This document shows, in pieces, positions 1 to 64,000 of a stretch of 64,000 nt of DNA. The number at the start of each line of letters is the position of its first letter. The stretch's first letter is position 1. The stretch is from a virus. Taxonomy: Duplodnaviria; Caudoviricetes. The stretch spans positions 128,001 through 192,000 of the IMG/VR virus record IMGVR_UViG_3300042013_000067. One strand, given 5' to 3'. Both the position numbers and the translations under genes were made by a program. The notes beneath the pieces are model-generated. The model saw nothing but the letters and a program-made list of their open reading frames with translations. It was not told where the DNA came from and did not search any database.

Positions 1-481
1 TATCCAAGCCCTTAGACAAGTTAACCTGAATCTCCGGGTAAGACATCCGAGACCCTTTAGACACACCGGTAGCTTGACCGGTGAGTTGGTCAACCACATC
101 ATCGGATTCTGGAACCGACATCTTCGAATCACGGGTCTGTGCTTGACGACGGAATGCCACTTTACCCACCATGTATTTGGCGGGGGTCTTACGCAATACG
201 CCAGTGTCTTGGTCGGTAAGGTACAGGTGCTGGAACAATGGAAAACCCATCTCTTCCCCAACTTCGATATTGCGAGTCAGGTTAAGTTTGGTTTCCTGTA
301 GATTCGCATGGAACAGGGCTAGGATCTCTTCGCCGTTCGCCAAGCGTTCCATCCAGTCATCGAACTGTTCGTCACTGGTGCGTTCCAGCACCTCTTTATA
401 AATCTTGATGTTGTGGCCGTCCGGTAGAATCCGTTCGACAAAGTAGAGCAGTTCTTTTTCCGCGAGTTCACGCATGGACAT
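1..481 (-). CDS. rpoB: Virion RNA polymerase beta-like C-terminal subunit (phiKZ gp149-like), truncated by the window edge
   Basis: Translated by hand: MSMRELAEKELLYF...YMVGKVAFRRQAQTRDSKMSVPESDDVVDQLTGQATGVSKGSRMSYPEIQVNLSKGLD. The LTGQ..G.SKG.R.S.PE segment resembles the beta C-terminal region. GGGG RBS upstream; recalled synteny next to uvsX. Confidence 0.7.
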   Translation of the reverse strand, partial: MSMRELAEKELLYFVERILPDGHNIKIYKEVLERTSDEQFDDWMERLANGEEILALFHANLQETKLNLTRNIEVGEEMGFPLFQHLYLTDQDTGVLRKTPAKYMVGKVAFRRQAQTRDSKMSVPESDDVVDQLTGQATGVSKGSRMSYPEIQVNLSKGLD

Positions 482-545
482 GATAAGCCCCAGTAAAAAA
501 TGGATCAACATACTATTCCTTTTCCAGTTGAAGTTTGCATGAGAC

Positions 546-576
546 GGCATAAAGGAAGGCACCGCAGTACCTTCCT
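546..576 (-). terminator. Hairpin terminator with TTTATGCC tail
   Basis: Minus strand AGGAAGGTAC-TGCG-GTGCCTTCCT-TTATGCC. Confidence 0.7.
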
Positions 577-608
577 CTAAGAGGGGACTTGTGGCCACAG
601 AGAATCCA

Positions 609-965
609 TCAATGTGCTGCTGCAAGGCCAATACCGCGTTTAGCCAGTGTGGTCAAGTCCGTGTAATACGAACTAACACGCAGACTGGTGTTTTGCGGGA
701 AGCGGTTCAGCATGAGGAAGGGGAGGATGTTGACCAAGAAGGACTCTGCCCACACACTGAAGTCAGTCGTATCAACCAGTTGCACACGCATGTTAAACGT
801 GTCTACTGGGTATTGCGCCAGTACCTGGTGAAAGAATGCATTAAGCTCCCGGATTGAACGAACATCACGGGGGCAGCGGTGGTGAAAATCTTCGGCCAAC
901 TCTACGTCACGCGAACGGATCAGGTAGAAGGCTTGGGCGACCATGCTGGTCTTTGGACTTGCCAT
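609..965 (-). CDS. Hypothetical protein
   Basis: ORF in track. Start moved to MASPKT, which has a GAGG RBS. Followed by a terminator at 546-576. Confidence 0.65.
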   Translation of the reverse strand: MASPKTSMVAQAFYLIRSRDVELAEDFHHRCPRDVRSIRELNAFFHQVLAQYPVDTFNMRVQLVDTTDFSVWAESFLVNILPFLMLNRFPQNTSLRVSSYYTDLTTLAKRGIGLAAAH

Positions 966-1037
966 GGGGTATTTCCTCGGATAAATTGCAAACGGGTGCA
1001 TCGTGCCATGCTCAGTCCCTTTTGGTATTGATTATTA

Positions 1038-1391
1038 TTAGCCGATCTCGGCTATGTGCTTGACAGTCGTTATTCGGCCTAGGTAGTCCGCAAGTAAGTG
1101 CCGGTGACAGAACTTACCTCGCGGACAGTAACAACCTACAGCCACTTTTTCTATACGCAGCAGAGCGGCCCAGAACTCCGGGTTCACTCGACGGCTATAG
1201 TCCAGTATGCGATAGTACAGGCGGGTATATTTTTCCTCGGTGATTCTACCCTGCTTAATACCCATCACCATATCCCAAGTGGGGGCGAGTTGGCTGTAGC
1301 CACTCTTGACAGTGGTATCTAAAACAACGATATCACTGCCAAGAGCTTTCACTACACGCCACTTTGCAATCTGGTACGTGTAGAGTTCCAT
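1038..1391 (-). CDS. DUF488-like protein
   Basis: LAPTWDMV...GCYC...FCHRHLLADYL motif pattern; co-oriented directly after uvsX. Confidence 0.65.
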   Translation of the reverse strand: MELYTYQIAKWRVVKALGSDIVVLDTTVKSGYSQLAPTWDMVMGIKQGRITEEKYTRLYYRILDYSRRVNPEFWAALLRIEKVAVGCYCPRGKFCHRHLLADYLGRITTVKHIAEIG

Positions 1392-1394
1392 GCG

Positions 1395-2930
1395 TTAGGC
1401 CGCCAATGGTGTCGAGACAGGAAGGGCTTTCGCACCGGCTTGCAGACGGGCCACGTTGAACTTGAGCGCCGACGCTTTAAGGCGTTCGCGGTCTGCTTCA
1501 GGCAACCAGTATGGCACGTACAGGCCTTTACGCATACGCAGCAAGTCCATGGTGGAGAGGAACTGCTGCGGGTGCAGGTGTTCTTCTTCCCGGAAGACCC
1601 AGAAGCCACGTGTATTCAACAACACGCTCCAATCGTAGCCGATCGCTTTGAGATCGTCATACAATTCCTTAGGCGTGGTGAACACACCCTCAGCATCAGT
1701 GCGGTGGAACTGGATCAGCTGCAACATTTCAGACTGTATCTCAGTCGCCCGGCGCAGGGTTACGCTGTCGTTCAGCTTGGCCCGTACTGTGGTACGCGAC
1801 AGGTTAACGTCAGGCACGAGTGCAAGCTGGTAGTTAACGTTGTTGCCTTCGATACCGAAACCGTTTTCACGGCAGTAGTGGAACTCAGTGAGCGATGGCA
1901 GGTAGCCTTCGGTCTGAGACATGATCATCGGCATACCCATGCCGGTGATGCCACCCTTGCCACGCAGGTTCTGGATTTCTAACAGCTTGAGGTCGGCGTC
2001 GCCTTCCATGGCTGTACGGTTGTCCAGTGGGTACTGCGGCATCTTCTCTTTGTTCACGAGCGGTTTGTTGCTCATGATGTCCCACACGTTGTGCGGCATC
2101 GAGTAGAAGCCTGGACCGACACCTTTGATCACGGTGTCTTTCTTCATGTGGCTGAGGTTACGCTTGTCGGTTGGGTACATCTCCATGTTGATGATGTCGC
2201 CAACGTGCGCAGTCATGATGACGTACGAACCGGTTTGTGCAGCCATGGTTGGCATCTGGTTGAACAGCTGCGTCTTGGCCTTGCCGCTGGTCATGGCGTC
2301 AGTGTTGTTCTTGCTGTCGCCGACCTTGTTCTTGTCGTACATGTCCTGCACTTCTTTGATCTGGAACTTCGAGAAGCTGTCGATCAGCAGGCTAGTAGGC
2401 ATGTACGCTTGACGGTATTCACCGTCGCGGTCAATGAACGGTGTGGTGAAGATGTTCTTCTTCGGATCGCTGGTCTTCTTGTAGACTTCGTCACGGAACA
2501 GTTTCATCAGGATGTCGCCAGTGTAGCGCGACAAGTCGGTGAAGGTGAACTTATCGTCGTTGTCCCAATCGATCGCTGCCAGTTCAGCGAATGCCAAACT
2601 GATGGTTTGGAAACGGACGATAGGGGACAGCGTACCTTCGGTGTCGTAGATCAAACCGTAGGCGTTCTGGAACGCACGACGGATCATGGCTTGCATGAAG
2701 ATCGCGAGTGCGGTCTTGAAGTTGTTGGGTCGGGAAGCGATGCCGGTCAGCGGACCAACACCACCGTTCATAATGGACTCGCCGTGCTTGCCGAATTCAT
2801 AGTGACCTGTAGGAACGTCGTACATCCCACCCACGTTCAGTGAGGGGCGAAACAGGGGTTTCTCAATTACTTTGCCAAACATGCGGTGGTCCTTCGCTGG
2901 AATAAAGTCAAGCCAACATTCAATAAGCAC
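1395..2930 (-). CDS. uvsX: RecA/UvsX-like recombinase (phiKZ gp152-like)
   Basis: Variant Walker A GIASRPNNFKT, YDTEG, Walker B LLIDSFS, GKAKTQL, VIMTAHV, KNRG-like QNLRGKGG. Confidence 0.88.
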   Translation of the reverse strand: MLIECWLDFIPAKDHRMFGKVIEKPLFRPSLNVGGMYDVPTGHYEFGKHGESIMNGGVGPLTGIASRPNNFKTALAIFMQAMIRRAFQNAYGLIYDTEGTLSPIVRFQTISLAFAELAAIDWDNDDKFTFTDLSRYTGDILMKLFRDEVYKKTSDPKKNIFTTPFIDRDGEYRQAYMPTSLLIDSFSKFQIKEVQDMYDKNKVGDSKNNTDAMTSGKAKTQLFNQMPTMAAQTGSYVIMTAHVGDIINMEMYPTDKRNLSHMKKDTVIKGVGPGFYSMPHNVWDIMSNKPLVNKEKMPQYPLDNRTAMEGDADLKLLEIQNLRGKGGITGMGMPMIMSQTEGYLPSLTEFHYCRENGFGIEGNNVNYQLALVPDVNLSRTTVRAKLNDSVTLRRATEIQSEMLQLIQFHRTDAEGVFTTPKELYDDLKAIGYDWSVLLNTRGFWVFREEEHLHPQQFLSTMDLLRMRKGLYVPYWLPEADRERLKASALKFNVARLQAGAKALPVSTPLAA

Positions 2931-2960
2931 GAAGTGTAGAAAGTTCTTGACTCCATTGGA

Positions 2961-2993
2961 TTTGAGAACTATATTGTCTTTGTGAATTAGGAA
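2961..2993 (+). promoter_or_regulatory. Early promoter cassette, copy 1 (TTTGAGAACTATATTGTCTTTGTGAATTAGGAA)
   Basis: Identical over 33 nt to 20039-20071; its TATATT core resembles the phiKZ early motif TATATTAC. Confidence 0.8.
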
Positions 2994-3033
2994 ACTAAAT
3001 CATCTTACTAACCTTTCCTTCTAAGGAAAAACC

Positions 3034-3465
3034 ATGAACGCACGCTTGAAGTATCACGAGTACATGTTGCTTAACGACACCAACGTCGTAGAGCTTAACG
3101 ATAACCTCGATCAGTTGTGGGTTAAGGAGTCCCGTGTGATTCCCGCTGCAACGAAGACAGGTACGCGCAACATGTCCCACTGGCGCAAACACGACCTAGA
3201 CGATCTGGTGGGTGAAGCGCGGTTAGCTTATGATTTCATGCTCGCCGCTGAGTGCAGTGATGCAGCTCCTCTGGTGGAATACGAATTCCAACATGAAGAC
3301 GTATGTCATCGCCTGACCAAGTACTCGGCTCATCTGGTGTACCATGTCACCGCTCCTAAGCTGCAACTGGAACGCGTGGTGGTGGCCAAGGACGCTGATG
3401 CCTTGATCAACCACAGTTACGGCATTGGCGGTCTGTACTACCGACTGGTCACCGACCTGTCGTGA
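3034..3465 (+). CDS. Early hypothetical protein (paralog of 3522-3977)
   Basis: AAGGA RBS; follows an early promoter cassette; aligns by eye with the downstream ORF. Confidence 0.85.
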   Translation: MNARLKYHEYMLLNDTNVVELNDNLDQLWVKESRVIPAATKTGTRNMSHWRKHDLDDLVGEARLAYDFMLAAECSDAAPLVEYEFQHEDVCHRLTKYSAHLVYHVTAPKLQLERVVVAKDADALINHSYGIGGLYYRLVTDLS

Positions 3466-3469
3466 TTAG

Positions 3470-3489
3470 AGGGAGCCTTCGGGCTCCCT
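3470..3489 (+). terminator. UUCG hairpin between the paralogous genes
   Basis: AGGGAGCC-TTCG-GGCTCCCT with a short T tail. Confidence 0.6.
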
Positions 3490-3521
3490 GCTTTACCTAC
3501 CTTCCCTGTTAAGGAAAAGAA

Positions 3522-3977
3522 ATGGCTAAGATTAACCAGTACCAACAGTTCTTCCTGCTCGACAATACATACGTTGTCGAGTTGAACGACGATGCGGAAA
3601 TCCTCTGGGTGAAAGAGACCAAGGTGCTCGACGTGCCGCTTAAAGGTGGTAAGCGCACTGTCAGCAACTGGCGTAAACACGACGTCGAAGAAGTTGCTCT
3701 GCTGAGTGAGGGTGTGCGTGAGACGTACCGCATACTGCTATCGGCAGAGTGCGACACGATCGTGCCTGAAGCTGAGTATGAAGTGAAGTATAAGTTGTGG
3801 GGTGGTTACTACAACCATCGGTTGCAGAAGTACGCCAGTCACTGGGTGTATCATGCACAGGGTTCCATCAGCCATGGCGAACGTGTAGTGATCGCTAGGG
3901 ATGGTGAGACCTTGATCAACCACAGCAAGGGCATCGGGCAACTGTACCATGGTCTGATTGCAAGCCAGGCGGTATAG
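3522..3977 (+). CDS. Early hypothetical protein (paralog of 3034-3465)
   Basis: AAGGA RBS; shares VVELND..LWVKE, WRKHD, LL.AEC, L.KY..H.VYH, ERVV.A.D...LINHS.GIG.LY with the upstream ORF. Confidence 0.85.
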   Translation: MAKINQYQQFFLLDNTYVVELNDDAEILWVKETKVLDVPLKGGKRTVSNWRKHDVEEVALLSEGVRETYRILLSAECDTIVPEAEYEVKYKLWGGYYNHRLQKYASHWVYHAQGSISHGERVVIARDGETLINHSKGIGQLYHGLIASQAV

Positions 3978-3989
3978 TGTTAAGAGAAC

Positions 3990-4022
3990 GGGGGCCTTCG
4001 GGCTCCCTTTCTTTTTTCTTTT
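3990..4022 (+). terminator. Intrinsic terminator
   Basis: GGGGGCC-TTCG-GGCTCCC followed by a long T tract. Confidence 0.85.
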
Positions 4023-4065
4023 GGATCATTCTATGAACTGAGCCACCCCGCCAAGGTATATACCC

Positions 4066-4962
4066 ATGTCGCTACTGACTGAATACGCAAATCCACCGGT
4101 TGAAGACCTACCTGTGGTTGAAGAAGAACAACCTGAGGCCAATGGACTCAGCGACCTGCTCGAACTGTACGAAACCATCTCCCAAGAAGCGTTCACGGTC
4201 GGTGACCTGAACAGCTGGCTGCAGCGTAAAGCCTCGGTGATCTCTGCTGCCGTACGCGATCAGTTCCGTGTGCTGACCACCTGGAACTTCCGTAAACCGG
4301 AAATCATCAACATCCAGCCGTTGCAGCGGTCGCTGAGTACGTACCAGTACACCGATATCGCTGAACTCGAAATCTACGTGCCGGTGGGCTTCCAGCATCA
4401 ACTGCTGTGGTACGCAACGCTGCTGACGAACTTCTCCCAACCCCTCGCGACTGGCGCTCTGGCTGACGTGTTGTTCCCATCGCAGAAATGCTTTGCTTAC
4501 TACATCAACAACCTCAGTGAAGCCAACGAATCGCGTGAACTGATCTGCACCCCGAAAGTGACCGTGCAGGATCTGACCAAAGTGATCGAAGGCGAGGCCG
4601 AGTATTTCATTCAGGGTAACCACCGCACTACGGCGGCCTTGGGCGATGTGTTCGAGAACAAGCAAGCCATCTTGACCACGGCTGACTTGCTGAATAAGGT
4701 TAACCACAGCCTGTGGCAGCTCGTACCACCCCAGAAGGTACAGGAAGAGACCGCTAAACTGGTCAAGCTTTCCACCACGCTGCTGGGTCTGTTGGAAACC
4801 AACGAAGACAAAGTTAACCCAGTGTTCGTTAAGAGCCTGATGGGTCAACTGGTGGAAGTTGGCCGCTACATCGAGTGGTACGCCGGACTCATGACTCGCT
4901 TGGGTGACTTCACCTCGGCGATGAAGATGAACGAGAAGAACCTGCTCGACATCCAGAAGTAA
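4066..4962 (+). CDS. Putative virion (head) protein
   Basis: AAGG RBS, upstream TATG late-promoter-like site at about 4032, acidic N-terminus with a candidate S-X-E protease site (ISQE). Confidence 0.6.
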   Translation: MSLLTEYANPPVEDLPVVEEEQPEANGLSDLLELYETISQEAFTVGDLNSWLQRKASVISAAVRDQFRVLTTWNFRKPEIINIQPLQRSLSTYQYTDIAELEIYVPVGFQHQLLWYATLLTNFSQPLATGALADVLFPSQKCFAYYINNLSEANESRELICTPKVTVQDLTKVIEGEAEYFIQGNHRTTAALGDVFENKQAILTTADLLNKVNHSLWQLVPPQKVQEETAKLVKLSTTLLGLLETNEDKVNPVFVKSLMGQLVEVGRYIEWYAGLMTRLGDFTSAMKMNEKNLLDIQK

Positions 4963-4963
4963 C

Positions 4964-5003
4964 CGACATAGGCCCCTCCCGTGATGGGAGGGGCTTTATG
5001 CCG
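4964..5003. terminator. Terminator between convergent genes (near-identical twin at 58708-58747)
   Basis: GACATAGGCCCCTCCC-GTGAT-GGGAGGGGCTTTATGCCG. Confidence 0.85.
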
Positions 5004-7496
5004 TTAAGCTATCTTGACTGTACGGTTGTAGACAGGTGGTGTAGTGATGTTGGTGGGGTCCAATACAACCGCCTCAGCGTTAATGAATGCGCCGTGGGTT
5101 GCACTGAAGTGAGAGATGTAGATAATCTGCGATACCTGACCCATCTCGATTAGTTTCATCAAGAATGGAATCACGTTCTGACGATGCTGTTCATCGAACG
5201 AGCTGGCGAATTCATCCAAGAACAACGGATAATCTTCCAGCCCCAAGAACTTCATCAGAATCAAACGGAATGCAAAGTTCACCACATCCCGCTGCGACGT
5301 ACTACCCCGTGCGATATCAGGCGCCATCACAGCACCGTTACGCACGTTAATCGGGAAGTTGTAGTCGAGTTCGTCTTTGTCCACCTTAGAAGGCAACACC
5401 TCCATCGGGTAAGTCCAGATTTCCTCGATCACCGCGTTCAACAGTTTGACGATGTTCTGCATGAACCCCATCAGGTAACGACCAATCAACCCGTCAGTGG
5501 GTGACATGGCCTTAGCCAACAACTGCATGTCGGAATACCATTGCTGGGCTTCCTTGTGCTCACGCTCGATATCTTTGAGTGTATGCTCACGCAGTTCAAA
5601 GCGATGTAACGATGCCTGTAGGTCAGACAGCTTCAAACTGGTGTGCTTGATCTCTTCATCATAACCGAGTTTAACCAGATCGACGATTTGCTCATTGACT
5701 TGGCGCATGTAGTGGCTAAGCTCAGCCTCTAACAACTCAGTCGACCGACCATAGGCATCTACAGTACCGACCACCTGACGCAACCGCCGGGCTTCCTGCT
5801 GGTGGATCTGTTGTTGGTCAGCGATGTGGACAATCTTGTTCTCGACTTGTTCCTGACGACGTTTAATGTAGTCAGCCTGACTGCGATCCACGGTGTTGTA
5901 ACGTTCGAGCTTCTCGGCAATGACTTTAACCCGGTTGGCGGCCTCTGTCATCTCGATGTAGGCTGTTTGTGCCGTATGCCAAGCGATGATACTGTTTAGC
6001 TCTCTACGTGGCTCTACGAACATCACACGCCGTGCAATCGCATAATCCCACAACGGCTTATAAAGCTCGTATTGACGAACCAGTTGACGGAAGCGGTTGA
6101 TGAAGGTCAGATAGTCATCGTAAGCCTCGATGTAATCCTTGAGTGTTGTTTGCTCAGCCTCCAGTCCCTCAATGGTCGTACCCAGCTGCAAACAGTTGGC
6201 TTCAGCTAGCTTTACATCCTCTGGCGACTGACCCGGTACAAACTGATGGGTACAATCAGGGCAGATGACGTGCTCACAGCCTCTGAGCTGCGCTAGGCGA
6301 CGCGAGGCCGACGAATGCCGCTCACTCAGCGACTGGATGCGTGTCTTGTTCTCAGAGAAGCGTAGACGCGCATCTGTTCCTTTCTGGTGGTTGAAGTATT
6401 CGTCATGGTTAACTGGAAACTCAGTGACCAATGCCGTCCACGTCTGTACCATCTCATCCAGCATTGCTTTAGAATGCGGGAAGACCTCATGCAGCACCAA
6501 CGGCCATGGCCCCGTGTCGCCTAACGACACCTGACCCCGTTCACGGATACGTGCTTCAAGTACAGCGACCTCTTCGCGAAGTTCAGTGATTTGCTCGGGG
6601 GTACCGATGTCATCCACTGGTATCTTTTGCCGCTCGATATCGTCCAGTTCCTGGGCCAGCTCTTCGATCTGCTGCTTGGCACTGTGTGCGGTGTGGTCAG
6701 CAACGTGGATACGTCCTTCGATATCCGACTTGGACTTGACGCCATAGAGGTCAGGGGAGTTTGGTTGTGCCTCCAGATGCTGACGGGTACGGTTGCGTAG
6801 GTTATCCAGCCGTGAAGTGAAGTCAATCACATTACTGCGCTTAGCCGGCTCATTACCCCGAACACGGTAAAGCATTTGCAGGCGTGCTGTGAGTTCGTCG
6901 ATCTGTGTACGGTAGCCTTGCATCTCTGCATCACTAGGCAGGTCGATGTTTTCGTTGGCCATACGCTTGGCATTGTGGTTAACCACCCCACGGGCATCAC
7001 TGATAAAGCTTTTGATCGCACTGAACTTACTGAACGCAAAGGTCAGATCGATTGGTGACATCCGAGTCAACCACTCACGACGTTTGCTAGTCGCCATACC
7101 GCTAAAGGGCATAAGCCCAATCAACACCTCGTGAATATTGCGATCCATTTTCAGGATACGCATAACGAGTTCTTTCTGTACGGCGAACGTACCGCCGGGG
7201 TTTAGTTCCTCGGAGTCACGCATGAAACTGTGTTTGCCAGTGCCACGACCACTATAAGTAGAAACCAATGCATAGTAGCTGTTGTTGTGCGTACAGTGAA
7301 ACTCTTTAGAGCCACCCGGCTCGAACTGATCGTGGTGTGCAGGGCATGGTGTCATCTCTTCTAATACAGAGGACTTACCCGAACCGTTGCTACCCAATAA
7401 CAGAATGATGTTGCTAAGCGGAGTCCACTCAAAATGGCGGATGTTCGACAGCATCAAACGTTTGTAATTGATAAGGACCAGTTTGGTAATCTTCAT
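5004..7496 (-). CDS. sbcC: SbcC/Rad50-like SMC ATPase
   Basis: Walker A LLGSNGSGKSS, long coiled coil, zinc hook CPDC, variant signature GSTSQ, Walker B LFLDE, H-loop YISH. Start taken at MKITKL. Confidence 0.92.
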   Translation of the reverse strand: MKITKLVLINYKRLMLSNIRHFEWTPLSNIILLLGSNGSGKSSVLEEMTPCPAHHDQFEPGGSKEFHCTHNNSYYALVSTYSGRGTGKHSFMRDSEELNPGGTFAVQKELVMRILKMDRNIHEVLIGLMPFSGMATSKRREWLTRMSPIDLTFAFSKFSAIKSFISDARGVVNHNAKRMANENIDLPSDAEMQGYRTQIDELTARLQMLYRVRGNEPAKRSNVIDFTSRLDNLRNRTRQHLEAQPNSPDLYGVKSKSDIEGRIHVADHTAHSAKQQIEELAQELDDIERQKIPVDDIGTPEQITELREEVAVLEARIRERGQVSLGDTGPWPLVLHEVFPHSKAMLDEMVQTWTALVTEFPVNHDEYFNHQKGTDARLRFSENKTRIQSLSERHSSASRRLAQLRGCEHVICPDCTHQFVPGQSPEDVKLAEANCLQLGTTIEGLEAEQTTLKDYIEAYDDYLTFINRFRQLVRQYELYKPLWDYAIARRVMFVEPRRELNSIIAWHTAQTAYIEMTEAANRVKVIAEKLERYNTVDRSQADYIKRRQEQVENKIVHIADQQQIHQQEARRLRQVVGTVDAYGRSTELLEAELSHYMRQVNEQIVDLVKLGYDEEIKHTSLKLSDLQASLHRFELREHTLKDIEREHKEAQQWYSDMQLLAKAMSPTDGLIGRYLMGFMQNIVKLLNAVIEEIWTYPMEVLPSKVDKDELDYNFPINVRNGAVMAPDIARGSTSQRDVVNFAFRLILMKFLGLEDYPLFLDEFASSFDEQHRQNVIPFLMKLIEMGQVSQIIYISHFSATHGAFINAEAVVLDPTNITTPPVYNRTVKIA

Positions 7497-7561
7497 GGTC
7501 TTTTTGATCCAGCTCAATGGTTATATACAAGATAACACCTGCGTATTTTTAAGAGGTCGTC

Positions 7562-8371
7562 ATGGAGAGTGTGTTCAAGCTTTACAGTATCGGCTATGTG
7601 GGGGAGAACAAACCACGCACTGACCGGTTTGTAAACGTCCTCCCCGTAGAGGACGCTGGTGGTACCGATGGCGAAGTAACCTTCAACCCACAGAAGGAAA
7701 CCCTCAAGGGCACCGACAAAGACGGTAAGCAATACGACGTTACGTCCACCACCGACAGCACCATTAACTGTGAGTGGTTGCCTTCTGGGTCAAACCGCTT
7801 CACCCCACCGGACGTAGTGCGGGGTGAGCTGGTTGAGATCTTTCGTTTGGGCGATACCGATCAATACTACTGGCGCTGTATGGGCCTACGGGACAACCTA
7901 CGCACACTGGAGACGGTTATCTTTGCTTTCAGTGGTTCACCTACCGCGGGCACTGGACCACTCAACCTAGAGCGTTGCTACTTCTTTGAGCTCTCTACCC
8001 ATGAAGGTCTGGTGACGTTCTCGACGGCAATGGCTAACGGTGAGCCATTCCTGTTCACCACTCAGTACAACACCAAAGAAGGCACATTCCTATTAACCGA
8101 CGATATCGCTAATAGCTTCTTCTTGAACTGTAAAGAACGTTGGTGGAAGATGGCCAACGCTGACGGCAGCTTTATGGAGATCAACAAGAAGAAGATCATG
8201 ATGTCAGCGGATGAAGAGATCGTGTTCAAGTGTGGTGGCTCGACGCACACGATGAAACCTGCGGAGATCGCTATGAAATCCACACGGGTGTATGTCGATG
8301 GCGGCGGTACCACGTGGGAGCAGGTGGGTGCTGGTCTTACCGTCAGTGGTCCTAAATACACCTTCGCTTAA
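7562..8371 (+). CDS. Baseplate central spike / tail tip (phiKZ gp164-like)
   Basis: OB-fold-like N-terminus (CEWLP..SNR.TPPDV..GE.V) followed by beta-repeat C-terminus; directly upstream of a PAAR gene. Confidence 0.75.
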   Translation: MESVFKLYSIGYVGENKPRTDRFVNVLPVEDAGGTDGEVTFNPQKETLKGTDKDGKQYDVTSTTDSTINCEWLPSGSNRFTPPDVVRGELVEIFRLGDTDQYYWRCMGLRDNLRTLETVIFAFSGSPTAGTGPLNLERCYFFELSTHEGLVTFSTAMANGEPFLFTTQYNTKEGTFLLTDDIANSFFLNCKERWWKMANADGSFMEINKKKIMMSADEEIVFKCGGSTHTMKPAEIAMKSTRVYVDGGGTTWEQVGAGLTVSGPKYTFA

Positions 8372-8382
8372 AGGAGTTCGGT

Positions 8383-8649
8383 ATGCCCAACGTATCGCTC
8401 GTAGGAGAGTCCGAAGCCGGTGGGGTTATCTCTGGACCAGGTGCTGCCAAGTTCACCGTAGCAGGCCGGCCAGTGTCTCTGGTGGGGGATGACGTCAACA
8501 ACCACGGACCGGGGCTGCATGCTGGGCCTAAAATGGTCTCAGGTTCGGGTAAACTCACCGTCGGTGGTATTGCGGTGGTGATCCAAGGCAGTGCGGCCAG
8601 CTGTGGACATACGGCATCAGGTAACCCCAAGATGGCTGTAGGCAGTTAA
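8383..8649 (+). CDS. PAAR-repeat spike-tip protein
   Basis: TVAGRPVSLVGD...H..., SGSGKLTVGGIAVVIQGSAASCGH pattern; GGAG RBS. Confidence 0.9.
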   Translation: MPNVSLVGESEAGGVISGPGAAKFTVAGRPVSLVGDDVNNHGPGLHAGPKMVSGSGKLTVGGIAVVIQGSAASCGHTASGNPKMAVGS

Positions 8650-8689
8650 CGACATAACACCCGCCCCTTGTGAGGGCGGGTTTATGCCG
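8650..8689. terminator. Terminator between convergent genes
   Basis: ACCCGCCC-CTTGTGA-GGGCGGGT-TTATGCCG. Confidence 0.8.
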
Positions 8690-8697
8690 TGTTGGGC

Positions 8698-9129
8698 CTA
8701 GTGCTGGGATATCGGGCACTGCTCGTTAACGCAATACAACATGAGATGACTGATGTCCTTCTTAAGCACTTCATCATCGTCATACTTCAGCCAGCACGGA
8801 GTATGCTTGAGTACACGTGCAACGTAATACTCGAAGCGTTCCCCGTCGATCCGATGGATCGGCAGAATATGACTCCAAACATACGGGGCCACGAACACAG
8901 AGAACTGTAAGTGACCCACATGACGGGTTAAGCCGAAAGCTTCATTAACTTGCGTAAGACGGTCTTTGTCGTCTTCGTTACACTCCGCAAACCGCGCGTA
9001 GAGCGACGAGAGAAGACTCATCCGTCTGAAGTCAATCGGCGTTCGATTCCACAAAGCAATCCAGCCACGTTCCAGCAGGCCGGGCCGTTTGGTTTGAGTT
9101 TGTATTAGCATGTTGGTTGCCTTCGTCAT
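8698..9129 (-). CDS. Hypothetical protein
   Basis: ATGA overlap with the RNase H stop codon suggests translational coupling. Confidence 0.7.
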   Translation of the reverse strand: MTKATNMLIQTQTKRPGLLERGWIALWNRTPIDFRRMSLLSSLYARFAECNEDDKDRLTQVNEAFGLTRHVGHLQFSVFVAPYVWSHILPIHRIDGERFEYYVARVLKHTPCWLKYDDDEVLKKDISHLMLYCVNEQCPISQH

Positions 9130-10604
9130 TTTTTGAGAATGAACTGTGTATAAGGGCATGTGTAGATCAACACACCATCAGTACAATCCACTACGGTTGT
9201 GAAGGAGTAGCACAGCGGACCACTGGCAACAACTAGGACTGAGACTTTCGGCTCAGACTCAGCAATACGTGCCAAGGTATTACGAACCGGAATATCCAGC
9301 CCCAGTACCAATTTCAGCTTTATTTCAACGCCACTCACAACCGCAGGGATTTCAATGAATGACGTATTATTGGTTATGGTCGCGTGCAGTTTGTTTACGG
9401 GCTTTTTCTTGCCCTCTTGGTGGACGTAGAACAGTTGGTCAGTGATATCAATGACCTGAACTGCTTTACCAACGTTGCCGTTGCAGTAGTCGTCCAGTTG
9501 TTGCTTTAGCACGCTGAAAAGTTTGACGGCTTCATACGCTTGCTTTGGCGGACTCAGAGTCTTGCTCACCAGCGTATCGTCTGGCGCTACTGTCGCCTGG
9601 ATGTTCTTAACCTTGGCGAATCCCGCGTCCCCCATCTCCATGTACCGCTTGCGCAGGTTTGGCGTCAGGACGTTATCCAAACGCAAAATAGCGGGTTGCG
9701 AATACAACGAAACATGGTTCCGCCTGTGGTTGTCCATCAACTCTTCCAGGTAAGGATCACGCTCCGGGGTCTTGAGGATGCAGAATACTGCTTCAGCCAA
9801 GCGGCGCCCTAGGATCAAATCCGTTTTAGCGATCTTCTCCATGGTGCTGTCAGTTTGTTTGTGGCCATACGTGTGTGCACGACCCAATGAGTACATGCAG
9901 TAGTAGTTGCCCTGTTCCAATGGAACAGCAGCAGCTGCATCGAACAACAGCCGTGTCCGTTGCAACAACGGGTTAGCGGCTTCGATCTTGTTGGCCTGTA
10001 CGATCTCGTTATACGTGACCGTAACTTTGTCGGTGCGGTAGGCAGTAGCCAAGAGAGCATTACCATCAGCGCATTCATTGCCGCGATGGCCAGCGTGACC
10101 TTTGATCCACTCGATATCGAGGTTTCGGCCTTCTGCTAGCCACGCGTCTTTGACGGTGACCAGGTGCTCCCAGTACTCACGGTTAGCGACGGGACTACCG
10201 TCGGGTTTAATCCAGTCGTTCTTGACCCACTTGGGTATGCTGCGGAACAGGTTCTTCTGCACATACTCACTGTCGGTGTAGACCAACAACTTCTGGACGT
10301 CTGCTTCTTTGGCTAGACCAAAGGTTTCGATAACGGCTTGCAGCTCGGCGACGTTGTTCGTTACCTTCCGGGCGGGAACGGTGGCGTAAGCATCCACGTA
10401 AGTTACGATAGCGCAACTCTCTGCGAGCGGCACTTCTTGGTAACCTTTAGGGGTGGGTAATTGTTTTTCCCCCTTGGCGTGCTCTAGTGCACCTGCGGTG
10501 TACACGTAAGCATGCACACCCCAACCGGCTAACCCACGACGGAAACTGCCGTCAGCGTAGGCCACCATGCCTACCTTAGTGGGCTCAGTCGATTCAGTGC
10601 TCAT
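9126..10604 (-). CDS. rnhA: Ribonuclease HI with long C-terminal extension (phiKZ gp155-like)
   Basis: YADGSF..GWG, TNNVAELQAV, VYTDSEYV, WIKGHAGHRGNECAD catalytic motifs. Confidence 0.93.
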   Translation of the reverse strand: MSTESTEPTKVGMVAYADGSFRRGLAGWGVHAYVYTAGALEHAKGEKQLPTPKGYQEVPLAESCAIVTYVDAYATVPARKVTNNVAELQAVIETFGLAKEADVQKLLVYTDSEYVQKNLFRSIPKWVKNDWIKPDGSPVANREYWEHLVTVKDAWLAEGRNLDIEWIKGHAGHRGNECADGNALLATAYRTDKVTVTYNEIVQANKIEAANPLLQRTRLLFDAAAAVPLEQGNYYCMYSLGRAHTYGHKQTDSTMEKIAKTDLILGRRLAEAVFCILKTPERDPYLEELMDNHRRNHVSLYSQPAILRLDNVLTPNLRKRYMEMGDAGFAKVKNIQATVAPDDTLVSKTLSPPKQAYEAVKLFSVLKQQLDDYCNGNVGKAVQVIDITDQLFYVHQEGKKKPVNKLHATITNNTSFIEIPAVVSGVEIKLKLVLGLDIPVRNTLARIAESEPKVSVLVVASGPLCYSFTTVVDCTDGVLIYTCPYTQFILKK

Positions 10605-10655
10605 CTTGCGGCATCCTTAAATTGAATAACTACACTATTTCGGGGATGCGTATAA

Positions 10656-11069
10656 CTATCCCTGACACCCGGTCAGATGCGTGCGGTGAGCATCATCAAT
10701 GACTTTACGTTCACGTTTAATCAACATGCGCAGTTCATTGATGTAGCCAGCAATCGCTGTCTCCAGTTCCGTGCCACCGAGGGGCGTGAAGTCAGGTTTT
10801 ACCGGCAACGTCTGACGTGTGGGGATAACAAATGGAATACACCCTGTTCGTATTACGGGCCGTTCCTTCGGAGTTTCCCTAGGGGTAGATGGACGTGACG
10901 CCACCTTGGCTCGCTGCGGTGCTTCCTTCTCCACAGTTTTGGTTTTTACAGTACGGTAAGTTTTAACTTCGGTGGTGTGATGCGTGACATCAGACTGTCG
11001 TGCATCGATCACCACACACCCCGGCAATACACCGAGTAGGAGGCCGACGGCCAGCTTAGCAAGGCGCAT
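10656..11069 (-). CDS. Lipoprotein, candidate o-spanin
   Basis: Basic N-terminus, hydrophobic core and lipobox LPG|C at Cys18; Pro-rich middle region; extra cysteines. Confidence 0.6.
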   Translation of the reverse strand: MRLAKLAVGLLLGVLPGCVVIDARQSDVTHHTTEVKTYRTVKTKTVEKEAPQRAKVASRPSTPRETPKERPVIRTGCIPFVIPTRQTLPVKPDFTPLGGTELETAIAGYINELRMLIKRERKVIDDAHRTHLTGCQG

Positions 11070-11071
11070 AT

Positions 11072-11368
11072 TCAGTCCTTCAGTAGATCATTAAAGCGAT
11101 GGGTTTCGAATGGTGCGACACAGGTACAAGGCACATTCGCCGTTCCAGCCCGATGGGCTGCTTGCTCTTCTTTTAGTTCAGAGAGTCTTATTGTCGAGAT
11201 GACAAGCGACAGCACCAACATGAGAATGATCCCCAGCATGTAGGTGAACAGCAGGTTCTCTCTTATAACTTCGACAACAGTACGATCCTTGAAGATAGCC
11301 GATCGAAGATACGGCCACAAGAGGCGAAGTGCTTTGAAGAGTAATCGACCTAAATTTAAGTACGACAT
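11072..11368 (-). CDS. Membrane protein, candidate i-spanin or holin
   Basis: TM helix LLFTYMLGIILMLVLSLVISTI and a short C-terminal domain with CTC; 2 nt upstream of the lipoprotein gene. Confidence 0.55.
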   Translation of the reverse strand: MSYLNLGRLLFKALRLLWPYLRSAIFKDRTVVEVIRENLLFTYMLGIILMLVLSLVISTIRLSELKEEQAAHRAGTANVPCTCVAPFETHRFNDLLKD

Positions 11369-11568
11369 TTATTGCCTCTATGTTATCAAGCCTTGAGACA
11401 ATACCTACCGTCGACCTCACACAAAAGCCTTCACGATTAGGGTAGGAATCCCATTTTTACTTTTAGTTCATTGGCAGAATATTCAATTATAGTGGTGTCC
11501 CACTTTAGGTGTCAATGGAAAAGTGGTTGATTTTATAGTGGAACCAAATCTACACCACAGCTGAGGAA

Positions 11569-12888
11569 ATGCCGTACATGCACACCTTAAAAGGTTTTTA
11601 CACTTACGACAGTACTAGAAACAACCAGCTGAACCAAACCGCCCTCTTCGGTGAGCTGTCGGCAGATAGCGAAAGCTACGCCAAAGACAAGTTGGTTTAC
11701 ACCAACGGGGTTGTGTCTGGTGAGACGTCACTGGTTGTCTTCTATACCGTTAAGGACGAGGTGCGGGTTGAACTCCCAATCACCGTTTCCAACAACGCTC
11801 TGACTATCGGTGCATGGCTGCTGGCACGTGCTCGTGCTGGCCAAATCCCGACTGACGCTTTTGTATTGCGTCAACAACTCAACGCCGAATTCAGTACAGC
11901 TGCAGCTGACTTCCAAATCGGTGCCCTGCTGTCCGACGGCACTCTGCGTCTGCCTGAGTGGGTCAGCTACACCGACACCACCACAGCAGAACCCACCATT
12001 GCTACCTGGTGGTTGTCGGATACCAGCTTCCGCAACCAATACGACGAGTTCACCATCGAGGTTGTCCCGCCAATCTTGCCGTTGAATGACTTCTTCAAAG
12101 ATCCACTGTTGGTTAAGCAGCTGTTGGCTGCCTATGACCTCGTGGCTAAAACCGAGGAAGTGCAGGCCAAGCGCGGTGAATACCCATTCACCATGATCAA
12201 GACCTTCCGTTACGACTACCACAACCCAGCGAACCAAGCGGATAAAACACCGACGTACTGGATGGTGATCATCTACGGTCAAGCGGGTAACAACCCTGAC
12301 TTGATCCGTGAGGCCATCGTTAAGCAGGTGTTGGACAACTCCACACACACTCAAGAAGAATGGGCGGCAATCCTGCCTGACCTGTTTCGCACCACGGAGT
12401 TCATCTTCACCCCTTTCTGGGATCAGTACTCAATCCCTAACCACGAGTTCCAAGCGGGCATCTACAGTCCGACGGTTGACCCACGTGAACGCCTAGCGCT
12501 GCTTAAGCGTACCGCGCGGGGTGCCGGTTACAACGACCTGTACGTTGAGAACCGTTATGAACTCACTCTCAACATCTACAAGTCTCTGGCGATGGGTGTC
12601 TTGGGCAACCCTGACAACCGCGACGGGATCACGCAGTTCTCGGACAAATGGTCTGAGTACATGGTCGTGACGAACAACACCCCAGATGCCGACCGCATGT
12701 CAGCGGATACGGCTGAGTGGTCTGCCTTGTTCAGCCGCTTGCTTGTGGCTGCTGAAGAAATGACCATGTTCACCAGCGTGCCCGTGGGTCTGTCTCGTAT
12801 CCGTCGTGACGGTATCGTCTACGCCTCGGGCTTCTATAAGAACGTAAACTACCTGGTGGTTGCAAAACCAACCGTGGAATCCCTGTAA
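11569..12888 (+). CDS. Virion structural protein (phiKZ-like conserved)
   Basis: 439-aa ORF with GAGG RBS (the start may be 11578); first gene of a structural block. Confidence 0.65.
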   Translation: MPYMHTLKGFYTYDSTRNNQLNQTALFGELSADSESYAKDKLVYTNGVVSGETSLVVFYTVKDEVRVELPITVSNNALTIGAWLLARARAGQIPTDAFVLRQQLNAEFSTAAADFQIGALLSDGTLRLPEWVSYTDTTTAEPTIATWWLSDTSFRNQYDEFTIEVVPPILPLNDFFKDPLLVKQLLAAYDLVAKTEEVQAKRGEYPFTMIKTFRYDYHNPANQADKTPTYWMVIIYGQAGNNPDLIREAIVKQVLDNSTHTQEEWAAILPDLFRTTEFIFTPFWDQYSIPNHEFQAGIYSPTVDPRERLALLKRTARGAGYNDLYVENRYELTLNIYKSLAMGVLGNPDNRDGITQFSDKWSEYMVVTNNTPDADRMSADTAEWSALFSRLLVAAEEMTMFTSVPVGLSRIRRDGIVYASGFYKNVNYLVVAKPTVESL

Positions 12889-12891
12889 CGT

Positions 12892-12923
12892 CATAAAAGG
12901 GGAGGGTAGCCTCCCCTTTTATG
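12892..12923 (+). terminator. Perfect 14-bp hairpin terminator
   Basis: CATAAAAGGGGAGG-GTAG-CCTCCCCTTTTATG. Confidence 0.85.
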
Positions 12924-12945
12924 TTTGTGTTATGACGAGGCGTTT

Positions 12946-14652
12946 ATGCGAAACTTAACCATACCCTTCACGGCGAACATGCCGGGCACAAACACATACA
13001 CGTTGTTGTTTAACCAAATCCAAGCGCAACACCCGACCTTGGGTATTGATCAAACAACACACTTCGTTAAGACCATCAAACAACTACCTACACGGGTAAG
13101 ACCGTCGCAGTCGATTGCAGTCATTGGCTCTCGTACTGATGCGGCTTACGAGGAGCGGTTTCGTTATGATCGCTGGCCTATTTCTCGCTACTTGACCAAC
13201 CCCCTGTTTAGCGTGGAAGAACTACCCATCGTACAGGGATTGGACGAGATCGGTCTGTTAGCCTACCTCACTACCAAACTGGGTCTTAACTTCAACAACC
13301 TAGACTTCGTGGTTCGTAATGCTGGGATCGTTTATACCGGTGGTGAAGTCCGCCCTAACTGGCGTGTAATCCCTGCGCCTGAATCACCCTTCTGGTATCA
13401 CGATCAGATCCTTTGGCTGCACGGCGGTAGCCCGGTAGACCCAGGCCCGGATCCTGATCCGCTCACTATCGTCTACACCTACGATCCACCGTTTAGCAAT
13501 CCATACACCAACCCAGTCGCTAACGAGACTGTGCTCTACACAGACTACTATATCAAGGCAAAGGGTTTGTTCAGCAACGTACGGGCAGCGATGGACGTAT
13601 GGTTCTCGGGGAACTTCACCGTAGACTACACCCCTACCGCCAACACGGTGTTGATCAATGAGCACATCCCGCATAACCTCACGACGGGATTGGTAGAATA
13701 TGCTGATGATTACAGCAATGACGCCACGTCTCATCAGTTCGACATTCTTAACCAAGGCTTCTACAATGGTTACGCCGGTGTGTTCAATGACACACTCGCT
13801 GGCCACAAAGGGATCTACACCAGCTACTCCACTTGGAACGAAGAAGAACCAGACGTAGTGGGTAGTCCGGCAGAGATCGATGTGGTCGTGCCACAGGTCG
13901 CTGACTTCTATGGCTCCGTGCCGTTTATGGTCAGTCGTCAACCGTACATGATCGAAATCGGTTTCCGTCCTTCTGTAGACACCCCCGTGGGCAGCACGTG
14001 GGTGGACAACATGGGCCTGCCCGGTGTGATCGGTGCTTTCTTTGGGACAGACCAAAAGAACCTGACGTTCGATGGTCCTCTCGCTGGGTTCTCGGGTGTC
14101 GTAAAGCGTGGTGCGTATGGTAAGCACGTCGCTGACCTTCTGGTGGCCGACATTCGTTGTGGTGTGCTGTATCGTGATGGCATGGCTCAAGTTATCGTTA
14201 ACGGTACTCCTGTACTACAGCGAACGATTGCCTTTGGTATCGAGATGTTCATGCAAGTGACTCTTGAGTTCTTTACACTGGGGGCTAACAACGTCACCTA
14301 CCTTGGTGTGGCTGGCCATCAGCAAGCACTGGCTGAGGGGCAGATCCCTAAGCTCTTCTCCAACATTAAAGCCAAATGCACCATGGCTGAAGTGCATATG
14401 GGTGAGGTGGGTACTTACCAAGCCATCTCAGCGGGTAACTTGGGTAACCGTACGCGTACTGTCGCGGGTGGGTCCACCACATTCGCGGCTACTGGGGCTA
14501 GTCCTACCTTCGACTTCAATCTCGCCGACAGTGTATTTTACACCGTCAGTGACTGCGTCTGTACGTCGCCACTGTACGGGATTCGCTCGTGGGTTGACGT
14601 CGCTACGAAGTACGATAAAGAACTCATGACCAGTCGGGTCATCACGCCATAA
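12946..14652 (+). CDS. Putative tail fibre / receptor-binding protein
   Basis: N-terminal ~160 aa resembles the shared phiKZ fibre-type anchor (RFRYDR..., LL..L..K.GL, A.ES.FW), then a PVDPGPDPDP linker and a beta-rich C-terminus; GAGG RBS. Confidence 0.55.
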   Translation: MRNLTIPFTANMPGTNTYTLLFNQIQAQHPTLGIDQTTHFVKTIKQLPTRVRPSQSIAVIGSRTDAAYEERFRYDRWPISRYLTNPLFSVEELPIVQGLDEIGLLAYLTTKLGLNFNNLDFVVRNAGIVYTGGEVRPNWRVIPAPESPFWYHDQILWLHGGSPVDPGPDPDPLTIVYTYDPPFSNPYTNPVANETVLYTDYYIKAKGLFSNVRAAMDVWFSGNFTVDYTPTANTVLINEHIPHNLTTGLVEYADDYSNDATSHQFDILNQGFYNGYAGVFNDTLAGHKGIYTSYSTWNEEEPDVVGSPAEIDVVVPQVADFYGSVPFMVSRQPYMIEIGFRPSVDTPVGSTWVDNMGLPGVIGAFFGTDQKNLTFDGPLAGFSGVVKRGAYGKHVADLLVADIRCGVLYRDGMAQVIVNGTPVLQRTIAFGIEMFMQVTLEFFTLGANNVTYLGVAGHQQALAEGQIPKLFSNIKAKCTMAEVHMGEVGTYQAISAGNLGNRTRTVAGGSTTFAATGASPTFDFNLADSVFYTVSDCVCTSPLYGIRSWVDVATKYDKELMTSRVITP

Positions 14653-14692
14653 TGCTTTAATTCTGTGACAAAACCCTCGGAAGGACTTCCTC

Positions 14693-15307
14693 ATGGCGCT
14701 TAACGTACCGCCGCCGGGTACACGCGGCCTGTACAGCTTGAAAGCACCGTTCACTACCGTGCCTAACCAGCTCTATAGCTGCGGTGCTATCCGCTATTTC
14801 AAAGATATCCAGAACCAGGGTATCGATATCTACGAACATTATTACCAGCCCAAGGGTCTGTTACAATCGGATTACACCCGAGACCTTGCTGCGGATGTGG
14901 TGATCGTCTCCCTGATCAGCGATTCTCAAGCGCCGATCTATGTGCCGAGCTCGTACATTCTCTCGTACCCTGGTCTCACCAGTTTCAATTACCAGTACGT
15001 TGTGCTGAGCCTCGCCTTGGGTGCTTTACCCGACACCTTGGACTTGACATTCCTCAAGAACCAACTGGCCACAGCAGCATCGGCAGTGATCGGTGTTCTA
15101 CCGACGGTCTTTGAGAACGTTGCAGCGTCTACTGGCGTAGTGACACCAGTGCAACATGATGCTCTAGAAGCGGCACGTCAAGCAGCCGTGACCAACAGCA
15201 CTACCGATTACGCGAAGTACATCGAAGAGCGTGCTAAGCGCATTGTTCTCGAAGAAAAACTGGCTGCTTTGGAAGAACTTATTATCAGCCAAGGCATACT
15301 TACCTAA
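14693..15307 (+). CDS. Virion structural protein
   Basis: PPPG.RGLY.LK.PF, YVP.SYI..YP, VL.L.LG.LP pattern recalled from phiKZ-like virion proteins; C-terminal coiled coil. Confidence 0.6.
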   Translation: MALNVPPPGTRGLYSLKAPFTTVPNQLYSCGAIRYFKDIQNQGIDIYEHYYQPKGLLQSDYTRDLAADVVIVSLISDSQAPIYVPSSYILSYPGLTSFNYQYVVLSLALGALPDTLDLTFLKNQLATAASAVIGVLPTVFENVAASTGVVTPVQHDALEAARQAAVTNSTTDYAKYIEERAKRIVLEEKLAALEELIISQGILT

Positions 15308-15345
15308 CAACCATATGTAGTTACCTTCTGCAACTGGAGTACCAA

Positions 15346-17520
15346 ATGAGCGAGAATAACCTGGACTGGCTGTCCCGCGTTTCTCAGGAAGATTCCGAGA
15401 AAGCCAACATCACACCCGAGGGTATCAACCCTAAAGCCGAGACCGAAGCGGTCAACGTCGTCGGTGGTGATGAGAAACTCACCAACGAAGGCAAAGGCAC
15501 CGGCAACCACGAAGTCAATCTGAAAGATGACACCGTGCCGGATGACAACGCTGCCGCTGCCAAAGCTGAGGGCGAGATTGGCGTTAAGGTTTCGAATGAA
15601 TCCGCCAGCGGCCCAGACATCCACATCGATCTGAAACCTTCGACCGAAGACGGTGAAGAAGATGAGCAAGCCAAAGCCGACGCAGAAGCCGCCGCAGCGG
15701 CAGCCGGTACCGAGGGTGAACCTCCAGTTGAACCAGTTGAGCCTATGGGTGAACCGGGCACTGAACCAGTTGAGCCGCCAGTCGTAGTCGACGAGCAGAG
15801 TACAACACCAGTGGGCGAGGTTGTACCTCCTGCTGAACCTACCGAACCGGTAGTGCCGGTGGAACCTGTTGCTGATGACGTACCAGTCGAACCCGCTGCT
15901 GACGATGCCCCTGTTATCCCGGCTGGTACTGAGCCAACTGAACCGGCATTGCCAGTTGAAGGCACCGAAGCCTCAGTGCTGCCAGCCGAAGGCGAGACGG
16001 TTGCTGCGCCTGTTGTCGACGCCCCAGCTGTGCCGGGTGCTAACCCAATGGACAGCGAGCCTGAGCCAAACGTTGTGGTCGGCACTGGCGCGACCGAACC
16101 TATGACCGAACTGGAAACTGGCATCAAGGAAGGCGCTGAGCCTGAAGTTCCTGTGGCCATCGATCCAGTGATCGAAATCAAGGAAGGTACTGACGCGGCT
16201 GTGGCCGATGCTCAAGCCAACCCTGAAGACGGTGGTGCACCTGTACTGCCAGCGGAGCCAACTGACGGCGCCCAACCAGCTGAACCGGTCGAAGGCGTCG
16301 TACCGACTGACCTGGTGCCTGCAGAAGACGAGGAAGAAGTCCCTGCCGAAGAAGACTTCGACGCTCAAGCGGATGAATCGATCTTCACCGAGTTCAACGA
16401 AACTGACGAAGATACCGGTGACCTGACCGCGATGCAAACCGCGCTCGAAGGTTACACCGAAATTCTGAACAGCGTCAGCCGTCGTGGTGATGTGGTTTCG
16501 CCGCAGTTGGCACGGTCGATCCGTATCGGTCTGCAAGCATTCCGTGGTGAAGACCTCGACAAAGGCATTCCTTCGATGGAAGACTTTGAAGATCCAGTTG
16601 GTGCCATGACTGTTTCCAACGAACTGGCGGAAGACATCAAGCACAAAGCCAGTCAGGTCGGTAGTGCTGTGATGGCCGCTATCCGTCGCCTGCTGGAAAC
16701 TCTGGGTGATGCACTGGCGCAAGTCAAGCACAACGTACCAGCACTGGAACAAGCCAACGTAGCACTGGCTGCTCGTGTCGCCAAACTGCAAGGCAGTAAG
16801 GTATCGGGCAAGATCAGCGTGAAAGGTGCTGAGCGTCTGTTCGTCGGTGGTAACTTCGGTGGCGATACGCAACTGAACTACAACTACCTCTCCACGTTCT
16901 CGACCAAGTTCCTGGTTGATTACCCAATCGCAATGGCTGCGGTAATGGCCAAGTTCCAAGCGAGCGAAACCAAAGACGTTGCAGCGTTGGCTGAAGCCAT
17001 CGGTACTGGCTTCCTGCCTAACCAGTGGGGTCTGTTGGGTATCGATGCTGCCAAGGCGCCTGAGCAGTTCAGCAAGTACGACGCGGTGTTCGCCAGCCAG
17101 ACGTTGATCGGTAACGGTCGCATCTACGCCGGTAAGAAAGCGTCAAGCGGCAACTTGTCGAGCATCTCTGATGTCTGGGCGATTGCCTTCATCAAGTCCG
17201 ATGCTGACATCGATCCAGCGGCTACCGAAGTCAACCTGCCTGATGCCACCAACCTGAAACTGATTGTTACTGCATTGGGCAATCTGATCAGCAAGGTTCC
17301 GCAACTGGCTGACATGCAACGTGGTGGCTTCAAGCGTGCTCAAGATGGTATCAGTAAGTCTCTGGGTGCTGAAGGCCTGGGTGACGCTGGTGCGGGCTTG
17401 GTGCGTTCGTTGACTGTACCGACCGGTAATCTGGTGGGTCATGTGGTCAACACCATCAAGGTTGCTCAAGCGTTCGTGTCGCACTGCATCACGCAGCACG
17501 AAAACGGCGGCCAAGCCTAA
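15346..17520 (+). CDS. Internal head (inner body/ejection) protein with long acidic Pro/Glu-rich propeptide (phiKZ gp162-like)
   Basis: GGAG RBS; low-complexity acidic N-terminal half; candidate A/S-X-E cleavage sites TALE, PSME, VSNE; coiled coil. Confidence 0.72.
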   Translation: MSENNLDWLSRVSQEDSEKANITPEGINPKAETEAVNVVGGDEKLTNEGKGTGNHEVNLKDDTVPDDNAAAAKAEGEIGVKVSNESASGPDIHIDLKPSTEDGEEDEQAKADAEAAAAAAGTEGEPPVEPVEPMGEPGTEPVEPPVVVDEQSTTPVGEVVPPAEPTEPVVPVEPVADDVPVEPAADDAPVIPAGTEPTEPALPVEGTEASVLPAEGETVAAPVVDAPAVPGANPMDSEPEPNVVVGTGATEPMTELETGIKEGAEPEVPVAIDPVIEIKEGTDAAVADAQANPEDGGAPVLPAEPTDGAQPAEPVEGVVPTDLVPAEDEEEVPAEEDFDAQADESIFTEFNETDEDTGDLTAMQTALEGYTEILNSVSRRGDVVSPQLARSIRIGLQAFRGEDLDKGIPSMEDFEDPVGAMTVSNELAEDIKHKASQVGSAVMAAIRRLLETLGDALAQVKHNVPALEQANVALAARVAKLQGSKVSGKISVKGAERLFVGGNFGGDTQLNYNYLSTFSTKFLVDYPIAMAAVMAKFQASETKDVAALAEAIGTGFLPNQWGLLGIDAAKAPEQFSKYDAVFASQTLIGNGRIYAGKKASSGNLSSISDVWAIAFIKSDADIDPAATEVNLPDATNLKLIVTALGNLISKVPQLADMQRGGFKRAQDGISKSLGAEGLGDAGAGLVRSLTVPTGNLVGHVVNTIKVAQAFVSHCITQHENGGQA

Positions 17521-17569
17521 ACAGCTCGGGGTGGGTCAGCCCACCCCGGCTATTACATCTGAGGTTGAT

Positions 17570-18766
17570 ATGGTCGCTAGCGCGTTTAAGCAACAAGCCG
17601 GTGATGTCGACCACATGTTCAAACTTACCTGTGCGTTGGAAGCTTACGGAGAAATCCTCAAAGGCGATAAGGTCGATGTGGACAGTGCTCTAGGGCGAAG
17701 CATTCAGCTGGGGCTCGAATCGATCGACCCCAGTATTGACTTGAAAGAAGGTTCCTACATCACTCTACGGATGGTTAAGGAAGGTCTGATCAAGGTAGCC
17801 AAGGCTACCCGCGAGGCCATCCGCATTCTGTTCGAGATCGTGGGTAACCTGTACGTCAAGTTCACAGGTAGTCTTGGCCGTGTGCGCGGTCACCAAAAGT
17901 CTGTCTCCAAGCGGCTCGGTCGTTTGGGCAGTCGGGTCTCTTACAAACAAATGGAAATCTCTGGGATCAATCGACTGTCGGTCAACGGTAGCTTCGTTGG
18001 TGGCGATCCGATGGTGCTGGGTGAAATCCGTAACATCTGCGAGCATCTGCTCAACAAACATCCAGCGACTGTGGTTCGGGTAGCGCGGGTGTGCAGTCGT
18101 CGTTTCATCGATCTGGCCGAGAACAATTCGAACGCCAGTAAGAAAGATGTGGCGGTGGCTGGGATGCAGGTGTTCTTGGAAACCCTCGCTGCGGCTATCC
18201 AGCCGGTGCGTGGTGAGACCTTGGTCAAGGCCGGTGAACTCCCTTCGGGTTTCACCACTGGTCGTTACCTGCGCAGTGCTGTGATGCCAGGCAACTGGGC
18301 GTTGGTCTACACCAACCTGCAAGAAGCATTGAATCAATCCAATGTGCAGGATGTGAACCATTACGCCAACGTTATCAAACAGGCCTTCAAGATTGACTTC
18401 GTGGAACTGACGCTGAACACAGCGGACCGTACGCCACGGACGATGGACGTCCCTTCGATCCAGACGCTTTCACAACTGGTCGACGGGATCTCCAAGATCT
18501 TGGATGTGGCTGAGAAAGCCGAGATGGGTCGTCGTGATTTCGCTTCGGTTAAAACCGTGGTGGATGATGCGATCCGCCAAGTGATGGATGTGAAGTCTGA
18601 ATCCGATGGCACCGTCAACACTGCGGTGATTCAGATGTTGGGTAGTATCTCTGAAGTGCTCGCAGCACCGATGGATAACTTCACCCACTGGGTAGCGGTT
18701 ACTATCAACGTTTACCTGAACTTCATCGATCACTGCATCAAGCACTACGAAGTGGAGGGTGTGTGA
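17570..18766 (+). CDS. Internal head protein paralog (phiKZ gp163-like)
   Basis: GAGG RBS before MVASAF; CALE and GLES sites; shares the I.G..RL.V.G.F.G motif with the upstream gene. Confidence 0.72.
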   Translation: MVASAFKQQAGDVDHMFKLTCALEAYGEILKGDKVDVDSALGRSIQLGLESIDPSIDLKEGSYITLRMVKEGLIKVAKATREAIRILFEIVGNLYVKFTGSLGRVRGHQKSVSKRLGRLGSRVSYKQMEISGINRLSVNGSFVGGDPMVLGEIRNICEHLLNKHPATVVRVARVCSRRFIDLAENNSNASKKDVAVAGMQVFLETLAAAIQPVRGETLVKAGELPSGFTTGRYLRSAVMPGNWALVYTNLQEALNQSNVQDVNHYANVIKQAFKIDFVELTLNTADRTPRTMDVPSIQTLSQLVDGISKILDVAEKAEMGRRDFASVKTVVDDAIRQVMDVKSESDGTVNTAVIQMLGSISEVLAAPMDNFTHWVAVTINVYLNFIDHCIKHYEVEGV

Positions 18767-18837
18767 TGTACAAGTATCCATGGGAACGCCTGACTTGGAC
18801 TCCACCCGGTATGGGTGTGGTTCCGAAGCCTGAGTAA
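18766..18837 (+). CDS. 23-aa small ORF (MYKYPWERLTWTPPGMGVVPKPE)
   Basis: TGATG stop/start overlap, GGAGG RBS, ends just before a terminator. Confidence 0.4.
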   Translation: MYKYPWERLTWTPPGMGVVPKPE

Positions 18838-18840
18838 CGA

Positions 18841-18877
18841 ACATACGGCCCTCCCCTAGCGGGAGGGCTTTATGCCG
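18841..18877 (+). terminator. Terminator
   Basis: GCCCTCCC-CTAGC-GGGAGGGC-TTTATGCCG. Confidence 0.8.
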
Positions 18878-18964
18878 AGAATTACATTGGGTAGTAATCT
18901 AGTGCTGGGCATTCCAGTAGATCCCGCATCGGGACATCACACATACCCCACATAGGGCCGTCAC

Positions 18965-19981
18965 ATGACACCAGTCGTAGATGTATTGAAAGCACAAAAG
19001 TTGTACCTGAAGTTAGTTGAGTGTGCAATGAATCAAACTCACATTCACTTTAACCGAGTGCATGACTTGCTGCACGGTATCGAACACACTGATACCTCGG
19101 AAGAGGAAGTTCAAGAGACCAACAACGTCATCCGGGCCGTTGCTGATTTCTGTGTGTGGCGACAATTGCCATACCTCACCATTCTGATTTCTACCAACGA
19201 TGCAACCGGTCCAGGTCGAGGCTTTTGGAAAACCCTCCCCGGCGATCACACGCTCGATGACGCGAATCGTGGTGCACTCTACTTGGTCTTCCGCGAAGCG
19301 TGCTACACCTACTACAGCCCATTCTGTGGTCACAGCAAAGAACTGAAACAATTCGTATACGAGCGTGTGGATTTCGGCATGCGTATGAATCACCCTGATG
19401 CCGACTTTATCCGTGACGTCGTGCGTGAGAAGGTTGAATACTTCGCACAGGCATCCACCAACCTCGACCAAATCGCTCTGACCGAAGACAACCCATTGCA
19501 CCTGCGTTATGTGCAGTGTGAATTCTTCATCAACATGGCGAAGTGGTTGACTCAAGCGTGCCATTACAACGACCACAACATGATCGTGTGGGACATGGAG
19601 TTTCTCCGCAGCACTCTCAAGACTTTGCGCCGTGAGTTCACACTCACACTACCCATCGGTCCTGAGCATAACTTGTTCAAGCTTACCCTTGCACGTGAAC
19701 TGGCAGAAAATGAGATGTACATGGCCACCATCGATGAGGTGGTGCTCCTGACAGCGTGCTGTATCACTGTGGGTGATCCGGCAATGATCGAACACATCGA
19801 GGTACAGAACGGCATCCTCCACTCACCACCTGAAGGTCGCCGCCAAATGGGTGCTGCTGCAACGGTCGGTGGGATCCCCTTGAACGCCGTTGCTAATGGT
19901 GAGAAGTGCACCTTTGCAGCGCACAGTGATCTTCGTGAGTTCAGCCACGTAACCATCCGCGTATCGTTCCGTTTGGGTTAA
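18965..19981 (+). CDS. Hypothetical protein
   Basis: 338-aa ORF bounded by terminators; no recognised motif. Confidence 0.75.
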   Translation: MTPVVDVLKAQKLYLKLVECAMNQTHIHFNRVHDLLHGIEHTDTSEEEVQETNNVIRAVADFCVWRQLPYLTILISTNDATGPGRGFWKTLPGDHTLDDANRGALYLVFREACYTYYSPFCGHSKELKQFVYERVDFGMRMNHPDADFIRDVVREKVEYFAQASTNLDQIALTEDNPLHLRYVQCEFFINMAKWLTQACHYNDHNMIVWDMEFLRSTLKTLRREFTLTLPIGPEHNLFKLTLARELAENEMYMATIDEVVLLTACCITVGDPAMIEHIEVQNGILHSPPEGRRQMGAAATVGGIPLNAVANGEKCTFAAHSDLREFSHVTIRVSFRLG

Positions 19982-19986
19982 ACCCT

Positions 19987-20017
19987 AGGCCTGTCCTTCG
20001 GGACAGGCTTTATGCCG
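19987..20017 (+). terminator. Terminator
   Basis: GCCTGTCC-TTCG-GGACAGGC-TTTATGCCG. Confidence 0.85.
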
Positions 20018-20038
20018 TCTAGACTTGACTCGAATAAC

Positions 20039-20071
20039 TTTGAGAACTATATTGTCTTTGTGAATTAGGAA
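20039..20071 (+). promoter_or_regulatory. Early promoter cassette, copy 2
   Basis: 33-nt exact repeat upstream of the small membrane gene cluster. Confidence 0.8.
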
Positions 20072-20112
20072 CAATAAGTTCTTAGCACTTCCCCTTTAAG
20101 GTGAAATTGAAA

Positions 20113-20484
20113 ATGAAAGATATCATGAAAGCAGTTATGATTCGTGCCCTGTGTGTAATCACTGCTGCGGCTATCTTCGCCACCTACGCCAGAATCATGG
20201 CCCGCGTACGTGAACGCAATGGTCGCTTGGCTGTTGAAGCACAGAAGGCACAAGCCAAGATGTCAGTGACGGTTATGTCGGGGTTGTTGGATGCGCTGCG
20301 TGACGAGATCGTCAACACCATGCCTAAGTACGAAGCGGCTGATGAGCAAGGCAAGCTGACTATCAAACAGACCCTACTGGATAGCTATGCTTGCCAAGGC
20401 ACCGTAATCAGTAGCAACGTACGCGACATCTATCTGACGTCGGTACGTAGCATGATTGACCGTGCCTTGACCGTCAGGACTTGA
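20113..20484 (+). CDS. Early membrane-anchored hypothetical protein
   Basis: Follows an early promoter cassette; AAGGTG RBS; N-terminal hydrophobic helix. Confidence 0.75.
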   Translation: MKDIMKAVMIRALCVITAAAIFATYARIMARVRERNGRLAVEAQKAQAKMSVTVMSGLLDALRDEIVNTMPKYEAADEQGKLTIKQTLLDSYACQGTVISSNVRDIYLTSVRSMIDRALTVRT

Positions 20485-20498
20485 TTGGAATAAATCTC

Positions 20499-20528
20499 AG
20501 AACTATATCTTGCGGATGAATTGGGAGT
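20499..20528 (+). promoter_or_regulatory. Diverged early promoter (AGAACTATATCTTGCGGATGAATTGGGA)
   Basis: Shares AGAACTATAT and TGAATT.GGA with the cassette. Confidence 0.65.
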
Positions 20529-20568
20529 CCTATGGGTTCCCTACCCCTTATACCGTGGAGCATTTAAC

Positions 20569-20925
20569 ATGTCCGAAGTTAGCCGTGTATTGAAACATGC
20601 AGTGATTGGTGCAGCTGTTGGTTTGCTGTGGGTTGGTAGCTACAAACTGGGTAAGGTTTGTGGTCGTGCGGTCGCTCAAGCCATCGCCCTCGGTAATGCA
20701 GCCAAAGCTACTCGTGATCAGTTCGACGCTATCGTCGAAGGGGCGAAAGCTGAAGCTGGTGAGGACTGGCGGTCACACGCCCAAGTATCCATGACTTCGT
20801 TGTGGTACCACAACTCCGACGGTATCGTCCGGGACAAGAAGTGGACTGCTGTAACCGATGCAATCTACAACCGTTTCCAGGAACACCTGAATGCGGTAAC
20901 CAACATAGCCAAACCACAGGAATAA
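20569..20925 (+). CDS. Early membrane-anchored hypothetical protein
   Basis: GGAG RBS; N-terminal helix AVIGAAVGLLWVG. Confidence 0.75.
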   Translation: MSEVSRVLKHAVIGAAVGLLWVGSYKLGKVCGRAVAQAIALGNAAKATRDQFDAIVEGAKAEAGEDWRSHAQVSMTSLWYHNSDGIVRDKKWTAVTDAIYNRFQEHLNAVTNIAKPQE

Positions 20926-20929
20926 ATCC

Positions 20930-21076
20930 ATGAGCATCAAGATCAAGGCAAAGAAAGCTGCAGCCGATATCGGTGAAGTCGCCAAAGCCAGCATACAGGG
21001 CATGGGTACCGGTGTCAAGATTGCCGCAGGGTTTCTCCCCCTGCTGGTTGTCTTTGCAGTAATCAACCGCATCTAA
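20930..21076 (+). CDS. 48-aa small membrane protein
   Basis: Translated by hand: MSIKIKAKKAAADIGEVAKASIQGMGTGVKIAAGFLPLLVVFAVINRI; AGGA RBS. Confidence 0.7.
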   Translation: MSIKIKAKKAAADIGEVAKASIQGMGTGVKIAAGFLPLLVVFAVINRI

Positions 21077-21099
21077 CACTACTGATCAGGAATACAGAC

Positions 21100-21216
21100 A
21101 TGAGCCGTGATACTAAAGAAGTTGCAAAAGCAGTGGGTTATTTCATTGGTGTATCCGTCGGCATCAGCTTGGTCTGTATTGCCGTGCAGAAAGTGGTAGG
21201 TGCAGTCCTTGACTGA
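21100..21216 (+). CDS. 38-aa small membrane protein
   Basis: Translated by hand: MSRDTKEVAKAVGYFIGVSVGISLVCIAVQKVVGAVLD; AGGA RBS. Confidence 0.7.
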   Translation: MSRDTKEVAKAVGYFIGVSVGISLVCIAVQKVVGAVLD

Positions 21217-21280
21217 TCGCCGTTATACCCCAACTTCTTACACCCATTTCTACAAAACTATTTCACAAGGGAATACCAAC

Positions 21281-21619
21281 ATGCAAACTCCAGAAAACAA
21301 CAAGCCAGTAATCGACGTAACTCCAATTGACGCTCAGGTTAAACTCAGCGATCAAATCAAACAGGCTTCTGAAGAGATCGCTGCCAAAGTGATCGATGAA
21401 AGCAATCTGTTTGCTAAGCCTACTCTGGCCCAGCGCGCTAAGCGCATCGGCGGGGTTGCGCTGAAGGTCGGTCTGTACAGCGCCGGTGCTGCTGCTCTTG
21501 GCGGCATTGCCTGGGTTGGCTACAAAGCGTTGAAAGGCACTCCAGCTGAAGCGGTTGCTGACGCTGTAGGTGATGCTGCCGCTGCTGTTGCAGATGCCGT
21601 CGCTGCCGCCTTGCGCTAA
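21281..21619 (+). CDS. Membrane protein (112 aa)
   Basis: AAGGGA RBS; Gly/Ala-rich TM segment GLYSAGAAALGGIAWVGY. Confidence 0.8.
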   Translation: MQTPENNKPVIDVTPIDAQVKLSDQIKQASEEIAAKVIDESNLFAKPTLAQRAKRIGGVALKVGLYSAGAAALGGIAWVGYKALKGTPAEAVADAVGDAAAAVADAVAAALR

Positions 21620-21686
21620 CGACGACACTACACCGGGGGCGGATGATCGCCCCCAACACTTTCTTACAGAGTACACACACTTGAAA

Positions 21687-21797
21687 ATGCAAAACTTCAC
21701 CGAAGAAGAAAAACGTGGTATCGACGCTTCTCTGGCCTACGTCGAGTTCTTGCTGGCTCGCCGTGTAAAAAAGAAGATGGCGGCGGACAAGCGTTAA
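21687..21797 (+). CDS. 36-aa hypothetical protein
   Basis: MQNFTEEEKRGIDASLAYVEFLLARRVKKKMAADKR; strong codon bias, weak RBS. Confidence 0.55.
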   Translation: MQNFTEEEKRGIDASLAYVEFLLARRVKKKMAADKR

Positions 21798-21898
21798 TGC
21801 AACGTTTGTTAGAAGTATAGAGCCGGCCGGATGGTCGGTCCCTATACTTCTTTTTTCTTTTGTCGGCATAAGCCCCGCCCGTAGGCAGGAGCTTAAGT

Positions 21899-22408
21899 TT
21901 AGTCGACTCGCTTACCACCTGGGTTAATACCCATCCGGCTGAAGAACGATTCACTGGTTTCTTGAACCACACCGATCTCTTGTTCACCGTCCACGATCTC
22001 ATGCTCACCGAGTTTGGATTCATCCAGCTTCGGCAGGAGTGCACGCGGTACATGGTTAGGGTCTACAGACCCGTCAGCAGAACGCAACGAGAACGGGTTG
22101 TCGTTCTTGAGCATCTTAACAGCTTCCACCATCGCCTGAGCGATTTCAGCACTCGATGCACTGGCGGACTCTTCGATGTTGTTCTTACGGTCATTGATTG
22201 CCGTGGTGTCATGATCTTTGAGCGTGGACAACAAGACCTTGATGTCGTCATTATCCCGCGGTACACCACCACGCATTTTACTGGCTACGATCTTACGTCG
22301 AATACCCTGCGAGTAGGCCAGTGCCTGCTCATAAGACATCTCAGGTTGTTCTTCGATGTAGTCGAATTCACCTGCCTCCAATGTATGCGTCTCTTGTGCG
22401 TCAGACAT
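21899..22408 (-). CDS. Conserved hypothetical protein
   Basis: AGGAG RBS before MSDAQE; ends at a terminator. Confidence 0.75.
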   Translation of the reverse strand: MSDAQETHTLEAGEFDYIEEQPEMSYEQALAYSQGIRRKIVASKMRGGVPRDNDDIKVLLSTLKDHDTTAINDRKNNIEESASASSAEIAQAMVEAVKMLKNDNPFSLRSADGSVDPNHVPRALLPKLDESKLGEHEIVDGEQEIGVVQETSESFFSRMGINPGGKRVD

Positions 22409-22491
22409 GTCTTTGCTCCTGGAAAAGTATACCAGTCTACTAGACTGTATATAACGGAATATTTTAGGCACCTATATCATCGTCATGCATA

Positions 22492-23055
22492 ATGCGCATG
22501 ATACTATCGGAGTTACCCCTAATGTTGTTAGGTTCGTTATTTAAACGCGTAGCGTTGTGGCGTCAAACTCGCACGGTTGAAGCACGCAGGTACCGCATAG
22601 AAGAATTACTGGAGATGGAGATCTCTGACAGCACAATGCCACTAGCGATGGCTACGTTCTGGCGAGACACAGGGCATACTGTGTTTACCTCCATCCCCTT
22701 AAACGAACTGATTTGCTACCCGTTGGTACGCAATCACGTAAACCTAGAGGAGATAGCCAACCTCTTGGACAAATCGCTCAGACTGGTCGCGGAGGACGAC
22801 TACGAGCAAATGGCTAGTTACCTGTCTCGTCGCATGACGGATCGGCATGATAACTCTGTTGCTGCCTACCTCACCGACAAAGACGGGTTTCCCCTTGATA
22901 CCGAGGCGGTATTTACTCGGATCAGTACCTTGCTCTTCAGCATGGCTGCTACCCTTGATGGGTTGGAGTCCTTCGAGTATCACCGTCTGATGAATCCGCT
23001 GTATCGGGAACTCATCGTCGTGGTCACTCGACTGTTAGAACTCAAGCAAAGGTAA
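22492..23055 (+). CDS. Hypothetical protein
   Basis: 187-aa ORF following TATATCAT. Confidence 0.7.
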   Translation: MRMILSELPLMLLGSLFKRVALWRQTRTVEARRYRIEELLEMEISDSTMPLAMATFWRDTGHTVFTSIPLNELICYPLVRNHVNLEEIANLLDKSLRLVAEDDYEQMASYLSRRMTDRHDNSVAAYLTDKDGFPLDTEAVFTRISTLLFSMAATLDGLESFEYHRLMNPLYRELIVVVTRLLELKQR

Positions 23056-23102
23056 CCCAAGGAAGGCGTCGCTTTCCCACATCAATCACCGTAGGTGTAT
23101 GA

Positions 23103-23873
23103 ATGGACAACATCAAACAGTTGCTGACGAGTTCCGATAAGGGACGTAGTCGTGCGCAAGGTATCTTGTGCTATATGTTTCGCAACACACTGCTCTGGAA
23201 CAACGTGACGTATCATCGATGGGTCAGAGCCACGAACTTCTACTTTGAGAAGCCACATAACCGCAAGAACCCGGACCGTGGGAATCTCAACAAGGCGTTG
23301 ATTCAGGATGACCTGAGTTGGGCCTCCTTTAAGAAGGGCTTAGACCTACTGAGTCCCTATAAGGCTATCCTCACCATCATACTGACGTGGAAGAGTGGTA
23401 AGACTTCAACCTACAGTGTCACCATTGACTTGGTGGAGGATGAAGACGACATTATCCTGGTGTCTCTCCCACTGCTGCCTGAAACAGACCTCGTTGCCAG
23501 CATGGTTGAACGGCAAAAGAATAAGCCGAAGAACACACTAGCCCGGCTGTATGGGCAGATCCTGCAGGCGGAAAGTGTTGATCACACCCGCTGGCAAGCA
23601 CTACTGGACGAGTACGCCAAGAACCCACTGAATGGCTTTACCGGGACCAAGAAGGAAACGGCCACAACCATCAGTTCCATTCAACGCCAACTGTTTGAAC
23701 CACGTCTGTCGTGGAATAACTTTCGTAAGGGACTGGCTATCCTAGGACCTGTGCAGGAAGACTACATCCTTCGTTTGGAGTGGGCACCAGAAGTAAAGCG
23801 CGTCGAAGACGTCACTGAAACGCACGTTACTATTCGGGACCCTTTCAGCACTGGACGCAACTATGCCAAATAA
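23103..23873 (+). CDS. Hypothetical protein with two internal repeat domains
   Basis: LSWASFKKGL.LL and LSWNNFRKGL.IL occur in the two halves. Confidence 0.75.
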   Translation: MDNIKQLLTSSDKGRSRAQGILCYMFRNTLLWNNVTYHRWVRATNFYFEKPHNRKNPDRGNLNKALIQDDLSWASFKKGLDLLSPYKAILTIILTWKSGKTSTYSVTIDLVEDEDDIILVSLPLLPETDLVASMVERQKNKPKNTLARLYGQILQAESVDHTRWQALLDEYAKNPLNGFTGTKKETATTISSIQRQLFEPRLSWNNFRKGLAILGPVQEDYILRLEWAPEVKRVEDVTETHVTIRDPFSTGRNYAK

Positions 23874-24273
23874 AAGCAACGCTATCGATATCGGTGAAAA
23901 CGCAAGCCTCGATATCCAGAATGTTCTGGGCTATTATGCCCCGTCGAATCGAACCACTGAGAGTGGGCTGATCTTCAAGACGTACTACGGGCTTCGGCAG
24001 TACTACGTCAGTGGCGGCTTTGATAACCGACTGCTGACATTAGAAGACCCTAAGGAAATTCTGGCTACGAGTCGTGAGCGCAAATGGACGCACGTGGGTG
24101 ATTTACGGATGCGGTTGATGGCTGCGCTGTTACACAACGTTCGGTTGAACCACTCGGTAGTGTCGCATGTCAATCCTGAAGACTGCGTGGAATGGCTACG
24201 GCGTTCGCCTAAGCTTAACACACAGGAACAGGCTTGGCTTGAGATAGTGCGTTCTGTGATGGGCTGTCAATAA
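23863..24273 (+). CDS. Hypothetical protein
   Basis: Overlaps the upstream stop; followed by a terminator. Confidence 0.7.
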   Translation: MPNKSNAIDIGENASLDIQNVLGYYAPSNRTTESGLIFKTYYGLRQYYVSGGFDNRLLTLEDPKEILATSRERKWTHVGDLRMRLMAALLHNVRLNHSVVSHVNPEDCVEWLRRSPKLNTQEQAWLEIVRSVMGCQ

Positions 24274-24317
24274 CACATGGCCTGCCCTACGGGGCAGGCT
24301 TATGTCAGGAGTGGGAA

Positions 24318-24569
24318 ATGAAAGTACGTCCGCATCGTCGATTGCTGGATGAAGCAATGGCTGAAGTACAAGAGATTGAGCCGACCATGGACGCGTTGCG
24401 TAAATGGGTAGACGCTTCATTCGGTGTCATGCAACCACCCGATCTCTCGAACCTTGAACTGCAACACTATACTTACGACGCCCGTATTGAGTGGGATACG
24501 TGGATCATCACGTTGCCTGGGTTTGGGGTGTTAGGGTTCACCGACGGTCCATTGCAAGCCTCCCCGTAA
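24318..24569 (+). CDS. Conserved phage hypothetical protein
   Basis: RPHR..L.E.M and YD.RI.WDT.I...GV.GFTDGP pattern; AGGAG RBS. Confidence 0.75.
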   Translation: MKVRPHRRLLDEAMAEVQEIEPTMDALRKWVDASFGVMQPPDLSNLELQHYTYDARIEWDTWIITLPGFGVLGFTDGPLQASP

Positions 24570-24625
24570 GGGGAGGTTCGCCATCTTATGAACTCCCTTT
24601 TTCTTTTGTCTAAAACGAGGCTTCT

Positions 24626-25675
24626 ATGGTTAGTATTGCCCGTCCGGTGTTTGAAACTGGACCCAAGGACAAAGTGGCGATGGTGGATGCGTATAACGCA
24701 GTCACGCCAGAAGTCCGTAACGACCTTACCAGTAAACTGACGTCCTTTGGTAGTACGCTGTCGGCTACCTTCGGTGCTGCTGGACGTACCTTCAGTAACA
24801 TCGGTAACCGCATCACCAAAGGCGAGCTCAATGTCGATGATGCCGCCAAACGCATCAAGAGCGCCTTAGGCGGGTCTCGCAGTGATATCGCAGGCCTAGC
24901 CTCTGGAGTGCAGAATAGCATCTACAGCGAGCTTACAGGCACCGTACCGGGCACAGACTATGTCAAAGGCGCGACCGACCTCTACGATAACGTCCAAGTA
25001 GTGACCGGTCAGGCCACTTACCAGATCAATTCCGATCGTCAATCAGTACAATCGATCCTCGGTTTCGTGGCTGACCTCACCGGCAACAGTGTTTTCAAGA
25101 CCCTCGACATGGGCGCTGAGGCGGCGTTGATTGGTGGACTGATGGGTACCGTGTCTAGCTGGGGTGTACCAGCCCTGATGGACAGCCTGATGGAAGGCAA
25201 GGATGAGAACTTCAGGTATTCGGTATATAGCCGTAACTCGGATCAACTCATCGCTACGTCTAACATCGGAATGATGGAGTACTACGTCGACAACGGCATG
25301 GCCAGTGCGTTGACGAACCGTACGCCTGACTATGGTCCCAGCTATCTGGCTCAGTACGCCTTCCCTGTGGGTACCACGCCAGATCAATACCCGACCCTGC
25401 ACGCGCAACTGGTCAAGGTAATGAACGCATTGGACCCTACGTGGTTGGTGACCTATCGCGGTTCAGTGGAAACGGTAAGTGGTGATGATGTAACCATCAA
25501 GACCCCACTCCCGGTCACTAACCTGGCCGTCGTCGCTAAGGCCAGTCAAGACGCCATTAAACTGTTGGTATCTGATGCATCAACCCGTACCGCTGTATTG
25601 GCTGCTCAGAACTTTCCTTCCAAGGATTTGATTCAAATCGCTAAAGAAATGTATCCAATGATCGGTATCGCCTAA
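24626..25675 (+). CDS. Virion structural protein (phiKZ gp174-like by synteny)
   Basis: GAGG RBS; upstream TATG; convergent with the protease gene. Confidence 0.65.
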   Translation: MVSIARPVFETGPKDKVAMVDAYNAVTPEVRNDLTSKLTSFGSTLSATFGAAGRTFSNIGNRITKGELNVDDAAKRIKSALGGSRSDIAGLASGVQNSIYSELTGTVPGTDYVKGATDLYDNVQVVTGQATYQINSDRQSVQSILGFVADLTGNSVFKTLDMGAEAALIGGLMGTVSSWGVPALMDSLMEGKDENFRYSVYSRNSDQLIATSNIGMMEYYVDNGMASALTNRTPDYGPSYLAQYAFPVGTTPDQYPTLHAQLVKVMNALDPTWLVTYRGSVETVSGDDVTIKTPLPVTNLAVVAKASQDAIKLLVSDASTRTAVLAAQNFPSKDLIQIAKEMYPMIGIA

Positions 25676-25716
25676 CGGCATAAAACCCCTCCCCTGACCG
25701 GGAGGGGCTTATGTCC
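25676..25716. terminator. Bidirectional terminator
   Basis: GGCATAAAACCCCTCCC...GGGAGGGGCTTATGTCC between convergent genes. Confidence 0.8.
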
Positions 25717-25718
25717 GC

Positions 25719-26498
25719 TTACCAGCGCATGAAGCCTGGACGACGAGTAGTAGAAGTTTTCGCAACACGCTGCCAGTTGAGCTCTTGGATCAGCTTATCG
25801 TAATCAGCACCATTGTCTTCCAGACCCAAGCCACGGAGCCGCTTCTGTTCGCGGGCCAAACCATGGAGGATTTCTGGAGTAACTTCCATGCTGTTCTCGA
25901 AGTCTTCGAGAGACGGTGCGTTGTGTTTGCATGCGGTGTAGATACCGCCTTCGCCCACGAAGTCATGCGTGACAACTTCACGGGTGTACTTAATGCGTTC
26001 CAGCATGTCGTCGACTGTAATCGACCGCACGGAGAAGTAGGTGTTCATTGCAGGGTTCTTCAGGGACTCTTCGACGTATTTGCCGTAAGGCCCGAACGGT
26101 TTGACCCAAGCGATTACCAGTGTGATTGGGCGACCGTGTTCGTCTTGGCTGGGGACCAGTTCGTAATCACGAATGTGGTGACTCCAGCGATCAGGGTCGA
26201 TACGACGTACCCGAGCCATATAGGCTTGGTCTGACATACCGGGGGTCTGCACGGGATGTTTGTATTCACCGTACAGAGCGCCTTTCTTTGCCTGACGCAT
26301 CAACTGCGAGCCCGGCTGGAACATGGCCAGACCAGACTTGGAGTCGTAGAGAAAACCACCGCTGTTGTAGGCATCGTAGGCACCTACCGGGCAGGGGTAG
26401 TAGCCTTGGGCGTCTGGTTGCAGGACGCCTTGTTTCTGGGTACCGGCGAGCATGGTAGAACCCACGCGCACCGATTGACGCAGAGCAGATTGCAGCAT
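25719..26498 (-). CDS. Prohead maturation serine protease (phiKZ gp175-like)
   Basis: LYGEYKHP (catalytic His), YFSVRS (catalytic Ser), IVTHD-like VVTHDFV; C-terminal SLE/GLE self-cleavage candidates; synteny. Confidence 0.85.
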   Translation of the reverse strand: MLQSALRQSVRVGSTMLAGTQKQGVLQPDAQGYYPCPVGAYDAYNSGGFLYDSKSGLAMFQPGSQLMRQAKKGALYGEYKHPVQTPGMSDQAYMARVRRIDPDRWSHHIRDYELVPSQDEHGRPITLVIAWVKPFGPYGKYVEESLKNPAMNTYFSVRSITVDDMLERIKYTREVVTHDFVGEGGIYTACKHNAPSLEDFENSMEVTPEILHGLAREQKRLRGLGLEDNGADYDKLIQELNWQRVAKTSTTRRPGFMRW

Positions 26499-26505
26499 AG
26501 AGACC

Positions 26506-27216
26506 TCAGGTTCTCAGGAGCTCCTCGATACCCTCGACGCGGTCACTAGGGTTCACCAACGCCGAGACAATACTGTCAGCGGTGTAGGCACCAATCAGTT
26601 TCGATGTGGTGTCAGAGGTGTTCCAGATCACGTTCCGGAAAGGAATGCTCACGGGTGGGTTGGTCTCGACATCGCTGTGCTTGTTGTAGATGTGGCGGTA
26701 AAGACGCGTCATGTCTTTTGGATCACGACACGTAGTGGAAATGATGAGGCTAAGGATCGCCCGGTTACCCAAGTAAATCCCTGCAAACTCTTCCGCCGTT
26801 TCGAACATGTTAGCTTTGTCGAAATAATTGAAGTACCAAGGGATGTTACCCTTATCCACGTGTTCACTGTACACGTAGTAAGACAGGGTGTCGTTCTTCA
26901 CAGGCTCGGTACCGGCAATGACTGTGTCACCCGGTTCAAACTGGAAGTTAAAATACGTCACGCCATTGATCACCACCTTCTCAGTGGAAGATGGCACAAT
27001 GCGGAACATCGCAATGGTGCGAACCACACCAAAGCGATTACCCATGAGGATACCGTAGAAACCGAGAATGTGAATCTCGGTCCCTATATTGGCCAAGTGC
27101 ACAGAAGCGTAACGCTCAGGCACGAGAATACGACAAGCAGTATCACTGATGATACTGCCGTCGTTTTGCTCATGGAGGTGTTTCTTGATGAAGTCAGGGT
27201 CTCGGACCATCTGCAT
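26506..27216 (-). CDS. Virion RNAP small subunit, beta'-C-terminus-like (phiKZ gp176 / SPN3US gp244-like)
   Basis: Recalled synteny between the protease and gp177-like genes; TSDTTSKLIGAY..SIVSAL resembles the beta' C-terminal region. Confidence 0.6.
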   Translation of the reverse strand: MQMVRDPDFIKKHLHEQNDGSIISDTACRILVPERYASVHLANIGTEIHILGFYGILMGNRFGVVRTIAMFRIVPSSTEKVVINGVTYFNFQFEPGDTVIAGTEPVKNDTLSYYVYSEHVDKGNIPWYFNYFDKANMFETAEEFAGIYLGNRAILSLIISTTCRDPKDMTRLYRHIYNKHSDVETNPPVSIPFRNVIWNTSDTTSKLIGAYTADSIVSALVNPSDRVEGIEELLRT

Positions 27217-27247
27217 CAGAAAGTACCTCAGGTTGGGAACTTACAGC

Positions 27248-29059
27248 TTATTGCTGCGTTTTGCCTTCTTCGGCTTCGTCAGAGAAGTCTGGTTCCACCG
27301 GGGCTTCGCCCTCGGCTGGCTCTGTGCCTGGGAAGCCCTCGGACTGGCCATCATCTGGCAGCTCGCTGGTCTCAGCACCCGCTGGAGCTAACGCAGGATC
27401 TTCACCGAAGGCAGTAGCGCCGTCGTCAGCTGGGGTGATCGGATTACCGTCAGCATCGATTTCACCGTTGGCTTGCGCCTCGGCTACTTCATCGATTGGC
27501 GCTGGTGGTTGTACGTCGCCCAAGTTGTCCGCCGTTTCCTGATTGGCGGTATCGATCTTCACGTTAGCCGCACCATCGTCTTCCTGCGAGACCGCATTAG
27601 GGTCGACGTCAGGGGTGTACTTGACAGTGGTGATCTGCTCAGCCAGCCAGGTCGCTACCAGTTCAATCACGGCTTCGATAGCCAGCTCACGCCCCGAGGC
27701 ACCCGGATGCACTTTGGCGTAGCGTTCCATGGAACGCATGAAGCCGTAGTACAGTGGTTGGTTCGGGTAGTAGATACGGCACACCAGACCGGCGAACAAC
27801 AGGTACGGTTTGTCGTACGCATCGTCTTCGGCAACACGCAGTTCAGCGTCCAGACGATCAGCTGCCACACCTGCGTCAATAGCAGGCAGACCTTCGACCG
27901 CAGGGGTCGAACTGTTCAAGAACACCGAGACCACGTCTTTACGACGATCGCGCAATGCATTGTCCAGGCACGCTTGACGCAGTACTGGGTAGTACTTGGC
28001 CCAACGATCAGCCAGTTCATCAGCTTGAGCATTGACTTGCGGTACGGTACGCAGGTTTGGTTCGTAAACGGCTACGGCCAAGAGCGCTTCGATTTTACCG
28101 CCAGCGGCCAACCAGCCGTTGTAGATGTCACCGTTAGCCAGTACAGTAACCTGACCGGTACGGATAGCTTCTTTGGCATCAGTCGCCAACACCAGACGTT
28201 GGTTCTTGGTGTCTTGGGCGCGGTAGGTATACGCTTTCAGCAACGCACTGCCCAGCAGCTCATGCAGGTTGCCCAGCGCGAGTTGCCACTGCGGCAGGTC
28301 AACGGACTCACCGGTCACTTCCTGTGGCGCTTCATACAGCGCACCAGTCAGGCAGTAAGCCAGCAACAGTTCATCGACCTGGATTGGCCAGTTGTTGGCG
28401 TGCATCCAGGTCGCGGTGGTGAAGTCGAACACCCGCGATTGACCGTAGAGTTTGTTCCAGACTGCATTGATGCGATCTGCGCCCATTTCCAGCAGCCATT
28501 CCACTACTTGCTGTTGCTCCAAGTGTGGGTTGTTCTCGGCCACGAGGCTAACGATGGCTTCAGGCGACATGGCGCCCAACAGGAAAGTACGGTATTGCTG
28601 TTGTGCTTGGACGTCGGTGTACTTGCTCGACACGTGGTTCAGCAGAGACGAAGCACTGTGGACTTCGTGATACTTGAACACGTTAACCGAAACGTTTGGC
28701 TGCACCGAGCTCGACTGTTTGGAGACGAACTGGTTTACCAGACTGTCAATAGTCGGTACGATGACGTTACGCGAGTTGTAGACCATGGCCTGGACGGCAC
28801 GGGTCAGTTGTTCGGTTTGGTCATCTACAGTCGCGGCATCGGCGCCGACGACTACTTCGTTGGCCTCAGAGAACTGATCCTCGGATTCCATGGCCACACG
28901 TTCGCTGAAAGCGAGCAGGGATGGTTTAACGTTGGATTGGTACGCGTTGGCAACTTGGGTAACCGGTGCAAACATCGACTTGAAGGCGACCAGACGGCCG
29001 CCCTCAGTCAGTGTCCGCGCTGCCGGGGAGATGCTTTTAACGGAAGCGGCGATGGACAT
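27248..29059 (-). CDS. Internal head/ejection protein (phiKZ gp177-like)
   Basis: Candidate AME cleavage site near the N-terminus, acidic C-terminal tail, synteny. Confidence 0.65.
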   Translation of the reverse strand: MSIAASVKSISPAARTLTEGGRLVAFKSMFAPVTQVANAYQSNVKPSLLAFSERVAMESEDQFSEANEVVVGADAATVDDQTEQLTRAVQAMVYNSRNVIVPTIDSLVNQFVSKQSSSVQPNVSVNVFKYHEVHSASSLLNHVSSKYTDVQAQQQYRTFLLGAMSPEAIVSLVAENNPHLEQQQVVEWLLEMGADRINAVWNKLYGQSRVFDFTTATWMHANNWPIQVDELLLAYCLTGALYEAPQEVTGESVDLPQWQLALGNLHELLGSALLKAYTYRAQDTKNQRLVLATDAKEAIRTGQVTVLANGDIYNGWLAAGGKIEALLAVAVYEPNLRTVPQVNAQADELADRWAKYYPVLRQACLDNALRDRRKDVVSVFLNSSTPAVEGLPAIDAGVAADRLDAELRVAEDDAYDKPYLLFAGLVCRIYYPNQPLYYGFMRSMERYAKVHPGASGRELAIEAVIELVATWLAEQITTVKYTPDVDPNAVSQEDDGAANVKIDTANQETADNLGDVQPPAPIDEVAEAQANGEIDADGNPITPADDGATAFGEDPALAPAGAETSELPDDGQSEGFPGTEPAEGEAPVEPDFSDEAEEGKTQQ

Positions 29060-29071
29060 GTAAGAACTCCC

Positions 29072-29275
29072 TTAGATGCCGAGTTTCTTGGCCAGACGGG
29101 CGGTCAGTGCTTCGCGGATATCAGAATCCTCGAAGAGCTTACCATTCAGGGTTGCGGAGACCTCCTCGGTACCTAGGCAGTTCCGAATCACTTCGGTGCC
29201 CAGCTCCACGGCGGCTGCTAGCGCTTGGGTGTTGTGCGCATGTGCCACGTTAGGGCTAATGTTTTGCTCTTGCAT
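29072..29275 (-). CDS. 67-aa hypothetical protein
   Basis: GAGG RBS inside the end of the beta gene; fills the gap between two conserved genes. Confidence 0.65.
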   Translation of the reverse strand: MQEQNISPNVAHAHNTQALAAAVELGTEVIRNCLGTEEVSATLNGKLFEDSDIREALTARLAKKLGI

Positions 29276-32200
29276 TTGCAGTTCCTCGGTAAACAGCGGC
29301 GACGTGCTTGGACAGCGCAGCCATGAGCATGTTGGTGGTGGCCAACAGTTTAGGGGAGAGCACCATCCGCTCTTCCACGGACGTGTTGCCGAACTTCAAG
29401 TCCAACGGTTCACCAGTTTCCAGATAGTTCTCGCCAGTAAACACACTGGAGATAATGGTCTTCATCTGGTTGGCCACTACACCTTTGTCACCGGTGCCTG
29501 CGGCCACGTCATGGTCGATGTAGATGCGGATAGCCACGTTATCAGGATCGATCGGCTCCCCTTTGATGCGGAAGCTGAAGTCCACTTCGCCGGTGAATGG
29601 GGTTTCGCCCATTGCTTCAGCGAACTCCTTACGCTCTTTGTCACCCCGTTTAGCAACCGACTGGAGTGAGGCCGACATGTCTTCAAAGTCGCCGTGATAG
29701 TACACTTCGATTTTGGATACGGTACCGACAACACCCGCTTTAGGAGACTTAGCCTCCACACGGCGTAGGGTATCGAGTGCGACATCGTCAAAGATCGGGT
29801 TGTTCGCCTGCTCAGGGTCTTCGATCATACATAGAATTGTTTCCAAGTCCACGTGATCACCTACACGGATCAGGCTATCGACGTTTTGATCAAACCGCAT
29901 TACTACGTTGCGGATCTCCGTCGATTGAGTATTGAACTTCTTGGCGGTTCCTTCAGAGATCTCACAGCCGTCTTCCAGCGTGGTGATCTTTTCCATAAAC
30001 GCTACGGTGCAGAGCACGCCCGCTTTCCAAGAAACTTGGGTTGGGTTGTAGCGATCAGTGGCGAAGAACTTGTCGTTGTAAGATAGCGTGTCGCCAGCTT
30101 TAAACGACTGCCCTAGTTTCAGGTCAGTGACCAGTGGATGGGGATAAGTGTGCCCCGCCGCAATACCGTGACGGATACCCAAAGGTACGATGTCGACTGT
30201 ACCGTCAGCATAACGCACTTGCAACGACCACTTCGTGATCTTCTCCACCACACCGTCTTGATCTGCCGCAGTGGCAAAGATCGAGGTGGTTTCTTGACCG
30301 ACTGTTTGTTCTTTACCGGTACGCAGTGGCTGGACTTCATAGCCATCTGCAAAGATACCCTGCTGATGCTGAACCGACACGAAACCAATTCGCTTCATGT
30401 CATCGTGTTCAACACACGGAGAGAGCAATGCCGAAGACGACAGCAATTTACTCGGACCATCACCCGGTTCTTTAACCCGAGTGTTACCCCGCAAGTCGAT
30501 CATGTTGGCATCAGGGGACATGTAAGCGATAACGCCTACTTCACCGGAGTCTACTGTACCTTCCGATACAGTGCCTTCATCATCCTTGTGGAAGATACGA
30601 GTACGTTCAACCATCGATACAGAGGAACGACCACCATCACCCCGATAAGTAAAGCCTTCTTGCTCACGCAAGTTAGCAACCGGGTTGGCTTCTTCCACAA
30701 TACCGCAAGACGGATCACCGACCAGCTTCTGCCACACGGCGTACGGGTTCATCTCAACGCCAATCTCACCACCCGAAGAACGGTTGTTGAAACTCTTAAC
30801 GGCTTTGGACAATTCACCGTAGATCACACCAGAGAAACGTTCATAGCCCCGGTAGCGCATGTACTTCGGATCGGTCTCTTTCGGGCAGTAGTCGGTTAGC
30901 AACAACTCGACCGCCCGCACCAGCAGTTTACTGAACTCAGTAGGCTCACCCATCTGGAGCAACAAACCTTCAGTGATCGGATCGACCCATGCGGTTTTCA
31001 ATGCATCCAGTTCACGCAGGTAACGCACACCCAAGCCCACGTCTTCCAGCAACCGGTAGTAGACGTCCTTCTTGTCGAAGTCCCACACCGAGAATTTCTT
31101 CATGGCGCGGTGATAGCGATTGAGACCGTTCAGGATCAGCGTCGAGCGGTTATCGGCTTTCGACAGTACGATGACCTCGTCTTGGAACACCAGCTTGTAG
31201 GCATCTTCTGGCAGATCCAACGACTCGCCACGTGGGTGACGGGAGTGTTCTACACCCAACTCTTTCAGCAAGGTAGTCAGGCCGAAGTAGTATGCCAGTG
31301 TAAAGCCCACTGGGATGATCTTGTTCTGCACGGTCATCTCGGCCACTTCATCGGGAGCACGGGATGCGTCCAGTCCGATGATGTCAGTCAAGCTACCGAT
31401 GGCTTCTTGACCGTCTTTGGTGTTGAGGTAGAGGACGTTGTTAGAGTCCACGCAGATCGCTTGTTTGCCGAGGTTACCCAATACCACCTGACCAACGGGT
31501 TCCTCTTGCGCAAGGTCAATACCCAATGCCGCGAAGTGTTCGATGCGTTTCTGGAAGTCGAAGAAGAACTTGTAGTCACCGGATGTGAACGAGGTGATCT
31601 GTTTGGCCATGATCGTGTAGATCCGTGGCAGGTGCAGGTCTTCTACAAAACTGTTACCCAGGTGGATATCGGTGATTGTGGTGTCTTCGGCATTACCGGC
31701 ACGGTCTTTAATCGCACTGATCAACCAACGCTCGAAGTCATCCGTCTTACGCTTAGAGCGATCGACGAAGATCTTGTTGAAGTACGAAGTCAGGGCGACG
31801 CGGAAGTCATTCACCTTACGGATAGGCTTATCCGCACGCTGCCATTTCATGCGGTAAACTACGCCGTTAGAAATGAAGCGACCATCTTTGTCCACCACCG
31901 GAATACGGAAGCGTACAGTAGTCTGACGACCACGGATGGGTTTGATAGTGACGGAGTGGATTTCATAGTGGTTCATGGCATCACGCACCACTTCCACTTT
32001 GTAGTCCTTAACCGCTACGCCTTGCTTCTGAATCGCAATGACCGCATTGAGGATATCTTTGCGCATCAAGTTGTTGACGTAGGACTTGGTCGCATGTTTA
32101 AGCTTCGACGACAGCATAGACTTGTCGATGATGGTCGACTTGTCTGGAAACTGTTTGTTCGGCGGGAGCTGCGTGTCCTCAGGTTTGATCTGCATCGCAT

Positions 32201-33590
32201 CTTCGATGGTGCCGCCACTGCCGTATGGATCTGGCAGTGTCTTAAAGCTCATGGCGTCTTCGATAGAGCGATTCATCTTCGCTTGGGTGATAATCCCTGT
32301 CTCGGACATCTCAAACGCCTTGAGGGCGATTGGAGCCACGTTAGGGTCACCTAACAACTGATCGGCGAAGGTCATGGGTGTTTCGTCGACTTCGTCATCG
32401 GTGATATCAGCCATGGTCTGGCCGATAGGGTCATCGAGATCGTCATCGTCGGTAGGTAGGCTGTCCAGCACTTGAGCGGTCGCTACCGGAGCTACCGGCA
32501 CCTCGAACGTATCGACATCAAGGTCAGAGAACAAGTCAAGGGAGCCAGCGGTATCCGGTGCTTTGGCTTCATCCACCAGTTCACTGGCTTCATCGTCATC
32601 GCCCGATACATCTGCCTTGCCGGTGTCGTCAGTGACGGTCTTCTCTTTGATCGTGGTCTTGGCTGTGGGAGCCTTAGCTTCAGGCTCTTCCAGATTCAAG
32701 AACAGACCTTCGGCGTCTTCGTTGAGTTCAGTGCCGTCGATAACAAACTGATGCAGGCCTTGCAGCAAACGCACAAACCGCAGTTGCATGTCCTTCGGTG
32801 CCAGACCACTGTCGTTCTTGACCGACTCATCCTTACGCCAGCTATCCAGCACGCCGAGGTTCAGGGTGAAGAAGTGAGTGCGCATACGGAACAACAAGTT
32901 GATCGATGCGTACGACTCCTTAGGGAGGCGATTCATCTTCGACAGTGCCCGGTCTTCACCCAGCCACAGGTACAGGTCATGTGCATTCAGGTGCGAAGCT
33001 GTAGGAAACAGTTCTAAGCTAGTTTGGTTAATACCGTTAGTGAGGTTATCCCACTTCGACCGCACCGGTATGGTCGCTGGCAACTCGAACTCGATGTACT
33101 GATTCCAGCGGAACCGTTCGTGTGCTTCGGCTACCTTGGCCCAGAAGGTCTGGGTGGTGTTGGTCCAACGGTAGAACGTCGCCTTATACGAGGCGATGTA
33201 CTTGTAGAGTGGATTGAGCATGTTGTAGTTCATCACCAACATGCTCTTATCGTTGATCAGCAGTGCCTCATCTTTACGCAGCGGACGAAACACCCGGTTA
33301 GCCCGTTTGAAGTCCGACTCCAGCGTGTTAGGGTTAACCACACTGCGACGAGGATTACCGAGGTTGCCTTCGAGTAGTTTAACGTGCTCGATAAACAGAC
33401 GACCGCCTTCAGTGTTGAAGATACGGTCCTGAGGCGATGGGCCAACGATAGCGCCGTTATCTCGGTTGTACTGGTAGATCGAACTGAGGGGCAAGATAAG
33501 CTTGCCCATCGGGGCCATACGGGGCTTGAGCAGCTGTGTATGCTGCCGCAGTCCGTAGAGCAAATAAAACTTCGGCTGTTTATAACGCAT
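29256..33590 (-). CDS. rpoB: Virion RNA polymerase beta-like N-terminal subunit (phiKZ gp178-like)
   Basis: 1444 aa; EGTVDSGEVG, PCVEHDD.KR...Q..Q, LEDGCEIS, GDKG....QMK beta motifs; no intein or intron seen. Confidence 0.92.
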   Translation of the reverse strand: MRYKQPKFYLLYGLRQHTQLLKPRMAPMGKLILPLSSIYQYNRDNGAIVGPSPQDRIFNTEGGRLFIEHVKLLEGNLGNPRRSVVNPNTLESDFKRANRVFRPLRKDEALLINDKSMLVMNYNMLNPLYKYIASYKATFYRWTNTTQTFWAKVAEAHERFRWNQYIEFELPATIPVRSKWDNLTNGINQTSLELFPTASHLNAHDLYLWLGEDRALSKMNRLPKESYASINLLFRMRTHFFTLNLGVLDSWRKDESVKNDSGLAPKDMQLRFVRLLQGLHQFVIDGTELNEDAEGLFLNLEEPEAKAPTAKTTIKEKTVTDDTGKADVSGDDDEASELVDEAKAPDTAGSLDLFSDLDVDTFEVPVAPVATAQVLDSLPTDDDDLDDPIGQTMADITDDEVDETPMTFADQLLGDPNVAPIALKAFEMSETGIITQAKMNRSIEDAMSFKTLPDPYGSGGTIEDAMQIKPEDTQLPPNKQFPDKSTIIDKSMLSSKLKHATKSYVNNLMRKDILNAVIAIQKQGVAVKDYKVEVVRDAMNHYEIHSVTIKPIRGRQTTVRFRIPVVDKDGRFISNGVVYRMKWQRADKPIRKVNDFRVALTSYFNKIFVDRSKRKTDDFERWLISAIKDRAGNAEDTTITDIHLGNSFVEDLHLPRIYTIMAKQITSFTSGDYKFFFDFQKRIEHFAALGIDLAQEEPVGQVVLGNLGKQAICVDSNNVLYLNTKDGQEAIGSLTDIIGLDASRAPDEVAEMTVQNKIIPVGFTLAYYFGLTTLLKELGVEHSRHPRGESLDLPEDAYKLVFQDEVIVLSKADNRSTLILNGLNRYHRAMKKFSVWDFDKKDVYYRLLEDVGLGVRYLRELDALKTAWVDPITEGLLLQMGEPTEFSKLLVRAVELLLTDYCPKETDPKYMRYRGYERFSGVIYGELSKAVKSFNNRSSGGEIGVEMNPYAVWQKLVGDPSCGIVEEANPVANLREQEGFTYRGDGGRSSVSMVERTRIFHKDDEGTVSEGTVDSGEVGVIAYMSPDANMIDLRGNTRVKEPGDGPSKLLSSSALLSPCVEHDDMKRIGFVSVQHQQGIFADGYEVQPLRTGKEQTVGQETTSIFATAADQDGVVEKITKWSLQVRYADGTVDIVPLGIRHGIAAGHTYPHPLVTDLKLGQSFKAGDTLSYNDKFFATDRYNPTQVSWKAGVLCTVAFMEKITTLEDGCEISEGTAKKFNTQSTEIRNVVMRFDQNVDSLIRVGDHVDLETILCMIEDPEQANNPIFDDVALDTLRRVEAKSPKAGVVGTVSKIEVYYHGDFEDMSASLQSVAKRGDKERKEFAEAMGETPFTGEVDFSFRIKGEPIDPDNVAIRIYIDHDVAAGTGDKGVVANQMKTIISSVFTGENYLETGEPLDLKFGNTSVEERMVLSPKLLATTNMLMAALSKHVAAVYRGTANARAKH

Positions 33591-35250
33591 GGGCCACCCG
33601 TGGCTTTGGTTTACCAGTGATGTACAGCAGGGTCAAGTTAACGGTGTGAATGTCAATACCAAAAGACATACCGCCACCGGCTTGGATATACGCACGTCGC
33701 TTGGTGAAGTACTTCTTCGCCTCAGCAATGGCTTCATCCGAGTAGGTAGCGTTATAGCTCATGGTGTCACCGTCGAAGTCGGCACCTTTAGCCGTCAATC
33801 GTGCTGGTGGAATACTGATCGAGTCGTGGTACTGTGGCATCCGGTCAGCCGGTAAGCGTGGGAACTCTTTAGCGACGACACTTTCATCTCGTTGCCATTG
33901 GTCATTGAGCCCATAACGCAGCTCACCAGGCACGGTAGTCTTCACGTATTGCATCACTGGCGAGGAGCTGTTGAAGTTCTCTACCGGGTAACGCGTAACG
34001 AAAGCTGCCGTGTTTTCCCACATATCCAGTCCGACTAGGTAGATCATCTCGACATAAGAGATCGGACGCACAAACTTGCGGTTGAAACCGTCAGGTAGGT
34101 CCTGGATATCACGGAACACTTTAAACGTGCCTTTGTCATCCACGTAGATCAAGGCTACATAGAAGCCTTCGATCTCCACCGGACGATGCCGCTTATCGAT
34201 CACCGAGAGTTCATCGACCACGCCTTCCAAACCCTCTTCCGTGGACCAGCGGTCCATGGTTTCGTTGGTGACGTTGACCCATTCCAACGCTAAGGTTTTC
34301 TTGTTGATCAACTGGACTGCGTTAGATGCCGTCGCAAAGATCGGTTCGAGGAGGTTGGTGCGCAAATGGTAGATGGTCTTCGGTAGCGAGGCCGAGGCTG
34401 CTTGATACAGACCGATGACCGAGTCGTTGAACTTCGGACGGTTCGGTGCATCGAGATCGACCGCGGTGACGTCCAGTGAAGAGATCACGTTACGTGTACC
34501 GTTGAAGACTTTACGCGATGCCCATTTCGCTTGGATCATCCCGCCTTTACCCTTGATCAGGGTTTCGAGGTGTTCATAAATGGCTACGACCGTTTGCTGG
34601 GTAGCGAAACGGGTGCGGTCATAAATCGACAAGTCATCACCACGACTGATCCGTTCAGGGAAGTTACGCCCTTGGATCAAACAGCGTTGGTACAGGTCAT
34701 TGATCTCAGACACTGTCACACGACCTACCGCGTCTACCTCCACGTCACGCAAACCCGCTGGCAATACCAACAGGTGGCTGTACATCGCGTTGTTGCGGTA
34801 ACGCTCGATTAGGTCGATCTGTACGTTACGGGTGGTGGAGTCGCCCTTCTCAAAGCGAAGATCCTGCCAGTGCGACATGAAGAAGGTAAAGCCTGTCCGG
34901 CCGTCGATTTCGTTAGCGCGTTCGAACGTGCCTTTGGCTTGACTGAAGATGGCGTATTCACGGCCCGCCATGACGTCAACGAAAAAGCTGCGCATTTTCG
35001 ACAGCACGCGAAAGATGATGGGGTGTAACACGGGTAGGCGCAAGTCGATATGACCAAAGGTCTTGTCACGCATCGGGTCACCGACACGACCAAAGATCGA
35101 GGTGGAGAACAAACCCTCCTCATCGAAACTACCGCCTGGACCATCCATGATCCCCAGACTCTTGACCTGCGGAACTAGCTTGAGCTGTTCGGCTGTGGGG
35201 ATCAAAAGACTGATGTTCAAGGGTAGCATTTTCTTTTTCACACGGAACAC
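33580..35250 (-). CDS. rpoC: Virion RNA polymerase beta'-like catalytic subunit (phiKZ gp180-like)
   Basis: GLFS..IFG, FGHIDL..PVLHP, LLVLPAGLRD, catalytic ADFDGD. The exact start (35250, 35241 or 35229) is uncertain. Confidence 0.93.
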   Translation of the reverse strand: MFRVKKKMLPLNISLLIPTAEQLKLVPQVKSLGIMDGPGGSFDEEGLFSTSIFGRVGDPMRDKTFGHIDLRLPVLHPIIFRVLSKMRSFFVDVMAGREYAIFSQAKGTFERANEIDGRTGFTFFMSHWQDLRFEKGDSTTRNVQIDLIERYRNNAMYSHLLVLPAGLRDVEVDAVGRVTVSEINDLYQRCLIQGRNFPERISRGDDLSIYDRTRFATQQTVVAIYEHLETLIKGKGGMIQAKWASRKVFNGTRNVISSLDVTAVDLDAPNRPKFNDSVIGLYQAASASLPKTIYHLRTNLLEPIFATASNAVQLINKKTLALEWVNVTNETMDRWSTEEGLEGVVDELSVIDKRHRPVEIEGFYVALIYVDDKGTFKVFRDIQDLPDGFNRKFVRPISYVEMIYLVGLDMWENTAAFVTRYPVENFNSSSPVMQYVKTTVPGELRYGLNDQWQRDESVVAKEFPRLPADRMPQYHDSISIPPARLTAKGADFDGDTMSYNATYSDEAIAEAKKYFTKRRAYIQAGGGMSFGIDIHTVNLTLLYITGKPKPRVAHAL

Positions 35251-35301
35251 CCCTCGGGCAAGACAACAATATGATTGATTTCACTGTACCGGAGACCTTA
35301 A

Positions 35302-38300
35302 ATGGCCGGCAAAAAGAAACTAGGTAACAAGGCTGGCTCGGGTCCAATGCTCTTAGGTGGGCTGGACCTTGATGACGTCGATAGTTTGCTCGACGACGGT
35401 GGTTCCTCGCAGTCCGGTAAACGAACCCCTACAGAGTCTATCCGTAAACTAGCGACCACCGCCTCAAGATCGATGCGTGATCGGGTTAACACCAAGACCG
35501 TTCTCGCTTCCTTTATTCGTACAGCACTGCCTGACGGCTATACACGTTTGCTCGGTCTCTATGACGAAACCAAACAAGGTATCGAATCGGTAGTCGACGG
35601 TGTTGAGGAAACTGAATTCGCTAGCTTAGAGAAACTGGCTGAGCGATTCGAGAATCAACTGCCTAAACTCAAAGGCAAGGTGTCGGATGCGGTTTATGAA
35701 CGCATCAAAGCCAAGATTGAAGACCGCAAGGAAGACTACAAACTACGTCGTCAAATCGACCAAGCACAAACAGCACGTACTCGTGGTGATTACGACGAGA
35801 AAAGTGAGAACCTTTCTGTCGATCAGATGTTCGACGAACTGCAGATGGCTGAGGATCAAAACGAGCTCAGCAAGGCTGCATCCGATGTCGAACACAATAA
35901 ATTAGATTACGATGTCAAGCGTGATGGCATCCGGGCGCGTTTGGACAAAACCCGCTTTGATGTGATGAACCGTCATCTCGGCATGATTGCCGATTCGACT
36001 CAGCGTAGCTCTGCTTACAACGACAGCGTAACCTACCAGTTCCAGAAGAAGTCTTTGGAACTGCAAATGCGTAGCTACTTGGCCATGCGGTCGATGGTTA
36101 AGCTGTCGAGTGAATCGCTGTTGTTGCAAAAGCAGGCTTATACCGCCCTCGTGCATAACACCGGTTTGCCGGAGTTCATGAAGGCTACTGAGGCTGAACG
36201 CACCAAGTGGTTTTTCGCAGAACAAGCGCGTAATCCATTCAGGCAGTTAGTCACTAGAACAGCGAGTGACGCGGTCAGCAACTTCTTACCTGGTCTGTTT
36301 AATAACGTTGGCAAGAAAGCCGCGGGTCTAGTACGCGGTGCGAGTCAGGTCGGTGAGGGTGGTATGGGCATGTTGCTCGCCCGACTGCTACGGGACCCTG
36401 CCGAGAACGGCGGTGCGATGCTGGGTGACGGGTTGGCTTCTCTGCTTCACTCAACTTTTATACCCATGGCTGCACGTAAAGCACGCCCGACTATCAAACG
36501 GGTGTCTGATAAGCTGACAGGTGGCGGCGACAGTCGTATCGCCTATGCCCTCGACAACATGGCCTCAATCTCACAGAACTTCGCAAACGACGCCAGTAAG
36601 TCTACCGGTGTGATGGGTAGACTGCAGGGTCTGGTGAAACTGTTTGCCCCGCAGTTCAGGCAAGATGACCTGATCAAAGACGGCACTTATCAAACCATTA
36701 ACCAGTCTGCCTCGTTCAACCAGATGACGCAGCGTTCTATCGTGGAGATCATTCCGGGTTATCTGTCCCGTATCCTCCAGGAAACCCGCATGATCCGTAC
36801 GGGTGACGACACCATCGGTCGTGAAGTTTACGACATCACCCGTGGACAATTCACTCAAGATAAGAAAGCCCAAGATAACTTGGGTAAACGAATCGTGGGT
36901 GTGGGTGCTCGACGCAGTATCACATGGTCGCTCAACAACACGGTTGAGGAGTTCGGTGCCGGTGATGGACAACTCTCGCCTGAAGCCAAACATGCCTTGG
37001 AAGAACGCTTACTGCGTGACGCCATGGAGGGTAAACACTTCGACCCTGTGGCCTACGTTAAAGCCAGTGGTTATGCACCGGGTACTGATCCTGCGGTACT
37101 GAATGAGCTTGAGAAGTTCTTTAAAAGACAGTTCAAGTTCGGCGAAGACGGTAAGCTGGGTAAGTCGGCTGCGAACTACGCCAAACGTCAGGAGTACTCA
37201 ACCCGCTTCAACGAACTACGTGACACAGTCCGTAGTCCGATCGCTGAGATCGAGCGTCTGTTGTCGTCGGGTAACCATACTGCGTTACGTGACTTGGGTA
37301 TCATCAAAACGGTTGAAGGTGAAGACCGGATCGATTACGGTGTACTGCGAGACATGTACCGTGACTTGGGTGACCCTAACGCTTCGGGTCCACTACCCAC
37401 CCCACCTAGCCCAACCAGTCCGTTGCTGACTAAGCTGCGTCAGCGGTTGCGCGAGGCTAGGGAAAGCGGTCGTAGCGGTATGCGTGCGGCTGGTGAAGGT
37501 GGTCGCACGCGTCTGCGTGAGGCTGGGGATAGGGTACGGGAAGGTGGTCGCCGCGGTATGCGTGGTGCTAGACGCATGCGTGATGCCGGACAGAATCTGG
37601 TTGATTCGGTTGATCTGCCGGACAGCGCTGTGGTACGGGCCGCGGTGAGTGCACAGGCTGATGCAGCCCGTGCCCATGTTGCTGCGGCTAAGGACCGTGT
37701 CCAAGACCTGATGATAGCCGGTCGTGACGGTGTAGTTATTAAAGCCGATGAAATCCTCAATGGTGGGTTGATCGATGCGACTACGCAGAAGGTCATCACT
37801 AAAGTAGAAGACATCAAAGGTGAAGTCATTGACCTCACCGGTCGAGTGCGGTTGACTCGGGCTGATGTAACTCAAGGTCTGGTGATGGCTAACGGCGTCC
37901 GACTGGATCTGCTCAAACACCTACCGACTAAGATCCCACCGAATGTACTCGCGATGCTGAATCAGCAACGCCTGTCGATCGGTAATCTCATCCGTAAAGA
38001 AGATGGGGTCGTGTCGCGGGTTAAAGACCTGTATCTGGAAGGGGCTAACGATCCGGTCATTAAGGCCGCTGGCATTCGTGCTGGTGAATACATCGACATG
38101 GCCAGTCAGAAGGTCATCGAGACGATCGATGACATCAGCGGTGCGGTCGCTCGGGTAGATCGTCCGGATGAGATCTTGTTCACGGCGCAGGAAGCAGCTA
38201 CTAAACTGATCGACAACACCGGCAAACGGTTCAAGTCGTCTAAGTTGCTACGCGGGTTGGCGGCAGCTACCGGTCATGGGTTTGGCGTCGCCGCAGGTCG

Positions 38301-41300
38301 GTTCAAGATCGGTATGGCGCTAATCCGTAAAGGTGGGATGCTCGTCAGTAAGCTGCTGAAAGAGGGCTTGGACGCTTACCTGCCGGGTAATTTGCAGCCG
38401 ATTCTACAGACGATCAAACTCAAACGTGGCGAGTATTACCACAGTGATGGTTCGGTTATCCAATCCTTCGACGACTTACGTGACGGTGTATACGCCGCCG
38501 ACGGGAATCTACTGGTTGACCCGGAAGACATCCCGCACCTGATCAACCGTGACGGCACCCAACACACAACCGCTAAACGCCGTGGCTTTATTCGTAAGCT
38601 GGGTAAGAAGCTGTTGATTGGCGCTCCTACTGCTATGCTCAAGGGCATTGGTAAGGTTTGGTGGAAAGGCACCAAAGCCTACTATAAAGGCATGGGTAAC
38701 ATGTTTGCCAAGAAGTTTGGCAGCACTGTGAAGAAGGCCGATGACTACAACAAAGCCGGGATGACTCCAACCGACGGTATCTTGGGTCAAATCTTGGGGG
38801 TGATCGATCGTCGTATGCCTAAGGAAGAGGCAAAGGACGGTAGCTGGCAGCAGAAGATGCAGGAGGCGGAAGCCAACGCGAAAGCCAAGCGGGAAGGCAA
38901 ACGCGGTAAGCCCCAAGATAAGTCGATGGCTGGTGGTGGTCTACTGGCAGGTCTGTCTAAACTGTTCGGGAAGAAAGGCGAGGAGGACGAGGAGTCCGGT
39001 GGTGACACCAACATCGATTTTGGTGGGGGTGAAGGAGGAGAGGATAAGAAGGGTAAGCGGGTTCGTAAGAAACCACGTGGTCGACTAGGTCGCGGTTGGG
39101 ACCGATTAGCTAAGACCAAGGTTGGACGTGGTGTAGGCCGCATGGGTGGTTCTGCGTTGATGCGTGCAGGTGCCGGTATGGGCGCACGGGTCGGTGGTTC
39201 TGCACTACTCAGCGGTGCTGCGTCCATGTTTGGTGGTTCTGCGTTGAGTGGTCTGGCCACAGGTGCCGCTTCGGTGGCAGGCAGTGGTCTTGCGATGGCG
39301 GGTACTGCGGCAGCCGCTGCGGGTACCGCGATTCTGAGTGTGTTGGCTTCGCCTGTCGTGCTCGGGGCTTTGGCCGTGGGCGGTGTAGCTGCAGGTGGTT
39401 ACTGGTTGTGGAACCGGTCAGGCAAAGTAAGCGGTGATTTCCGTGAGCTGCGTTTGATGCAGTACGGTATCGACTCCACTGGTGACAAACTCAAGATCCT
39501 CGAACTCGAAGCTTATCTGGAACAGTTCTCTGTAAAGGGCACTGAACCTAAACTCAACATCAACGGTACCGATCCGAGGAAAGTCTTCGAGATCCTCGAC
39601 ATCGACCCTAGTGACGCCGATGAAGTTATTCGGATGGCCACGTGGATCGACAAGCGCTTTAAGCCAGTGTTCTTTGCTTGGTTGAAGGCGATGCATCAGC
39701 TCACCCCTCACGGGACGCTGATCAACGAGCTCGACGACAAACTGCCAGATGCGGCGAAGTATGATTTCTTTACTATCGTCAAAACTGTACCGGTTGAAGT
39801 GTACCAGCAACTGGTGCACCCACTGGACTCCGATCCAATCGAAGTAACCCCAGCGGAAATCAATGCCAAAGTCACTGAGCTGATCGACGAATGGCGTGAT
39901 AAGGCTCCAGCTAAAGACGAACGCAAGACCGGTGATACCACTGGCGCGGTTCCTATCAAGACTCGTGGTGGCGAAGAGACTAAGGCGGCTGATGGTTCTA
40001 AACCTGAGGACAAGTCTGGTTTCTACAACGCACTGAAGACAGGTGCCATGGCACTCGTCCCAGGGCTGGCAGCTGGCTCTGCTATTGGTGGTTTGATTGC
40101 CAAGGCGAAAGAGGGTTGGGCTGGCGGTATCCTCAGTACACTGGGCAATGCCGCTAAGTTGGTGGCTACACCTGCGTTGCTGGGTGGTCTGGTGCTGAAG
40201 AGCGCTGTGTCGATGGCGGGTGTGTTTAAGGCTGGCAAGCTGACGACGCTTCAAGCGGTGCGTGTGCGAGCCTATGGCCGCATGCAGCTCGATGAGCGGA
40301 CGATCGCAGGTCTCTTTGATTCAGAAGCCAAAGTCTACGAACAAGTACGGTTCAGTTCCGACGGTCAAGCGTACTACAATGGTAACTTGGATACACTCAT
40401 TGCACAAATGGGTGAGATCTTTGCCGTAGACGTCACCGATCCGAGCAGCCGTAAGGCTCAAGAGTTCACCGCGTGGATTCTGCAACGGTTCATTCCAACT
40501 GCTCTGGCTTACTTTGCTGCGGTTAAGCAACAAGGCCAGTCGATTACTCCAAGTCGTGTAGAAACGGCGCTGAAGGACGACGTCAAGTTGTCTGTAGCGA
40601 ACGCCATCATGACAGCTACCTACGAACTGAATGGAGAGAACGTTTCGATTTGGAAGGCTAACACCTTCTTTAATAACGGAACGGCTGATCTGGGGGCACT
40701 GAAGGCTACGGCTGAACGTGAGATCCTAGTCCTCAAGGCAGCGGCCGATAAAGCTAAACTGTCTTCTCCGGGTACTTCGGTTAAGGAGCAGGAGAATCAA
40801 GAGAAATCCAAAGCCCGTACCACTGCTGAAAAGATTATGGACGGGGCATCGAAACTAGGTGCTTCCCTGAAAGAGTCGTTCTCGAACTTCGCTAGCGGAG
40901 TGAAGGATACGGTCGGTGGGGCTGTCACTAAGGTTAAGGACTTCTTTGGCTTTGGTGGGGGTGACTCTAAGAGCAGCACGGCAGCGCCTGCCAACACGGC
41001 ATACAGTGCGGCATATACTCCAGGTGGTACGCTGGAGCAGAAGGGTAGTACTTACTCGGCGTTTGCGGAAGGGAATGGTGGGGCTTGGAACAGCATCCCA
41101 CTGCCGAAGGCGAACAAGAGTCGTGATGCAGCGATGGAAACACTGCGTGCCATTCAGGCAATGACTGGGGTGGACGCAGAACTGCTGGCGACGTTCGCAT
41201 CGATGGAATCGAATTTCGACTACACCGTCAAAGCTCGCACTTCCTCGGCAACGGGTTGGTTCCAGTTCATCAACTCGACATGGGACGGCATGCTCAAGGC

Positions 41301-42252
41301 TCACGCTGCGAAGTATGGTATCCCACCGGACAATGGCGATCGTTATCTGCGTAAGGACCCTCGGATCAACGGCCTTATGGGTGCGGAGTTCCTTAAAGGT
41401 AACTACCAGATTCTGGCTAAAGCTTTGGGTCGTGCTCCAACAGACACTGATCTGTACTTTGCTCACTTCTTGGGCCCTGTTACAGCAGCTGGTTTCTTGA
41501 TGCGCGACCGTAACGCTATCGCAGCAAGCTTCTACCCAGCCCAAGCGGCAGCCAACCGTTCGATCTTCTACAAAACCACAGGGCAACCTCGTACGATCGG
41601 TGAGGTCTACGAGATCTTTGATGGTAAGGTTCGGTCACACCGTAAAGGCGGTGGTGGCAGTGATGTCGGTAAGTCTCCAATAGGTCAACCTACTGCTCAG
41701 GCGCAAGCCGATGAGAAGGCACAGGCCAGCGCGGTAACTGCTGACATGAAACCACCAGCGGACGCGATCAATGGTGAGGTGGGTACTCCAACCCCTCAAG
41801 GTAACCCCAATGATTCGCTGACGATGACGGCCGACAAAACAGCCGCTCCAATGCGGATGGGTGATCCATCGCAATCGACCAGCACTCCAGCAGCACCGGG
41901 TGGTGGTAGTTCAACGGTCGTAGGTTCCGGTCAGAATACCCCTGAACGGCAGGCTGCTTTGAATGATGCGATGCAGAAAGCCGCAGCGAGTGACAAGGCT
42001 GCTACAGAACAGAACCAACAGAAGCAGGCTCTGGCCTCTTCGTCGGTTAACTATCTGGAACAGCAGTTGAATACTCAGATTGAGATGCGGGATTTGCTGA
42101 AGACCATCGCAGTTCGACTCGGTACGCCAGTCGCTGCTGCGCCTGCCCCACAGGCGGCTCCAGCTCAAACCGGTAATGATATGGGTAAACAACAACCGTC
42201 AACTGAGCGACGTGCAGGCAACGCTCCAACGCCACTCTCGTTCAAGCGATAG
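35302..42252 (+). CDS. Tail tape-measure-like protein with C-terminal lytic transglycosylase (phiKZ gp181-like)
   Basis: 2316 aa; SLT motifs FASMESNF...SSATGWFQFINSTW...LYFAHFLG; Gly/Ala-rich hydrophobic segments. Confidence 0.9.
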   Translation: MAGKKKLGNKAGSGPMLLGGLDLDDVDSLLDDGGSSQSGKRTPTESIRKLATTASRSMRDRVNTKTVLASFIRTALPDGYTRLLGLYDETKQGIESVVDGVEETEFASLEKLAERFENQLPKLKGKVSDAVYERIKAKIEDRKEDYKLRRQIDQAQTARTRGDYDEKSENLSVDQMFDELQMAEDQNELSKAASDVEHNKLDYDVKRDGIRARLDKTRFDVMNRHLGMIADSTQRSSAYNDSVTYQFQKKSLELQMRSYLAMRSMVKLSSESLLLQKQAYTALVHNTGLPEFMKATEAERTKWFFAEQARNPFRQLVTRTASDAVSNFLPGLFNNVGKKAAGLVRGASQVGEGGMGMLLARLLRDPAENGGAMLGDGLASLLHSTFIPMAARKARPTIKRVSDKLTGGGDSRIAYALDNMASISQNFANDASKSTGVMGRLQGLVKLFAPQFRQDDLIKDGTYQTINQSASFNQMTQRSIVEIIPGYLSRILQETRMIRTGDDTIGREVYDITRGQFTQDKKAQDNLGKRIVGVGARRSITWSLNNTVEEFGAGDGQLSPEAKHALEERLLRDAMEGKHFDPVAYVKASGYAPGTDPAVLNELEKFFKRQFKFGEDGKLGKSAANYAKRQEYSTRFNELRDTVRSPIAEIERLLSSGNHTALRDLGIIKTVEGEDRIDYGVLRDMYRDLGDPNASGPLPTPPSPTSPLLTKLRQRLREARESGRSGMRAAGEGGRTRLREAGDRVREGGRRGMRGARRMRDAGQNLVDSVDLPDSAVVRAAVSAQADAARAHVAAAKDRVQDLMIAGRDGVVIKADEILNGGLIDATTQKVITKVEDIKGEVIDLTGRVRLTRADVTQGLVMANGVRLDLLKHLPTKIPPNVLAMLNQQRLSIGNLIRKEDGVVSRVKDLYLEGANDPVIKAAGIRAGEYIDMASQKVIETIDDISGAVARVDRPDEILFTAQEAATKLIDNTGKRFKSSKLLRGLAAATGHGFGVAAGRFKIGMALIRKGGMLVSKLLKEGLDAYLPGNLQPILQTIKLKRGEYYHSDGSVIQSFDDLRDGVYAADGNLLVDPEDIPHLINRDGTQHTTAKRRGFIRKLGKKLLIGAPTAMLKGIGKVWWKGTKAYYKGMGNMFAKKFGSTVKKADDYNKAGMTPTDGILGQILGVIDRRMPKEEAKDGSWQQKMQEAEANAKAKREGKRGKPQDKSMAGGGLLAGLSKLFGKKGEEDEESGGDTNIDFGGGEGGEDKKGKRVRKKPRGRLGRGWDRLAKTKVGRGVGRMGGSALMRAGAGMGARVGGSALLSGAASMFGGSALSGLATGAASVAGSGLAMAGTAAAAAGTAILSVLASPVVLGALAVGGVAAGGYWLWNRSGKVSGDFRELRLMQYGIDSTGDKLKILELEAYLEQFSVKGTEPKLNINGTDPRKVFEILDIDPSDADEVIRMATWIDKRFKPVFFAWLKAMHQLTPHGTLINELDDKLPDAAKYDFFTIVKTVPVEVYQQLVHPLDSDPIEVTPAEINAKVTELIDEWRDKAPAKDERKTGDTTGAVPIKTRGGEETKAADGSKPEDKSGFYNALKTGAMALVPGLAAGSAIGGLIAKAKEGWAGGILSTLGNAAKLVATPALLGGLVLKSAVSMAGVFKAGKLTTLQAVRVRAYGRMQLDERTIAGLFDSEAKVYEQVRFSSDGQAYYNGNLDTLIAQMGEIFAVDVTDPSSRKAQEFTAWILQRFIPTALAYFAAVKQQGQSITPSRVETALKDDVKLSVANAIMTATYELNGENVSIWKANTFFNNGTADLGALKATAEREILVLKAAADKAKLSSPGTSVKEQENQEKSKARTTAEKIMDGASKLGASLKESFSNFASGVKDTVGGAVTKVKDFFGFGGGDSKSSTAAPANTAYSAAYTPGGTLEQKGSTYSAFAEGNGGAWNSIPLPKANKSRDAAMETLRAIQAMTGVDAELLATFASMESNFDYTVKARTSSATGWFQFINSTWDGMLKAHAAKYGIPPDNGDRYLRKDPRINGLMGAEFLKGNYQILAKALGRAPTDTDLYFAHFLGPVTAAGFLMRDRNAIAASFYPAQAAANRSIFYKTTGQPRTIGEVYEIFDGKVRSHRKGGGGSDVGKSPIGQPTAQAQADEKAQASAVTADMKPPADAINGEVGTPTPQGNPNDSLTMTADKTAAPMRMGDPSQSTSTPAAPGGGSSTVVGSGQNTPERQAALNDAMQKAAASDKAATEQNQQKQALASSSVNYLEQQLNTQIEMRDLLKTIAVRLGTPVAAAPAPQAAPAQTGNDMGKQQPSTERRAGNAPTPLSFKR

Positions 42253-42256
42253 TATA

Positions 42257-42290
42257 AAGCCCTCCTCCAGTCGGAGGAGGGTTCTTTTTC
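42257..42290 (+). terminator. Terminator after the gp181-like gene
   Basis: CCCTCCTCC-AGTC-GGAGGAGGG-TTCTTTTT. Confidence 0.8.
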
Positions 42291-42305
42291 GTCCAGAGGT
42301 TTACT

Positions 42306-44276
42306 ATGGCCGCAATCGATCGTGGTGGCATCTGGTTACGCCACGCATTCCTTATTCCGACAGATAGCAGTGCGAAGTCTTATGGCCACGGTACCAAACG
42401 CCGTCACGCCACATCGGCTGCATTCAAGTTTACGAACACCTCGTTGGGTGGCAACTATGTCATCAACAACCCACCACAGTTTACTCGCTTCTGCGACATC
42501 CGACATCCGGGTCGTGGACGTACGAAAGAAAACTCCAAGTACGGTATGGGTCGCTACTACAGTGAAGCGATCGATGATACCAGAGACGAGATCCACGTTA
42601 CCGTTGGGGTACCGCGGTTTTCCAGCTGGACCAGCTTCTTTGCCAACTTCTATGACCGCCATGCAGCCCTGTTAGCAAACACCGGTCGGGCTACCGACGT
42701 ATGGTTCGAACTGGGTAATATTGGTGGCCACCTCGTGACACTGCCGTTCCAACCGATCATCATCGGGGTGACGGGTGTTAATCGGGTGATGAACTTCCTG
42801 AACAAGTCTCAACCTTCTAAGTGGTATTACTTCAAACCGACCATGCATGCTTATTGGTCTGCAGTAAATACCATCGCCAACGAATTCGCAATTGGCTTGG
42901 GGTTGATCCCTCGGGTCTTTGGTGAAGGCCAGAAGGAGATGGAAGATCCGGGTAATCGGGTAACAGAAGCTGACCGGGCGCGTTTCAACATGATGTTCCC
43001 TGACCTATTCCGTAAGGATGGGTCGATTGACATTATGGCCCTGTCGCTGCGAACCCAGCGGATGTCCAACGCGTCTAAAGACGAGCTCAACAAGATCAAT
43101 GCCCGTGCTTCCAGCATCGACCAGCTGCGTGCTGAAGTCGAACGCTACGCACAGAAGGCACCTGAGGATCCTAACCCTGGGGTCGATGCCCGCAAATACT
43201 TCCTTGACTACATCAAGAATGAGAAGCCTGGTAAAGACCTCACTGCTAACGAGTCGTTCAGTTCGTGGTCTGAGCTTAGTAACGTCTATGGCTTCATCCG
43301 TGCTGCACAAAACGACGGTAGTCAGTTCGTAACGTTCCGGGTTAACCATACCGGCACCGTATCGGAATCTTTCAGTAACCAGACTGAACAAGTCGGGGTT
43401 GCGTCTCAACTGAACACCAAGATTAAGGAAGGTCGTTCGGCCAGCTTTGATTACATGGGTGGTAACATCTCTGACGTTGTGGGTTCTGTGTTCACTGGAC
43501 TTAAGTCGGTTGCAGCAGGTGTTTTGAACTCGGTGAACGCCGGTGGTGTAGCAGTACTGACCGGTGCAGCGTTTGTGGATGTCCCTGAGATGTGGGCAGG
43601 TTCGTCGGCTAACCTACCCACGGCAGAATACACGATTCCATTGCCTTGTGCTTATGGTAACGTGATGTCCCGCTTCATCAACATGTACGTACCACTGGCC
43701 ATGATCCTGCCTTTGGGCCTACCGCTCTCAGCAGGCCGTAGTGCGTACACCTCTCCCTTTATCTGTCAGGTCTTCCAGAAAGGCCGTGTGCAGAAGCAAC
43801 TTGCTATGGTCGATACGATCACCATTACTCGCGGTACCGGTAATGTAGGTTGGAACGCTGAGAAGCAGATGCTGGGTTGTGAGGTATCCATCAGCTTTAA
43901 AGATTTGTCCAGCATTATGCACATCCCAATCAAAGGCGGTTTCGCTGATGGTACATGGTTAGACACAGCGGTGAAAGGTACCGCAGTGTTGGTCGGTGAG
44001 ACCATGGGAGGTGACGCTGGGGAAGCTGCTGCACACATGGCTACTAACAGTGCCGTGTGGGACGAGCAGAGCCTGTTTCAAGATTACGTTGCATCATTGA
44101 CATCACAGTCGTTTGCAGACACGTACTACGTAGGCAACAGGCTAAATCTGAATGTGACGCGTGCTATGCAGAGTTTCACCAACTGGCGTAGTCCGTCCAA
44201 CTTCCTGTCGTGGGCACTCGATGGGGAGGTAGCAAGGTCGCTATCTGCATTTGCACAATCCACCGATCGACTGTAA
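42306..44276 (+). CDS. Virion structural / baseplate protein (phiKZ gp182-like)
   Basis: [31 protein letters not shown]; position directly after the gp181-like gene. Confidence 0.75.
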
Positions 44277-44289
44277 TGGAGCATTGATC

Positions 44290-44535
44290 ATGAAACAAGC
44301 AATCCTGAAGTTCCTCCTGCGACAAGCCTTGACCTTGGTCATGACTGAACGCCGTAAAGGTACGTTGGCTATCGGCCTTGCTGAAGCCAGCCGCCAAGAA
44401 GGCGACAAGCCATTCACCCGTCGTGGTCGTGTGTATCGTTTCGTTAAGGAACATGCTCCGACTGACACCCCGAAGTTTTTGTTGGACTTGGGTACCGAGG
44501 CTGCACAAGCCTTGGACGAAATGTCCCGCAAATAA
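44290..44535 (+). CDS. 81-aa basic hypothetical protein
   Basis: GGAG RBS; followed by a terminator. Confidence 0.7.
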   Translation: MKQAILKFLLRQALTLVMTERRKGTLAIGLAEASRQEGDKPFTRRGRVYRFVKEHAPTDTPKFLLDLGTEAAQALDEMSRK

Positions 44536-44603
44536 AAACCCCTGAAGCGGAAGGTATGGGGAAACCCGTACCTCCGCTCTTTATGCCTTAAAAGGAATGT
44601 GTC

Positions 44604-45008
44604 ATGAGTGAACAGCTGCAATGGTTGGAAGAGAATGGACCCACCCTCTTAAAACCCAAGACCCTGAATTGGGATCGTGGACCGATCAACCCGGATTCTA
44701 ACGCAGCTCACACTTACGTGATCAGTGGCTTCGATCCGTCGAACAATCCTGAGGCACCGGCGGATACTCCAGATGAACTCTTCATCTATTTCCAGAACGG
44801 TGTGATGACTGAGGTCGGGTCTAACGGGGTTACCCCTCAGGTATTGCTCGAAGTGTTGATTGATCGTTACGAAGGTTTCCAACAAGGTCCTTTTGCGTGT
44901 GAAGAAAATGACCGGGCGCTTACTGGTATGCGTGAAGCCCTCCAAGCGATCAACGATCGTCAGGCCGAACGAGCTGAGCGTGGTGTGTTGAACACCATGC
45001 AGAAGTAA
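44604..45008 (+). CDS. tad1: Tad1-family anti-Thoeris signal sponge protein
   Basis: AHTYVI, FQNG....GSNGV..LLEVLIDRYEGFQQGPFACEEN.RAL....EAL..INDRQAERAERGV.NT matches the recalled Tad1 sequence pattern over its full length. Confidence 0.85.
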   Translation: MSEQLQWLEENGPTLLKPKTLNWDRGPINPDSNAAHTYVISGFDPSNNPEAPADTPDELFIYFQNGVMTEVGSNGVTPQVLLEVLIDRYEGFQQGPFACEENDRALTGMREALQAINDRQAERAERGVLNTMQK

Positions 45009-45040
45009 CCGTGATTACCTTGGATTCAAAAGAATCTTAG

Positions 45041-45051
45041 GTCTATATCAC
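45041..45051 (+). promoter_or_regulatory. Early-type promoter CTATATCAC
   Basis: One mismatch to TATATTAC; A-rich upstream; intergenic. Confidence 0.65.
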
Positions 45052-45489
45052 GGACATGGTAATCGGTAATGAACCCAGCCGTGACGCTGTCCAAGGGAAA
45101 CAAACTAAACTTTATCCCGCACGGACGAAGCCGGTTGATTGACTCCAGAATCAAGGACTAGACTCAATCTCCTTTGGATAGCCGATCTGTTAGGTTCATC
45201 GCCAATTTACACCGAGGCATTGCACATGCATCTGAAAGCTTTAATTGCTTCTAACACACGACGCTTCTCTTGGGCGGTCTGTATGGACCGTCAGCTTGGT
45301 GACGATGCTCTAGGAGTCGCCATGGATCTGTTCCCTAGCTGGGTACGATTAGAAGACTCTGCGCAGAATGAAGTGCTGCATGGCAACATCGCAATGGCTC
45401 ACTGGTTCGATGAACAGCAAGTCCCGTTAATCGCTGAAGTGTTGACGAACGAACCCCACCTTCTTACTGACCCACAAGGTACTAATGTC

Positions 45490-45915
45490 ATGACTGACAA
45501 GAACTCTGTTGCAAAATCGATTGCCTATGCTGACAAGCACGATCTCTGGGGCAAGATCACTCGAAACGAGAATGGCACCATCGCCGCCACCGAAGACTTT
45601 GTTGAATCGACGGCTGCGCTCGACGCTGGCATAACCATGGACCAAGTGAAGAAATTCCAGAAGGCCGTTGGCGAATTGATTCCAGCGGCTATCTACGTCG
45701 GTGGCCAACTCGCGGGCGAAGGTTTCAAGGCAGATCCAAACCTGACCGAAACCGGTTTCAACTTCAACATCGGCGGCACTCAGAAAGTGTCGGCGCTGTA
45801 TAACCGCGATAGCAAAGACCACGTGGTCGTTGTTGTCGAAACCACACACCGCAGCGCGGAGTTCCAACGTGTGGTCACCAACTTGAATTCGATGTTCGAC
45901 GACATCAATTCTTAA
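45490..45915 (+). CDS. Hypothetical protein (may have an in-frame upstream extension)
   Basis: CAAGGT RBS and strongly biased codons from MTDKNS; the frame stays open upstream to 45139. Confidence 0.75.
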   Translation: MTDKNSVAKSIAYADKHDLWGKITRNENGTIAATEDFVESTAALDAGITMDQVKKFQKAVGELIPAAIYVGGQLAGEGFKADPNLTETGFNFNIGGTQKVSALYNRDSKDHVVVVVETTHRSAEFQRVVTNLNSMFDDINS

Positions 45916-46002
45916 GCTGGTCGTTTTACCGTGGTAGAAGAAGGGACCCGCGGGTCCCTTCTATTATTCTTTTTTCACCAACCCTCACTATAAGGGAATC
46001 GC

Positions 46003-47298
46003 ATGTCTGACGTTAAACTGGGTCACCTGATCGCTATCGAAGGCAACAATGGCGTGGGTAAGTCCACGCAAATCCAGCTGATCGCTGAGCGTCTGCGCGC
46101 TGCTGGTCACGACGTAGTCCTCGTACAGGAACCAGGTAGCTCTGATTTGGGTGTTCACCTGCGCAAGATCCTCAAGGACCAGCGTGAGATCAAACTGAAC
46201 TACACCACTGAACTGCTGCTGTTCGGCGCACAGCGCGACGACATGTACCGCAAGGTCATCCGTCCGGCGCTGGATGCTGGCAAGGTGGTTCTGGCTGACC
46301 GCAGCTACTTCTCTACCTATGCCTTCCAGGTGCATCCATTCATGGAGCAGAACCAACTGGTCCTGCAACTGTTCAACCTGATGACCAGCATCAACGTCAG
46401 TCACTTGGGCAACACACCGGTGATCGTGGTTAACATCGCCATGGAAGAAGCCGCGCGTCTGGAGCGTCTGGCTGGTATGGCGAAGCGTGAAGAAGACGCG
46501 TTCGAAGAACTACCGGCCGAGATTCTGGCCAAGGTCAACGAAGGCTACCAACTGCTGGAACGTCAGCCGGGCGTCACTACGTTCGATGGCACCCTGCCGA
46601 AAGATGACCTGGCCGATATGATCTTCGATCAGATCCAGGTCTGCATGAACCAGCGTGTGCAAGAAGATGCAATCATGCGTGAGCAGGCTGCTGCCGCGGC
46701 GAATGCGCCAGAGCCAGAAGTTGATGCGGAAAACACAGCTGAGCCAGTTGAGCCGGTTATGACCTTGGCTGCTTTGGAAGCTGAGATCCTCGCGGCGACG
46801 CAGCACCACGTCGAGCAACTGACCGGTATGTACGGCGGTAACTTCGATGAACATCGTGCTGAGTTCGATGCCAAGGTCGAACTGCTGCACAAGTGGATCA
46901 AAATGCACATCGCTGAACTGGCGGCCAAGCGTCCTGACGGCATCCCACAAATGGAAGGCCAACAGCGTGCTATGCAAATCACCGGTAACATCGGCACCAT
47001 GCTGGGCGGCGTCATGACCCTGATGAACATCGGTGACATGGTTGCGGCTCAAGAAGCAGGTGAAGGTCAAGCGGCCCCTACCGAAGAAGCTGAATCCGAA
47101 GCGTCGCAAATGGCCAACGAAGCTTCCGGCTATGCTCGCGGTGAAACTCCGGTAATGCAACACGTCGACGAACTGGGTCTGGTTGATGGTGAGTCAGGTC
47201 TGGAAATGCGTGGTGGTTATACTGGCGGTGTGCAGTGCGACGAAGCCGGCTTCAAATCTGAAGGCGTGGAAGGTCGTAACGAAGCACCAGGCCAGTAA
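46003..47298 (+). CDS. tmk: Thymidylate kinase with long C-terminal extension
   Basis: IAIEGNNGVGKST P-loop, EPG, ELLLFGAQR, VLADRSYFSTYAFQ; AAGGGA RBS. Confidence 0.92.
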   Translation: MSDVKLGHLIAIEGNNGVGKSTQIQLIAERLRAAGHDVVLVQEPGSSDLGVHLRKILKDQREIKLNYTTELLLFGAQRDDMYRKVIRPALDAGKVVLADRSYFSTYAFQVHPFMEQNQLVLQLFNLMTSINVSHLGNTPVIVVNIAMEEAARLERLAGMAKREEDAFEELPAEILAKVNEGYQLLERQPGVTTFDGTLPKDDLADMIFDQIQVCMNQRVQEDAIMREQAAAAANAPEPEVDAENTAEPVEPVMTLAALEAEILAATQHHVEQLTGMYGGNFDEHRAEFDAKVELLHKWIKMHIAELAAKRPDGIPQMEGQQRAMQITGNIGTMLGGVMTLMNIGDMVAAQEAGEGQAAPTEEAESEASQMANEASGYARGETPVMQHVDELGLVDGESGLEMRGGYTGGVQCDEAGFKSEGVEGRNEAPGQ

Positions 47299-47315
47299 AC
47301 TGAAAAGAAACTGAG

Positions 47316-47325
47316 ATCTATATCA
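47316..47325 (+). promoter_or_regulatory. Early-type promoter CTATATCAC
   Basis: Same core as 45041; A-rich upstream; intergenic. Confidence 0.65.
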
Positions 47326-47407
47326 CCATGCTGGTGGGTTGTACAACATTCGATGTCCGAATCTGTATATCCACCGTATGGTGATACTCAATAACGAGGA
47401 GCAATGT

Positions 47408-47980
47408 ATGAAATGGTTTTCTGCTGTATTATTGACAGCACTCGCGTTAATGGCTAGTCCAGTATGGGCTGGCTGTGATCTGTCCCAGTCCGGCGTACCG
47501 ATTGCGGTGCGTGGGCAACTGGAGACGCAGTGTCTTCAGGCTGAAGCGAAGCTCAAAGAGCAAGCCCAAGTCACCGATGCACAGAAGCTTTCGGCTTATG
47601 CTGATGTCGCTACCCAACTCGCCAAGGCGGTGGGTATTGCAGCGAATGAGCTGGGCGTAGCTGTGAACGAGTTCATCAAGACCCCGGCGGGTATCCTGAC
47701 CATTGCGGTGATCTTGATTAAAGTGTTCGGTAAGCTGATGGCATTGATCTTCGTGGCTATCATTGTCTGGACTGCTGTGGCCCGTTTGCTGAAACACCTC
47801 TGGTACAAAGAGACTGGCGAGACGATGGAGATCAGTGGTTTCCTCGGTTTCGGCAAGAAAACGGTTCCAGTGCGCAAGCGTGTTACCTACAGCGAGGCTA
47901 CCGAAGGTCAGGTATTCATTACCGCATTATTGGTGCTCGCCGCCATCGGCTCCCTAATCCCAATTCCAATGTCCAGCTAA
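47408..47980 (+). CDS. Exported/membrane protein (signal peptide plus TM helices)
   Basis: GAGGAG RBS; signal peptide MKWFSAVLLTALALMASPVWA, Cys pair, three hydrophobic segments. Confidence 0.8.
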   Translation: MKWFSAVLLTALALMASPVWAGCDLSQSGVPIAVRGQLETQCLQAEAKLKEQAQVTDAQKLSAYADVATQLAKAVGIAANELGVAVNEFIKTPAGILTIAVILIKVFGKLMALIFVAIIVWTAVARLLKHLWYKETGETMEISGFLGFGKKTVPVRKRVTYSEATEGQVFITALLVLAAIGSLIPIPMSS

Positions 47981-48145
47981 AATATACTCAGCTGGTTATT
48001 ATATGTGAAGGTCCAGTGCGTGGTCCTCTATCTTTTGGTTGGAAGCGGAAAAACGTGCACGCACTGCGATCGACATAACCCTCCCCTCCCCCTTCTTGGG
48101 GAGGGTTTTATGCTGCCTTACAAACATCCCTTTGAGGAATACCCC

Positions 48146-48712
48146 ATGCACAATAACCTCCCGATTGTTAATCTGAAGCAACCTGCCCGTGTAGCGACTG
48201 ACGCCGAGATTGAGTTGTTGCTGCAAGACCTGTACGTCAAACCACGTATTAAAATGCGTGAGCACGATGTGGCTACGGTGTTGGCATTCATCGAAAAGAA
48301 CCGTTTGGCTAATGGCATGGTGGTGGTATACGACCACCAAGGTATTTACACCAAGTGGTGCCGTCATGTGCGTAACACGATCGTACCGGACACGAACTCT
48401 AGGTTACACGACCTCCAGATCGATAATGCGTTTGCGGTTGAAGGGCATAATGCAGCAGGCGCTTATCAGCGCGTGGTGTTCCGTCAAACCCGCTTGGGTT
48501 GTGGGCGTATCCTGTATCTGGAACGCATGGGGGCTGAAGAAAACTCCCCATGGCGTTTGGCTGTATCCGACGGCTGGGTGAATCTCCCACGTTTGGCCGA
48601 TAACGAACCCGATCCGAAAGCACACGCCATGCGTGACGGTGTGCATGTCCCTGTGTTCACTGAGCCCGCTGATCAAGCCGTACGTCTGGCCAGCGCTAAC
48701 TCACTTCTGTAA
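48146..48712 (+). CDS. Hypothetical protein
   Basis: GAGGA RBS before MHNNLP. Confidence 0.75.
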   Translation: MHNNLPIVNLKQPARVATDAEIELLLQDLYVKPRIKMREHDVATVLAFIEKNRLANGMVVVYDHQGIYTKWCRHVRNTIVPDTNSRLHDLQIDNAFAVEGHNAAGAYQRVVFRQTRLGCGRILYLERMGAEENSPWRLAVSDGWVNLPRLADNEPDPKAHAMRDGVHVPVFTEPADQAVRLASANSLL

Positions 48713-48722
48713 GGAATGCTTT

Positions 48723-49136
48723 ATGTCAATGCCGGTAAGAGAGCAGTTCAATAACTCGACGTACTACAAACAACCATTACCTGCCGCGATAGCTACCTCC
48801 CGACTGTGGCAGTTGGTCTACGGTGAGTTCCGGGCGCCGATGTATATGGCCGTGTTGCGTGATCGTCTTGAACGTTTCGCTAAGGCTGAGTACGACCATA
48901 CAGAGGCGTTGGTTATCATCCGGCTCCTTTCGGTATGGTCGTGTATCTCCGATAACCGGCGGACTGAATGGCCTGTGGTTCGTCAAATGATCCGTGTGTT
49001 CGTTGATAGATTACTGAGCACCACTGACGGCATCGCTGCAATCGAGCCGTGGACAGTAGTGACTCCAGCGTGGGTTGATGATGACTCACAGTGGTCCGCC
49101 GTAGTTATCGAACCGTATCACGCGTTACAGCGCTGA
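48723..49136 (+). CDS. Hypothetical protein
   Basis: AAGGA RBS before MSMPVR. Confidence 0.7.
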   Translation: MSMPVREQFNNSTYYKQPLPAAIATSRLWQLVYGEFRAPMYMAVLRDRLERFAKAEYDHTEALVIIRLLSVWSCISDNRRTEWPVVRQMIRVFVDRLLSTTDGIAAIEPWTVVTPAWVDDDSQWSAVVIEPYHALQR

Positions 49137-49207
49137 CGGACATAAGCCCTCTCCTACGGGAGAGGGTATCTCTTTCTTTCTATGTACACAACTAGACAGG
49201 AGGTATT

Positions 49208-49375
49208 ATGGTACCCTGCTTTAAACTATCGCCACGTCGCCTAGCGGCACTGGATGAGAAAGTAGATAACCGAGCTAAATCGCTGGCTATGGTTAAACGC
49301 TTCCAGGATGCACAGAAGCAATTAGAAAAGGTCTGTGCCGATAAAGGCATCCCTGTTCCAGTGATGGTCTGCTAA
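49208..49375 (+). CDS. 55-aa hypothetical protein
   Basis: AGGAGG RBS; MVPCFKLSPRRLAALDEKVDNRAKSLAMVKRFQDAQKQLEKVCADKGIPVPVMVC. Confidence 0.75.
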   Translation: MVPCFKLSPRRLAALDEKVDNRAKSLAMVKRFQDAQKQLEKVCADKGIPVPVMVC

Positions 49376-49383
49376 AATATACT
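49371..49383 (+). promoter_or_regulatory. Possible middle promoter GCTAAAATATACT (second copy at 47976-47988)
   Basis: Exact 13-mer occurs twice; resembles the recalled phiKZ middle motif AAnnnTAC. Confidence 0.45.
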
Positions 49384-49394
49384 GGACAGGTAAT

Positions 49395-49700
49395 GGTATA
49401 CGGGGATGGCGGTGATTCGCTATTCCTGTACATTAGCTCTGAGTGTTCCCCCAACCGGGCGCGTAGCCACGCTCATTAGCTTCTTAGCAACACGAAACCG
49501 TAGGGTCTAAACAGTTAGTCTGTTAACTGTGGACGATCTAGGAGGCGCAGCGCCAAACCCTAATAGGGTAGTAAGGGTAAGACAGATACTTATCCAAGCC
49601 GCAGCCCGACACCGAGCCGAAAGCGTACGTAGGCACTTGGCCACTGGGGTAATCAGTGGATACCGCTACTCTAGTTCCCCTGGGGTAGTGGTAAGCGAAA
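49395..49700 (+). ncRNA. Candidate ~300-nt structured ncRNA of unknown class
   Basis: At least five clean hairpins found by hand, no credible ORF, upstream AAAATATAC motif and its own downstream terminator. Confidence 0.6.
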
Positions 49701-49701
49701 A

Positions 49702-49736
49702 GCATAGCCCGCTCTTACGGGAGCGGGCTTTATGCC
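49702..49736 (+). terminator. Terminator closing ncRNA candidate A
   Basis: GCATA-GCCCGCTCT-TACG-GGAGCGGGC-TTTATGCC. Confidence 0.8.
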
Positions 49737-49803
49737 ATGTTTAAATAAAAGAAATACATTTTGTGTAATAGTATACGGTAGTGATTGCCGTTGTTTTGCA
49801 AAT

Positions 49804-49876
49804 TCCATGGTAGCTCAGTTGGTAGAGCAGCGCACTGTTAATGCGCGGGTCCGGTGTTCGAGTCACCGCCGTGGAG
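49804..49876 (+). tRNA. tRNA-Asn (GTT), CCA not encoded
   Basis: Acceptor TCCATGG/CCGTGGA, D arm GCTC-AGTTGGTA-GAGC, anticodon arm GCGCA-CTGTTAA-TGCGC, T arm CGGTG-TTCGAGT-CACCG. Confidence 0.96.
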
Positions 49877-49884
49877 CGATTTTC

Positions 49885-50150
49885 ATCGTTACTGTAAAAG
49901 GTAGCGAGAATTACCCTGATGCTCGGTTGCGTGGTATTACTGTCGTGGTGTACTGGGCAAACCGGAAAGAATCCCGAGAGTCGTGGTTCAGGGTGGACAG
50001 TTGTGGAGTAACTATCCATGGCAAACGAGTCGAGAATTACGCTGGCCAATCTGGTTAAACGTGGCAGCCTTTGAGCGGCCCCGCCTAATAGGGCTTCAAT
50101 GCCTATGGTCAGCACCCTTTAAGATCCTGTGGGCAACCACAGGGTTTTAT
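49885..50150 (+). ncRNA. Candidate ~265-nt structured ncRNA with a duplicated CGAGAATTAC motif
   Basis: Nested helices, two copies of a 10-nt motif, ending in a GCAA-tetraloop hairpin plus T tract. Confidence 0.55.
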
Positions 50151-50159
50151 TCCTTTTAT

Positions 50160-50266
50160 GGCTAGGAGCGGAGTTCGACTCTCCGCGGTGGTGGCCTTGG
50201 GTAGGCGCCGGTCCCGCTGGGATGGGCTTCGGAAACGACACAGAGGTTCGACCCCTCGCCTAGTCT
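50160..50266 (+). ncRNA. tRNA-like RNA with two TTCGA T-loops (pseudo-tRNA or Y-RNA-like)
   Basis: Closing stem GGCTAGG/CCTAGTC, T arms at 50168-50186 and 50243-50257, D-like arm GCC-TTGGGTA-GGC; no canonical anticodon arm. Confidence 0.65.
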
Positions 50267-50339
50267 TCTATTGGAGCATGCAATGCCAATCTACGAAGAG
50301 GTAAGAGTTCGATTGTGACCTTAACTGGAGCAATCGAAT

Positions 50340-50516
50340 ATGGCACGTTCAAGAAAAGAAGGCGGTACCCGGCGCGATGGTCGCGAATACTGGAGCCGTC
50401 GTCCTAACTGCAATGGTGCAGTGGGTAAGTTTGCCAAACGCATTATCCATGGTCAAGAGCGCTGTATCGCTAAAGACCTGACTCGTAGTGAACTGAAAGC
50501 TCATTTCTCGGAGTGA
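50340..50516 (+). CDS. 58-aa Arg/Lys-rich small protein
   Basis: GGAG RBS; MARSRKEGGTRRDGREYWSRRPNCNGAVGKFAKRIIHGQERCIAKDLTRSELKAHFSE. Confidence 0.8.
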   Translation: MARSRKEGGTRRDGREYWSRRPNCNGAVGKFAKRIIHGQERCIAKDLTRSELKAHFSE

Positions 50517-50548
50517 GCATAGAGCCGGGGGCAACCCCGGCATTATGT
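50516..50548 (+). terminator. Terminator (the same 18-nt hairpin recurs near 51869 after rtcB)
   Basis: GCCGGGG-GCAA-CCCCGGC flanks rtcB on both sides. Confidence 0.7.
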
Positions 50549-50579
50549 CTGTCCCCTCTTTCCAACCGTGTGAGGTTTT

Positions 50580-51839
50580 ATGCAACGCAAGACTTATGAA
50601 TTACTGGGTGGTGATACTCAAGCTGGATTCAAGCCAATTAAAGGCTGGACCATGGGTGTGCCAGTAGAGCCCGATGCCGTTAAACAGCTTAAGAATATAG
50701 CCTCGCTGCCCTTCATCCACTCGCATGTGGCGGTAATGCCTGACGTTCACGTCGGTAAAGGTGCGACCATAGGTACGGTCATCGCCACGCTGGGTGCAAT
50801 CATTCCAGCAGCGGTGGGTGTGGATATCGGTTGTGGCATGGCTGCACAACGTACCTCGCTAACCGCTAATGACCTGCCAGATAACCTGTCTGAGCTGCGG
50901 TCCTTCCTTGAGCAGTTGATCCCGCACGGGCGTACTGACAATGGTGGTGCGAACGATCGTGGTGCTTGGGGTTCTCAGGTAGCTCTGGATCACCAGATAG
51001 ACACAGTTCGTCTGGAAGCATCGCGTCTGCAGTTTGCACTGAATATGCTGGTGGCCAAGCATCCGAAGTTACAACGCGCTGCAGGCCGTGCATGGAATCA
51101 TTGCGGTACACTCGGCACGGGTAACCACTTCGTCGAGATCTGTCTGGATGAAGAAGACCGTGTATGGATCGTGCTGCACTCCGGTTCACGGGGCATCGGT
51201 AACGCCATTGGTACTTACTTCATCGATAAGGCCCAAGGTGAAATGCGGACACATCAGATCAACTTGCCTGATCGTGATCTGGCGTATTTGAAAGAAGGTT
51301 CGGTGTTGTATGCGGATTACCTCGATGCGATCAGCTGGGCACAGCGCTTTGCAGCATTGAACCGTACGGTGATGATGCATGCTGCTATTCAGGCACTGCA
51401 CATGTTCATGCAGCGGCCGATTGATTGTGATCTCGAAGCGGTCAACTGCCATCACAACTACGTGTCCCAAGAATACCACTTTGGTAACGATGTGCTGGTG
51501 ACGCGTAAGGGTGCGGTAAATGCACATGAAGGTTCGCTGGGTATTATCCCTGGTTCCATGGGGGCGAAGACCTTTATCGTCCGTGGTAAGGGTAATACCG
51601 AGTCCTTCTGTTCTTGCTCGCATGGTGCTGGTCGTGTGATGTCCCGTAAGGCGGCAGAGCGTACCTTCACCCTCGAAGACCACATTCGTGATACGGCTGG
51701 GATTGAATGCCGTAAAGATGAAGGTGTGCTCGATGAAACACCGAAAGCGTACAAGAACATCGATGACGTAATGTCCGCACAGGCAGAACTGGTCGATATC
51801 GTTCACACACTACGCCAAGTAGTTTGCGTTAAGGGTTAA
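50580..51839 (+). CDS. rtcB: RNA 3'-phosphate ligase RtcB
   Basis: AVMPDVH.G.G..IG, VGVDIGCG, LGTLGTGNHFVE, LHSGSRG.G, NCHHNY, GIIPGSMG, SCSHGAGR, DETPKAYK. Confidence 0.97.
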   Translation: MQRKTYELLGGDTQAGFKPIKGWTMGVPVEPDAVKQLKNIASLPFIHSHVAVMPDVHVGKGATIGTVIATLGAIIPAAVGVDIGCGMAAQRTSLTANDLPDNLSELRSFLEQLIPHGRTDNGGANDRGAWGSQVALDHQIDTVRLEASRLQFALNMLVAKHPKLQRAAGRAWNHCGTLGTGNHFVEICLDEEDRVWIVLHSGSRGIGNAIGTYFIDKAQGEMRTHQINLPDRDLAYLKEGSVLYADYLDAISWAQRFAALNRTVMMHAAIQALHMFMQRPIDCDLEAVNCHHNYVSQEYHFGNDVLVTRKGAVNAHEGSLGIIPGSMGAKTFIVRGKGNTESFCSCSHGAGRVMSRKAAERTFTLEDHIRDTAGIECRKDEGVLDETPKAYKNIDDVMSAQAELVDIVHTLRQVVCVKG

Positions 51840-51931
51840 ACGCCTACTTCTCGGAGTAGGCATAGTGCCGGGGGCAACCCCGGCTCTTATTCCATCTGGA
51901 GTAAAATATGTTAGCGAGTAAGGGATGTAAC

Positions 51932-52234
51932 ATGAACGACAATCCATTTAAAACATACTCTTGCCGGTTTGAGTTTACCCATGACTTTACGGCTTTTATT
52001 ATCGCTGCCGATAAACAAGGGGTGTTGATCAACACCAGTGAACTGCATCACCTTAAGAACGAGGGTGATAAGTACCCTGCTCCTGATGTCTACGTAGAGT
52101 TCAAGGCTGAAGCACCATTGGACATACTGCAAACTATTTTGAGACAGGGCTCTGATCTGCACGTGGGTCTTCAGACGCTTCGGCCAGTGGCCCTCAAAGA
52201 CAATCCTTTGGACCGTGATTACAACCTCATTTGA
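51932..52234 (+). CDS. Hypothetical protein
   Basis: AAGGGA RBS before MNDNPF. Confidence 0.75.
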   Translation: MNDNPFKTYSCRFEFTHDFTAFIIAADKQGVLINTSELHHLKNEGDKYPAPDVYVEFKAEAPLDILQTILRQGSDLHVGLQTLRPVALKDNPLDRDYNLI

Positions 52235-52252
52235 GAAAACTAAGGAATCGCC

Positions 52253-52753
52253 ATGTCACGATTAGCTACGATCCATGCGTCGATGGACGCTACGATGCAA
52301 GCGTTTCTGGAAGTCAGTGAAATCCAGAAGCACCTTATCAACCACTACGGGAAAGCGAGCTGGTTGCGGGATTTCCGCACCATGGGTTTCTACGTACCCC
52401 GGCAGAACGGGGCTACGGCATGGATGCTAAAACAGATCCTCCAAGAACCTGACTCGTTGTTGTTCTCCAAGTACCGGGACCATCTCATACAGAACTTCGA
52501 TGGTGCTGGGGTATGTGACGTAATGAAGCCCAAGACGTCCATGTTGTCTGCTGAAGTACAGGCTCGGATGCATGAGCCGTTTGAGTTGTCCCAGTGGATC
52601 AAGCACCAGAACTACCGTATTAAACCACTTAAGCTACTCGTGATCGAACAGTCCTGCGTGGTGTTCAACAACATCCGTATCAACAAGTTCTACGATTGGT
52701 TGGAGCAATCACCCGGCGTAACCAGTGAAACATTAATACTGCGCATCAACTAG
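52253..52753 (+). CDS. Hypothetical protein with a degenerate P-loop-like motif
   Basis: AAGGA RBS; PRQNGAT and LLVIEQ segments. Confidence 0.7.
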   Translation: MSRLATIHASMDATMQAFLEVSEIQKHLINHYGKASWLRDFRTMGFYVPRQNGATAWMLKQILQEPDSLLFSKYRDHLIQNFDGAGVCDVMKPKTSMLSAEVQARMHEPFELSQWIKHQNYRIKPLKLLVIEQSCVVFNNIRINKFYDWLEQSPGVTSETLILRIN

Positions 52754-52832
52754 ATATGTGTTCTTAGCACAATCACCATTCACGTTTTAAACCAGTCAGC
52801 AAGTGCCCGCTACGTCGAATGAGTCGACTTTT

Positions 52833-52906
52833 TGGCATGTAGCTCAGTTGGGTAGAGCAATCGGCTTTTAACCGATGGGTCGCAGGTTCAATCCCTGCCA
52901 TGCCAC
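52833..52906 (+). tRNA. tRNA-Lys (TTT), CCA not encoded
   Basis: Acceptor TGGCATG/CATGCCA, D arm GCTC-AGTTGGGTA-GAGC, anticodon arm ATCGG-CTTTTAA-CCGAT, T arm GCAGG-TTCAATC-CCTGC. Confidence 0.93.
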
Positions 52907-52927
52907 TACTACTGACAGGTGAAATGA

Positions 52928-53455
52928 ATGTTGAATGAAATCGCTGTACGTACCCTTCCTGCTGCAAATCGTGTGATCCGTTCGATCGAACTGAAAGAGG
53001 TTACCATTAACTCTGAAGGTGAATCGTGGCGGTCTAAGGAACAGCGAGAAGGGTTGGTGATTGTGCTGGAATCCGGATGGTCTTTGGTGCTTGTGGATAT
53101 TTGCGGGCAGTCTTGCTGTGAACATCGTTACATGAGCACCCCGGACGATCTGGAATCTTTGGTGGGTGAAACGCTGGTGGGTATCCGTCACGGCGGTGTA
53201 ACCGATGGGGTCCATCACTATTGCGACAAAGAGGATGGTGCTGTGATCTTGGCGGGGGATGAGGAAGAACAGTGTTACTGCACTGATTCTCAGGAGGCAG
53301 AGTTCGTCCATATCCAAACCGATCGGGACTCTATCTGTATCGGGACTTACAACGAGCACAACGGTTACTACGGTGGCCTGAATCTTGCTGTGACTGTTCT
53401 TGATCCAGAAGGGCATGCGGTTGTCTATCAGAAAAGCTTCACCGAGGAGGATTAA
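52928..53455 (+). CDS. Conserved phage hypothetical protein
   Basis: QSCCE.RY...DDL and YNEHNGYYGG motifs, recalled as a widespread phage family. Confidence 0.75.
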   Translation: MLNEIAVRTLPAANRVIRSIELKEVTINSEGESWRSKEQREGLVIVLESGWSLVLVDICGQSCCEHRYMSTPDDLESLVGETLVGIRHGGVTDGVHHYCDKEDGAVILAGDEEEQCYCTDSQEAEFVHIQTDRDSICIGTYNEHNGYYGGLNLAVTVLDPEGHAVVYQKSFTEED

Positions 53456-53515
53456 GTTGGGGGTCTTCGGACCCCCGGCTATTCCGTCTATCAATTTTAC
53501 AGACAAGGGTACGAC

Positions 53516-54079
53516 ATGAGCACTGTTGATCGTTTCAAAGAGAAACAAATTAAAGACGCTGCTACCAAGGAGCAGTTGGATCACGTCGAGTCCATCAAGA
53601 AGATGATCTCGATCCAACCAGACAACCCAGTCTGGGCTCTGGCGTTGCCAATCCAAGAAGTCTTTGCCCAAGCCGAGTACCGCGATCAACATGGCGCTTA
53701 TGCCGTTACTTTCGCTAAAGGTGAAGATGGTTCGAATGCTGTAGTCTGGAACAGTAAGGTACGTGGTGTTCAGGAACCCTTCCTGTCTGTACAAGCTACG
53801 CCACGTGTTGCACCACGAGCTGCGCAGATAGCACCACCGGATGTCCTCGATGAATTCCTGTACATGATCGAAGACATCAACCAGAACGATAAGGGCGCCA
53901 GTGCTGCATTGATCCGGGCTGCGGTATTGTCATTCAAAGCGCTATTGGTTACCGTGCTGGATGGTGATCCTGCAACGAACCACTATTTCATTCAAGCCTA
54001 TACTCAAGATCGCAAGTACCTGATGGACATTCAGGTCTACTACGACGTAATCCAAGACGACATCGAGCACCAGGGGTAA
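53516..54079 (+). CDS. Hypothetical protein
   Basis: AAGGGT RBS. Confidence 0.75.
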   Translation: MSTVDRFKEKQIKDAATKEQLDHVESIKKMISIQPDNPVWALALPIQEVFAQAEYRDQHGAYAVTFAKGEDGSNAVVWNSKVRGVQEPFLSVQATPRVAPRAAQIAPPDVLDEFLYMIEDINQNDKGASAALIRAAVLSFKALLVTVLDGDPATNHYFIQAYTQDRKYLMDIQVYYDVIQDDIEHQG

Positions 54080-54082
54080 AGC

Positions 54083-54403
54083 ATGACCACGATTCGTGTA
54101 TCTGCGATTCATCTGATCCGGACCAAGAAACTCAAGTCGGGTGTCGTAATCGTCCGGCATCGCAAGACAATCACCGATGCCAAGACCACGACCGTTAAGG
54201 TAGGTGATCAACTCAAACTTACTGCGGTGTTCGATAATAAGTGGGCGGTTGGAAGCATGTCCGGGACGCTCGACATTACGACTGGTAACTTTAGCGCCAC
54301 GGTCGACAGTTGTGAGTTACGGGGTTACCTGCGGGGACGAGGGTTCAAACCATTGGGTTACGGTCTGTCGGCCAACAACACCAATATTCGTCGTCGAGGG
54401 TGA
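54083..54403 (+). CDS. Hypothetical protein
   Basis: Coupled to the upstream gene; GGGG RBS. Confidence 0.65.
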   Translation: MTTIRVSAIHLIRTKKLKSGVVIVRHRKTITDAKTTTVKVGDQLKLTAVFDNKWAVGSMSGTLDITTGNFSATVDSCELRGYLRGRGFKPLGYGLSANNTNIRRRG

Positions 54404-54407
54404 GCTC

Positions 54408-54602
54408 ATGTTCGAAGACCTACTTCGTAAAATCCGTGACGAGATGACCCCAGAGGAAAAGCTACGGGAACTATGTGGCCCTCAGTGGGGTGGTGCTTAT
54501 AAAGGTGAGATGAAGAACGATCACGGCGAGCGAACCAATCGTAAGCTGAAGGACCAGCCCTTCTATCATCGTAGCGGCAACAAGAAGATGCGCCGTTTCT
54601 AA
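54408..54602 (+). CDS. 64-aa basic hypothetical protein
   Basis: GAGGGTGA RBS before MFEDLL; basic C-terminus. Confidence 0.7.
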   Translation: MFEDLLRKIRDEMTPEEKLRELCGPQWGGAYKGEMKNDHGERTNRKLKDQPFYHRSGNKKMRRF

Positions 54603-54618
54603 TTAGACTGGAGGATAC

Positions 54619-55302
54619 ATGGAAGGACTTAACGTTTATAATGAACCACGGGCTCTGGAGGCGGAACGTGAGCTCTGTGAGTTCATTGGTGACTTGTCTG
54701 AAGGGGTGTTGAGCTGTAGCTTCAATGATGACGAGATCTTAGGTCTTGTGCTCAAAGATGGTTTGAACGAACAAGTCGAGTGGGTCTGTAAGCAGGAACG
54801 TGACCGATGCATGGGTGAGATTGGTCGTCACACACCACCTGACGGTGATTGGGATGCTGAGTTAATCCGACGCCTTACGGCTCTACGTGGCTGGCCTGAG
54901 GGGTGGTACGCACCTTTAACCTTGTTGAGTGATCTGCCTGAACACTACCAGCGACTCTTCCGTGGTACTATGCACGAACACCTACTGACTCCGGAGGTGG
55001 GTGATACCATCCACTTGACCGCGTACCGGATCGAGTTCCCGACGATGGCCGATGCTCTGACCTCGGGTCAAAGTGTGTGTTGCCAGCTCGATGAACCCTA
55101 CCTGTTACGTCGCGATGGTAAAGGGCATATGGCCGTGCATTTTACAGTGGACATCGACAACATTCAGTGTGATGTCGTAATCACCCACATGGGCAACGGA
55201 ACCACGTACTCTAGCTGCGTAGTGACGCACGACGTTACCAAGGTGCAGTATCACGCGCGTGTGTTCCCACAACTTAACGTCACGACTCCTGTAGTGGTGT
55301 AA
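54619..55302 (+). CDS. Hypothetical protein
   Basis: GGAGG RBS. Confidence 0.75.
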   Translation: MEGLNVYNEPRALEAERELCEFIGDLSEGVLSCSFNDDEILGLVLKDGLNEQVEWVCKQERDRCMGEIGRHTPPDGDWDAELIRRLTALRGWPEGWYAPLTLLSDLPEHYQRLFRGTMHEHLLTPEVGDTIHLTAYRIEFPTMADALTSGQSVCCQLDEPYLLRRDGKGHMAVHFTVDIDNIQCDVVITHMGNGTTYSSCVVTHDVTKVQYHARVFPQLNVTTPVVV

Positions 55303-55311
55303 GGAGGCTAC

Positions 55312-56136
55312 ATGCAGCATGCCGATCTATTGCTAGAGATCTGCCGTGAGATCATGGCTAAAGACCCTAGGCTGGCTACCATGGATGCGGGTCCTAGTTC
55401 TGATACTTACGGGGTGGCCACGAAGATTCACGTGCCTGAAGGTAACTGGGCTTTCTTTCAATTGAAGGGGCAGGAAGATCGCAAGACCTTTGTCTATCGT
55501 GTCCCTGAAGACATCCCCTATCTGTATCACCGCATTGTGGGTAAATGTCCACCCGGCTATGTACTGGTGGAGATGGATGCTGAAACGCGGTGTATTTACG
55601 CGCAACTCACCGAGGGTCAGACATTCTACTGTCCGGAGACCACGTGGATGGTGCATGACTGGGCCACCAAGCGGGATATCCGTCAAATGACCCATTGGTA
55701 TCGGTGGAGTGAAGCAGAGAAGCACGCCTTTCTTGATAAACGCTATCCCAAAGGAGCTAAGTACATGCCGGTTCATGAAGCCATCCAAGTACACAACCTC
55801 AAAGATGCCGAGGCCCATCGGACACTGCTGAAAGATCTGGAACAGTTGGGTTATACCGACTTTAATCAGGTCATGACCCTGCTCAAGGACAAACGTTCTG
55901 AGGTGCTCCAAGAGCGTGATTTCCAGATCTGGGCAGAAGGATACCAAGCAACGGGTGAGCATGCTCCTGCACGCCTTGTAGGCACGCAGACGGCCTATTC
56001 ATTCCATGATGCCTGTGTCAAGCAGTACGAGGCAGCTGAACACCACTCGAAGACGTATTGGAACTCCGATCGCACTGCTATCTGGGGTTGCCGTCTGTTC
56101 GACAACGAAGCCGATGCACGTAAGTCATTTGGTTAA
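55312..56136 (+). CDS. Hypothetical protein with conserved C-terminal WGCRLFDNE..ARKSFG motif
   Basis: AAGGAGG RBS. Confidence 0.78.
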   Translation: MQHADLLLEICREIMAKDPRLATMDAGPSSDTYGVATKIHVPEGNWAFFQLKGQEDRKTFVYRVPEDIPYLYHRIVGKCPPGYVLVEMDAETRCIYAQLTEGQTFYCPETTWMVHDWATKRDIRQMTHWYRWSEAEKHAFLDKRYPKGAKYMPVHEAIQVHNLKDAEAHRTLLKDLEQLGYTDFNQVMTLLKDKRSEVLQERDFQIWAEGYQATGEHAPARLVGTQTAYSFHDACVKQYEAAEHHSKTYWNSDRTAIWGCRLFDNEADARKSFG

Positions 56137-56280
56137 ATAGAACACATCTACCGCGGTTCTGAAAAGAACTACAGCTCAGTTCCTACTATGCGGGTATAGC
56201 TTTCACCAGTATATCCGCACATTAACGGAATAAAGGACACCGGCCTCATCGCCGGGCTTATGTCCACCAAGGAGGTTTTG

Positions 56281-56484
56281 ATGTCAGCACACAATATCGA
56301 CGACGACGATCAAGTGATTCAAGATCAGTTTAACCGCATACGCAGGCATACCTCGATAGCCTGCATCCTCTGGGTGCCTCCCGAACGGATCACACCAGAG
56401 CGACGATCCAGCGGTATACTGGTTTTGCAACCCCATGTCGTCGACTATCCCAACCTGCTCGAAACACCACTTCGATCTTACTGA
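56281..56484 (+). CDS. 67-aa hypothetical protein
   Basis: AAGGAGG RBS before MSAHNI. Confidence 0.6.
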   Translation: MSAHNIDDDDQVIQDQFNRIRRHTSIACILWVPPERITPERRSSGILVLQPHVVDYPNLLETPLRSY

Positions 56485-56493
56485 GAAACGACC

Positions 56494-56631
56494 ATGTCAA
56501 CCATACCCCGAAGCCACGTGATGCCTAAGAAGCAACGTGAAGTGAGTGCCAATAACCCACTGCTGTTCAAATGCCGTTGGCAGCTAGTGAAATTGGTTTT
56601 CCCCACTAAAAAGGAGAAGACTATACAGTAA
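56494..56631 (+). CDS. 45-aa possible small ORF
   Basis: Fills an intergenic gap; weak GAG RBS. Confidence 0.35.
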   Translation: MSTIPRSHVMPKKQREVSANNPLLFKCRWQLVKLVFPTKKEKTIQ

Positions 56632-56700
56632 CTCCTGGCTAAGGGGGAGACATAGCGAATCTGACCCGGTTCGCTATGTCTTTTGATTCCATTTTGCTTA

Positions 56701-56728
56701 AGAACTATATTGTCTTTGTGAATTAGGA
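56701..56728 (+). promoter_or_regulatory. Early promoter cassette, copy 3
   Basis: 28-nt exact match to copies 1 and 2. Confidence 0.8.
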
Positions 56729-56762
56729 GCAATAAGCTCATCATCCTTTTAAGGAAGAAACA

Positions 56763-57224
56763 ATGTTTAACACCAAAGGCAATCAGTGGGTTATTCCTGA
56801 ACTCGGTCTGTTGGATATCCCAGACCACTTAGTCCGCATGCGGGATGCTTGGGCTATCGAAACAGATGTTGATACTTGGTGGGTATGGCGTGATGTAGAT
56901 CACGGCTGGAACTACATGGAGTCACTGCGTGAAGCGGCGGTATTCGCTATCACCATCGGTAGTCTAGAGACTGAAGAAGCACGTATGTGCAACGACCTGT
57001 ATCGCAAAGATCGTCTGACGGCGACTGGCGTGATCGGCGTGTTCTTTCGCTCTGGTTTAAAGCAAGCGTACCATGTGATTCTAGATGGTGTGGTGACCAT
57101 CTTCCCTTATAACGAAGGGAAGGGCTTCTGTAAGGCCGTAGCGGCTTCTGAGAAGCTAATGAGTGCAACCACCAAGAACTTCATCAAACGCGTCGGAGCC
57201 GACGCTAGGCTACATCTGCCGTAA
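56763..57224 (+). CDS. Early hypothetical protein
   Basis: Follows the third early promoter cassette; AAGGA RBS. Confidence 0.8.
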   Translation: MFNTKGNQWVIPELGLLDIPDHLVRMRDAWAIETDVDTWWVWRDVDHGWNYMESLREAAVFAITIGSLETEEARMCNDLYRKDRLTATGVIGVFFRSGLKQAYHVILDGVVTIFPYNEGKGFCKAVAASEKLMSATTKNFIKRVGADARLHLP

Positions 57225-57286
57225 TCAAACACTAGCCCTCCCAATTGGGAGGGCTATATTCCGACTTGGATAGGGAGTGGTAAAAG

Positions 57287-57442
57287 ATGCGGGTAATTGT
57301 AAACCTGTTTGAATTGTTGGGTGTACTGGCGGTACTGGGTATCTTTGGATGGATGTGGGTCACGCGTAAGTTAGCGGCACGACGTGAACGCAAACTGACT
57401 GAGCGTCTACAGAAAGCTGCGGTCGATATTGCTAAGCAATAA
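57287..57442 (+). CDS. 51-aa single-TM membrane protein
   Basis: AGGGAG RBS; MRVIVNLFELLGVLAVLGIFGWMWVTRKLAARRERKLTERLQKAAVDIAKQ; flanked by terminators. Confidence 0.7.
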   Translation: MRVIVNLFELLGVLAVLGIFGWMWVTRKLAARRERKLTERLQKAAVDIAKQ

Positions 57443-57532
57443 GCATGGGGACCTTCGGGTCCCTTATGCCGTCTTTTATTTTTTACTGGATTCCCTAAGC
57501 TATGTATGTAAACACTTACTCAGGGAACCCAC

Positions 57533-57964
57533 ATGAATTGCTTTATCGATTGCGAGTTCAACGGTGGTCATGGCGAACTGATCTCCATGGCTATTGTTAG
57601 CGAGGATGGTCAACGCGTGTTCTACGAAGTTATCGAACACAAGCAGCCTACGGTCGAGTGGGTTGCTGAGCATGTTATTCCGATACTCGACAAGCCTGCT
57701 TTACCACCAGCTATCTTTAAAGAACGTCTGAAGAAGTTCTTGGATGCTTTGCCGAAGCTGACTTTGATCGCTGACCACGCGGCAGACCTCTTCTACTTCA
57801 CTCAGCAAATCATCGGTGCTGAAGGCTGGATGATGATCGAATACCAACTGGATATGCGTGTAGATCCAGCGGTCTCTGCGAAAAAATCCACACGCAAACA
57901 CAATGCTTTAGAAGACGCTAAAGCAGTGCGCCTCTCCTGGCTCCAAATCAACGGCTACATCTGA
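57533..57964 (+). CDS. DEDD-family 3'-5' exo(ribo)nuclease (Rv2179c/RNase AS-like)
   Basis: FIDCEF, LISMAIV..DG..FY, ADHAAD, HNALEDAK. Confidence 0.8.
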   Translation: MNCFIDCEFNGGHGELISMAIVSEDGQRVFYEVIEHKQPTVEWVAEHVIPILDKPALPPAIFKERLKKFLDALPKLTLIADHAADLFYFTQQIIGAEGWMMIEYQLDMRVDPAVSAKKSTRKHNALEDAKAVRLSWLQINGYI

Positions 57965-57992
57965 CCAACAAACTAAAAGGAATTGTTTCCTC

Positions 57993-58703
57993 ATGGCCCA
58001 AGCTACTAAGAAAAAACCACAGACCGGTAAGAACAAAGCCGCCGCCGTCATCATCAGCGACAACCCAACCCGTCGTTCTCGCGCTGAACGGGCTATGGTA
58101 CAACTGACGACTACCAGCTTCCCTCATTACCTGATCGGCAACATCGTTCATGCCATGTCCGAAGGTAACGAGGCTCAGTCCAAACAAGCACTGGACGTTG
58201 AGAACAAGTTCGGTCTGCTGGACTTCGTGCGCAGCCTGACTATCTCGGCTAACGAAACCGGCATGGAATTCACCGTGGGTTGGTTGACTATCGATGGCGT
58301 CAGTACGCGCATCGACAGCCAGTTGGCTCAAGAGCTGACCTTGGCGAACTTCGCTGGCGATAAAGCGGCCCAAGCCAATCTGGCTAAGGACACGGTGTTG
58401 GCCACTCGTTTGGTTGATGTGTTCCACCGCAGTCAAGTGCGCGGCATGACTCGCGTGCATGATATCAAGACCGGTAACTGGCGTCTGGTAGAGAAGCGTC
58501 TGACTGCAGGCAATGGCATCGGCTTGGCAGCCTTGGGCCGTAGCGAAACTGTTTTCGATCTCTCCAGTACTGATGCGGTCAACCTGGTGGTCGATGCATT
58601 GAGTCAAGAGAAGTTCTCCTTGGCGCTGTCCTCGGAAACTATCACGATCGTTCATGGTGACGTCACCAAAGTGATCACCTACGAAGTACCACCGCGCGCT
58701 TAA
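57993..58703 (+). CDS. Hypothetical protein
   Basis: AAGGA RBS; strongly biased codons suggest high expression. Confidence 0.8.
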   Translation: MAQATKKKPQTGKNKAAAVIISDNPTRRSRAERAMVQLTTTSFPHYLIGNIVHAMSEGNEAQSKQALDVENKFGLLDFVRSLTISANETGMEFTVGWLTIDGVSTRIDSQLAQELTLANFAGDKAAQANLAKDTVLATRLVDVFHRSQVRGMTRVHDIKTGNWRLVEKRLTAGNGIGLAALGRSETVFDLSSTDAVNLVVDALSQEKFSLALSSETITIVHGDVTKVITYEVPPRA

Positions 58704-58707
58704 TGGC

Positions 58708-58747
58708 GGACATAGGCCCCTCCCACGATGGGAGGGGCTTTATGCCG
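58708..58747. terminator. Terminator between convergent genes (twin of 4964-5003)
   Basis: GACATAGGCCCCTCCC-ACGAT-GGGAGGGGCTTTATGCCG. Confidence 0.85.
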
Positions 58748-61192
58748 TCACAGTAGACTTATGGTACCGTTGGTATTCAGCTGGTAACGCTTATTACCTT
58801 CGATAGCATTGACGATCCGAGGAGCACCAAAGATGTCGTGGAGTGTAGGCCCGGTTACCGGCGCCCATGCCCCATTGAAGTAGCGGTAAATCCGGTTGTT
58901 CAATACATCCAAAATCACATCACGTCGATATCCGTCACTGAACGCAATGTCTTTGAATGTAGCCCCTGCCTGGGATAACGCACCAAACCCAATAGGGTGC
59001 GCTCCTTTGAACAACGCTAATTCTGGGTAGTCGTTGAGGTTGATAGACATGCTGTATGCCGCGTTATAAACGAGGCTGTTCCACGGGGTTGCTTGGATGG
59101 TGATTAGATCACCACGGCGCATGACCTTTACTCGTTTGTATGCACCGGACCATCCCGCGGTGTCTTCACCAACAACCGCTTTATATTCCTTATAACGTCC
59201 TGTTTGGGCGGCCCAAGTATTCTTAAACTGAAAGTCCGTAGTGATGAGCTGGTTAGGCCATGTCGTGCGCGTGTCATATCCCTTAGCACAACGACAGATA
59301 GCTAGGTCCAGACTATGGTTCTGACCGGTGTCAGGGTCACGAACAAACCCTAGCACCACCGATATCCAATCATCATCACCGGCGGTTGAGGTCAGCGTGA
59401 CTTCAAGGTCATAGTCGAGTACGTTGTAGTCAGAGATGAACCCCACGTAGTTAGGCGTGTTGTTAGGCTGTACAGCAGTGCCTAGGGCTTCGTCCCAGTA
59501 CCAAGCCGCTGCATCACCGGCTGGGGTTACCCCATTAGGGTACCAGTTATCGGCTTCGAAGCGACCCCATTCGTTGAAGATCTGTTGTGGTGTGGGTGGT
59601 ACTAAACGCGATATCGCATCTAGCACGGCCGCACTGGTGTCGTAGGCATAGGCATTCATATCACTGTGGGGAATCAACCCTTTCGTGTAATTACGTACCT
59701 GATACACGTTCTGAGCATGCGACGTCCCGTACACCATCGGATGGAATACCCCAATATCGGATACTACCTTCTCAATGACGCGGTTACGCAACACACCGCT
59801 AGTATAGGGAAAAACGTTACGCACAATCTTAGCCAAGGCATAGAGATCGTAAATGTCGGCTGGGGTGTTACGGGTGATTGAAATCGTTCGACTGTAGGTG
59901 AAGGGCGACGTGATGTCGACCCGCAGTGTGTCACCGGTAATGACCCGCACTGGTTCACCCGCGTACCAGAACGCTTTCGTGCCACCGGCTTCATCGAAGT
60001 AGACTTCACCGACCTTGGTGGTATTGTGGTAGATAGCTCCAGTCAGTGTACCCATACCAGCGGCCACCAACTCTACCGTGGGTTTAGCACGGTAGTTCCA
60101 ACCACAGGCTACGACAGAGACACTGGTCCCACCACTGTCCTTAAACAAGATCGTCTCACCTGTGGCGATATTGTAGACAAAGGTGTAGGTCTCGACCGAC
60201 TCATCCGCTAGCTTGACCAAGAACCGTACTTGGTTAGTCCCTGGGTTGAGTGTGGTGGTGGGCATGGCCCCTGGTGCTATCAACGTAGCTGACTGCACCA
60301 CGACCTTAGACTCGGAAGCGCCTGCCACTATGGACTCAGCATTATCCATGCCATTGTAGAGTGGGTGGTCACCATACGTGGAACGGATGAATCCTACGTT
60401 TACCGGGGACCTGTTGTAGTTCCCGGTAAAGAACGCACCGAAGTTCACGATGATGCGGTTAGCCGTAGCATAGAAACCTTCACCGGCCACGGTGGTAACT
60501 AGGCCGATGTTAGTTTGTACGTTAGTGCCATGGTCGGTGATGAATATAAGACCGTTACCTTGGGCACGGTAGGTGGTGAAATCCGTTACCGAGGCGGGGG
60601 TGATCAGTACATCGTTACCTACGTCATACTGCGTAGACATAAACACCACACCGCAGTACAAGTCAAGTTCTGACAATGCAATGGTGATCTGTGCTCCGTA
60701 GTCGGCGATGTCTTTGAACGTAGGTACGAAACCTGCAATGGTGCAGATGTTAGTTAGACTGGTGAAGAAGCCTTCGGGGTTGGTGTTCTTAACACAATAG
60801 TTCCCTACTGGATCGCTCTTGTCACCAATCACCAATATCTTGTTATTGCCACCGGCCACCTTGGTCGGGTTCGCAATAAACTTCAGGGCGTTGTATAGGT
60901 ACTTAAAGCTACCGGATAGTTCGGCAAAAGTCGCATCGATGGCGGGTGCTTGACTGTTATAGAACTTGGGAAAGCCACCATCATAAACCACACGCCCAGC
61001 CCCATCTTGCGTTATCGCAATGAAAGGGTTGGGTGGGTCGAGCTGATCGTAGGCGATATATTCGGACAGGGCCGGTGGTAACCCATTCACTGTGTAAGCG
61101 ACTTCAACCACAGTAGGGTCAAACGACCAACTGATCGTTTGAGCGCTGGGGTATGCCCCCGGCGCTACGCTTGGAGTGACTTTGTTAACCAT
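58748..61192 (-). CDS. Putative virion fibre/adhesin with a C-terminal lectin-like domain
   Basis: N-terminal PG.Y.SAQ motif, Ig-like-looking middle, C-terminal LTST..DDDWI..V.GF resembling a thrombospondin-C-type lectin fold. Confidence 0.55.
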   Translation of the reverse strand: MVNKVTPSVAPGAYPSAQTISWSFDPTVVEVAYTVNGLPPALSEYIAYDQLDPPNPFIAITQDGAGRVVYDGGFPKFYNSQAPAIDATFAELSGSFKYLYNALKFIANPTKVAGGNNKILVIGDKSDPVGNYCVKNTNPEGFFTSLTNICTIAGFVPTFKDIADYGAQITIALSELDLYCGVVFMSTQYDVGNDVLITPASVTDFTTYRAQGNGLIFITDHGTNVQTNIGLVTTVAGEGFYATANRIIVNFGAFFTGNYNRSPVNVGFIRSTYGDHPLYNGMDNAESIVAGASESKVVVQSATLIAPGAMPTTTLNPGTNQVRFLVKLADESVETYTFVYNIATGETILFKDSGGTSVSVVACGWNYRAKPTVELVAAGMGTLTGAIYHNTTKVGEVYFDEAGGTKAFWYAGEPVRVITGDTLRVDITSPFTYSRTISITRNTPADIYDLYALAKIVRNVFPYTSGVLRNRVIEKVVSDIGVFHPMVYGTSHAQNVYQVRNYTKGLIPHSDMNAYAYDTSAAVLDAISRLVPPTPQQIFNEWGRFEADNWYPNGVTPAGDAAAWYWDEALGTAVQPNNTPNYVGFISDYNVLDYDLEVTLTSTAGDDDWISVVLGFVRDPDTGQNHSLDLAICRCAKGYDTRTTWPNQLITTDFQFKNTWAAQTGRYKEYKAVVGEDTAGWSGAYKRVKVMRRGDLITIQATPWNSLVYNAAYSMSINLNDYPELALFKGAHPIGFGALSQAGATFKDIAFSDGYRRDVILDVLNNRIYRYFNGAWAPVTGPTLHDIFGAPRIVNAIEGNKRYQLNTNGTISLL

Positions 61193-61201
61193 GACTCACC
61201 T

Positions 61202-61570
61202 TTAAGGGAGTTTCTTGAATGGGCGATCGATGCGGACCAATACCGTAGCCGGGGTAGCCCGATACAAACGAACACGGACAGCACCGTTGTCTTTAATGCC
61301 GCTGGTCACGGTCGATTCAGGATCGATGAAATAACTATTGGTATCGGAACCCGCTTGGTCATCCAACAGTTTGCATGTAACACGGGCCGACGTCAGATCG
61401 TACAAGGCATGATCCGTCATCAGGGTCGTCAGGTTGTAATCCTTGGTACTGTTGGGACCGATGGTGACTTGTTCGAATACGAGTGGTTTACCACCGGCCT
61501 TAGCGAAGTGCAACAGCTTCTGGACCATGGTGGTGAACTTAGAGACGAACAGTGCGGATTTAGTAGTCAT
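61202..61570 (-). CDS. Putative virion / fibre-associated protein
   Basis: Co-oriented directly upstream of the fibre gene; beta-rich. Confidence 0.6.
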   Translation of the reverse strand: MTTKSALFVSKFTTMVQKLLHFAKAGGKPLVFEQVTIGPNSTKDYNLTTLMTDHALYDLTSARVTCKLLDDQAGSDTNSYFIDPESTVTSGIKDNGAVRVRLYRATPATVLVRIDRPFKKLP

Positions 61571-61610
61571 TGCTTAACCTCAAAAAGAAAGGGGCCAGTA
61601 GGCCCCGATG

Positions 61611-63797
61611 TTACCAGCCCATGAAGCTGGCGGATTGTACTGGTTCGGTGGGTAGATCACCCTTCATACCGATGTCGAATTTCTTGAAGTGTGAGGATAT
61701 GGCCATGTTAAAGGCCAACACATCGTCGTACTCACCTTGTTGGGCGATCTCCACTTCAAAGTCTTCTACAGACTCAGTGACTGCGAACGGGGACTTGATC
61801 CCCATTATAGCCTCCACTTGCTCCATCGACCAAGCCAAGATCTCCGAAGAACGCGTGGAGATGTTAGGCTTGTCTCCCGTGTCTAAGAACGCTTGGTATA
61901 CAGTGGTCTGGGTGTCAGCACCAATCCGGTGGATCCGGCTGATCGCCTGTTCTTGGATGTAAGCACGGAACGGGGCGTTGATCATGATCATGGTATCAGC
62001 CATAACCAGAGGCACTGCCGTAGACAGCGAGTTGTAGGTCGCGATCAATGGGTTGAGTTTCTCATCCTTCTCGAACTTACCCACAATAGAAGCGAGTTCA
62101 TTGTTGGTCTTACCGTAAACCACGAGAGGACTCATGCCAGCGCTGGTGCATTGTGCCGCGGCAGCGGTCAGTGCTTCAACGAAGCTGGTGAATACCAGAG
62201 TCTTCTTATCGGTGGTGTCGGCAATAGTCTTGAAGTCAAGGTACTTAACCATCTCGACGTGACATTCAATGCGCTTACGACCCAGCACACGACCCAAGCA
62301 CTCACCCTGAATCTTCAGTTTGGTGTACTTGATGATCGACTTGACGTCACGGAAGTCTTTGATCATTTCCTTAGGCAGCGACGGTTCGAAGTAGCGCTTC
62401 TCGTACATGTTGGTGTACGCGATCTCCTCGCCAATGTAACGCGGGTCAGCGGTGGCGATTACCGTCTTCAGGATTTGACGATACTTCTTGTATTCCATCT
62501 TCTGCGCAGCAGCACGCAGTGTGTCTTCATGGAGTACGAGGCAACGTTCCCAAATACGTTCATCATCCTTACGGTGCTTCTTGTAGAACTCGACGCGTTC
62601 CTGAATGAACCCTTCCATCACCTTACGGATAGCATCCAGTGTGTAGAGGTCGCCCGTAGGCATCTTGATCGGTAACCGCTTCATGATCGGCTTGTCGAGC
62701 TTCAGGGCTGACTTCTCGATCTTGTGGGAAATCATCCCCATGCGGTTCTTCAGGATATCAAGACCTTTGTTACCGTCCTTACCGAAGATCTTCTTGAAAC
62801 GTTCTTGTACGCTGTCAGTGAACAACGGATCGAGTACGGTAAGCAGAGGGATGAGCTCAGCACCCATGGCCTTCACGGGCGTACCCGAGGCAGGGATAAT
62901 GTTCTTGCACTGTGTCTTCTTACACAGGTCAATAAACAGCTGGGTCCGTTGGGACTTGATCTCGTTGAGGTTGTGGGATTCATCCAGTACGATGATCATG
63001 TTCTGGCCACTGATGGCATGGCTGTTAACCATGGACATTAGCTTTTCCAGGTACTCGTAATGGCAGATCACGATCCGTTCTTTGTTGTACGGCTTACCGG
63101 ACTCAGAAGTCCAGTAGGTCTGTTCTTTCTTGTACTCTTCCACCACCGTCTTTTGCCAAACGCGTTGTACGGCGTTCTTCGGACAGATGATCAGAATCAA
63201 GTCAGCATCGATACCTTCAGCGACATACAGCGACGCCATGGTCTTACCAGAACCCGCCGCACCGGCTAGCAGATAACCATTGAGACCGTATTGATCGACC
63301 TTAAGGTTATAGTTCTGGAGGAAACCGATTTGGTGTTCCAGTGGTTGTTTGTTGAACCGCTTAAAGTTCTCAAACTTCAAACGACCGACCTGATCGTCGT
63401 TTTCAATGGTGTTCTTCAACCACGTCCGTTCGTACATCATCATGCGGATATTGTTGAGTACCCGCACTGAAACCGCAGCACGTGTCTGAACGAGTTGCTC
63501 TAACATGTAGATAATGTCGAGAGCGAAGAACTTGTCAAAGCTGAAACCATTACGGCCAAACGTATTAAACATGTGCATGGCGATCTTGGATGTCTTCCAC
63601 ACCCGAGCCATGTCACGCTGCATGACATCGGCAGGGATGCCTTCGACCACGATCTCAGTAGCGGTTTCTTTTACGTTGATAGCACCGAAGGCGCGGCGGA
63701 ATCCAGCGAACATTTCGACACTGGGTTGTTCGATTAGGAATGCCGGGTTGAAGTGTAGCTCCCGACCTAGCTGTGGTTCTGAATACGCTGCGTACAT
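61611..63797 (-). CDS. SF2 (SNF2/DEAD-like) helicase (phiKZ gp203-like)
   Basis: Q motif QPLEHQ, AGAAGSGKT, ICPK, VLDESH, ASGTP, LVFTSF, QAISRIHRIG. Confidence 0.92.
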   Translation of the reverse strand: MYAAYSEPQLGRELHFNPAFLIEQPSVEMFAGFRRAFGAINVKETATEIVVEGIPADVMQRDMARVWKTSKIAMHMFNTFGRNGFSFDKFFALDIIYMLEQLVQTRAAVSVRVLNNIRMMMYERTWLKNTIENDDQVGRLKFENFKRFNKQPLEHQIGFLQNYNLKVDQYGLNGYLLAGAAGSGKTMASLYVAEGIDADLILIICPKNAVQRVWQKTVVEEYKKEQTYWTSESGKPYNKERIVICHYEYLEKLMSMVNSHAISGQNMIIVLDESHNLNEIKSQRTQLFIDLCKKTQCKNIIPASGTPVKAMGAELIPLLTVLDPLFTDSVQERFKKIFGKDGNKGLDILKNRMGMISHKIEKSALKLDKPIMKRLPIKMPTGDLYTLDAIRKVMEGFIQERVEFYKKHRKDDERIWERCLVLHEDTLRAAAQKMEYKKYRQILKTVIATADPRYIGEEIAYTNMYEKRYFEPSLPKEMIKDFRDVKSIIKYTKLKIQGECLGRVLGRKRIECHVEMVKYLDFKTIADTTDKKTLVFTSFVEALTAAAAQCTSAGMSPLVVYGKTNNELASIVGKFEKDEKLNPLIATYNSLSTAVPLVMADTMIMINAPFRAYIQEQAISRIHRIGADTQTTVYQAFLDTGDKPNISTRSSEILAWSMEQVEAIMGIKSPFAVTESVEDFEVEIAQQGEYDDVLAFNMAISSHFKKFDIGMKGDLPTEPVQSASFMGW

Positions 63798-63861
63798 GGC
63801 GCGCCCTATGTTCTAATGTAGTTAGACTATAAAATTAGCTTCTTTTGCCGTGCATGTATTC

Positions 63862-64000
63862 TATGTACGAGGTTACGACAGTAGCCAGGCAGGAGGTGAT
63901 CCAGATCTCGCGGTTGTTTCCGACCCCCGAGCCGCTAATGACAACGCTGCGAAGCCATCGTCGGGCGGCTCATAGGTTCCTTGTACGCCCCAATAGGGTC
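63862..64000 (+). ncRNA. Candidate ncRNA carrying a 14-nt complement to the 16S rRNA 3' end (truncated by the window edge)
   Basis: AGGAGGTGATCCAG at 63891-63904; hairpin GAGCCGC/GCGGCTC; begins at a TATG late-promoter-like site. Confidence 0.45.

Follow-up and report, generated by a model that had tools for sequence, protein, structure and literature searches.

The question that this locus raises is whether a small gene of a jumbo phage encodes a Tad1-family sponge for immune signals, as an earlier note made from the letters alone had proposed, and, if so, which signals its product would bind and when and by which route it would be supplied to the infected cell. The gene lies in the window, i.e. 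the whole stretch of 64,000 nucleotides that was analysed, which corresponds to bases 128001-192000 of a virus record of 283,622 bp with direct terminal repeats. From our point of view, the first part can be answered plainly, as the open reading frame at 44604-45008 (Table 1) encodes a genuine member of the Tad1 family. For the remainder, we consider it very probable that the product is a cytoplasmic sponge, orthologous to gp184 of phage phiKZ, that would be made after infection and would bind gcADPR with or without cyclic dinucleotides.

Table 1. Features of the Tad1 locus and its neighbourhood (window coordinates).
Feature	Position	Strand	Remarks
2316-aa ORF, phiKZ gp181-like tail lysin/cell-puncturing position	35302..42252	+	opens the conserved block
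phiKZ gp182 orthologue, 656 aa	42306..44276	+	upstream synteny anchor; 60% identical to phiKZ gp182, 90% to Noxifer_198; phrog_3181
Small ORF, Noxifer_199 orthologue	44251..44535	+	94 aa; about 80 aa from an internal Met
Stem-loop between small ORF and Tad1	44546..44578	+	dG -26.5 kcal/mol, z -4.19, 0 of 200 shuffles as stable
TATG, phiKZ late (nvRNAP) promoter motif	44582..44585	+	18 nt before the Tad1 start codon
Ribosome-binding site AAGGA of Tad1	44592-44596	+	after TATG
Tad1-family sponge gene, short form (predicted)	44604..45008	+	134 aa, ATG start
Pocket codon F92	44877-44879	+	
Codon of Glu100	44901-44903	+	trinucleotide-site Arg position
Pocket codon N102	44907-44909	+	
Pocket codon R119	44958-44960	+	
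Pocket codon R123	44970-44972	+	
TATATCAC, core of phiKZ-type early-promoter-like motif	45044..45051	+	3' of the Tad1 stop, 5' of the next ORF
Downstream ORF, Noxifer_201 orthologue	45139..45915	+	C-terminal half related to phiKZ gp186
Thymidylate kinase (phiKZ gp188)	46003..47298	+	downstream synteny anchor

The reading frame spans only 138 codons from stop to stop, so that a longer product would be impossible without a frameshift. All elements of the Tad1 pattern that the earlier note had listed are found in the translation, namely HTYVI (residues 36-40), FQNG (63-66), GSNGV (72-76), LLEVLIDRYEGFQQGPF (81-97), EN..AL...EAL (101-113) and N.R...R..R.V..T (117-131), and the full-length similarity that it had described lies far above chance in comparisons with single sequences as well as with a profile. 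A phmmer search of all PDB chain sequences returned seven significant matches, every one of them Tad1-related. They are led by phiKZ gp184 (8Y6V chain I, E 1.6e-22), in which chain residues 114-226 align with residues 20-131 of the window protein at 43% identity over the 112-residue Tad1 domain, and the others are the crystal chains of CbTad1 from Clostridium botulinum (7UAV/7UAW/8SMD, 8KBE-H; E 6.4e-12) and of CmTad1 from Clostridioides mangenotii (8KBB-D; E 4e-10). The profile A1, built from 75 short relatives of the window protein, matched CbTad1 with an E value of 1.6e-29 and CmTad1 with 6.7e-26, in both cases over the full length and with profile positions 8-131 of 131 covered.

Among the PHROGs, the protein matched phrog_2428 over its full length (E 5.5e-28), a family annotated as function unknown. 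At least a dozen related contigs carry a homologue, and a search of 1.84 billion cluster representatives yielded 2,911 related clusters at E <=1e-3; measured by such homology, the Tad1-related family is very large. A second copy or a long Tad1 paralogue was not found elsewhere in the genome. Neither Pfam-A (hmmscan) nor NCBIfam gave a match for the window protein, nor did a search of the whole genome with PF24729.2; PF24729 (Acb2_Tad1_hairpin) has a curated cut-off of 27 bits, and its version PF24729.3 is assigned to 11 of 12 close homologues in precomputed annotation, with the grade 'weak' on homologue P0014. Since the evidence from the PDB, PHROG and fold comparisons is strong, these nulls are treated as limits of the respective models.

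An AlphaFold2 model computed from the alignment of the 75 sequences (mean pLDDT 91.2) consists of an N-terminal antiparallel sheet (strands 22-25, 37-41 and 58-63) followed by two long C-terminal helices (78-94 and 100-125), with an extra N-terminal helix at residues 3-11. In a Foldseek comparison with the PDB, Tad1 chains make up the entire top 20 (E 6e-9 to 1e-6, probability 1.00), with TM values of 0.71 by query and 0.77 by target over 124 aligned columns, and the first match thereafter reaches only E 0.04. The earlier note had proposed comparisons with Tad1 by profile and by structure, and both bear out its assignment. Measured against CbTad1, which is encoded by a Clostridium botulinum prophage, the protein is of similar length (134 versus 124 aa) and 35% identical in the Foldseek alignment. 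The two differ at the N-terminus, which is canonical in CbTad1 and provides Q8 and L13, whereas the first 20 residues of the window protein form a lineage-specific helix.

The protein is further predicted to form a homodimer, with an ipSAE of 0.88 against 0.00 for the best control; the mark applied to this score is attained by 20 of 30 proteins whose solved structure is a pair and by 1 of 23 whose solved structure is a single chain. At least 85% of the contacts agree between runs, and the pLDDT of the partner is at least 80. Because Tad1 dimers have already been solved, the score is no independent proof of the predicted dimer and may reflect likeness only. CbTad1 and CmTad1 assemble into hexamers that are trimers of dimers, and the hexamer interface of CmTad1 includes M102 and W103 (PMC10680739). 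In the HMMER alignment, this Met-Trp pair of both proteins is replaced by Gln114-Ala115, so that the protein may assemble in a way other than that of the solved hexamers, and the hexamer is perhaps not conserved in this Tad1 subfamily.

With regard to the ligand, residues F82, N92, R109 and R113 of CbTad1 contact gcADPR as well as 2',3'-cGAMP (PMC10680739), and these are the same four contacts that the earlier note had named. Within the stretch of the HMMER alignment that has no gaps, where the chain numbering equals the numbering of the paper plus one, they correspond to F92, N102, R119 and R123 of the window protein and are thus all conserved. N102 and R119 are found in every one of the 75 relatives, while R123 is present in 72 and F92 in 64. 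As such, we infer that the pocket for gcADPR and cyclic dinucleotides is intact.

The trinucleotide site has to be judged separately. It is a property of most, not all, Tad1 members, and in CbTad1 it involves R90 and T97 (R88 and T95 in CmTad1), which contact the phosphates of cyclic trinucleotides at the interface of the trimer of dimers (PMC10680739). T97 is conserved as Thr107, whereas R90, a contact of the cA3/cAAG phosphate and of the hexamer, is replaced by Glu100. At this position, 28 of the 75 relatives carry Glu and only nine carry Arg, and phiKZ gp184 has a Glu there, too (FACEEN). This pattern suggests that the trinucleotide site is not conserved in this subfamily, and because the phosphate-holding Arg is substituted, binding of cA3 or cAAG becomes doubtful and is probably absent in the window protein. 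The possibility that the protein also captures CBASS ligands hence may hold for the cyclic dinucleotides, for which the pocket residues are kept, but hardly for the trinucleotides.

The genome background is equally informative. The DNA of the window is about 77% identical to that of Pseudomonas phage Noxifer (Chimalliviridae, Noxifervirus), its nearest relative, and tblastn searches with phiKZ proteins identified chimallin ChmA (38% identity over 601 aa, E 9e-109), PhuZ (34%, E 5e-38) and the beta subunit of nvRNAP (48%, E 2e-134). Because the genome encodes these three proteins it is, by homology, that of a Noxifer-like Pseudomonas chimallivirus, which supports the earlier description of a nucleus-forming jumbo phage. 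The idea that the gene resembles an acquired module, on the other hand, had to be abandoned. Its neighbourhood reads gp181-position ORF, terminator, gp182 orthologue, small ORF, Tad1, gp186-related ORF and thymidylate kinase, and the order in phiKZ is gp181-gp182-gp183-gp184-...-gp188, the last being thymidylate kinase. The same slot is occupied by Tad1 in PhiPA3 (gp217), 201phi2-1 (gp280, which was detected by mass spectrometry), Viktualia and Noxifer (gene 200), and also in two uncultured jumbo-phage contigs whose proteins are 35-44% identical (P0031, on a contig of 265.7 kb, and P0033). Since the gene occupies the conserved slot of phiKZ gp184 it is, judged by gene order, an inherited positional orthologue of the latter. 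In phage OBP, a Tad1 homologue of 108 aa is located elsewhere (3474-3800, between the chimallin/nvRNAP-beta genes and an RNA ligase gene), so that the slot is not universal among chimalliviruses. As a minor observation, the PHROG match of the neighbouring ORF at 45139-45915 (258 aa) is confined to residues 124-258, and the homologue of this ORF in Noxifer is annotated with 228 aa.

The direct orthologue in Noxifer, gp200 (ARV77369.1, annotated as hypothetical protein), is likewise 134 aa long and has the same flanking genes. It is 62% identical to the window protein, compared with 90% for the neighbouring gp182 orthologue, and the dN/dS of the Tad1 gene between the two phages is 0.16-0.23; this combination of fast divergence and low dN/dS fits a fast-evolving counter-defence gene that would be under constraint. 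In an unrooted tree of the domain (132 columns), the short proteins of the Noxifer type form the starred clade, which is sister to a group containing the long chimallivirus forms with a joint SH-aLRT of 94, although the resolution of this tree is limited. Tad1 is thus confirmed as a stably inherited component of the conserved virion-gene block of Pseudomonas chimalliviruses and not as a peculiarity of phiKZ, and Noxifer_200, listed as 'hypothetical protein', can now be annotated as Tad1 together with its relatives from uncultured phages.

For phiKZ gp184 itself, a capsid study modelled it as a minor constituent of the inner vertex-binding complex that is cleaved by the head protease and of which large parts are unresolved (PMC11297242). 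Its publication as Tad1 is credited by PMC12676376 and PMC13282480 to Li et al. (2024, Nature 635:719), and it appears in a recent preprint as 'Thoeris anti-defense protein 1 (Tad1, gp184)' and as non-essential; according to the same preprint, its N-terminus is wedged in the capsid and the protease frees the C-terminal part, which is then injected (bioRxiv 10.1101/2025.11.23.690004). gp184 is reported to block CBASS and Thoeris via sequestration. The notion of a sponge that covers the gap in the protection by the phage nucleus is therefore already published for phiKZ gp184, of which the window gene is the orthologue.

What is new is the contrast between a long and a short form in one orthologous slot, the long one being packaged and injected in phiKZ. 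The two proteins share the slot between gp182 and thymidylate kinase, the chimallivirus background, the pocket residues and the Glu at the trinucleotide site. However, gp184 has 230 aa with an SLE-14 motif, an acidic linker and a capsid wedge, whereas the window protein has 134 aa and lacks all of these. As it is devoid of the packaging parts of gp184, its delivery and timing should differ. In the alignment, an N-terminal extension of roughly 100 residues is absent from the window protein. The N-terminus of the long forms (189-230 aa) is a leader L-x-W-(L/A)-x-(S/G)-L-E followed by the acidic linker and, in phiKZ, also by a beta-rich stretch. The head protease follows the rule S/A/G-X-E in phiKZ and S/A/G/T-X-E in 201phi2-1 (PMC5694885), and both S-L-E and G-L-E of the long forms satisfy the phiKZ-like rule. 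The window protein and its relatives of 134-143 aa carry a related N-terminal helix, M-S-E-x-L-x-W-L-E-E-N-G, in which the motif W-L-E violates the S/A/G-X-E rule; the sole S/A/G-X-E triplet of the window protein is ACE-100 within a core helix. Furthermore, no gp184 homologue is shown in the capsid of Goslar, another chimallivirus. We infer that the gp184 route of packaging is not used by the Noxifer-type protein.

The leader L-x-W-(L/A)...L-E (residues 1-12, window 44604-44640) is common to short and long chimallivirus Tad1s and is missing from other Tad1s. In the short forms, it could represent a vestigial or an alternative capsid-targeting signal. The 94-aa ORF upstream was considered as a detached N-terminus of gp184 and rejected, as it matches Noxifer_199 only and resembles neither gp183 nor the N-terminus of gp184 nor the neighbours in PhiPA3 and 201phi2-1.

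The regulatory features bear on the question of timing. According to the earlier note, the gene sits between its own upstream terminator and an early promoter. The hairpin upstream of the gene is real and stable, and its pairing is kept in Noxifer despite changes in the stem. It is terminator-like, but its U tract is weak (CUUUAU), and with fewer than five T it was not called in a terminator scan. Because of this weak U tract, the hairpin may act as a partial terminator or may shield the transcript that ends upstream of Tad1. The block 44581-44602, which comprises TTTATG and the ribosome-binding site, is identical in Noxifer. TATG, with the G as +1, is a core that late promoters of phiKZ require but that does not suffice by itself (PMC4666361), and we regard its occurrence before Tad1 as a candidate late-type promoter, bearing in mind that four bases are a weak signal.

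The early-promoter-like motif is equally real but lies beyond the stop codon, where it would serve the next gene and not Tad1. Across the genome, TATATNAC occurs at 18 sites on the plus strand versus two on the minus strand; the sites are nearly always intergenic with shared flanks, 20-130 nt before an ORF, and one of them precedes the chimallin gene. The motif has the form (A/T-rich)...c-TATAT(C/T)AC-n5-tG, with window sites at 22448, 45044 and 47319, and the set fits the early-promoter consensus of phiKZ and 201phi2-1 with a T to C change at one position (PMC7058600). The copy at 45044-45051 is conserved in Noxifer, as are the upstream hairpin, TATG and the ribosome-binding site, and owing to its position downstream of the Tad1 stop it says nothing about the timing of Tad1 expression. 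Between 22448 and 45044 there is no early-type motif in the window, so that Tad1 probably shares the transcript, or at least the mode of transcription, of the virion genes next to it. A scan for sigma-70 promoters returned four sites versus 3.5 expected and is therefore uninformative.

Further structural elements were observed around the gene. Two strong intrinsic-terminator-like hairpins with T tracts at 42258-42283, after the 2316-aa gp181-like gene, and at 45939-45962, before thymidylate kinase, bracket the block of gp182- to gp186-like genes. The leader that follows the early-type promoter (45005-45140) is predicted to be strongly structured (dG -41.2, z -3.3), and most of it is kept in Noxifer.

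Taken together, the reading that we consider very probable would work as follows. The protein would act as a cytoplasmic homodimer whose pocket, lined by F92, N102, R119 and R123, would sequester the TIR signal of Thoeris (1''-3' or 1''-2' gcADPR) and possibly the cyclic dinucleotides of CBASS, such that a ThsA-type NADase or a CBASS Cap effector would stay off and abortive infection would be blocked. In this way, the sponge would handle a defence against which the phage nucleus offers no protection. Since the protease-cleaved capsid-wedge extension of gp184 is absent, the protein would most likely be synthesised after infection, probably from a middle- or late-type transcript, and not be carried in the virion and injected.

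It is also conceivable, though improbable, that the protein is a Tad1-fold sponge with shifted specificity, directed mainly at CBASS cyclic dinucleotides or at another ADPR-derived signal, such as His-ADPR or N7-cADPR, and less at the gcADPR of type I Thoeris. CbTad1 and CmTad1 already differ with respect to cyclic dinucleotides (PMC10680739), sponge families show wide functional plasticity (PMC12393519), and the contacts of CbTad1 to the second base (loops and the N-terminal Q8 and L13) cannot be aligned in the window protein. What weighs against such a shift is the conservation of all four gcADPR-binding residues, together with the finding that Tad1 members in the survey inhibited type I Thoeris and CBASS (PMC12393519). 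A point against the sponge reading that we prefer is that, in that survey, roughly one in four of the tested sponge homologues inhibited none of seven systems (PMC12393519). The conserved pocket, along with a dN/dS of about 0.2, the intact frame and the spread of homologues over related contigs, also speaks against a structural or otherwise non-sponge protein in which only the Tad1 fold persists, or a gp184 remnant that is decaying. We regard this as barely conceivable, even though several Bacillus phage homologues are annotated as 'putative structural protein' and the first description of gp184 was that of a minor capsid protein (PMC11297242), as the part of gp184 that is wedged in the capsid is the N-terminus, which the window protein lacks.

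The same absence bears on a third possibility, namely that the protein is packaged and injected like gp184 with M-S-E-x-L-x-W-L-E as targeting signal. The N-terminal L-x-W-(L/A)...L-E is indeed shared with the long forms and not with Tad1s outside the chimalliviruses, the gene lies within the virion-gene block with no early-type promoter before it, and phiKZ gp93, which is likewise injected, undergoes cleavage at SLE-13 (PMC5694885), a position close to that of the motif in gp184. However, W-L-E does not fit the protease rule, neither the acidic linker nor the beta-rich wedge is present, with the reading as a wedge resting on the part of gp184 described in the capsid, and the Goslar capsid argues in the same direction. 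As such, we consider packaging unlikely and maintain that the sponge would be synthesised after infection. An apparent lack of an early promoter would then be a conspicuous trait for a counter-defence gene whose product is presumably not pre-packaged.

One could speculate that the short Tad1 is ancestral in this slot, that the lineage of phiKZ, PhiPA3 and 201phi2-1 later fused a protease-cleaved capsid-wedge leader to it, and that phages of the Noxifer type depend on a dimeric post-infection sponge with specificity for gcADPR and cyclic dinucleotides and without the trinucleotide site. This scenario is tentative, and we consider it less likely than not. If true, the two forms would provide a natural pair for asking whether pre-loading of the virion with a sponge matters against signal-based immunity. 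The comparison of long and short forms could show the value of early sponge delivery against Thoeris and CBASS, and also whether the loss of the Arg at the trinucleotide site narrows the range of defences that are countered.

Compared with other sponges, the protein resembles Tad2, Acb2 and Acb4 as a predicted small homo-oligomer that would sequester an immune nucleotide signal; the folds of these, however, are unrelated to that of Tad1, and no match to Tad2, Acb2 or Acb4 was obtained in the sequence and structure searches with the window protein. Lastly, in many metagenome proteins of 180-455 aa the Tad1 domain is located at the C-terminus (e.g. P0062 with 352, P0108 with 455 and P0146 with 442 aa). 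N-terminal fusions to Tad1, possibly serving as packaging or anchoring modules, may hence be common beyond phiKZ.

What the first reader, a model, noticed from the sequence alone, without database searches (positions are those of the whole stretch)
49395..49736. Independent ~300-nt multi-hairpin RNA gene (candidate A) with no known family signature
Seen: a 13-bp hairpin at 49399-49430; ACAGTTA/TAACTGT at 49511-49530; GGTAAG/CTTATC at 49576-49594; CCACTG/CAGTGG at 49641-49659; a 14-bp GU-rich hairpin at 49661-49693; and longer-range pairs TGAGTG/CGCTCA and TCTTAG/CTAGGA. Many GU pairs favour an RNA-level structure. It is preceded by GCTAAAATATACT (exact second copy at 47976) and closed by a TTTATGCC-type terminator. 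There is no ORF with a credible RBS. I could not find tmRNA, RNase P P4, SRP or group I P7 signatures. Inference: a new phage ncRNA class associated with tRNA clusters.
Basis: partly seen in the sequence, partly recalled or inferred. Interest (0 to 1): 0.7.

Follow-up and report, generated by a model that had tools for sequence, protein, structure and literature searches.

The report
New folded RNA gene, Noxifer-like phages
This gene-free stretch of a giant, nucleus-forming Pseudomonas-type phage very probably encodes a folded non-coding RNA of about 335 bases, from a family in no catalogue, kept next to the transfer-RNA genes of four related phages; its job is unknown.

Summary
The stretch is most likely a real non-coding RNA gene, but no transcript has been seen.

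- **Family size.** I found homologues in three other phages: Pseudomonas phage Noxifer, one IMG/VR genome of 268,693 bp, and one phage on three metagenome contigs. A near-identical copy occurs in a second rhizosphere metagenome.
- **Conservation.** The RNA core is 80-90% identical in aligned columns. Four of the five neighbouring proteins compared are only 33-62% identical between the window phage and Noxifer.
- **Base pairing.** Helices keep pairing through double changes: 14 of 35 pairs, against 5.4 in shuffles (0 of 500 shuffles reach it).
- **Invariant loops.** Two hairpin loops never change and are complementary to each other. Two pseudoknot helices are plausible.
- **Not coding.** No reading frame is conserved among the four homologues.
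- **No known family.** Rfam 15, ARAGORN, and Ro and CsrA searches give nothing.
- **Transcription signals.** A two-part motif like the phiKZ middle promoter predicts a start at about 49400, the base of the first hairpin. The same motif precedes a neighbouring small RNA unit and both tRNA genes. A conserved hairpin ends the unit at about 49733.
- **Range.** Covariance models find one copy per genome, and none in 41 other phage records, including phiKZ and 201phi2-1.

The function is unknown. My best guess is a stable, trans-acting RNA that works through its shape. An overlapping window of this scan flagged the same stretch. The scan has reported similar orphan RNAs in other jumbo phages, but none from this family.

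The parts
49374..49382 (+). Upstream promoter-like element AAAATATAC, part of the repeated GCTAAAATATACT
   Evidence: It resembles the phiKZ middle-promoter motif AAanTTACc, centred near -24 (PMC4666361). A TAC with an A-rich 5' side is kept in all four homologues, exactly 18 nt before the A of TATA (sequence reading). The same arrangement precedes the small unit at 47978-48005, tRNA-Asn (49750-49775) and tRNA-Lys (52733-52758). Function is inferred, not shown.
49390..49401 (+). Proximal element GTAATGGTATAC; predicted transcription start near A49400
   Evidence: GTAAT(G/A)GTATAC occurs only twice in the genome, here and before tRNA-Asn. It is kept in the metagenome-contig phage although the upstream gene there is different. 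TAT(A/G) sits where phiKZ promoters carry TATG, with +1 at the last base (PMC4666361). Inferred.
49399..49430 (+). H1: 5'-terminal hairpin, 13 bp including 3 G.U
   Evidence: All four homologues have a hairpin here, with unrelated sequences and 5 to 13 bp.
49440..49475 (+). P1: 6-bp helix (49440-45 with 49470-75) closing a conserved 24-nt loop
   Evidence: Four different helix sequences all pair fully: TGAGTG/CGCTCA, CAGGTG/CGCCTG, CAAGTG/CGCTTG, TAGGTG/CGCCTA. The loop keeps TCC..AACC..G(G/A)CGC..GCCA.
49479..49546 (+). H3 (49479-87 with 49538-46) enclosing the conserved junction AACCGTAGGG and hairpin H5 (49511-49530, loop GTCTGT)
   Evidence: H3 has two compensatory pairs in L086 (TCTCGG/CCGGGA). 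H5 has an A-U to G-C change in L086. The H5 loop GUCUGU is invariant in all four.
49547..49565 (+). J3 hub: GCGCC (49550-54) and ACCCTA (49557-62), the proposed 3' strands of two pseudoknots
   Evidence: GGCGC (49458-62, in the P1 loop) with GCGCC becomes GACGC/GCGTC in Noxifer and L086. TAGGGT (49501-06) with ACCCTA becomes TTGGGT/ACCCAA in Noxifer. Only 4-6 bp each, from four sequences, so tentative.
49566..49607 (+). H6 (49566-72 with 49601-07) enclosing hairpin H7 (49575-95, loop ACAGATA)
   Evidence: H6 reads GGGT/GCCC, GGGC/GCCC, AGGA/TCCT and GGAC/GTCC. The T>C variant at 49569 in run X2 turns a G.U pair into G-C. The H7 stem covaries (U-A, C-G, G-C) while its loop is invariant. That loop is complementary over 6 nt to the H5 loop.
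49612..49640 (+). H8 hairpin with the conserved loop GAAGCG.A.G.A
   Evidence: Present in all four, but two pairing registers are about equally supported. The fold is unresolved.
49641..49659 (+). H9 hairpin CCACTGG/TCAGTGG
   Evidence: Kept in three homologues. L086 has CCACTTGAG/CTTAGGTGG, with one compensatory pair. The loop is not conserved.
49661..49693 (+). H10: variable accessory hairpin, 14 bp, G.U-rich
   Evidence: One copy in the window, two related copies in Noxifer, a different hairpin in the metagenome-contig phage, and none in L086.
49698..49736 (+). Terminal hairpin with flanks: AAAGCATAGCCCGC...GCGGGCTTTATGCC
   Evidence: AAAGCATAGCCCGC is invariant in four phages and the stem has a U-A to C-G compensation. 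A hairpin followed by TTTATG is a frequent motif in this genome: GCTTTATG occurs 32 times against 17.7 expected. Its T tract is short; the simple scan scores the hairpin only on the - strand.

Best explanation
The region 49374-49736 is a self-contained gene for a stable non-coding RNA of about 335 nt.

**How it is made (inferred).** A phage-type two-part promoter (AAAATATAC, then 15 nt, then TATA) would start transcription near A49400. A conserved hairpin with a short U tract would end it near 49733. The promoter type suggests synthesis by a phage RNA polymerase together with the phage tRNAs in the middle period of infection.

**How it folds.** Stable hairpins lie at or near both ends. The 5' domain (P1, H3, H5) is probably locked by two short pseudoknots onto one hub strand. 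The 3' domain (H6/H7, H8, H9) is tied to the 5' domain by a kissing contact between the only two invariant hairpin loops, GUCUGU and ACAGAU. The helices are shown by covariation; the pseudoknots and the kissing contact are inferred.

**How it acts (guess).** It most likely acts in trans through its folded shape, as a binding partner or decoy for a protein or for part of the translation or tRNA machinery. It does not appear to act by coding or by long antisense pairing.

**My odds, step by step.** Real structured RNA gene: about 0.9. Own promoter: about 0.7. Trans-acting binder or decoy: about 0.4.
For: 1. **Homologues in three more phages, single copy where whole genomes were searched.** They are Noxifer (MF063068, about 197185-197567, unannotated), IMGVR_UViG_3300011223_000001, and a phage on contigs RCUJ/RCUK/RCUS. 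One copy was found in each of the three complete genomes searched whole, including the window phage's own; the fourth phage is known only from contigs.
2. **Stronger conservation than four of five neighbouring proteins.** The core is 80-90% identical in aligned columns. Four neighbouring proteins are 33-62% identical between the window phage and Noxifer; only the small basic protein is as conserved, at 79%.
3. **Covariation.** 14 of 35 pairs have double changes against 5.4 in shuffles (0 of 500). 93.4% of cells are paired, against 35-41% when partners are slid. Explicit strands were checked.
4. **Strand.** G.U pairs kept in at least three of the four homologues at several positions would be A.C mismatches on the other strand. 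All neighbouring genes are on the + strand.
5. **Invariant loops on covarying stems.** The H5 and H7 loops never change and are complementary over 6 nt. The chance for that specific loop pair is about 0.5-1.7%.
6. **No conserved ORF.** Start codons and frames differ in all four. In the 63-nt block with only two differences between the window and Noxifer, both fall on second codon positions of the one frame open in both.
7. **Promoter-like motif.** It has identical 18-nt spacing in all four phages. It is kept in the metagenome-contig phage although the upstream gene differs. It also precedes the 47978 unit, tRNA-Asn and tRNA-Lys. Looser matches are enriched about 3-fold in non-coding DNA. It fits the published phiKZ middle motif (PMC4666361), and the tRNA-Leu of 201phi2-1 is read from a middle promoter (PMC11512511).
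8. **Host polymerase unlikely.** No sigma-70-like promoter lies on the + strand.
Against: - No transcript has been observed.
- There are only four distinct sequences, so covariation statistics are weak, and the alignment used was fitted to the structure.
- Minus-strand folding z-scores are as low as plus-strand ones in two homologues.
- The terminator has a short T tract. In Noxifer the annotated start codon of NOXIFER_207 lies 3 nt after the hairpin. Read-through may therefore occur, and the RNA could serve there as a 5' leader.
- H8 has two competing registers.
- The pseudoknots and the kissing contact rest on few or no informative changes.
- Nothing indicates what the RNA binds. The phage encodes no Ro or CsrA partner.
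Confidence: 0.6

Rival explanations
1. It is a cis-acting leader. The structured RNA would be the 5' part of longer transcripts, and would control or stabilise what lies downstream (the tRNA or tRNA-like unit, or NOXIFER_207) through termination/read-through or processing.
For: In Noxifer the next annotated gene starts 3 nt after the hairpin, leaving no room for a promoter. The terminator T tract is short. Hairpin-TTTATG motifs are frequent in this genome. The sequence CTGGGGTA occurs twice (49644 and 49680), which allows alternative pairings.
Against: In the window and in L086 the downstream RNA unit carries its own copy of the two-part promoter motif. The downstream neighbour differs among the four phages (tRNA-Asn, a protein gene, a tRNA-like element), while the RNA stays the same. 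The one anti-terminator-type pairing I looked for, the terminator's 3' strand with the H6 3' strand, is not conserved: it is absent in L086 and the metagenome-contig phage (sequence reading).
Confidence: 0.15
2. It is an RNA-only assembly. Like ROOL and GOLLD, the RNA would multimerise into a higher-order particle that encloses or presents other molecules such as tRNAs.
For: It has the same habitat (a phage tRNA island) and the same lack of a protein partner as ROOL and GOLLD, which form nanocages (PMC12286853). The H8 loop contains palindromes (UACGUA/CGUACG in two members, GCGC/CAUG in two) that could pair between copies.
Against: It is much smaller (about 335 nt against about 580 or more than 800). 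It has no Rfam similarity. Short palindromes in a 13-nt loop are expected by chance, and they do not covary in register. The complementary H5/H7 loops are equally well explained by an intramolecular contact.
Confidence: 0.08
3. It is a ribozyme, for example self-cleaving or end-joining, possibly linked to the nearby RNA-repair ligase RtcB.
For: The fold appears compact and pseudoknotted, with invariant unpaired nucleotides, which is typical of catalytic RNAs. rtcB lies 0.8 kb downstream in the window.
Against: No match to any ribozyme family in Rfam. rtcB is not adjacent in the other three phages: it is absent from the 8-kb Noxifer stretch and from the L086 and metagenome-contig neighbourhoods. 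No conserved cleavage-site signature was identified.
Confidence: 0.05
4. It is a small protein gene (the 71-aa ORF at 49529-49744, or a shorter one), or a conserved DNA-level site such as a recombination or packaging signal.
For: An ORF exists in the window. One frame stays open across the most conserved block in the window and in Noxifer.
Against: Start codons, frames and stops differ in all four homologues, and indels are not multiples of three. There is no ribosome-binding site. Differences in the conserved block hit second codon positions. Compensatory and G.U-preserving changes indicate selection on RNA pairing on one strand.
Confidence: 0.03

Closest known systems
ROOL (RF03087) and GOLLD (RF01998), large ornate phage and prophage RNAs
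   Same: They are orphan, highly structured, pseudoknotted RNAs encoded by phages, often beside tRNA islands, with no known protein partner and no known function (PMC12286853, PMC5737381).
   Different: There is no sequence or structure similarity (no Rfam hit even at E up to 10). This RNA is about 335 nt, against about 580 and more than 800 nt. It is found only in Noxifer-like nucleus-forming phages. Multimerisation was not tested.
Stable RNAs of unknown function in phage tRNA gene clusters (T4 species 1 and 2 RNAs, T5 RNAs). Recalled from my own knowledge and named in earlier scan note e1-5336319; no paper checked here.
   Same: They are small stable non-tRNA RNAs encoded within or beside a lytic phage's tRNA cluster, and presumably co-expressed with the tRNAs.
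   Different: As I recall, the T4 RNAs are shorter and are processed out of the tRNA precursor. Here the unit has its own promoter-like and terminator-like signals. No homology was tested, because no reference sequence was at hand.
sRNAs mapped in phiKZ and 201phi2-1 by ONT-cappable-seq (PMC11512511; bioRxiv 10.1101/2023.10.13.562163)
   Same: These are non-coding transcripts of nucleus-forming Pseudomonas jumbo phages, bounded by a start site and a nearby terminator. One lies just upstream of a tRNA. The tRNA-Leu of 201phi2-1 is read from a middle promoter.
   Different: Those candidates were filtered to under 250 bp, and most are 5'-UTR-derived. My covariance models find no homologue in phiKZ or 201phi2-1.

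Membership tests
Any Rfam 15 family (4227 models) | Covariance-model score at or above the family's gathering score | tested here: not met
   Only the two tRNAs pass in the 64-kb window. At E up to 10, the four homologues share no family; the best hits are unrelated leader and terminator-like matches.
tmRNA | tRNA-like acceptor and T arm plus a tag reading frame, as detected by ARAGORN | tested here: not met
   ARAGORN finds only tRNA-Asn and tRNA-Lys in the window, and no tmRNA in the relatives' loci.
GOLLD / ROOL | Match to RF01998 or RF03087 | tested here: not met
   No hit at E up to 10 in any of the four homologues.
GOLLD / ROOL | Phage-encoded and located near a tRNA island | tested here: met
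   tRNA-Asn lies 70 nt downstream in the window. tRNA or tRNA-like elements flank the unit in Noxifer, L086 and the metagenome-contig phage. This is a habitat resemblance, not membership.
GOLLD / ROOL | Self-assembly into multimeric RNA-only particles | not testable with these tools
   Needs native gels or cryo-EM of the transcript.
Bacterial and phage Y RNA (YrlA) with Ro/Rsr | A Ro (TROVE) protein gene in the genome, and a Y-RNA stem with a tRNA-like module | tested here: not met
   No TROVE domain in the 283,622-bp genome. No Y-RNA-type match appears among the Rfam hits at E up to 10.
CsrA/RsmA-sponge sRNAs (RsmY/Z type) | Many GGA motifs in hairpin loops; a CsrA partner | tested here: not met
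   The phage has no CsrA gene. By reading the sequence, GGA occurs about as often as expected for this length, and only three sites are conserved between the window and Noxifer. A host CsrA partner cannot be excluded.
Independent phage transcription unit (phiKZ-type middle class) | AAanTTACc-like motif near -24 and TAT(G/A) at the start site | tested here: inconclusive
   The motif and its spacing are present and conserved in four phages, and they recur before three other RNA units. The consensus comes from phiKZ (PMC4666361), not from this phage, and no start site has been mapped.
Protein-coding gene | A reading frame with conserved start, frame and stop among homologues | tested here: not met
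   ORFs differ in position, frame and sequence in all four homologues.

The most novel reading that the evidence does not exclude
The RNA is the founding member of a new functional class of compact pseudoknotted RNAs made by nucleus-forming phages together with their tRNAs. It could be a catalytic RNA. It could be a shape decoy that neutralises a host RNA- or tRNA-directed defence or a translation factor. It could be a signal or adaptor for moving stable RNAs out of the phage nucleus.
Probability: 0.12. Interest if true: 0.8.

Novelty: new variant of a known kind. Interest (0 to 1): 0.52.

Why it matters
Nucleus-forming jumbo phages separate transcription from translation, so every stable RNA they make has to be produced, exported and protected in unusual ways. 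Very few of their non-coding RNAs are known.

This family is small, but it has features that are hard to explain without a function:
- it is better conserved than four of the five neighbouring proteins compared;
- the 5' end carries a hairpin and the 3' end region is a long extended hairpin;
- it has a covarying multi-helix fold and two invariant loops;
- it appears to share a dedicated promoter type with the phage tRNAs.

One carrier, Noxifer, is a cultured phage of the genetically tractable Pseudomonas fluorescens SBW25. Expression, structure, partners and deletion phenotype are therefore directly testable. The family also adds a case to the long-standing puzzle of why phages keep orphan structured RNAs next to their tRNA genes.

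Tried and rejected
- **Exact-pattern scans of IMG/VR** with three core motifs found only Noxifer.
- **First metagenome pattern** (3' block) found nothing. The block that is 97% identical between the window and Noxifer turned out not to be conserved family-wide.
- **Neighbour-protein routes.** A protein search with the 137-aa upstream neighbour found only itself. A locus search with it found nothing.
- **A loose two-loop pattern** gave more than 120 IMG/VR hits (80 loci listed). Model R1, run on those 80 loci, recovered only the already known member among them.
- **Covariance models R1, R2 and R3** found no further member. The sets searched were 80 RtcB-bearing IMG/VR loci, 36 other whole IMG/VR records, and phiKZ, 201phi2-1, Psa21, RAY and RP12. 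One 20-bit hit in RP12 lies inside a CDS, with most of the model deleted, and is false.
- **Pattern scan of 185,579 bacterial and archaeal genomes:** 0 hits.
- **Sequencing runs.** No RNA holder is listed, so expression could not be examined. The contigs laid on the window gave only two single-base variants.
- **Ro/Y-RNA and CsrA-sponge ideas** were rejected.
- **Strand from folding energy alone** is inconclusive.
- **GCTAAAATATACT as a general phage promoter word** is rejected: there are only two exact copies. The phage's early promoter is a different motif..TAAg..CTATATCAC.
- **H8 register** could not be settled.
- **A hairpin CCC/GGG (49558-60 with 49566-68)**, competing with H6 and pseudoknot 2, was considered. 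Its register is inconsistent between L086 and the metagenome-contig phage.
- **The small basic neighbour (58 aa, phrog_7399)** has no Pfam, PDB or atlas annotation, so it gives no clue.

Full report
**Setting**

The window is bases 128001-192000 of a complete virus record of 283,622 bp with direct terminal repeats. Its nearest named relative is Pseudomonas phage Noxifer (MF063068, 278 kb). Earlier notes of this scan call the genome a nucleus-forming, Noxifer-like jumbo phage. I did not re-test that beyond the similarity to Noxifer. The flagged stretch lies between a 55-aa ORF (49208-49375) and tRNA-Asn (49804-49877). Further downstream are more non-coding sequence, a 58-aa basic protein, rtcB (50580-51839) and tRNA-Lys.

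**Checking the observation**

TCTTAG/CTAGGA extends to a 9-bp helix.

- The + strand folds far better than dinucleotide shuffles: z = -4.4, against -1.4 for the - strand.
- Rfam 15 finds only the two tRNAs at gathering score, and nothing meaningful at E up to 10. ARAGORN finds no tmRNA.
- The repeated 13-mer GCTAAAATATACT has exactly two copies in the genome. A repeated 13-mer somewhere in 64 kb is expected by chance, so its meaning rests on context, discussed under "Ends of the unit".

**Relatives**

- blastn against 50,697 phage records finds only Noxifer. The match is 81% identical over the core, in an unannotated 400-nt gap after the homologue of the 55-aa ORF.
- Exact-motif scans and the first metagenome scan added nothing.
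- A search with the conserved 58-aa neighbour found a third Noxifer-like genome, IMGVR_UViG_3300011223_000001 (locus L086). It carries a much more diverged copy.
- A pattern built on the two invariant loops then found a fourth phage on three metagenome contigs (RCUJ, RCUK and RCUS; loci L207, L209 and L210), plus a second copy of the L086 sequence.
- A second rhizosphere metagenome holds a near-identical copy with two substitutions. One of them, 49569 T>C, turns a G.U pair of helix H6 into G-C.

That gives four distinct sequences. Three covariance models were built: R1 for the 3' domain, R2 from the window sequence with my structure, and R3 from the four-sequence 5' domain.

- They find one copy in each of the three complete genomes searched whole.
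- They find nothing in 80 RtcB-bearing IMG/VR loci or 36 other whole IMG/VR records.
- They find nothing in phiKZ, 201phi2-1, Psa21, RAY or RP12. One RP12 hit is a false positive inside a CDS.
- A pattern scan of bacterial and archaeal genomes found nothing.

**Conservation**

| Compared | Identity |
|---|---|
| RNA core, all pairs of the four, aligned columns | 80-90% (nt) |
| Neighbouring proteins, window vs Noxifer | 57, 54, 33, 39 and 62% (aa) |
| Small basic protein, window vs Noxifer | 79% (aa) |

The RNA is thus at least as constrained as the best-conserved neighbouring gene.

**Not coding**

- The 71-aa ORF of the window is split into two frames in Noxifer.
- ORFs of 15 aa or more in the four homologues differ in start, frame and sequence, and none has a ribosome-binding site.
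- Indels between homologues are not multiples of three.
- In the 63-nt block with only two differences between the window and Noxifer, both hit second codon positions of the shared open frame.

**Structure**

Aligning the four sequences to a model of the 5' domain gives strong support for its helices.

| Measure | Observed | Shuffled | Partners slid 1-3 columns |
|---|---|---|---|
| Cells paired | 93.4% | 82.6% | 35-41% |
| Pairs with changes on both sides (of 35) | 14 | 5.4 (0 of 500 reach 14) | 0-2 |

The alignment was fitted to the structure, and the L086 row is partly misplaced there. I therefore checked explicit strands by hand.

- **P1** has four different sequences, all fully paired.
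- **H3** has two compensatory pairs in L086.
- **H5, H6, H7, H9 and the terminator stem** each show compensatory or G.U-to-G-C changes.
- **H1**, the 5' hairpin, is present in all four with unrelated sequences.
- **H10** is an accessory element: none in L086, one copy in the window phage, a different hairpin in the metagenome-contig phage, and two copies in Noxifer.
- **H8** exists in all four, but its register is unresolved.

Three tertiary contacts are proposed.

1. GGCGC in the P1 loop pairs with GCGCC. The pair switches G-C to A-U in two members.
2. UAGGGU pairs with ACCCUA, with one A-U to U-A switch.
3. The H5 loop GUCUGU forms a 6-bp kissing contact with the H7 loop ACAGAU. These are the only invariant hairpin loops, and they sit on covarying stems. 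The chance of such complementarity for that particular loop pair is about 0.5-1.7%, although some pair among all loops would reach it in 35-40% of shuffles.

The three contacts are inferences.

Several positions keep a G.U pair in at least three of the four homologues. Together with gene orientation, this points to the + strand. Folding energies alone do not decide the strand.

**Ends of the unit**

The phage's early promoter is a different, strongly enriched motif..TAAg..CTATATCAC. It has 23 sites, including 45044 and 47319 in the window.

The RNA instead carries AAAATATAC, then 15 nt, then TATA.

- The same arrangement precedes three other units: the short unit at 47978-48005, tRNA-Asn (49750-49775) and tRNA-Lys (52733-52758). 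In each, an A-rich TAC word is followed 18-19 nt later by the last base of TAT(A/G).
- It precedes this RNA in all four phages with an identical 18-nt spacing.
- It is kept in the metagenome-contig phage although the upstream gene there is a different, 190-aa ORF.
- Looser matches are enriched about 3-fold in non-coding DNA.
- GTAAT(G/A)GTATAC occurs only before this RNA and before tRNA-Asn.

This matches the published phiKZ middle-promoter description: AAanTTACc centred near -24, sometimes with TATG at the start site (PMC4666361). In 201phi2-1 a tRNA gene is read from a middle promoter (PMC11512511).

The predicted start, A49400, is the base of hairpin H1. The 3' end is a 9-11-bp G+C-rich hairpin whose flanks (GCAUA and UAUGC) can extend the stem. 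The word AAAGCAUAGCCCGC is invariant in four phages. A hairpin followed by TTTATG is a common motif of this genome. No sigma-70-like promoter lies on the + strand.

One caveat applies. In Noxifer the annotated NOXIFER_207 start codon lies 3 nt after the hairpin, so read-through is possible there.

**Context**

In all four phages the RNA is co-oriented with its neighbours. It lies upstream of a tRNA or tRNA-like element and of the conserved 58-aa basic protein (phrog_7399, unknown function). rtcB is near it only in the window phage. The genome encodes no Ro (TROVE) or CsrA protein.

**Interpretation**

The best-supported reading is a self-contained gene for a stable, compactly folded RNA of about 335 nt, co-regulated with the phage's tRNAs and acting through its shape.

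| Status | Steps |
|---|---|
| Shown | Conservation, covarying helices, absence of a conserved ORF, absence from catalogues, restriction to one phage clade |
| Inferred | Promoter, start site, termination, tertiary contacts |
| Guessed | Trans-acting binder or decoy |

Rivals are a cis-acting leader, a ROOL/GOLLD-like self-assembling RNA, a ribozyme, and a small protein or DNA site. They are less well supported, for the reasons given with each.

**Comparison with what is known**

The nearest analogues are the orphan structured RNAs that phages keep beside tRNA genes: ROOL and GOLLD (PMC12286853, PMC5737381) and, from my own knowledge, the T4 and T5 stable RNAs. The resemblance is in habitat and kind, not in sequence or fold. 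Membership in every tested family failed.

I rate it a new family of a known kind of element. It is moderately interesting because Noxifer and its host are experimentally tractable.

Noticed in passing
window 47976-48112: A second small promoter-to-hairpin unit of about 105 nt from the predicted start at 48005. It has the same two-part promoter motif (AAAATATAC, 16 nt, TATG) and a hairpin followed by TTTTATGC. It is conserved in Noxifer (L001 2500-2630) with a fully compensated helix (CAGTGCGTG/CACGCACTG against CGCGCCTTG/CAAGGCG). It is probably another small RNA. A motif search did not find it in the L086 or metagenome-contig phage loci.
   Followed up: partly
window 47978-48005, 49374-49400, 49750-49775, 52733-52758: All four stable-RNA units in this part of the genome are preceded by the same arrangement: an A-rich word ending in TAC, 15-16 nt, then TAT(A/G). 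This looks like a dedicated promoter class (phiKZ middle-like) for the phage's RNA genes.
   Followed up: partly
window 50283-50318, with 50340-50516: A conserved 11-codon upstream ORF (MPIYEEVRVRL in the window and Noxifer; close variants in L086 and the metagenome-contig phage) lies just before the 58-aa basic protein (phrog_7399). A 7-bp hairpin (TCGATTG/CAATCGA) holds that gene's GGAG in its loop. This may be a leader-peptide or structure-based control of translation.
   Followed up: no
L086 5838-5929; L001 5643-5735; window 50160-50266: tRNA-like elements lie directly upstream of the 58-aa protein gene in each phage. The L086 copy scores 36 bits against the Rfam tRNA model, above the gathering score. 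ARAGORN does not call it. It has a long insertion in the anticodon-loop region.
   Followed up: partly
whole genome; window 45044 and 47319: The early-promoter consensus of this phage is ..TAAg(n)3-4CTATATCAC. TATATCA has 23 sites, mostly just upstream of genes.
   Followed up: partly
L001 4300-4330 (Noxifer MF063068, about 197534-197564): The annotated start codon of NOXIFER_207 lies 3 nt after the RNA's terminal hairpin, inside the conserved TTATGCC tail. Either the start is mis-annotated or the gene depends on read-through from the RNA's promoter.
   Followed up: no
whole genome: GCTTTATG, the end of a hairpin followed by TTTATG, is the most over-represented 8-mer: 32 occurrences against 17.7 expected. 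The ATG after the hairpin at 48084-48105 lies in frame with the next gene.
   Followed up: no
L086 5508-5545: The L086 homologue carries an insertion of about 30 nt that repeats the conserved junction motif: CCGTTGGG followed by ACCGTAGGG. This looks like a local duplication inside the RNA.
   Followed up: no

Follow-up and report, generated by a model that had tools for sequence, protein, structure and literature searches.

Do the RNA genes around a phage rtcB gene make up a single counter-defence system, or are they a mosaic of separately inherited parts? The window, a stretch of 64,000 nucleotides, comes from a Noxifer-like (chimallivirus) Pseudomonas jumbo phage with a genome of 283,622 bp. 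Every element of the locus (tRNA-Asn, the RNAs, a small basic gene, rtcB and tRNA-Lys) lies on the plus strand within 3.5 kb (Table 1). The original prediction read them as an integrated island, in which replacement tRNAs, RNA decoys and RtcB, along with the small protein, jointly oppose abortive infection by tRNA or rRNA cleavage. The listed parts are there in one orientation: besides the two tRNAs and the structured RNAs, these are an RtcB gene that is intact and a conserved basic protein of 58 aa. These parts, the RtcB motifs, the match of the tRNAs to nuclease targets and the rtcB cassette stood up to analysis; the integration, a role of RtcB against PARIS and the decoys did not. We favour, at a probability of roughly 0.6, a recombination-prone mosaic of RNA genes with rtcB as an accessory gene and no single co-inherited system. 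What is left standing is a solo RtcB, two tRNAs matching anticodon-nuclease targets and two uncatalogued structured RNAs (∼340 and ∼270 nt); the parts plausibly help translation to outlast host attack. tRNA provisioning plus RtcB is already published for jumbo phages, where provisioning and RtcB/Rnl ligases were proposed as an answer to tRNA attack (PMC7824862).

Table 1. Features of the locus (positions within the window)
Feature	Position	Strand	Remarks
Promoter-like motif GTAATGGTATACGG	49390..49405	+	5′ of RNA 1; putative function
RNA 1, ∼340-nt structured RNA	49396..49735	+	fold z –3.97; covariation
RNA 1 intrinsic-terminator-like hairpin	49706-49729	+	3′ end of RNA 1
Promoter-like motif copy 2 and leader hairpin	49765..49803	+	5′ of tRNA-Asn
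tRNA-Asn(GUU)	49804-49877	+	ARAGORN; Rfam 64 bits; CCA not encoded
RNA 2, two-module structured RNA	49878..50150	+	fold z –2.92; putatively co-transcribed with tRNA-Asn
RNA 2 GCAA-tetraloop terminator (predicted)	50120-50149	+	3′ end of RNA 2
tRNA-like element (RNA 3)	50160..50268	+	MFE fold, z –1.0; ARAGORN at lowered threshold
Structured 5′ UTR of small gene	50272..50339	+	nearly invariant; fold z –2.62
58-aa basic protein, phrog_7399	50340..50516	+	no assigned function
Double-hairpin repeat, copy 1	50496..50541	+	hairpin A inside small-gene 3′ end; hairpin B with GCAA tetraloop
rtcB leader with ribosome-binding site	50542..50579	+	∼25 nt conserved
rtcB, 419 aa	50580..51839	+	RNA 3′-phosphate/2′,3′-cyclic-phosphate to 5′-OH ligase (by homology)
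Double-hairpin repeat, copy 2	51839..51884	+	non-coding
108-aa ORF	51908..52234	+	no assigned function
166-aa ORF, phrog_2586	52253..52753	+	no assigned function; in all close relatives, order differs
tRNA-Lys(UUU)	52833-52906	+	ARAGORN; Rfam 69 bits; CCA not encoded

Assortment of the elements among relatives

We compared seven related lineages including the window, several of them represented by incomplete contigs. rtcB is present in two of the seven, the window and L106, and no RtcB was found in the Noxifer record, a complete genome, or in a 97%-complete relative. tRNA-Asn and RNA 1 each occur in five lineages (tRNA-Asn is missing from one, and its neighbouring tRNAs vary), RNA 2 in three, and tRNA-Lys was seen in at least four, given that several contigs are incomplete. 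The small basic gene lies downstream of the tRNA cluster in 7/7, with or without rtcB, and gene order is permuted. The elements thus assort independently and in shuffled order, which, by the standard set along with the original prediction, does not support a single integrated island. Outside this set, rtcB and tRNA-Asn are 50–56 kb apart in Viktualia and HPP-Temi.

Joint action of all parts as one island is, on these data, quite improbable. It would account for their co-orientation within 3.5 kb, for the fact that the only tRNAs of the genome both belong to the three targets published for AriB (10.1101/2025.02.04.636281), for the adjoining position of rtcB in two lineages, and for a distant homolog of the small protein (38% identity, E 4e–4) encoded 3–5 kb upstream of rtcB in Serratia and Klebsiella jumbo phages. 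However, the small protein and RNA 1 are just as conserved in rtcB-free phages, the genome is without Ro60, PrfH, RtcA and archease, and AriB products do not suit RtcB (see below). Some weak linkage may exist, since rtcB adjoins the tRNA locus in the window and in L106, and two tRNA-Leu genes lie 3–4 kb upstream of rtcB in Psa21.

The mosaic that we prefer would have a conserved backbone of five parts. The first is a ∼340-nt structured RNA that stands alone, with a promoter-like motif and a terminator of its own. Next would come a tRNA operon, whose structured ∼270-nt RNA is co-transcribed with tRNA-Asn and presumably released by the enzymes that process tRNA, and then a variable slot occupied by debris derived from tRNAs. 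The fourth part would be the small gene for a basic, helical protein, its 5′ UTR invariant and its 3′ end formed by a double hairpin; the fifth, farther downstream, is tRNA-Lys(UUU) with its own upstream element. About 45 nt of the small-gene 5′ UTR are identical in three phages, and its GGAG ribosome-binding site sits within a 10-bp hairpin. Eight homologs of the 58-aa protein share an invariant core, and the structural model shows a disordered basic N-terminus followed by one long helix (mean pLDDT 71). Upstream of tRNA-Lys, ∼46 nt are conserved and are identical in L106 despite another preceding gene. Terminator-like sites are enriched (11 observed versus 3.2 ± 1.7 expected).

RtcB and its hairpin-bordered cassette

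RtcB matches PF01139 over its full length (E 1.5e–128, profile positions 1–426 of 426) and phrog_1075 (E 8.7e–147). Its motifs GVDIGCG, GNHF, LHSGSRG, HHN and SHGAGR line up with those of P. horikoshii RtcB PH1602 and cover the metal-binding Asp/Cys/His residues and the His that accepts GMP; judged by sequence, the enzyme looks catalytically competent. RtcB is carried by 706 phage records. In the tree, the seven sampled jumbo-phage RtcBs cluster with support 100/99, separate from 23 bacterial ones including those of Pseudomonas, and the window protein is 67% identical to the Ea35-70/RAY type. The ∼25-nt leader is conserved in L106, RVTF4, Psa21 and RP12, in which rtcB is preceded by different genes. 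In RP12, as in the window, rtcB lies a few kb downstream of thymidylate kinase, a shared placement that hints at an older residence of the gene. A PrfH-coupled RtcB (ribosome rescue, 16S repair) was rejected: the protein reaches 136.7 bits with the TIGR03073 model, whose cut-off is 271.8, and no PrfH/RF-1 domain was found in the whole genome by a search that was positive in 10 control genomes. Neither RtcA nor archease was found in the genome.

RtcB requires a 2′,3′-cyclic or 3′-phosphate plus a 5′-OH, and the joining reaction predicted for the phage enzyme would depend on GTP and Mn. Cuts by AriB leave 3′-OH and 5′-phosphate (10.1101/2025.02.04.636281), which RtcB cannot seal, and hence it cannot counter PARIS. 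We suggest that RtcB works alone in the cytoplasm, resealing breaks in tRNA (or rRNA) made by metal-independent ribonucleases that leave 2′,3′-cyclic phosphate and 5′-OH; candidate cutters are PrrC, RloC, colicin E5/D-type and HEPN-type nucleases. In the related phage RAY, the homologous RtcB localises to the cytoplasm (10.1101/2023.02.24.529968). The two tRNAs would separately supplement or replace host tRNA-Lys and tRNA-Asn, in parallel with RtcB, and either function could be obtained without the other.

As in the jumbo-phage survey of Iyer et al. 2021 (PMC7824862) and Erwinia phage RAY gp048, a chimallivirus-type phage combines an RtcB of the same group with a few tRNAs, and the part proposed for it, countering attacks on the translation machinery, is the same. 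Unlike in these cases, rtcB here directly adjoins the tRNA locus and stands between two copies of a double hairpin. The window phage RtcB is also unaccompanied: an ATP-grasp ligase, a kinase/phosphatase partner and a Ro60/TROVE protein (search control positive) are all absent from the genome. T4 Pnkp and Rnl1 repair PrrC-cleaved tRNA-Lys, in which the anticodon loop is broken with 2′,3′-cyclic phosphate and 5′-OH ends. The window phage shares with T4 a sealing enzyme (here predicted) and tRNA-Lys(UUU) as the substrate of concern; however, RtcB belongs to an unrelated family and uses one-step chemistry rather than end healing and ATP-dependent sealing. We know of no PrrC-like trigger for the host.

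RtcB is the splicing ligase for anticodon-loop introns in archaea and eukaryotes. It could likewise serve the phage's own RNA metabolism, joining interrupted tRNA-like halves or mending damage from phage-induced decay, and the tRNA-like genes beside the small gene in relatives do carry a 16–25-nt anticodon-loop insertion. We consider this very unlikely: the carriers of the interrupted genes (Noxifer, L006) are without rtcB, a splicing endonuclease was not seen, and the tRNA-like element of a near-identical strain has taken up uncompensated substitutions (see below).

The proposal that rtcB is a cassette was borne out, in that the same stem-loop stands at both borders of a gene absent or present among close relatives. 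The 18-nt hairpin core occurs exactly three times in the 283.6-kb genome, and two of the copies bracket rtcB as first noted; the repeated unit, however, is a 46-nt double-hairpin direct repeat with 85% identity between copies. Each copy folds into two tandem hairpins (z –4.35 and –3.54), and two stem pairs of hairpin A are changed on both sides between copies, so the stem is preserved. A scan of the sigma-70 type found no promoter-like site in or beside the repeat. Copy 2 is similar to the tail of the small gene in its Noxifer allele and continues into the start region of Noxifer gene 212. The window and L106 have a common 5′ junction of rtcB, and the 3′ repeat is seen in the window only.

In the mosaic reading, rtcB, with a conserved leader of its own, would be an accessory gene from the RtcB lineage of jumbo phages, and in one sub-lineage it immediately follows the double hairpin. 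The 3′ junction in the window's phage may have been remade by a second recombination, in which the partner was a Noxifer-like allele, giving rise to the 46-nt duplication and thereby to the bracketing repeats. Equally, rtcB may have been lost rather than gained, with the direct repeats as the substrate for its deletion in relatives. Stem-loop motifs are documented as crossover points of gene shuffling in T4-like phages (PMC4122927). As in PeSL cassettes (PMC2839356, PMC4122927), a conserved intergenic stem-loop borders an accessory gene that varies among close relatives, and module alleles of different relatives are joined at the cassette. Unlike PeSLs, which are promoter/terminator stem-loops, the rtcB module consists of a gene 3′ end and a terminator-like hairpin with no recognisable promoter; three core copies only are present in the window phage genome.

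The two tRNAs and their match to nuclease targets

tRNA-Asn and tRNA-Lys are the sole tRNAs of the 283,622-bp genome. Both phage species are, as had been stated, published anticodon-nuclease targets: AriB cuts Lys(UUU) and Thr(UGU), and to a lesser extent Asn(GUU) (10.1101/2025.02.04.636281). The entire anticodon loops of the two tRNAs equal those of Pseudomonas, and differences are confined to the stems: the anticodon stem of tRNA-Asn is wholly different, including positions 40–41, and pair 29:41 of tRNA-Lys is C:G in the phage versus U:A in the host. Since the loops are identical, there is no escape signature at loop level. Variants of tRNA-Lys/Thr/Asn in T5 neutralise PARIS (PMC11464382; 10.1101/2025.02.04.636281). 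Like T5, the window phage has copies of Lys(UUU) and Asn(GUU), and the 29:41 change in tRNA-Lys adjoins the AriB cut position of E. coli. Unlike in T5, however, the Pseudomonas host tRNA-Lys has C39 and is already without the E. coli UAAU determinant, the phage is without tRNA-Thr, and end chemistry makes RtcB irrelevant to AriB.

The tRNAs might meet translational demand rather than evade defence, the phage proteome requiring much more Asn, as well as Tyr in relatives, than the host pool is tuned to. Compared with a small sample of 14,253 codons from several Pseudomonas species, the phage uses about twice as many Asn codons (46.3 versus 24.4 per 1000) and more Tyr codons (38.2 versus 18.9). 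The host-like anticodon loops fit this explanation, as do the additional Tyr and Asp tRNAs of Noxifer and the seven tRNAs of L107. We nevertheless judge it rather unlikely. Demand for Lys is raised just 1.24-fold (44.6 versus 36.0 per 1000), none of the codons whose use most exceeds that in the host sample (TTA, CTA, ACT, GTA) has a matching phage tRNA, and the tRNA set (Lys and Asn, with Tyr, Asp and Thr UGU in relatives) fits known nuclease targets.

Structured RNAs and the tRNA-like slot

Of the three non-coding RNAs predicted, RNA 1 and RNA 2 are upheld by fold and conservation, whereas the tRNA-like RNA 3 is weak; both of the former (∼340 and ∼270 nt), uncatalogued, are supported by covariation. 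An alignment of RNA 1 from five lineages gives 68 consensus pairs, and compensatory changes occur at 20 of these; the hairpin loops GUCUGU and ACAGAU are invariant and mutually complementary. No Rfam family matches RNA 1 at E ≤ 10. The motif GTAAT[AG]GTATAC has two sites in the 283.6-kb genome, before RNA 1, where it is kept in relatives, and before tRNA-Asn; a scan of the sigma-70 type found no sigma-70 consensus at the former. The stretch with the second site is 86–94% identical to the sequence preceding the first tRNA gene of Noxifer, L106 and L111. The two modules of RNA 2, which is conserved in three lineages, each open with a 14-nt direct repeat, and L111 retains the 3′ module. The decoy role proposed for these RNAs gained no supporting evidence, nor does the genome encode Ro60/TROVE, PrfH/RF-1, RtcA or archease.

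The tRNA-like element folds with a 7-bp closing stem, two T-arm-like hairpins and one D-arm-like hairpin. We rejected it as a canonical tRNA: it has no 5-bp/7-nt anticodon arm and no match to RF00005 at E ≤ 10. Its lone Rfam match is mascRNA-like (20 bits, E 0.37), and ARAGORN calls it at the 80% threshold only, with two acceptor mismatches and C33. In Noxifer and L006, this slot is taken by a tRNA whose anticodon loop is ∼25 nt long (36.3 bits with the Rfam tRNA model in L006), and in L106 and L111 by a three-way junction of 70 nt. In the near-identical strain L013, the element has 10 uncompensated, clustered substitutions in 56 nt, and thus appears to be decaying.

It is possible, although we lean against it, that the whole stretch from tRNA-Asn to the small gene is a largely eroded tRNA array of pseudogenes and spacers without function of their own. 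The lineage-specific content of the slot, a tRNA-like fold no better than shuffles, the L013 substitutions and the range of 1 to 7 tRNAs among relatives all point that way. However, RNA 2 keeps 89% identity and one compensatory pair in L106, even though it is placed there upstream of tRNA-Asn, and, by our reading of the alignment, both the acceptor stem and the T stem show double changes that preserve the cloverleaf in Noxifer and L006.

The T4 tRNA cluster encodes stable RNAs of unassigned function (species 1 and 2, or RNA C and D). The window RNAs resemble them as structured non-tRNA RNAs within a tRNA cluster, putatively co-transcribed, but are larger and have no sequence or Rfam relationship to them. 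A tRNA-like RNA with T-arm mimicry beside rtcB also recalls Rsr(Ro60)-YrlA Y RNA-RtcB operons. Such a ribonucleoprotein was rejected: no TROVE protein is encoded, no YrlA/Y RNA model matches in 49150-50600 at E ≤ 10, and the element is unconserved among close relatives.

Downstream of rtcB, the 108-aa ORF has no match in Pfam or PHROG searches. In L106 and L111, ORFs at other locations share 91% nucleotide identity with it, the match beginning at query position 12–13, and the internal ATG at 51932 is probably its true start.

Assortment of the locus elements among related phages

The 283,622-bp IMG/VR record, of which the window covers bases 128001-192000, carries direct terminal repeats, and the nearest named relative of its phage is Pseudomonas phage Noxifer, which a recent preprint includes among the chimalliviruses. 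Related loci were reached through the small basic protein, which led to L006 (a 268.7-kb record), and through its homologs in a large protein collection, which led to the phage contigs L106, L107-110, L111 and L113. L013, a strain variant of L006, was reached via the invariant UTR; compared with metagenomes, this UTR returned nothing beyond that one variant. A search for related loci with the 166-aa ORF as query gave no match.

The original prediction joined tRNAs, decoy RNAs, the small protein and RtcB into a single integrated counter-defence island. The tRNA-Asn, tRNA-Lys, RtcB and small protein that it listed are present, as identified by ARAGORN and Rfam, PF01139 and phrog_7399. We found that the elements assort independently across lineages, an outcome which that prediction had itself named as telling against one island. 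Downstream gene order is also permuted among lineages. In phages Viktualia and HPP-Temi, 50-56 kb separate tRNA-Asn from rtcB, in Psa21 the distance from rtcB to two tRNA-Leu genes is 3-4 kb, and no annotated tRNA was found within the examined 4-6 kb rtcB flank of Ea35-70, FBKp24, RVTF4 and RP12. Overall, these arrangements suggest that the proximity of the elements is that of a recombination hotspot and not of a system.

Features of the locus and their positions (window coordinates unless a record is named)
Feature	Position	Basis or counterpart
RNA 1	about 49396-49735	fold and five-lineage alignment
RNA-gene motif	49390-49405; 49765-49780	
RNA 1 complementary loops	49510-49535; 49575-49595	GUCUGU; ACAGAU
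tRNA-Asn(GTT)	49804-49877	ARAGORN and Rfam in agreement
RNA 2	49878-50150	tRNA-Asn 3' end to GCAA-tetraloop terminator
tRNA-like element	50160-50268	
5' UTR of small gene	50283-50339	
Small basic protein, 58 aa	50340-50516	phrog_7399
Double-hairpin repeat	50496-50541 (copy 1); 51839-51884 (copy 2)	
rtcB leader	50542-50579	L106:5205-5244; L005:3995-4021; L115:4965-4994; L116:4960-4985
RtcB, 419 aa	50580-51839	full-length PF01139, E 1.5e-128
Conserved stretch before tRNA-Lys	52755-52800	L106:7133-7178
tRNA-Lys(TTT)	52833-52906	ARAGORN and Rfam in agreement
Third 18-nt hairpin copy	genome 235700-235717, beyond the window	L003:1504-1521

Elements at the locus in the window and related phages
Phage or contig	Elements	Absent
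Window	RNA 1, Asn, RNA 2, tRNA-like, small, rtcB, Lys	
L106	RNA 1, RNA 2, Asn, small, rtcB, Lys	
L111	RNA 1, Asn, partial RNA 2, small	rtcB
Noxifer	RNA 1, extra ORF, Tyr, Asp, Asn, tRNA-like, small, Lys	rtcB
L006/L013	RNA 1, tRNA-like, small, Lys	Asn, rtcB
L107	Thr, Tyr, Leu, Ser, Asn, Asp, Tyr, three ORFs, small	rtcB
L113	Leu, small	rtcB

RtcB and the repeat flanking its gene

All active-site motifs of the window RtcB align to the P. horikoshii enzyme, and the protein scores under the cut-off of the PrfH-coupled subfamily model. A whole-genome search found no archease, RtcA, Rnl2-type ligase, Ro60 or RF-1-domain protein; hence RtcB would act alone. An RtcB homolog of phage RAY is cytoplasmic, in the same compartment as tRNAs and ribosomes (10.1101/2023.02.24.529968). 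RtcB seals a 5'-OH to a 2',3'-cyclic phosphate or a 3'-phosphate (PMC7824862), whereas the cut made by PARIS AriB lies between nucleotides 40 and 41 and yields 3'-OH and 5'-phosphate (10.1101/2025.02.04.636281). RtcB therefore cannot reverse AriB cuts, and against AriB-class nucleases help comes from replacement tRNAs only. Nearness had been over-read as a system, and RtcB as an answer to PARIS fails on mismatched end chemistry.

RtcB is found in 706 phage records. In a maximum-likelihood tree, seven sampled jumbo-phage RtcBs cluster together with 100/99 support and are separated from 23 bacterial sequences, six of them from Pseudomonas, which argues that rtcB circulates among jumbo phages with no recent uptake from the host. 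In Pseudomonas phage PS119XW (MN103543.1 / NC_070882.1, 239559-241760), the RtcB match falls in two pieces spread over 2.2 kb versus 1.25 kb, which suggests that this rtcB holds an intein, an intron or an inserted endonuclease gene.

The 18-nt GCAA-tetraloop hairpin occurs in exactly three copies genome-wide, two of which flank rtcB. The full repeat around rtcB is 46 nt long with 85% identity between copies, and both copies fold into two tandem hairpins; the stem of the first hairpin is kept, since two pairs are changed on both sides between copies. Precisely between its repeat copies the window carries 1.3 kb that Noxifer and L006 lack, and copy 2 is followed by the sequence found after the single hairpin in those two genomes. 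The allele in copy 1 is L006-like, that in copy 2 Noxifer-like. No RtcB was found in the Noxifer record or in the 97%-complete record behind L006. In L106, rtcB occupies the same site (identity of 83% at the nucleotide and 91% at the protein level) and shares the 5' junction with the window; the second hairpin is missing there, and a different gene directly follows the rtcB stop codon. L111 lacks rtcB though it is otherwise close to L106. The third hairpin copy lies directly after a 451-aa ORF and is followed by a small ORF whose ribosome-binding site is strong.

The two flanking copies do give rtcB the look of a cassette, as originally described. However, the single hairpin of L106, the absence of rtcB from L111 and the Noxifer-type flank argue that the bracketing repeat is not the intrinsic end of a mobile element. 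It probably arose as a side effect when related genomes recombined at a conserved gene-end/terminator module. PeSL-mediated shuffling in T4-like phages works alike, but the module here is of terminator type (PMC2839356, PMC4122927). The double hairpin would thereby illustrate how a terminator-type element can serve jumbo phages as a crossover site when accessory genes are exchanged.

The distribution of rtcB across lineages favours its gain by the Noxifer-like clade, although deletion can be driven by flanking repeats and the RP12 gene, like that of the window, lies a few kb (about 5 kb) downstream of thymidylate kinase. The rtcB leader is conserved over ~25 nt in L106, at the same locus, and in RVTF4, Psa21 and RP12, where the neighbouring genes are unrelated. 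In RP12 (L116), rtcB is followed by genes for ribose-phosphate pyrophosphokinase, nicotinamide phosphoribosyltransferase, a hypothetical protein and an RNA ligase (4986-11251).

Structured RNAs and the tRNA-like slot

RNA 1 is directly preceded by the motif GTAAT[AG]GTATAC, whose only other occurrence in the genome is before tRNA-Asn; read as GTAAT[AG]GTATACGG, it has just 2 sites in the 283.6-kb genome. No sigma-70-type site was found at either copy, and the motif may represent a promoter class reserved for RNA genes. RNA 1 closes with a strong hairpin and, behind it, a few T-rich bases (TTTAT). Its fold is far more stable than shuffles (z -3.97), and compensatory changes are seen in 20 of the 68 consensus pairs of the five-lineage alignment. 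Two loops with 6-nt complementarity are invariant in 5/5 lineages, which suggests a loop-loop (kissing-loop) tertiary contact within RNA 1. In L106, ~100 nt with D-arm-like and T-arm-like tRNA pieces replace the 5' hairpin of RNA 1 (L106:3928-4040) and read as a further scattered tRNA fragment in the locus. A degenerate 19-mer scan of IMG/VR pointed to another record, L009, as a carrier of RNA 1; L009 has no similarity to the locus, and the match is due to chance.

RNA 2 of L106 is 89% identical to that of the window but lies upstream rather than downstream of tRNA-Asn, and L111 retains the 3' module. Its change of position and this retained part indicate that RNA 2 is a portable module of the tRNA-Asn transcript. 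In the window, Noxifer, L006 and L106, Rfam at both gathering and permissive thresholds matched tRNAs only, with no Y RNA, tmRNA, RNase P, GOLLD or ROOL match. The species 1 and 2 RNAs of phage T4 are a parallel for structured RNAs within a phage tRNA cluster. A possibly useful by-product of the analysis is a pair of RNA families at a phage tRNA locus, both uncatalogued and backed by covariation.

A 7-bp stem closes the tRNA-like element, which also contains two hairpins resembling T arms; it matches no tRNA model, and its fold is not above shuffles. Two ARAGORN calls at lowered thresholds, a permuted tmRNA and a tRNA-Ile interrupted by a 176-nt intron, were discarded because half of the acceptor stem is G-U pairs, the score is sub-default and there is no conservation. 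In Noxifer and L006 this slot is occupied by a tRNA whose anticodon loop spans roughly 25 nt (the L006 copy scores 36 bits against Rfam tRNA), and in L106 and L111 by an unrelated 70-nt junction. L013 and L006 differ at 12 positions over 1.9 kb, and 10 of these fall inside 56 nt (L013:602-657 versus L006:4894-4949) covering the 3' half of the tRNA-like element and the spacer, with stem pairs broken. This cluster could be either a hypervariable or a recombination patch. We read the slot as fast-turnover, tRNA-derived material. It is very unlikely that RNA 1, RNA 2 and the tRNA-like elements serve in tRNA conflict as mimics that absorb anticodon nucleases or tRNA-modifying enzymes, or as platforms presenting broken tRNAs to RtcB; if true, the locus would be a hotspot for phage trade in RNA-based counter-defences.

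Possible roles of the tRNAs and the small protein

tRNA-Asn(GTT) and tRNA-Lys(TTT) make up the whole tRNA complement of the genome. AriB targets Lys(UUU), Thr(UGU) and Asn(GUU), and PARIS is neutralised by the T5 versions of tRNA-Lys, tRNA-Thr and tRNA-Asn (10.1101/2025.02.04.636281). The two phage tRNAs fit such defence evasion weakly, because their anticodon loops are identical to those of Pseudomonas and the recognition motif known from E. coli is already missing in Pseudomonas tRNA-Lys; the stems alone differ (pair 29:41 in tRNA-Lys, the whole stem in tRNA-Asn). Translational demand is a possible alternative: relative to a small Pseudomonas sample, the phage uses Asn codons 1.9-fold and Tyr codons 2.0-fold more, but none of the most over-used codons is served by a phage tRNA. 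Defence of translation by phage tRNAs and RtcB was proposed for jumbo phages in 2021 (PMC7824862). Among the other genomes in the scan index, none contains a stretch resembling this one. What the locus offers is a chimallivirus-type phage with an apparently competent solo RtcB and tRNAs (Lys UUU, Asn GUU) that recur as anticodon-nuclease targets, a testable pair of independent counter-measures.

Upstream of tRNA-Lys, ~46 nt are identical between the window and L106 while the preceding genes differ; this stretch is a candidate promoter or processing element. In L107, the small protein is preceded by seven tRNAs (Thr UGU, Tyr, Leu UAA, Ser UGA, Asn, Asp, Tyr; L107:290-2154), and ~3 kb downstream of it there is a gene for a GIY-YIG endonuclease.

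The small protein has eight small unnamed homologs with an invariant core, is modelled as a disordered basic head and one long helix, and is as conserved in phages without rtcB. Pfam, NCBIfam and PADLOC gave no match for it or for the downstream 108-aa and 166-aa ORFs, Pfam gave nothing useful for Noxifer-specific ORFs, and an Atlas feature search returned unnamed clusters only. About 45 nt of its 5' UTR are identical in three phages, exceeding the conservation of the coding sequence, and the ribosome-binding site lies within a 10-bp hairpin (z -2.62). In L106, rtcB is followed by a gene (L106:6536-7095) homologous to the ~190-aa ORF behind the small gene in L006/L013; the L106 copy has its reading frame broken by a stop codon and is probably a pseudogene.

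Follow-up and report, generated by a model that had tools for sequence, protein, structure and literature searches.

The tRNA cluster analysed here very probably encodes two separate conserved RNAs, the second of which (module 2) is likely to be a tRNA mimic, as judged from the comparison of related sequences. The balance tips slightly towards an explanation in which two unrelated non-coding RNAs are carried in a variable phage tRNA-cluster operon, with module 2 perhaps serving as a decoy and module 1 as a knotted RNA. Both were found in a stretch of 64,000 nt, in the following called the window, which is contained in a complete virus record of 283,622 bp from a Noxifer-like jumbo phage of the Pseudomonas type. 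The parts of the region between 49732 and 50149 are all on the plus strand.

Pseudomonas phage Noxifer is the nearest annotated relative, with the same succession of genes between thymidylate kinase and tRNA-Lys. The modules occupy a gene-free tRNA cluster, with tRNA-Asn(GTT) (49804-49877; identified by ARAGORN, 64 bits in Rfam, CCA not encoded) on the left and, on the right, a gene of 58 codons (50340-50516) with RtcB behind it. The 58-aa protein encoded next to the modules served to locate further carriers, and both modules were recovered from five more phages (L087, L098, L096/L097, L095 and L251). Identity to the window was 57-94% in module 1 and 61-88% in module 2. L251 was kept out of model building as a held-out test for both modules and scored 84 bits on the module 1 model and 77 bits on the module 2 model. 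The element is missing at this locus in Noxifer, L003, L099, L100, L104 and L249, and whole-genome searches with models R1 and R2 gave no match in Noxifer, phiKZ, 201phi2-1, phiPA3, Psa21, Phabio, RVTF4, Viktualia or DT01. Since the modules are absent from Noxifer and the phiKZ-like phages, they are dispensable. RtcB, an RNA ligase gene (50580-51839), is an optional cassette present in the window and in L087, which Noxifer, L098, L096 and L251 lack at this site; as it adjoins the modules in only some carriers, there is no obligatory link between them. The leader of the 58-codon gene (50283-50339) is better conserved than the gene itself, begins with a short upstream ATG frame and is a possible translational control element.

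Searches of sequence collections placed both modules in one uncultured Noxifer-like clade, a narrow distribution. An Rfam scan of the region retrieved tRNA only, at the gathering cut-off as well as at E values up to 10, and blastn against annotated phages gave no match to either module. A paired-repeat pattern yielded 79 matches in IMG/VR, none fitting either module profile. Module 1 patterns applied to viral and GTDB contigs returned 95 (80 of them compared), 9 and 45 matches, none of which passed the profile or the model; in the viral, metagenome and bacterial collections screened by pattern, module 1 had no member beyond this clade. The module 2 pattern was not found in GTDB, low-stringency ARAGORN produced noise only, and no description of either RNA family was found in the literature. 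Modules 1 and 2 are two uncatalogued RNA families.

The initial annotation had described the region as one structured RNA built from two modules that start with the same 10-nt motif. Every motif it quoted was found exactly where it had been placed, and its view of a conserved structured non-coding RNA region is borne out by five relatives, in which the region is 57-94% identical and carries compensatory changes; the folding z-score was -2.5 compared to shuffles. Covariation, in counts that rest on about six independent lineages and are inflated by kinship, supports the terminator and 5' hairpins together with two long-range helices, the outer one of module 1 (49912-19/49988-95) and the one that closes module 2 (50041-48/50106-13). 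Other proposed helices had to be revised. The CTCGG/CCGAG helix is disrupted in L087 and L098, where 49960-65 is instead the partner that is conserved, and the inner helices of module 2 (GGCA/TGCC, TTGAG/TTCAA and GCCC/GGGC) are not part of the MFE structure, the relatives favouring a local 4-bp T-like hairpin. Loss of the structure in relatives and a genuine ORF at 49732-50058 had been named as grounds against an RNA; the structure is conserved, and the 108-codon frame is spurious, as proposed, being interrupted by stops in all forward frames of L087, L098, L096 and L251, overlapping tRNA-Asn and lacking a PHROG match. An obligatory tRNA-Asn trailer is not tenable either, as L087 carries tRNA-Asn downstream of module 2. 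The two modules are conserved but unrelated structures that do not match each other's covariance models. Two features had been overlooked: strand 49978-84 forms a pseudoknot with 50025-31, and module 2 has a tRNA-like anatomy.

Upstream of tRNA-Asn, at 49748-49776, lies a clade-specific promoter of the phiKZ middle type, composed of an A-rich TAC, 7 nt, GTAAT and GTATAC, which resembles the phiKZ middle motif AAanTTACc (PMC4666361). With a PWM trained on relatives only, this site reached 35.9 bits, the top score genome-wide, and together with the site at 49373 it occupies the first two ranks in the genome at 35-36 bits. We infer promoter activity at 49748, with a predicted precursor start near 49775. 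An intrinsic terminator-like hairpin with a T tract follows module 2 (50120-50149); in the relatives the hairpin is kept while its sequence is changed. Promoter and terminator would delimit one middle-period transcript from about 49775 to 50149 comprising tRNA-Asn, module 1 and module 2, and both RNAs are probably released from this tRNA-cluster transcript, in line with the initial annotation. Host RNase E would cut the A/U-rich, single-stranded spacer (50032-50040), a module 2 leader that includes most of the second repeat copy and measures 8-9 nt with variable sequence in 6/6 relatives. RNase P would generate the 5' end of module 2 at G50041, and 3' trimming to ACC would follow, possibly with completion of CCA by the host, while module 1 would be set free as a stable knotted RNA. 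These processing steps are inferred from what is known of tRNA processing.

The two-part promoter is highly conserved in the clade, and its two strong genomic copies (49373-49401 and 49748-49776) would both drive non-coding RNAs; weaker copies are located at 47978 and 56163. The RNA with its own promoter at 49373, candidate A (49395-49736), is larger, conserved, and present in more relatives than the element described here (candidate B), Noxifer included.

The exact 10-nt repeat itself is modestly unusual. Within 266 nt, 1.65% of shuffles contained a repeat of at least 10 nt, as did 26 of the 480 window segments of the same size, and the 10-mer has four genomic copies, all on the plus strand, versus about 0.13 expected per strand. 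The third copy in the window (18876-18885) is intergenic, directly follows a terminator and has a low promoter score. Between the two copies in the modules, 10/10 positions agree in both the window and L087, 6/10 in L251 and 4/10 in L098 and L096; the repeat is thus intact in two of five testable phages and copy 1 (49905-49914) is not conserved as a repeat. Moreover, copy 1 forms mostly the 3' strand of a hairpin and copy 2 mostly single-stranded spacer.

These observations bear on the function proposed in the initial annotation, a bivalent RNA in which both CGAGAATTAC motifs sequester a protein such as RsmA, Hfq or RNA polymerase. In its favour are the exact repeat, found in both the window and L087, the identical second copy of L095 and the enrichment of the 10-mer on one strand. 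Loss of the repeat in L098, L096 and L251 and the different structural roles of the copies argue against it, as does the fact that the modules are unrelated and separable, module 2 also occurring without module 1. The GGA assigned to a loop is paired in the MFE structure and in the conserved hairpin 50002-50020, and is lost in L098, L251, L096 and L095. RsmY/RsmZ sponges carry several conserved GGA motifs in loops, whereas here one to three GGA were counted, none unpaired in the MFE structure and none conserved, and no match was obtained at E values up to 10. Nor does the suggested likeness to 6S RNA hold: 6S RNA is a rod of about 180 nt with a central bubble, the fold found here is pseudoknotted or multi-domain, and again no match appeared up to E 10. 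The bivalent-sponge reading is largely refuted, and we regard it as very improbable.

Slightly less credit can be given to the repeats as internal phage promoters that would each produce one small RNA, a reading to which we assign the least weight. It draws on a resemblance to the phiKZ middle motif AAanTTACc (PMC4666361) and on the position of the third copy after the terminator at 18876. The copies score -31 and -12 bits on the clade PWM compared to 35-36 bits for the true sites, and these negative scores rule out the repeat as a promoter of this clade; furthermore, the copies are not conserved, and a start 24 nt downstream would land within conserved helices.

Module 1 (49882-50031) is, as predicted from its alignment, a pseudoknotted RNA; it matched no Rfam family and neither T4 rnaC nor rnaD. 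It opens with hairpin P0 (49882-49910), the 3' strand of which includes most of repeat copy 1; P0 is kept in 5/5 complete relatives, its sequence in L096 being unrelated. The core (49912-50031; six distinct sequences with 57-94% identity to the window) comprises the covarying helix P1 (49912-19/49988-95), an invariant UGC (49920-22), a long variable arm (49923-65) with an AAGA junction behind it, the pseudoknot (49978-84/50025-31), whose 3' strand lies beyond P1, and hairpin P4 (50002-20), which is followed by GCRAA. In the alignment of five sequences 97.7% of the cells were paired, compared to 33-43% in slid controls, and double changes affected seven pairs, four in P1 and three in the pseudoknot. 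Four pseudoknot positions vary, and 17 of their 20 combinations can pair versus a permutation mean of 12.2, and 4 of 120 permutations were as high; the pairing and permutation tests ignore kinship among the sequences. The held-out L251 sequence kept 8/8 pairs of P1 and 6/7 of the pseudoknot. A 3-bp pairing of the invariant UGC with the GCA at 50021-23 is feasible (U-G in L251) and shows no double changes; the same applies to a GUUA/UAAY helix. Most simply, module 1 would be a separate stable RNA with a conserved core, and this core probably binds a protein or ligand.

Module 1 is located directly upstream of module 2 in 6/6 phages, between the latter's 5' end and the 3' end of a tRNA or tRNA-like RNA (upstream side seen in five). 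This arrangement would suit a new self-cleaving ribozyme, or another cis-acting processing element, that helps to sever the polycistron at a point after the upstream tRNA 3' end and before module 2. The compact pseudoknot with invariant junction bases would fit such an activity. The 3' part of module 1, with its hairpin, GCRAA and pseudoknot strand, is reminiscent of P4-J4/2-P2 in HDV-like ribozymes; in 6/6 sequences GCRAA and then ACG occupy the places of the C-R-A junction and the P2 3' strand behind P4. HDV-like theta ribozymes process phage tRNA 3' ends, as reported for gut phages, and share with module 1 the placement of a pseudoknotted RNA 3' of a phage tRNA as well as the succession of hairpin, C-R-A-A and pseudoknot strand (PMC10879173). 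However, module 1 has no P3 with a 7-8-nt L3 and no P1.1, and with 3-4 nt from the pseudoknot strand to P1 there is no space for P3/L3. Its P1 does not begin at the tRNA 3' end but about 35 nt past it, and with about 150 nt the RNA is not minimal. An HDV descriptor remained empty in four of five sequences including the window, and its sole register, in L096, conflicts with the covarying P1. The C of GCRAA may pair with UGC instead. In addition, no Rfam ribozyme was matched, and module 2 also exists without module 1. Likenesses to twister, twister-sister, pistol, hatchet, hairpin and hammerhead motifs did not survive a by-eye comparison with the alignment, the elements being in the wrong order or not conserved. 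Because module 1 always directly precedes module 2, we keep the ribozyme reading as an unlikely alternative; equally doubtful is its extended form, in which nucleus-forming jumbo phages would use a new pseudoknotted self-cleaving class, or a ligand-sensing processing switch, to mature a tRNA mimic of 8/4 geometry that has no anticodon.

Module 2 (50041-50116) is a tRNA-like RNA represented by 11 copies of 73-78 nt. An acceptor of 8 bp (50041-48/50106-13) is followed by a D-loop-like segment (50048-59) with invariant UGGU and no D stem, a variable hairpin (50063-80) and a T-like arm of 4 bp (50091-50104); a bulged A (A50105) and an ACC tail (50114-16) are invariant in 11/11. Several double changes but no broken acceptor or T-stem pair were counted across all 11 copies. 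Instead of the canonical 7/5 acceptor-T branch, 11/11 copies have 8/4 plus the bulged A, keeping the total of 12 bp, the branch length that tRNA-handling proteins measure. The canonical D stem and a 7-nt anticodon loop with U33 are lacking; apical loops of the variable hairpin range from 5 to 13 nt with unrelated sequences, and this freedom in length and sequence means that there is no anticodon. Canonical tRNA has GG in the D-loop, U54-A58 in the T-loop and a discriminator followed by CC(A); in module 2 the T-loop U...A spacing is present in 9/11 copies, the exceptions being L251 and L095a, in the latter of which the loop is degenerate. The base after ACC is C or T and never A, so the terminal A is never encoded and ACC may therefore serve another purpose.

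Stand-alone copies of module 2 (L125/L134/L136 and L148) come from compost contigs and the complete genome G002, and L087, L096 and L095 carry second paralogues after the terminator. Module 2 is autonomous.

YrlA, a bacterial Y RNA, is a tRNA mimic that occurs in phages, often near RtcB. Module 2 shares the mimicry, but in YrlA the order is permuted to T-AS-D and a Ro60 partner is encoded less than 4 kb away, whereas module 2 has the normal order and no TROVE gene (RF02553; PMC4201824). It matched neither the YrlA model RF02553 nor, at E 10, the tRNA model RF00005, nor, at E up to 1, the tmRNA model RF00023, which scores ordinary tRNAs at 17-38 bits. No gene for a CCA enzyme, Ro60 (TROVE) or SmpB was found in the phage genome. 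Because of these missing model scores, the missing genes and the lack of a G3-U70 pair, module 2 is, as far as sequence comparison can tell, outside the tRNA, tmRNA and YrlA families yet built like a tRNA mimic.

The 12-bp 8+4 branch with one bulged nucleotide has precedents in allo-tRNAs, SelC* tRNA-Cys and irregular tRNA polycistrons, some from phage clusters and some non-translating (Mukai et al., PMC5389517). Those RNAs are cloverleaves with a long D stem, an anticodon arm, a long V arm, G73 or U73 and the bulge A51a, whereas module 2 has A73, lacks both the D stem and a 7-nt anticodon loop, and carries its bulge where the 3' strand of the T stem meets the acceptor. The T4 RNAs species 1 (rnaC) and species 2 (rnaD), stable tRNA-cluster products whose function is unknown (PMC3014915), likewise form a tandem non-coding pair in a phage tRNA cluster, and have tRNA-like 3' ends. 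They show no similarity to either model: rnaD encodes ACCA and rnaC has a canonical GTTCGAAT T-loop, unlike the 76-nt 8/4 module 2, and module 1 lacks a tRNA-like end. The nearest kind are such stable non-decoding RNAs of phage tRNA clusters, namely T4 species 1 and 2 (PMC3014915) and the CDS-less tmRNA of phage DS6A (PMC11915505).

The DS6A RNA inhibits host tmRNA (PMC11915505), and module 2 could similarly be a mini-tmRNA reduced to the tRNA-like domain that titrates SmpB and blocks ribosome rescue. A D-loop without stem (compared with E. coli and Pseudomonas tmRNA), the missing anticodon, A73 and a short T-loop starting with TTCAA are in line with this, AATCTGGTTAAAC recalling the D-loop analogue of E. 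coli tmRNA and TTCAAT its T-loop. However, G3-U70 is present in 0/11 copies, pair 3 being U-A or C-G in 11/11; the opening pairs are G-C and C-G rather than GGGG, the branch is 8/4 instead of 7/5, and CCA is not encoded. The tmRNA model that detects ordinary tRNAs ignores module 2, and model R1 did not match E. coli or Pseudomonas tmRNA. This reading is improbable. The segment 50021-50043 was rejected as the start of a tmRNA tag frame, as the frame is broken and Glu-Asn-Tyr is not conserved.

Slightly less probable still is a functionless, decaying tRNA-Leu-like pseudogene. G1-C72, C2-G71, A73 and the D-loop recall tRNA-Leu, the best T4 match of model R1 is tRNA-Leu (non-significant, 6.8 bits, E 1.4), and the distribution is patchy. 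Against decay, two paralogous subfamilies with identities down to 61% keep the unusual geometry with no broken pairs, which points to selection.

Module 2 would present a tRNA acceptor end and elbow without entering decoding. Since it combines these with the lack of an anticodon, a decoy suits it better than a decoding tRNA, a mini-tmRNA or a dying pseudogene. That it intercepts host tRNA-binding or tRNA-attacking proteins during infection is our tentative proposal, the most likely of these roles but held at clearly less than even chance.

Further tRNA-like RNAs populate these clusters. The window contains a third element (50160-50266) with an acceptor of 7 bp, a T-loop hairpin where the D arm would be and another T arm, of 4 bp with one bulged base; it has neither anticodon arm nor CCA and is known only from this genome and an identical contig. 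In the slot after the terminator, other relatives have different tRNA-like RNAs with swollen anticodon arms, a context in keeping with the mimic reading of module 2. Such genes, missed by ARAGORN, are found at L001:5820-5914, L003:3836-3934 and L087:1938-2020, and the swollen loops of Noxifer and L003 have the motif AGGCWAGCTGG in common. L001:5505-5690 and L087:2411-2480 are additional unannotated structured RNAs in tRNA clusters, the one in L087 ending in GCCA.

RNAs of unknown function have been recognized in phage tRNA clusters since T4 species 1 and 2. The two families described here are new, clearly bounded and naturally rich in compensatory variants. One is a probable tRNA mimic of 76 nt with an unusual, strictly kept 8+4 bulged geometry, the other a pseudoknot of 150 nt whose core is invariant. 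They bear on the questions whether non-decoding tRNA mimics may shield phages as decoys from defences that target tRNA and whether module 1 may constitute a new ribozyme.
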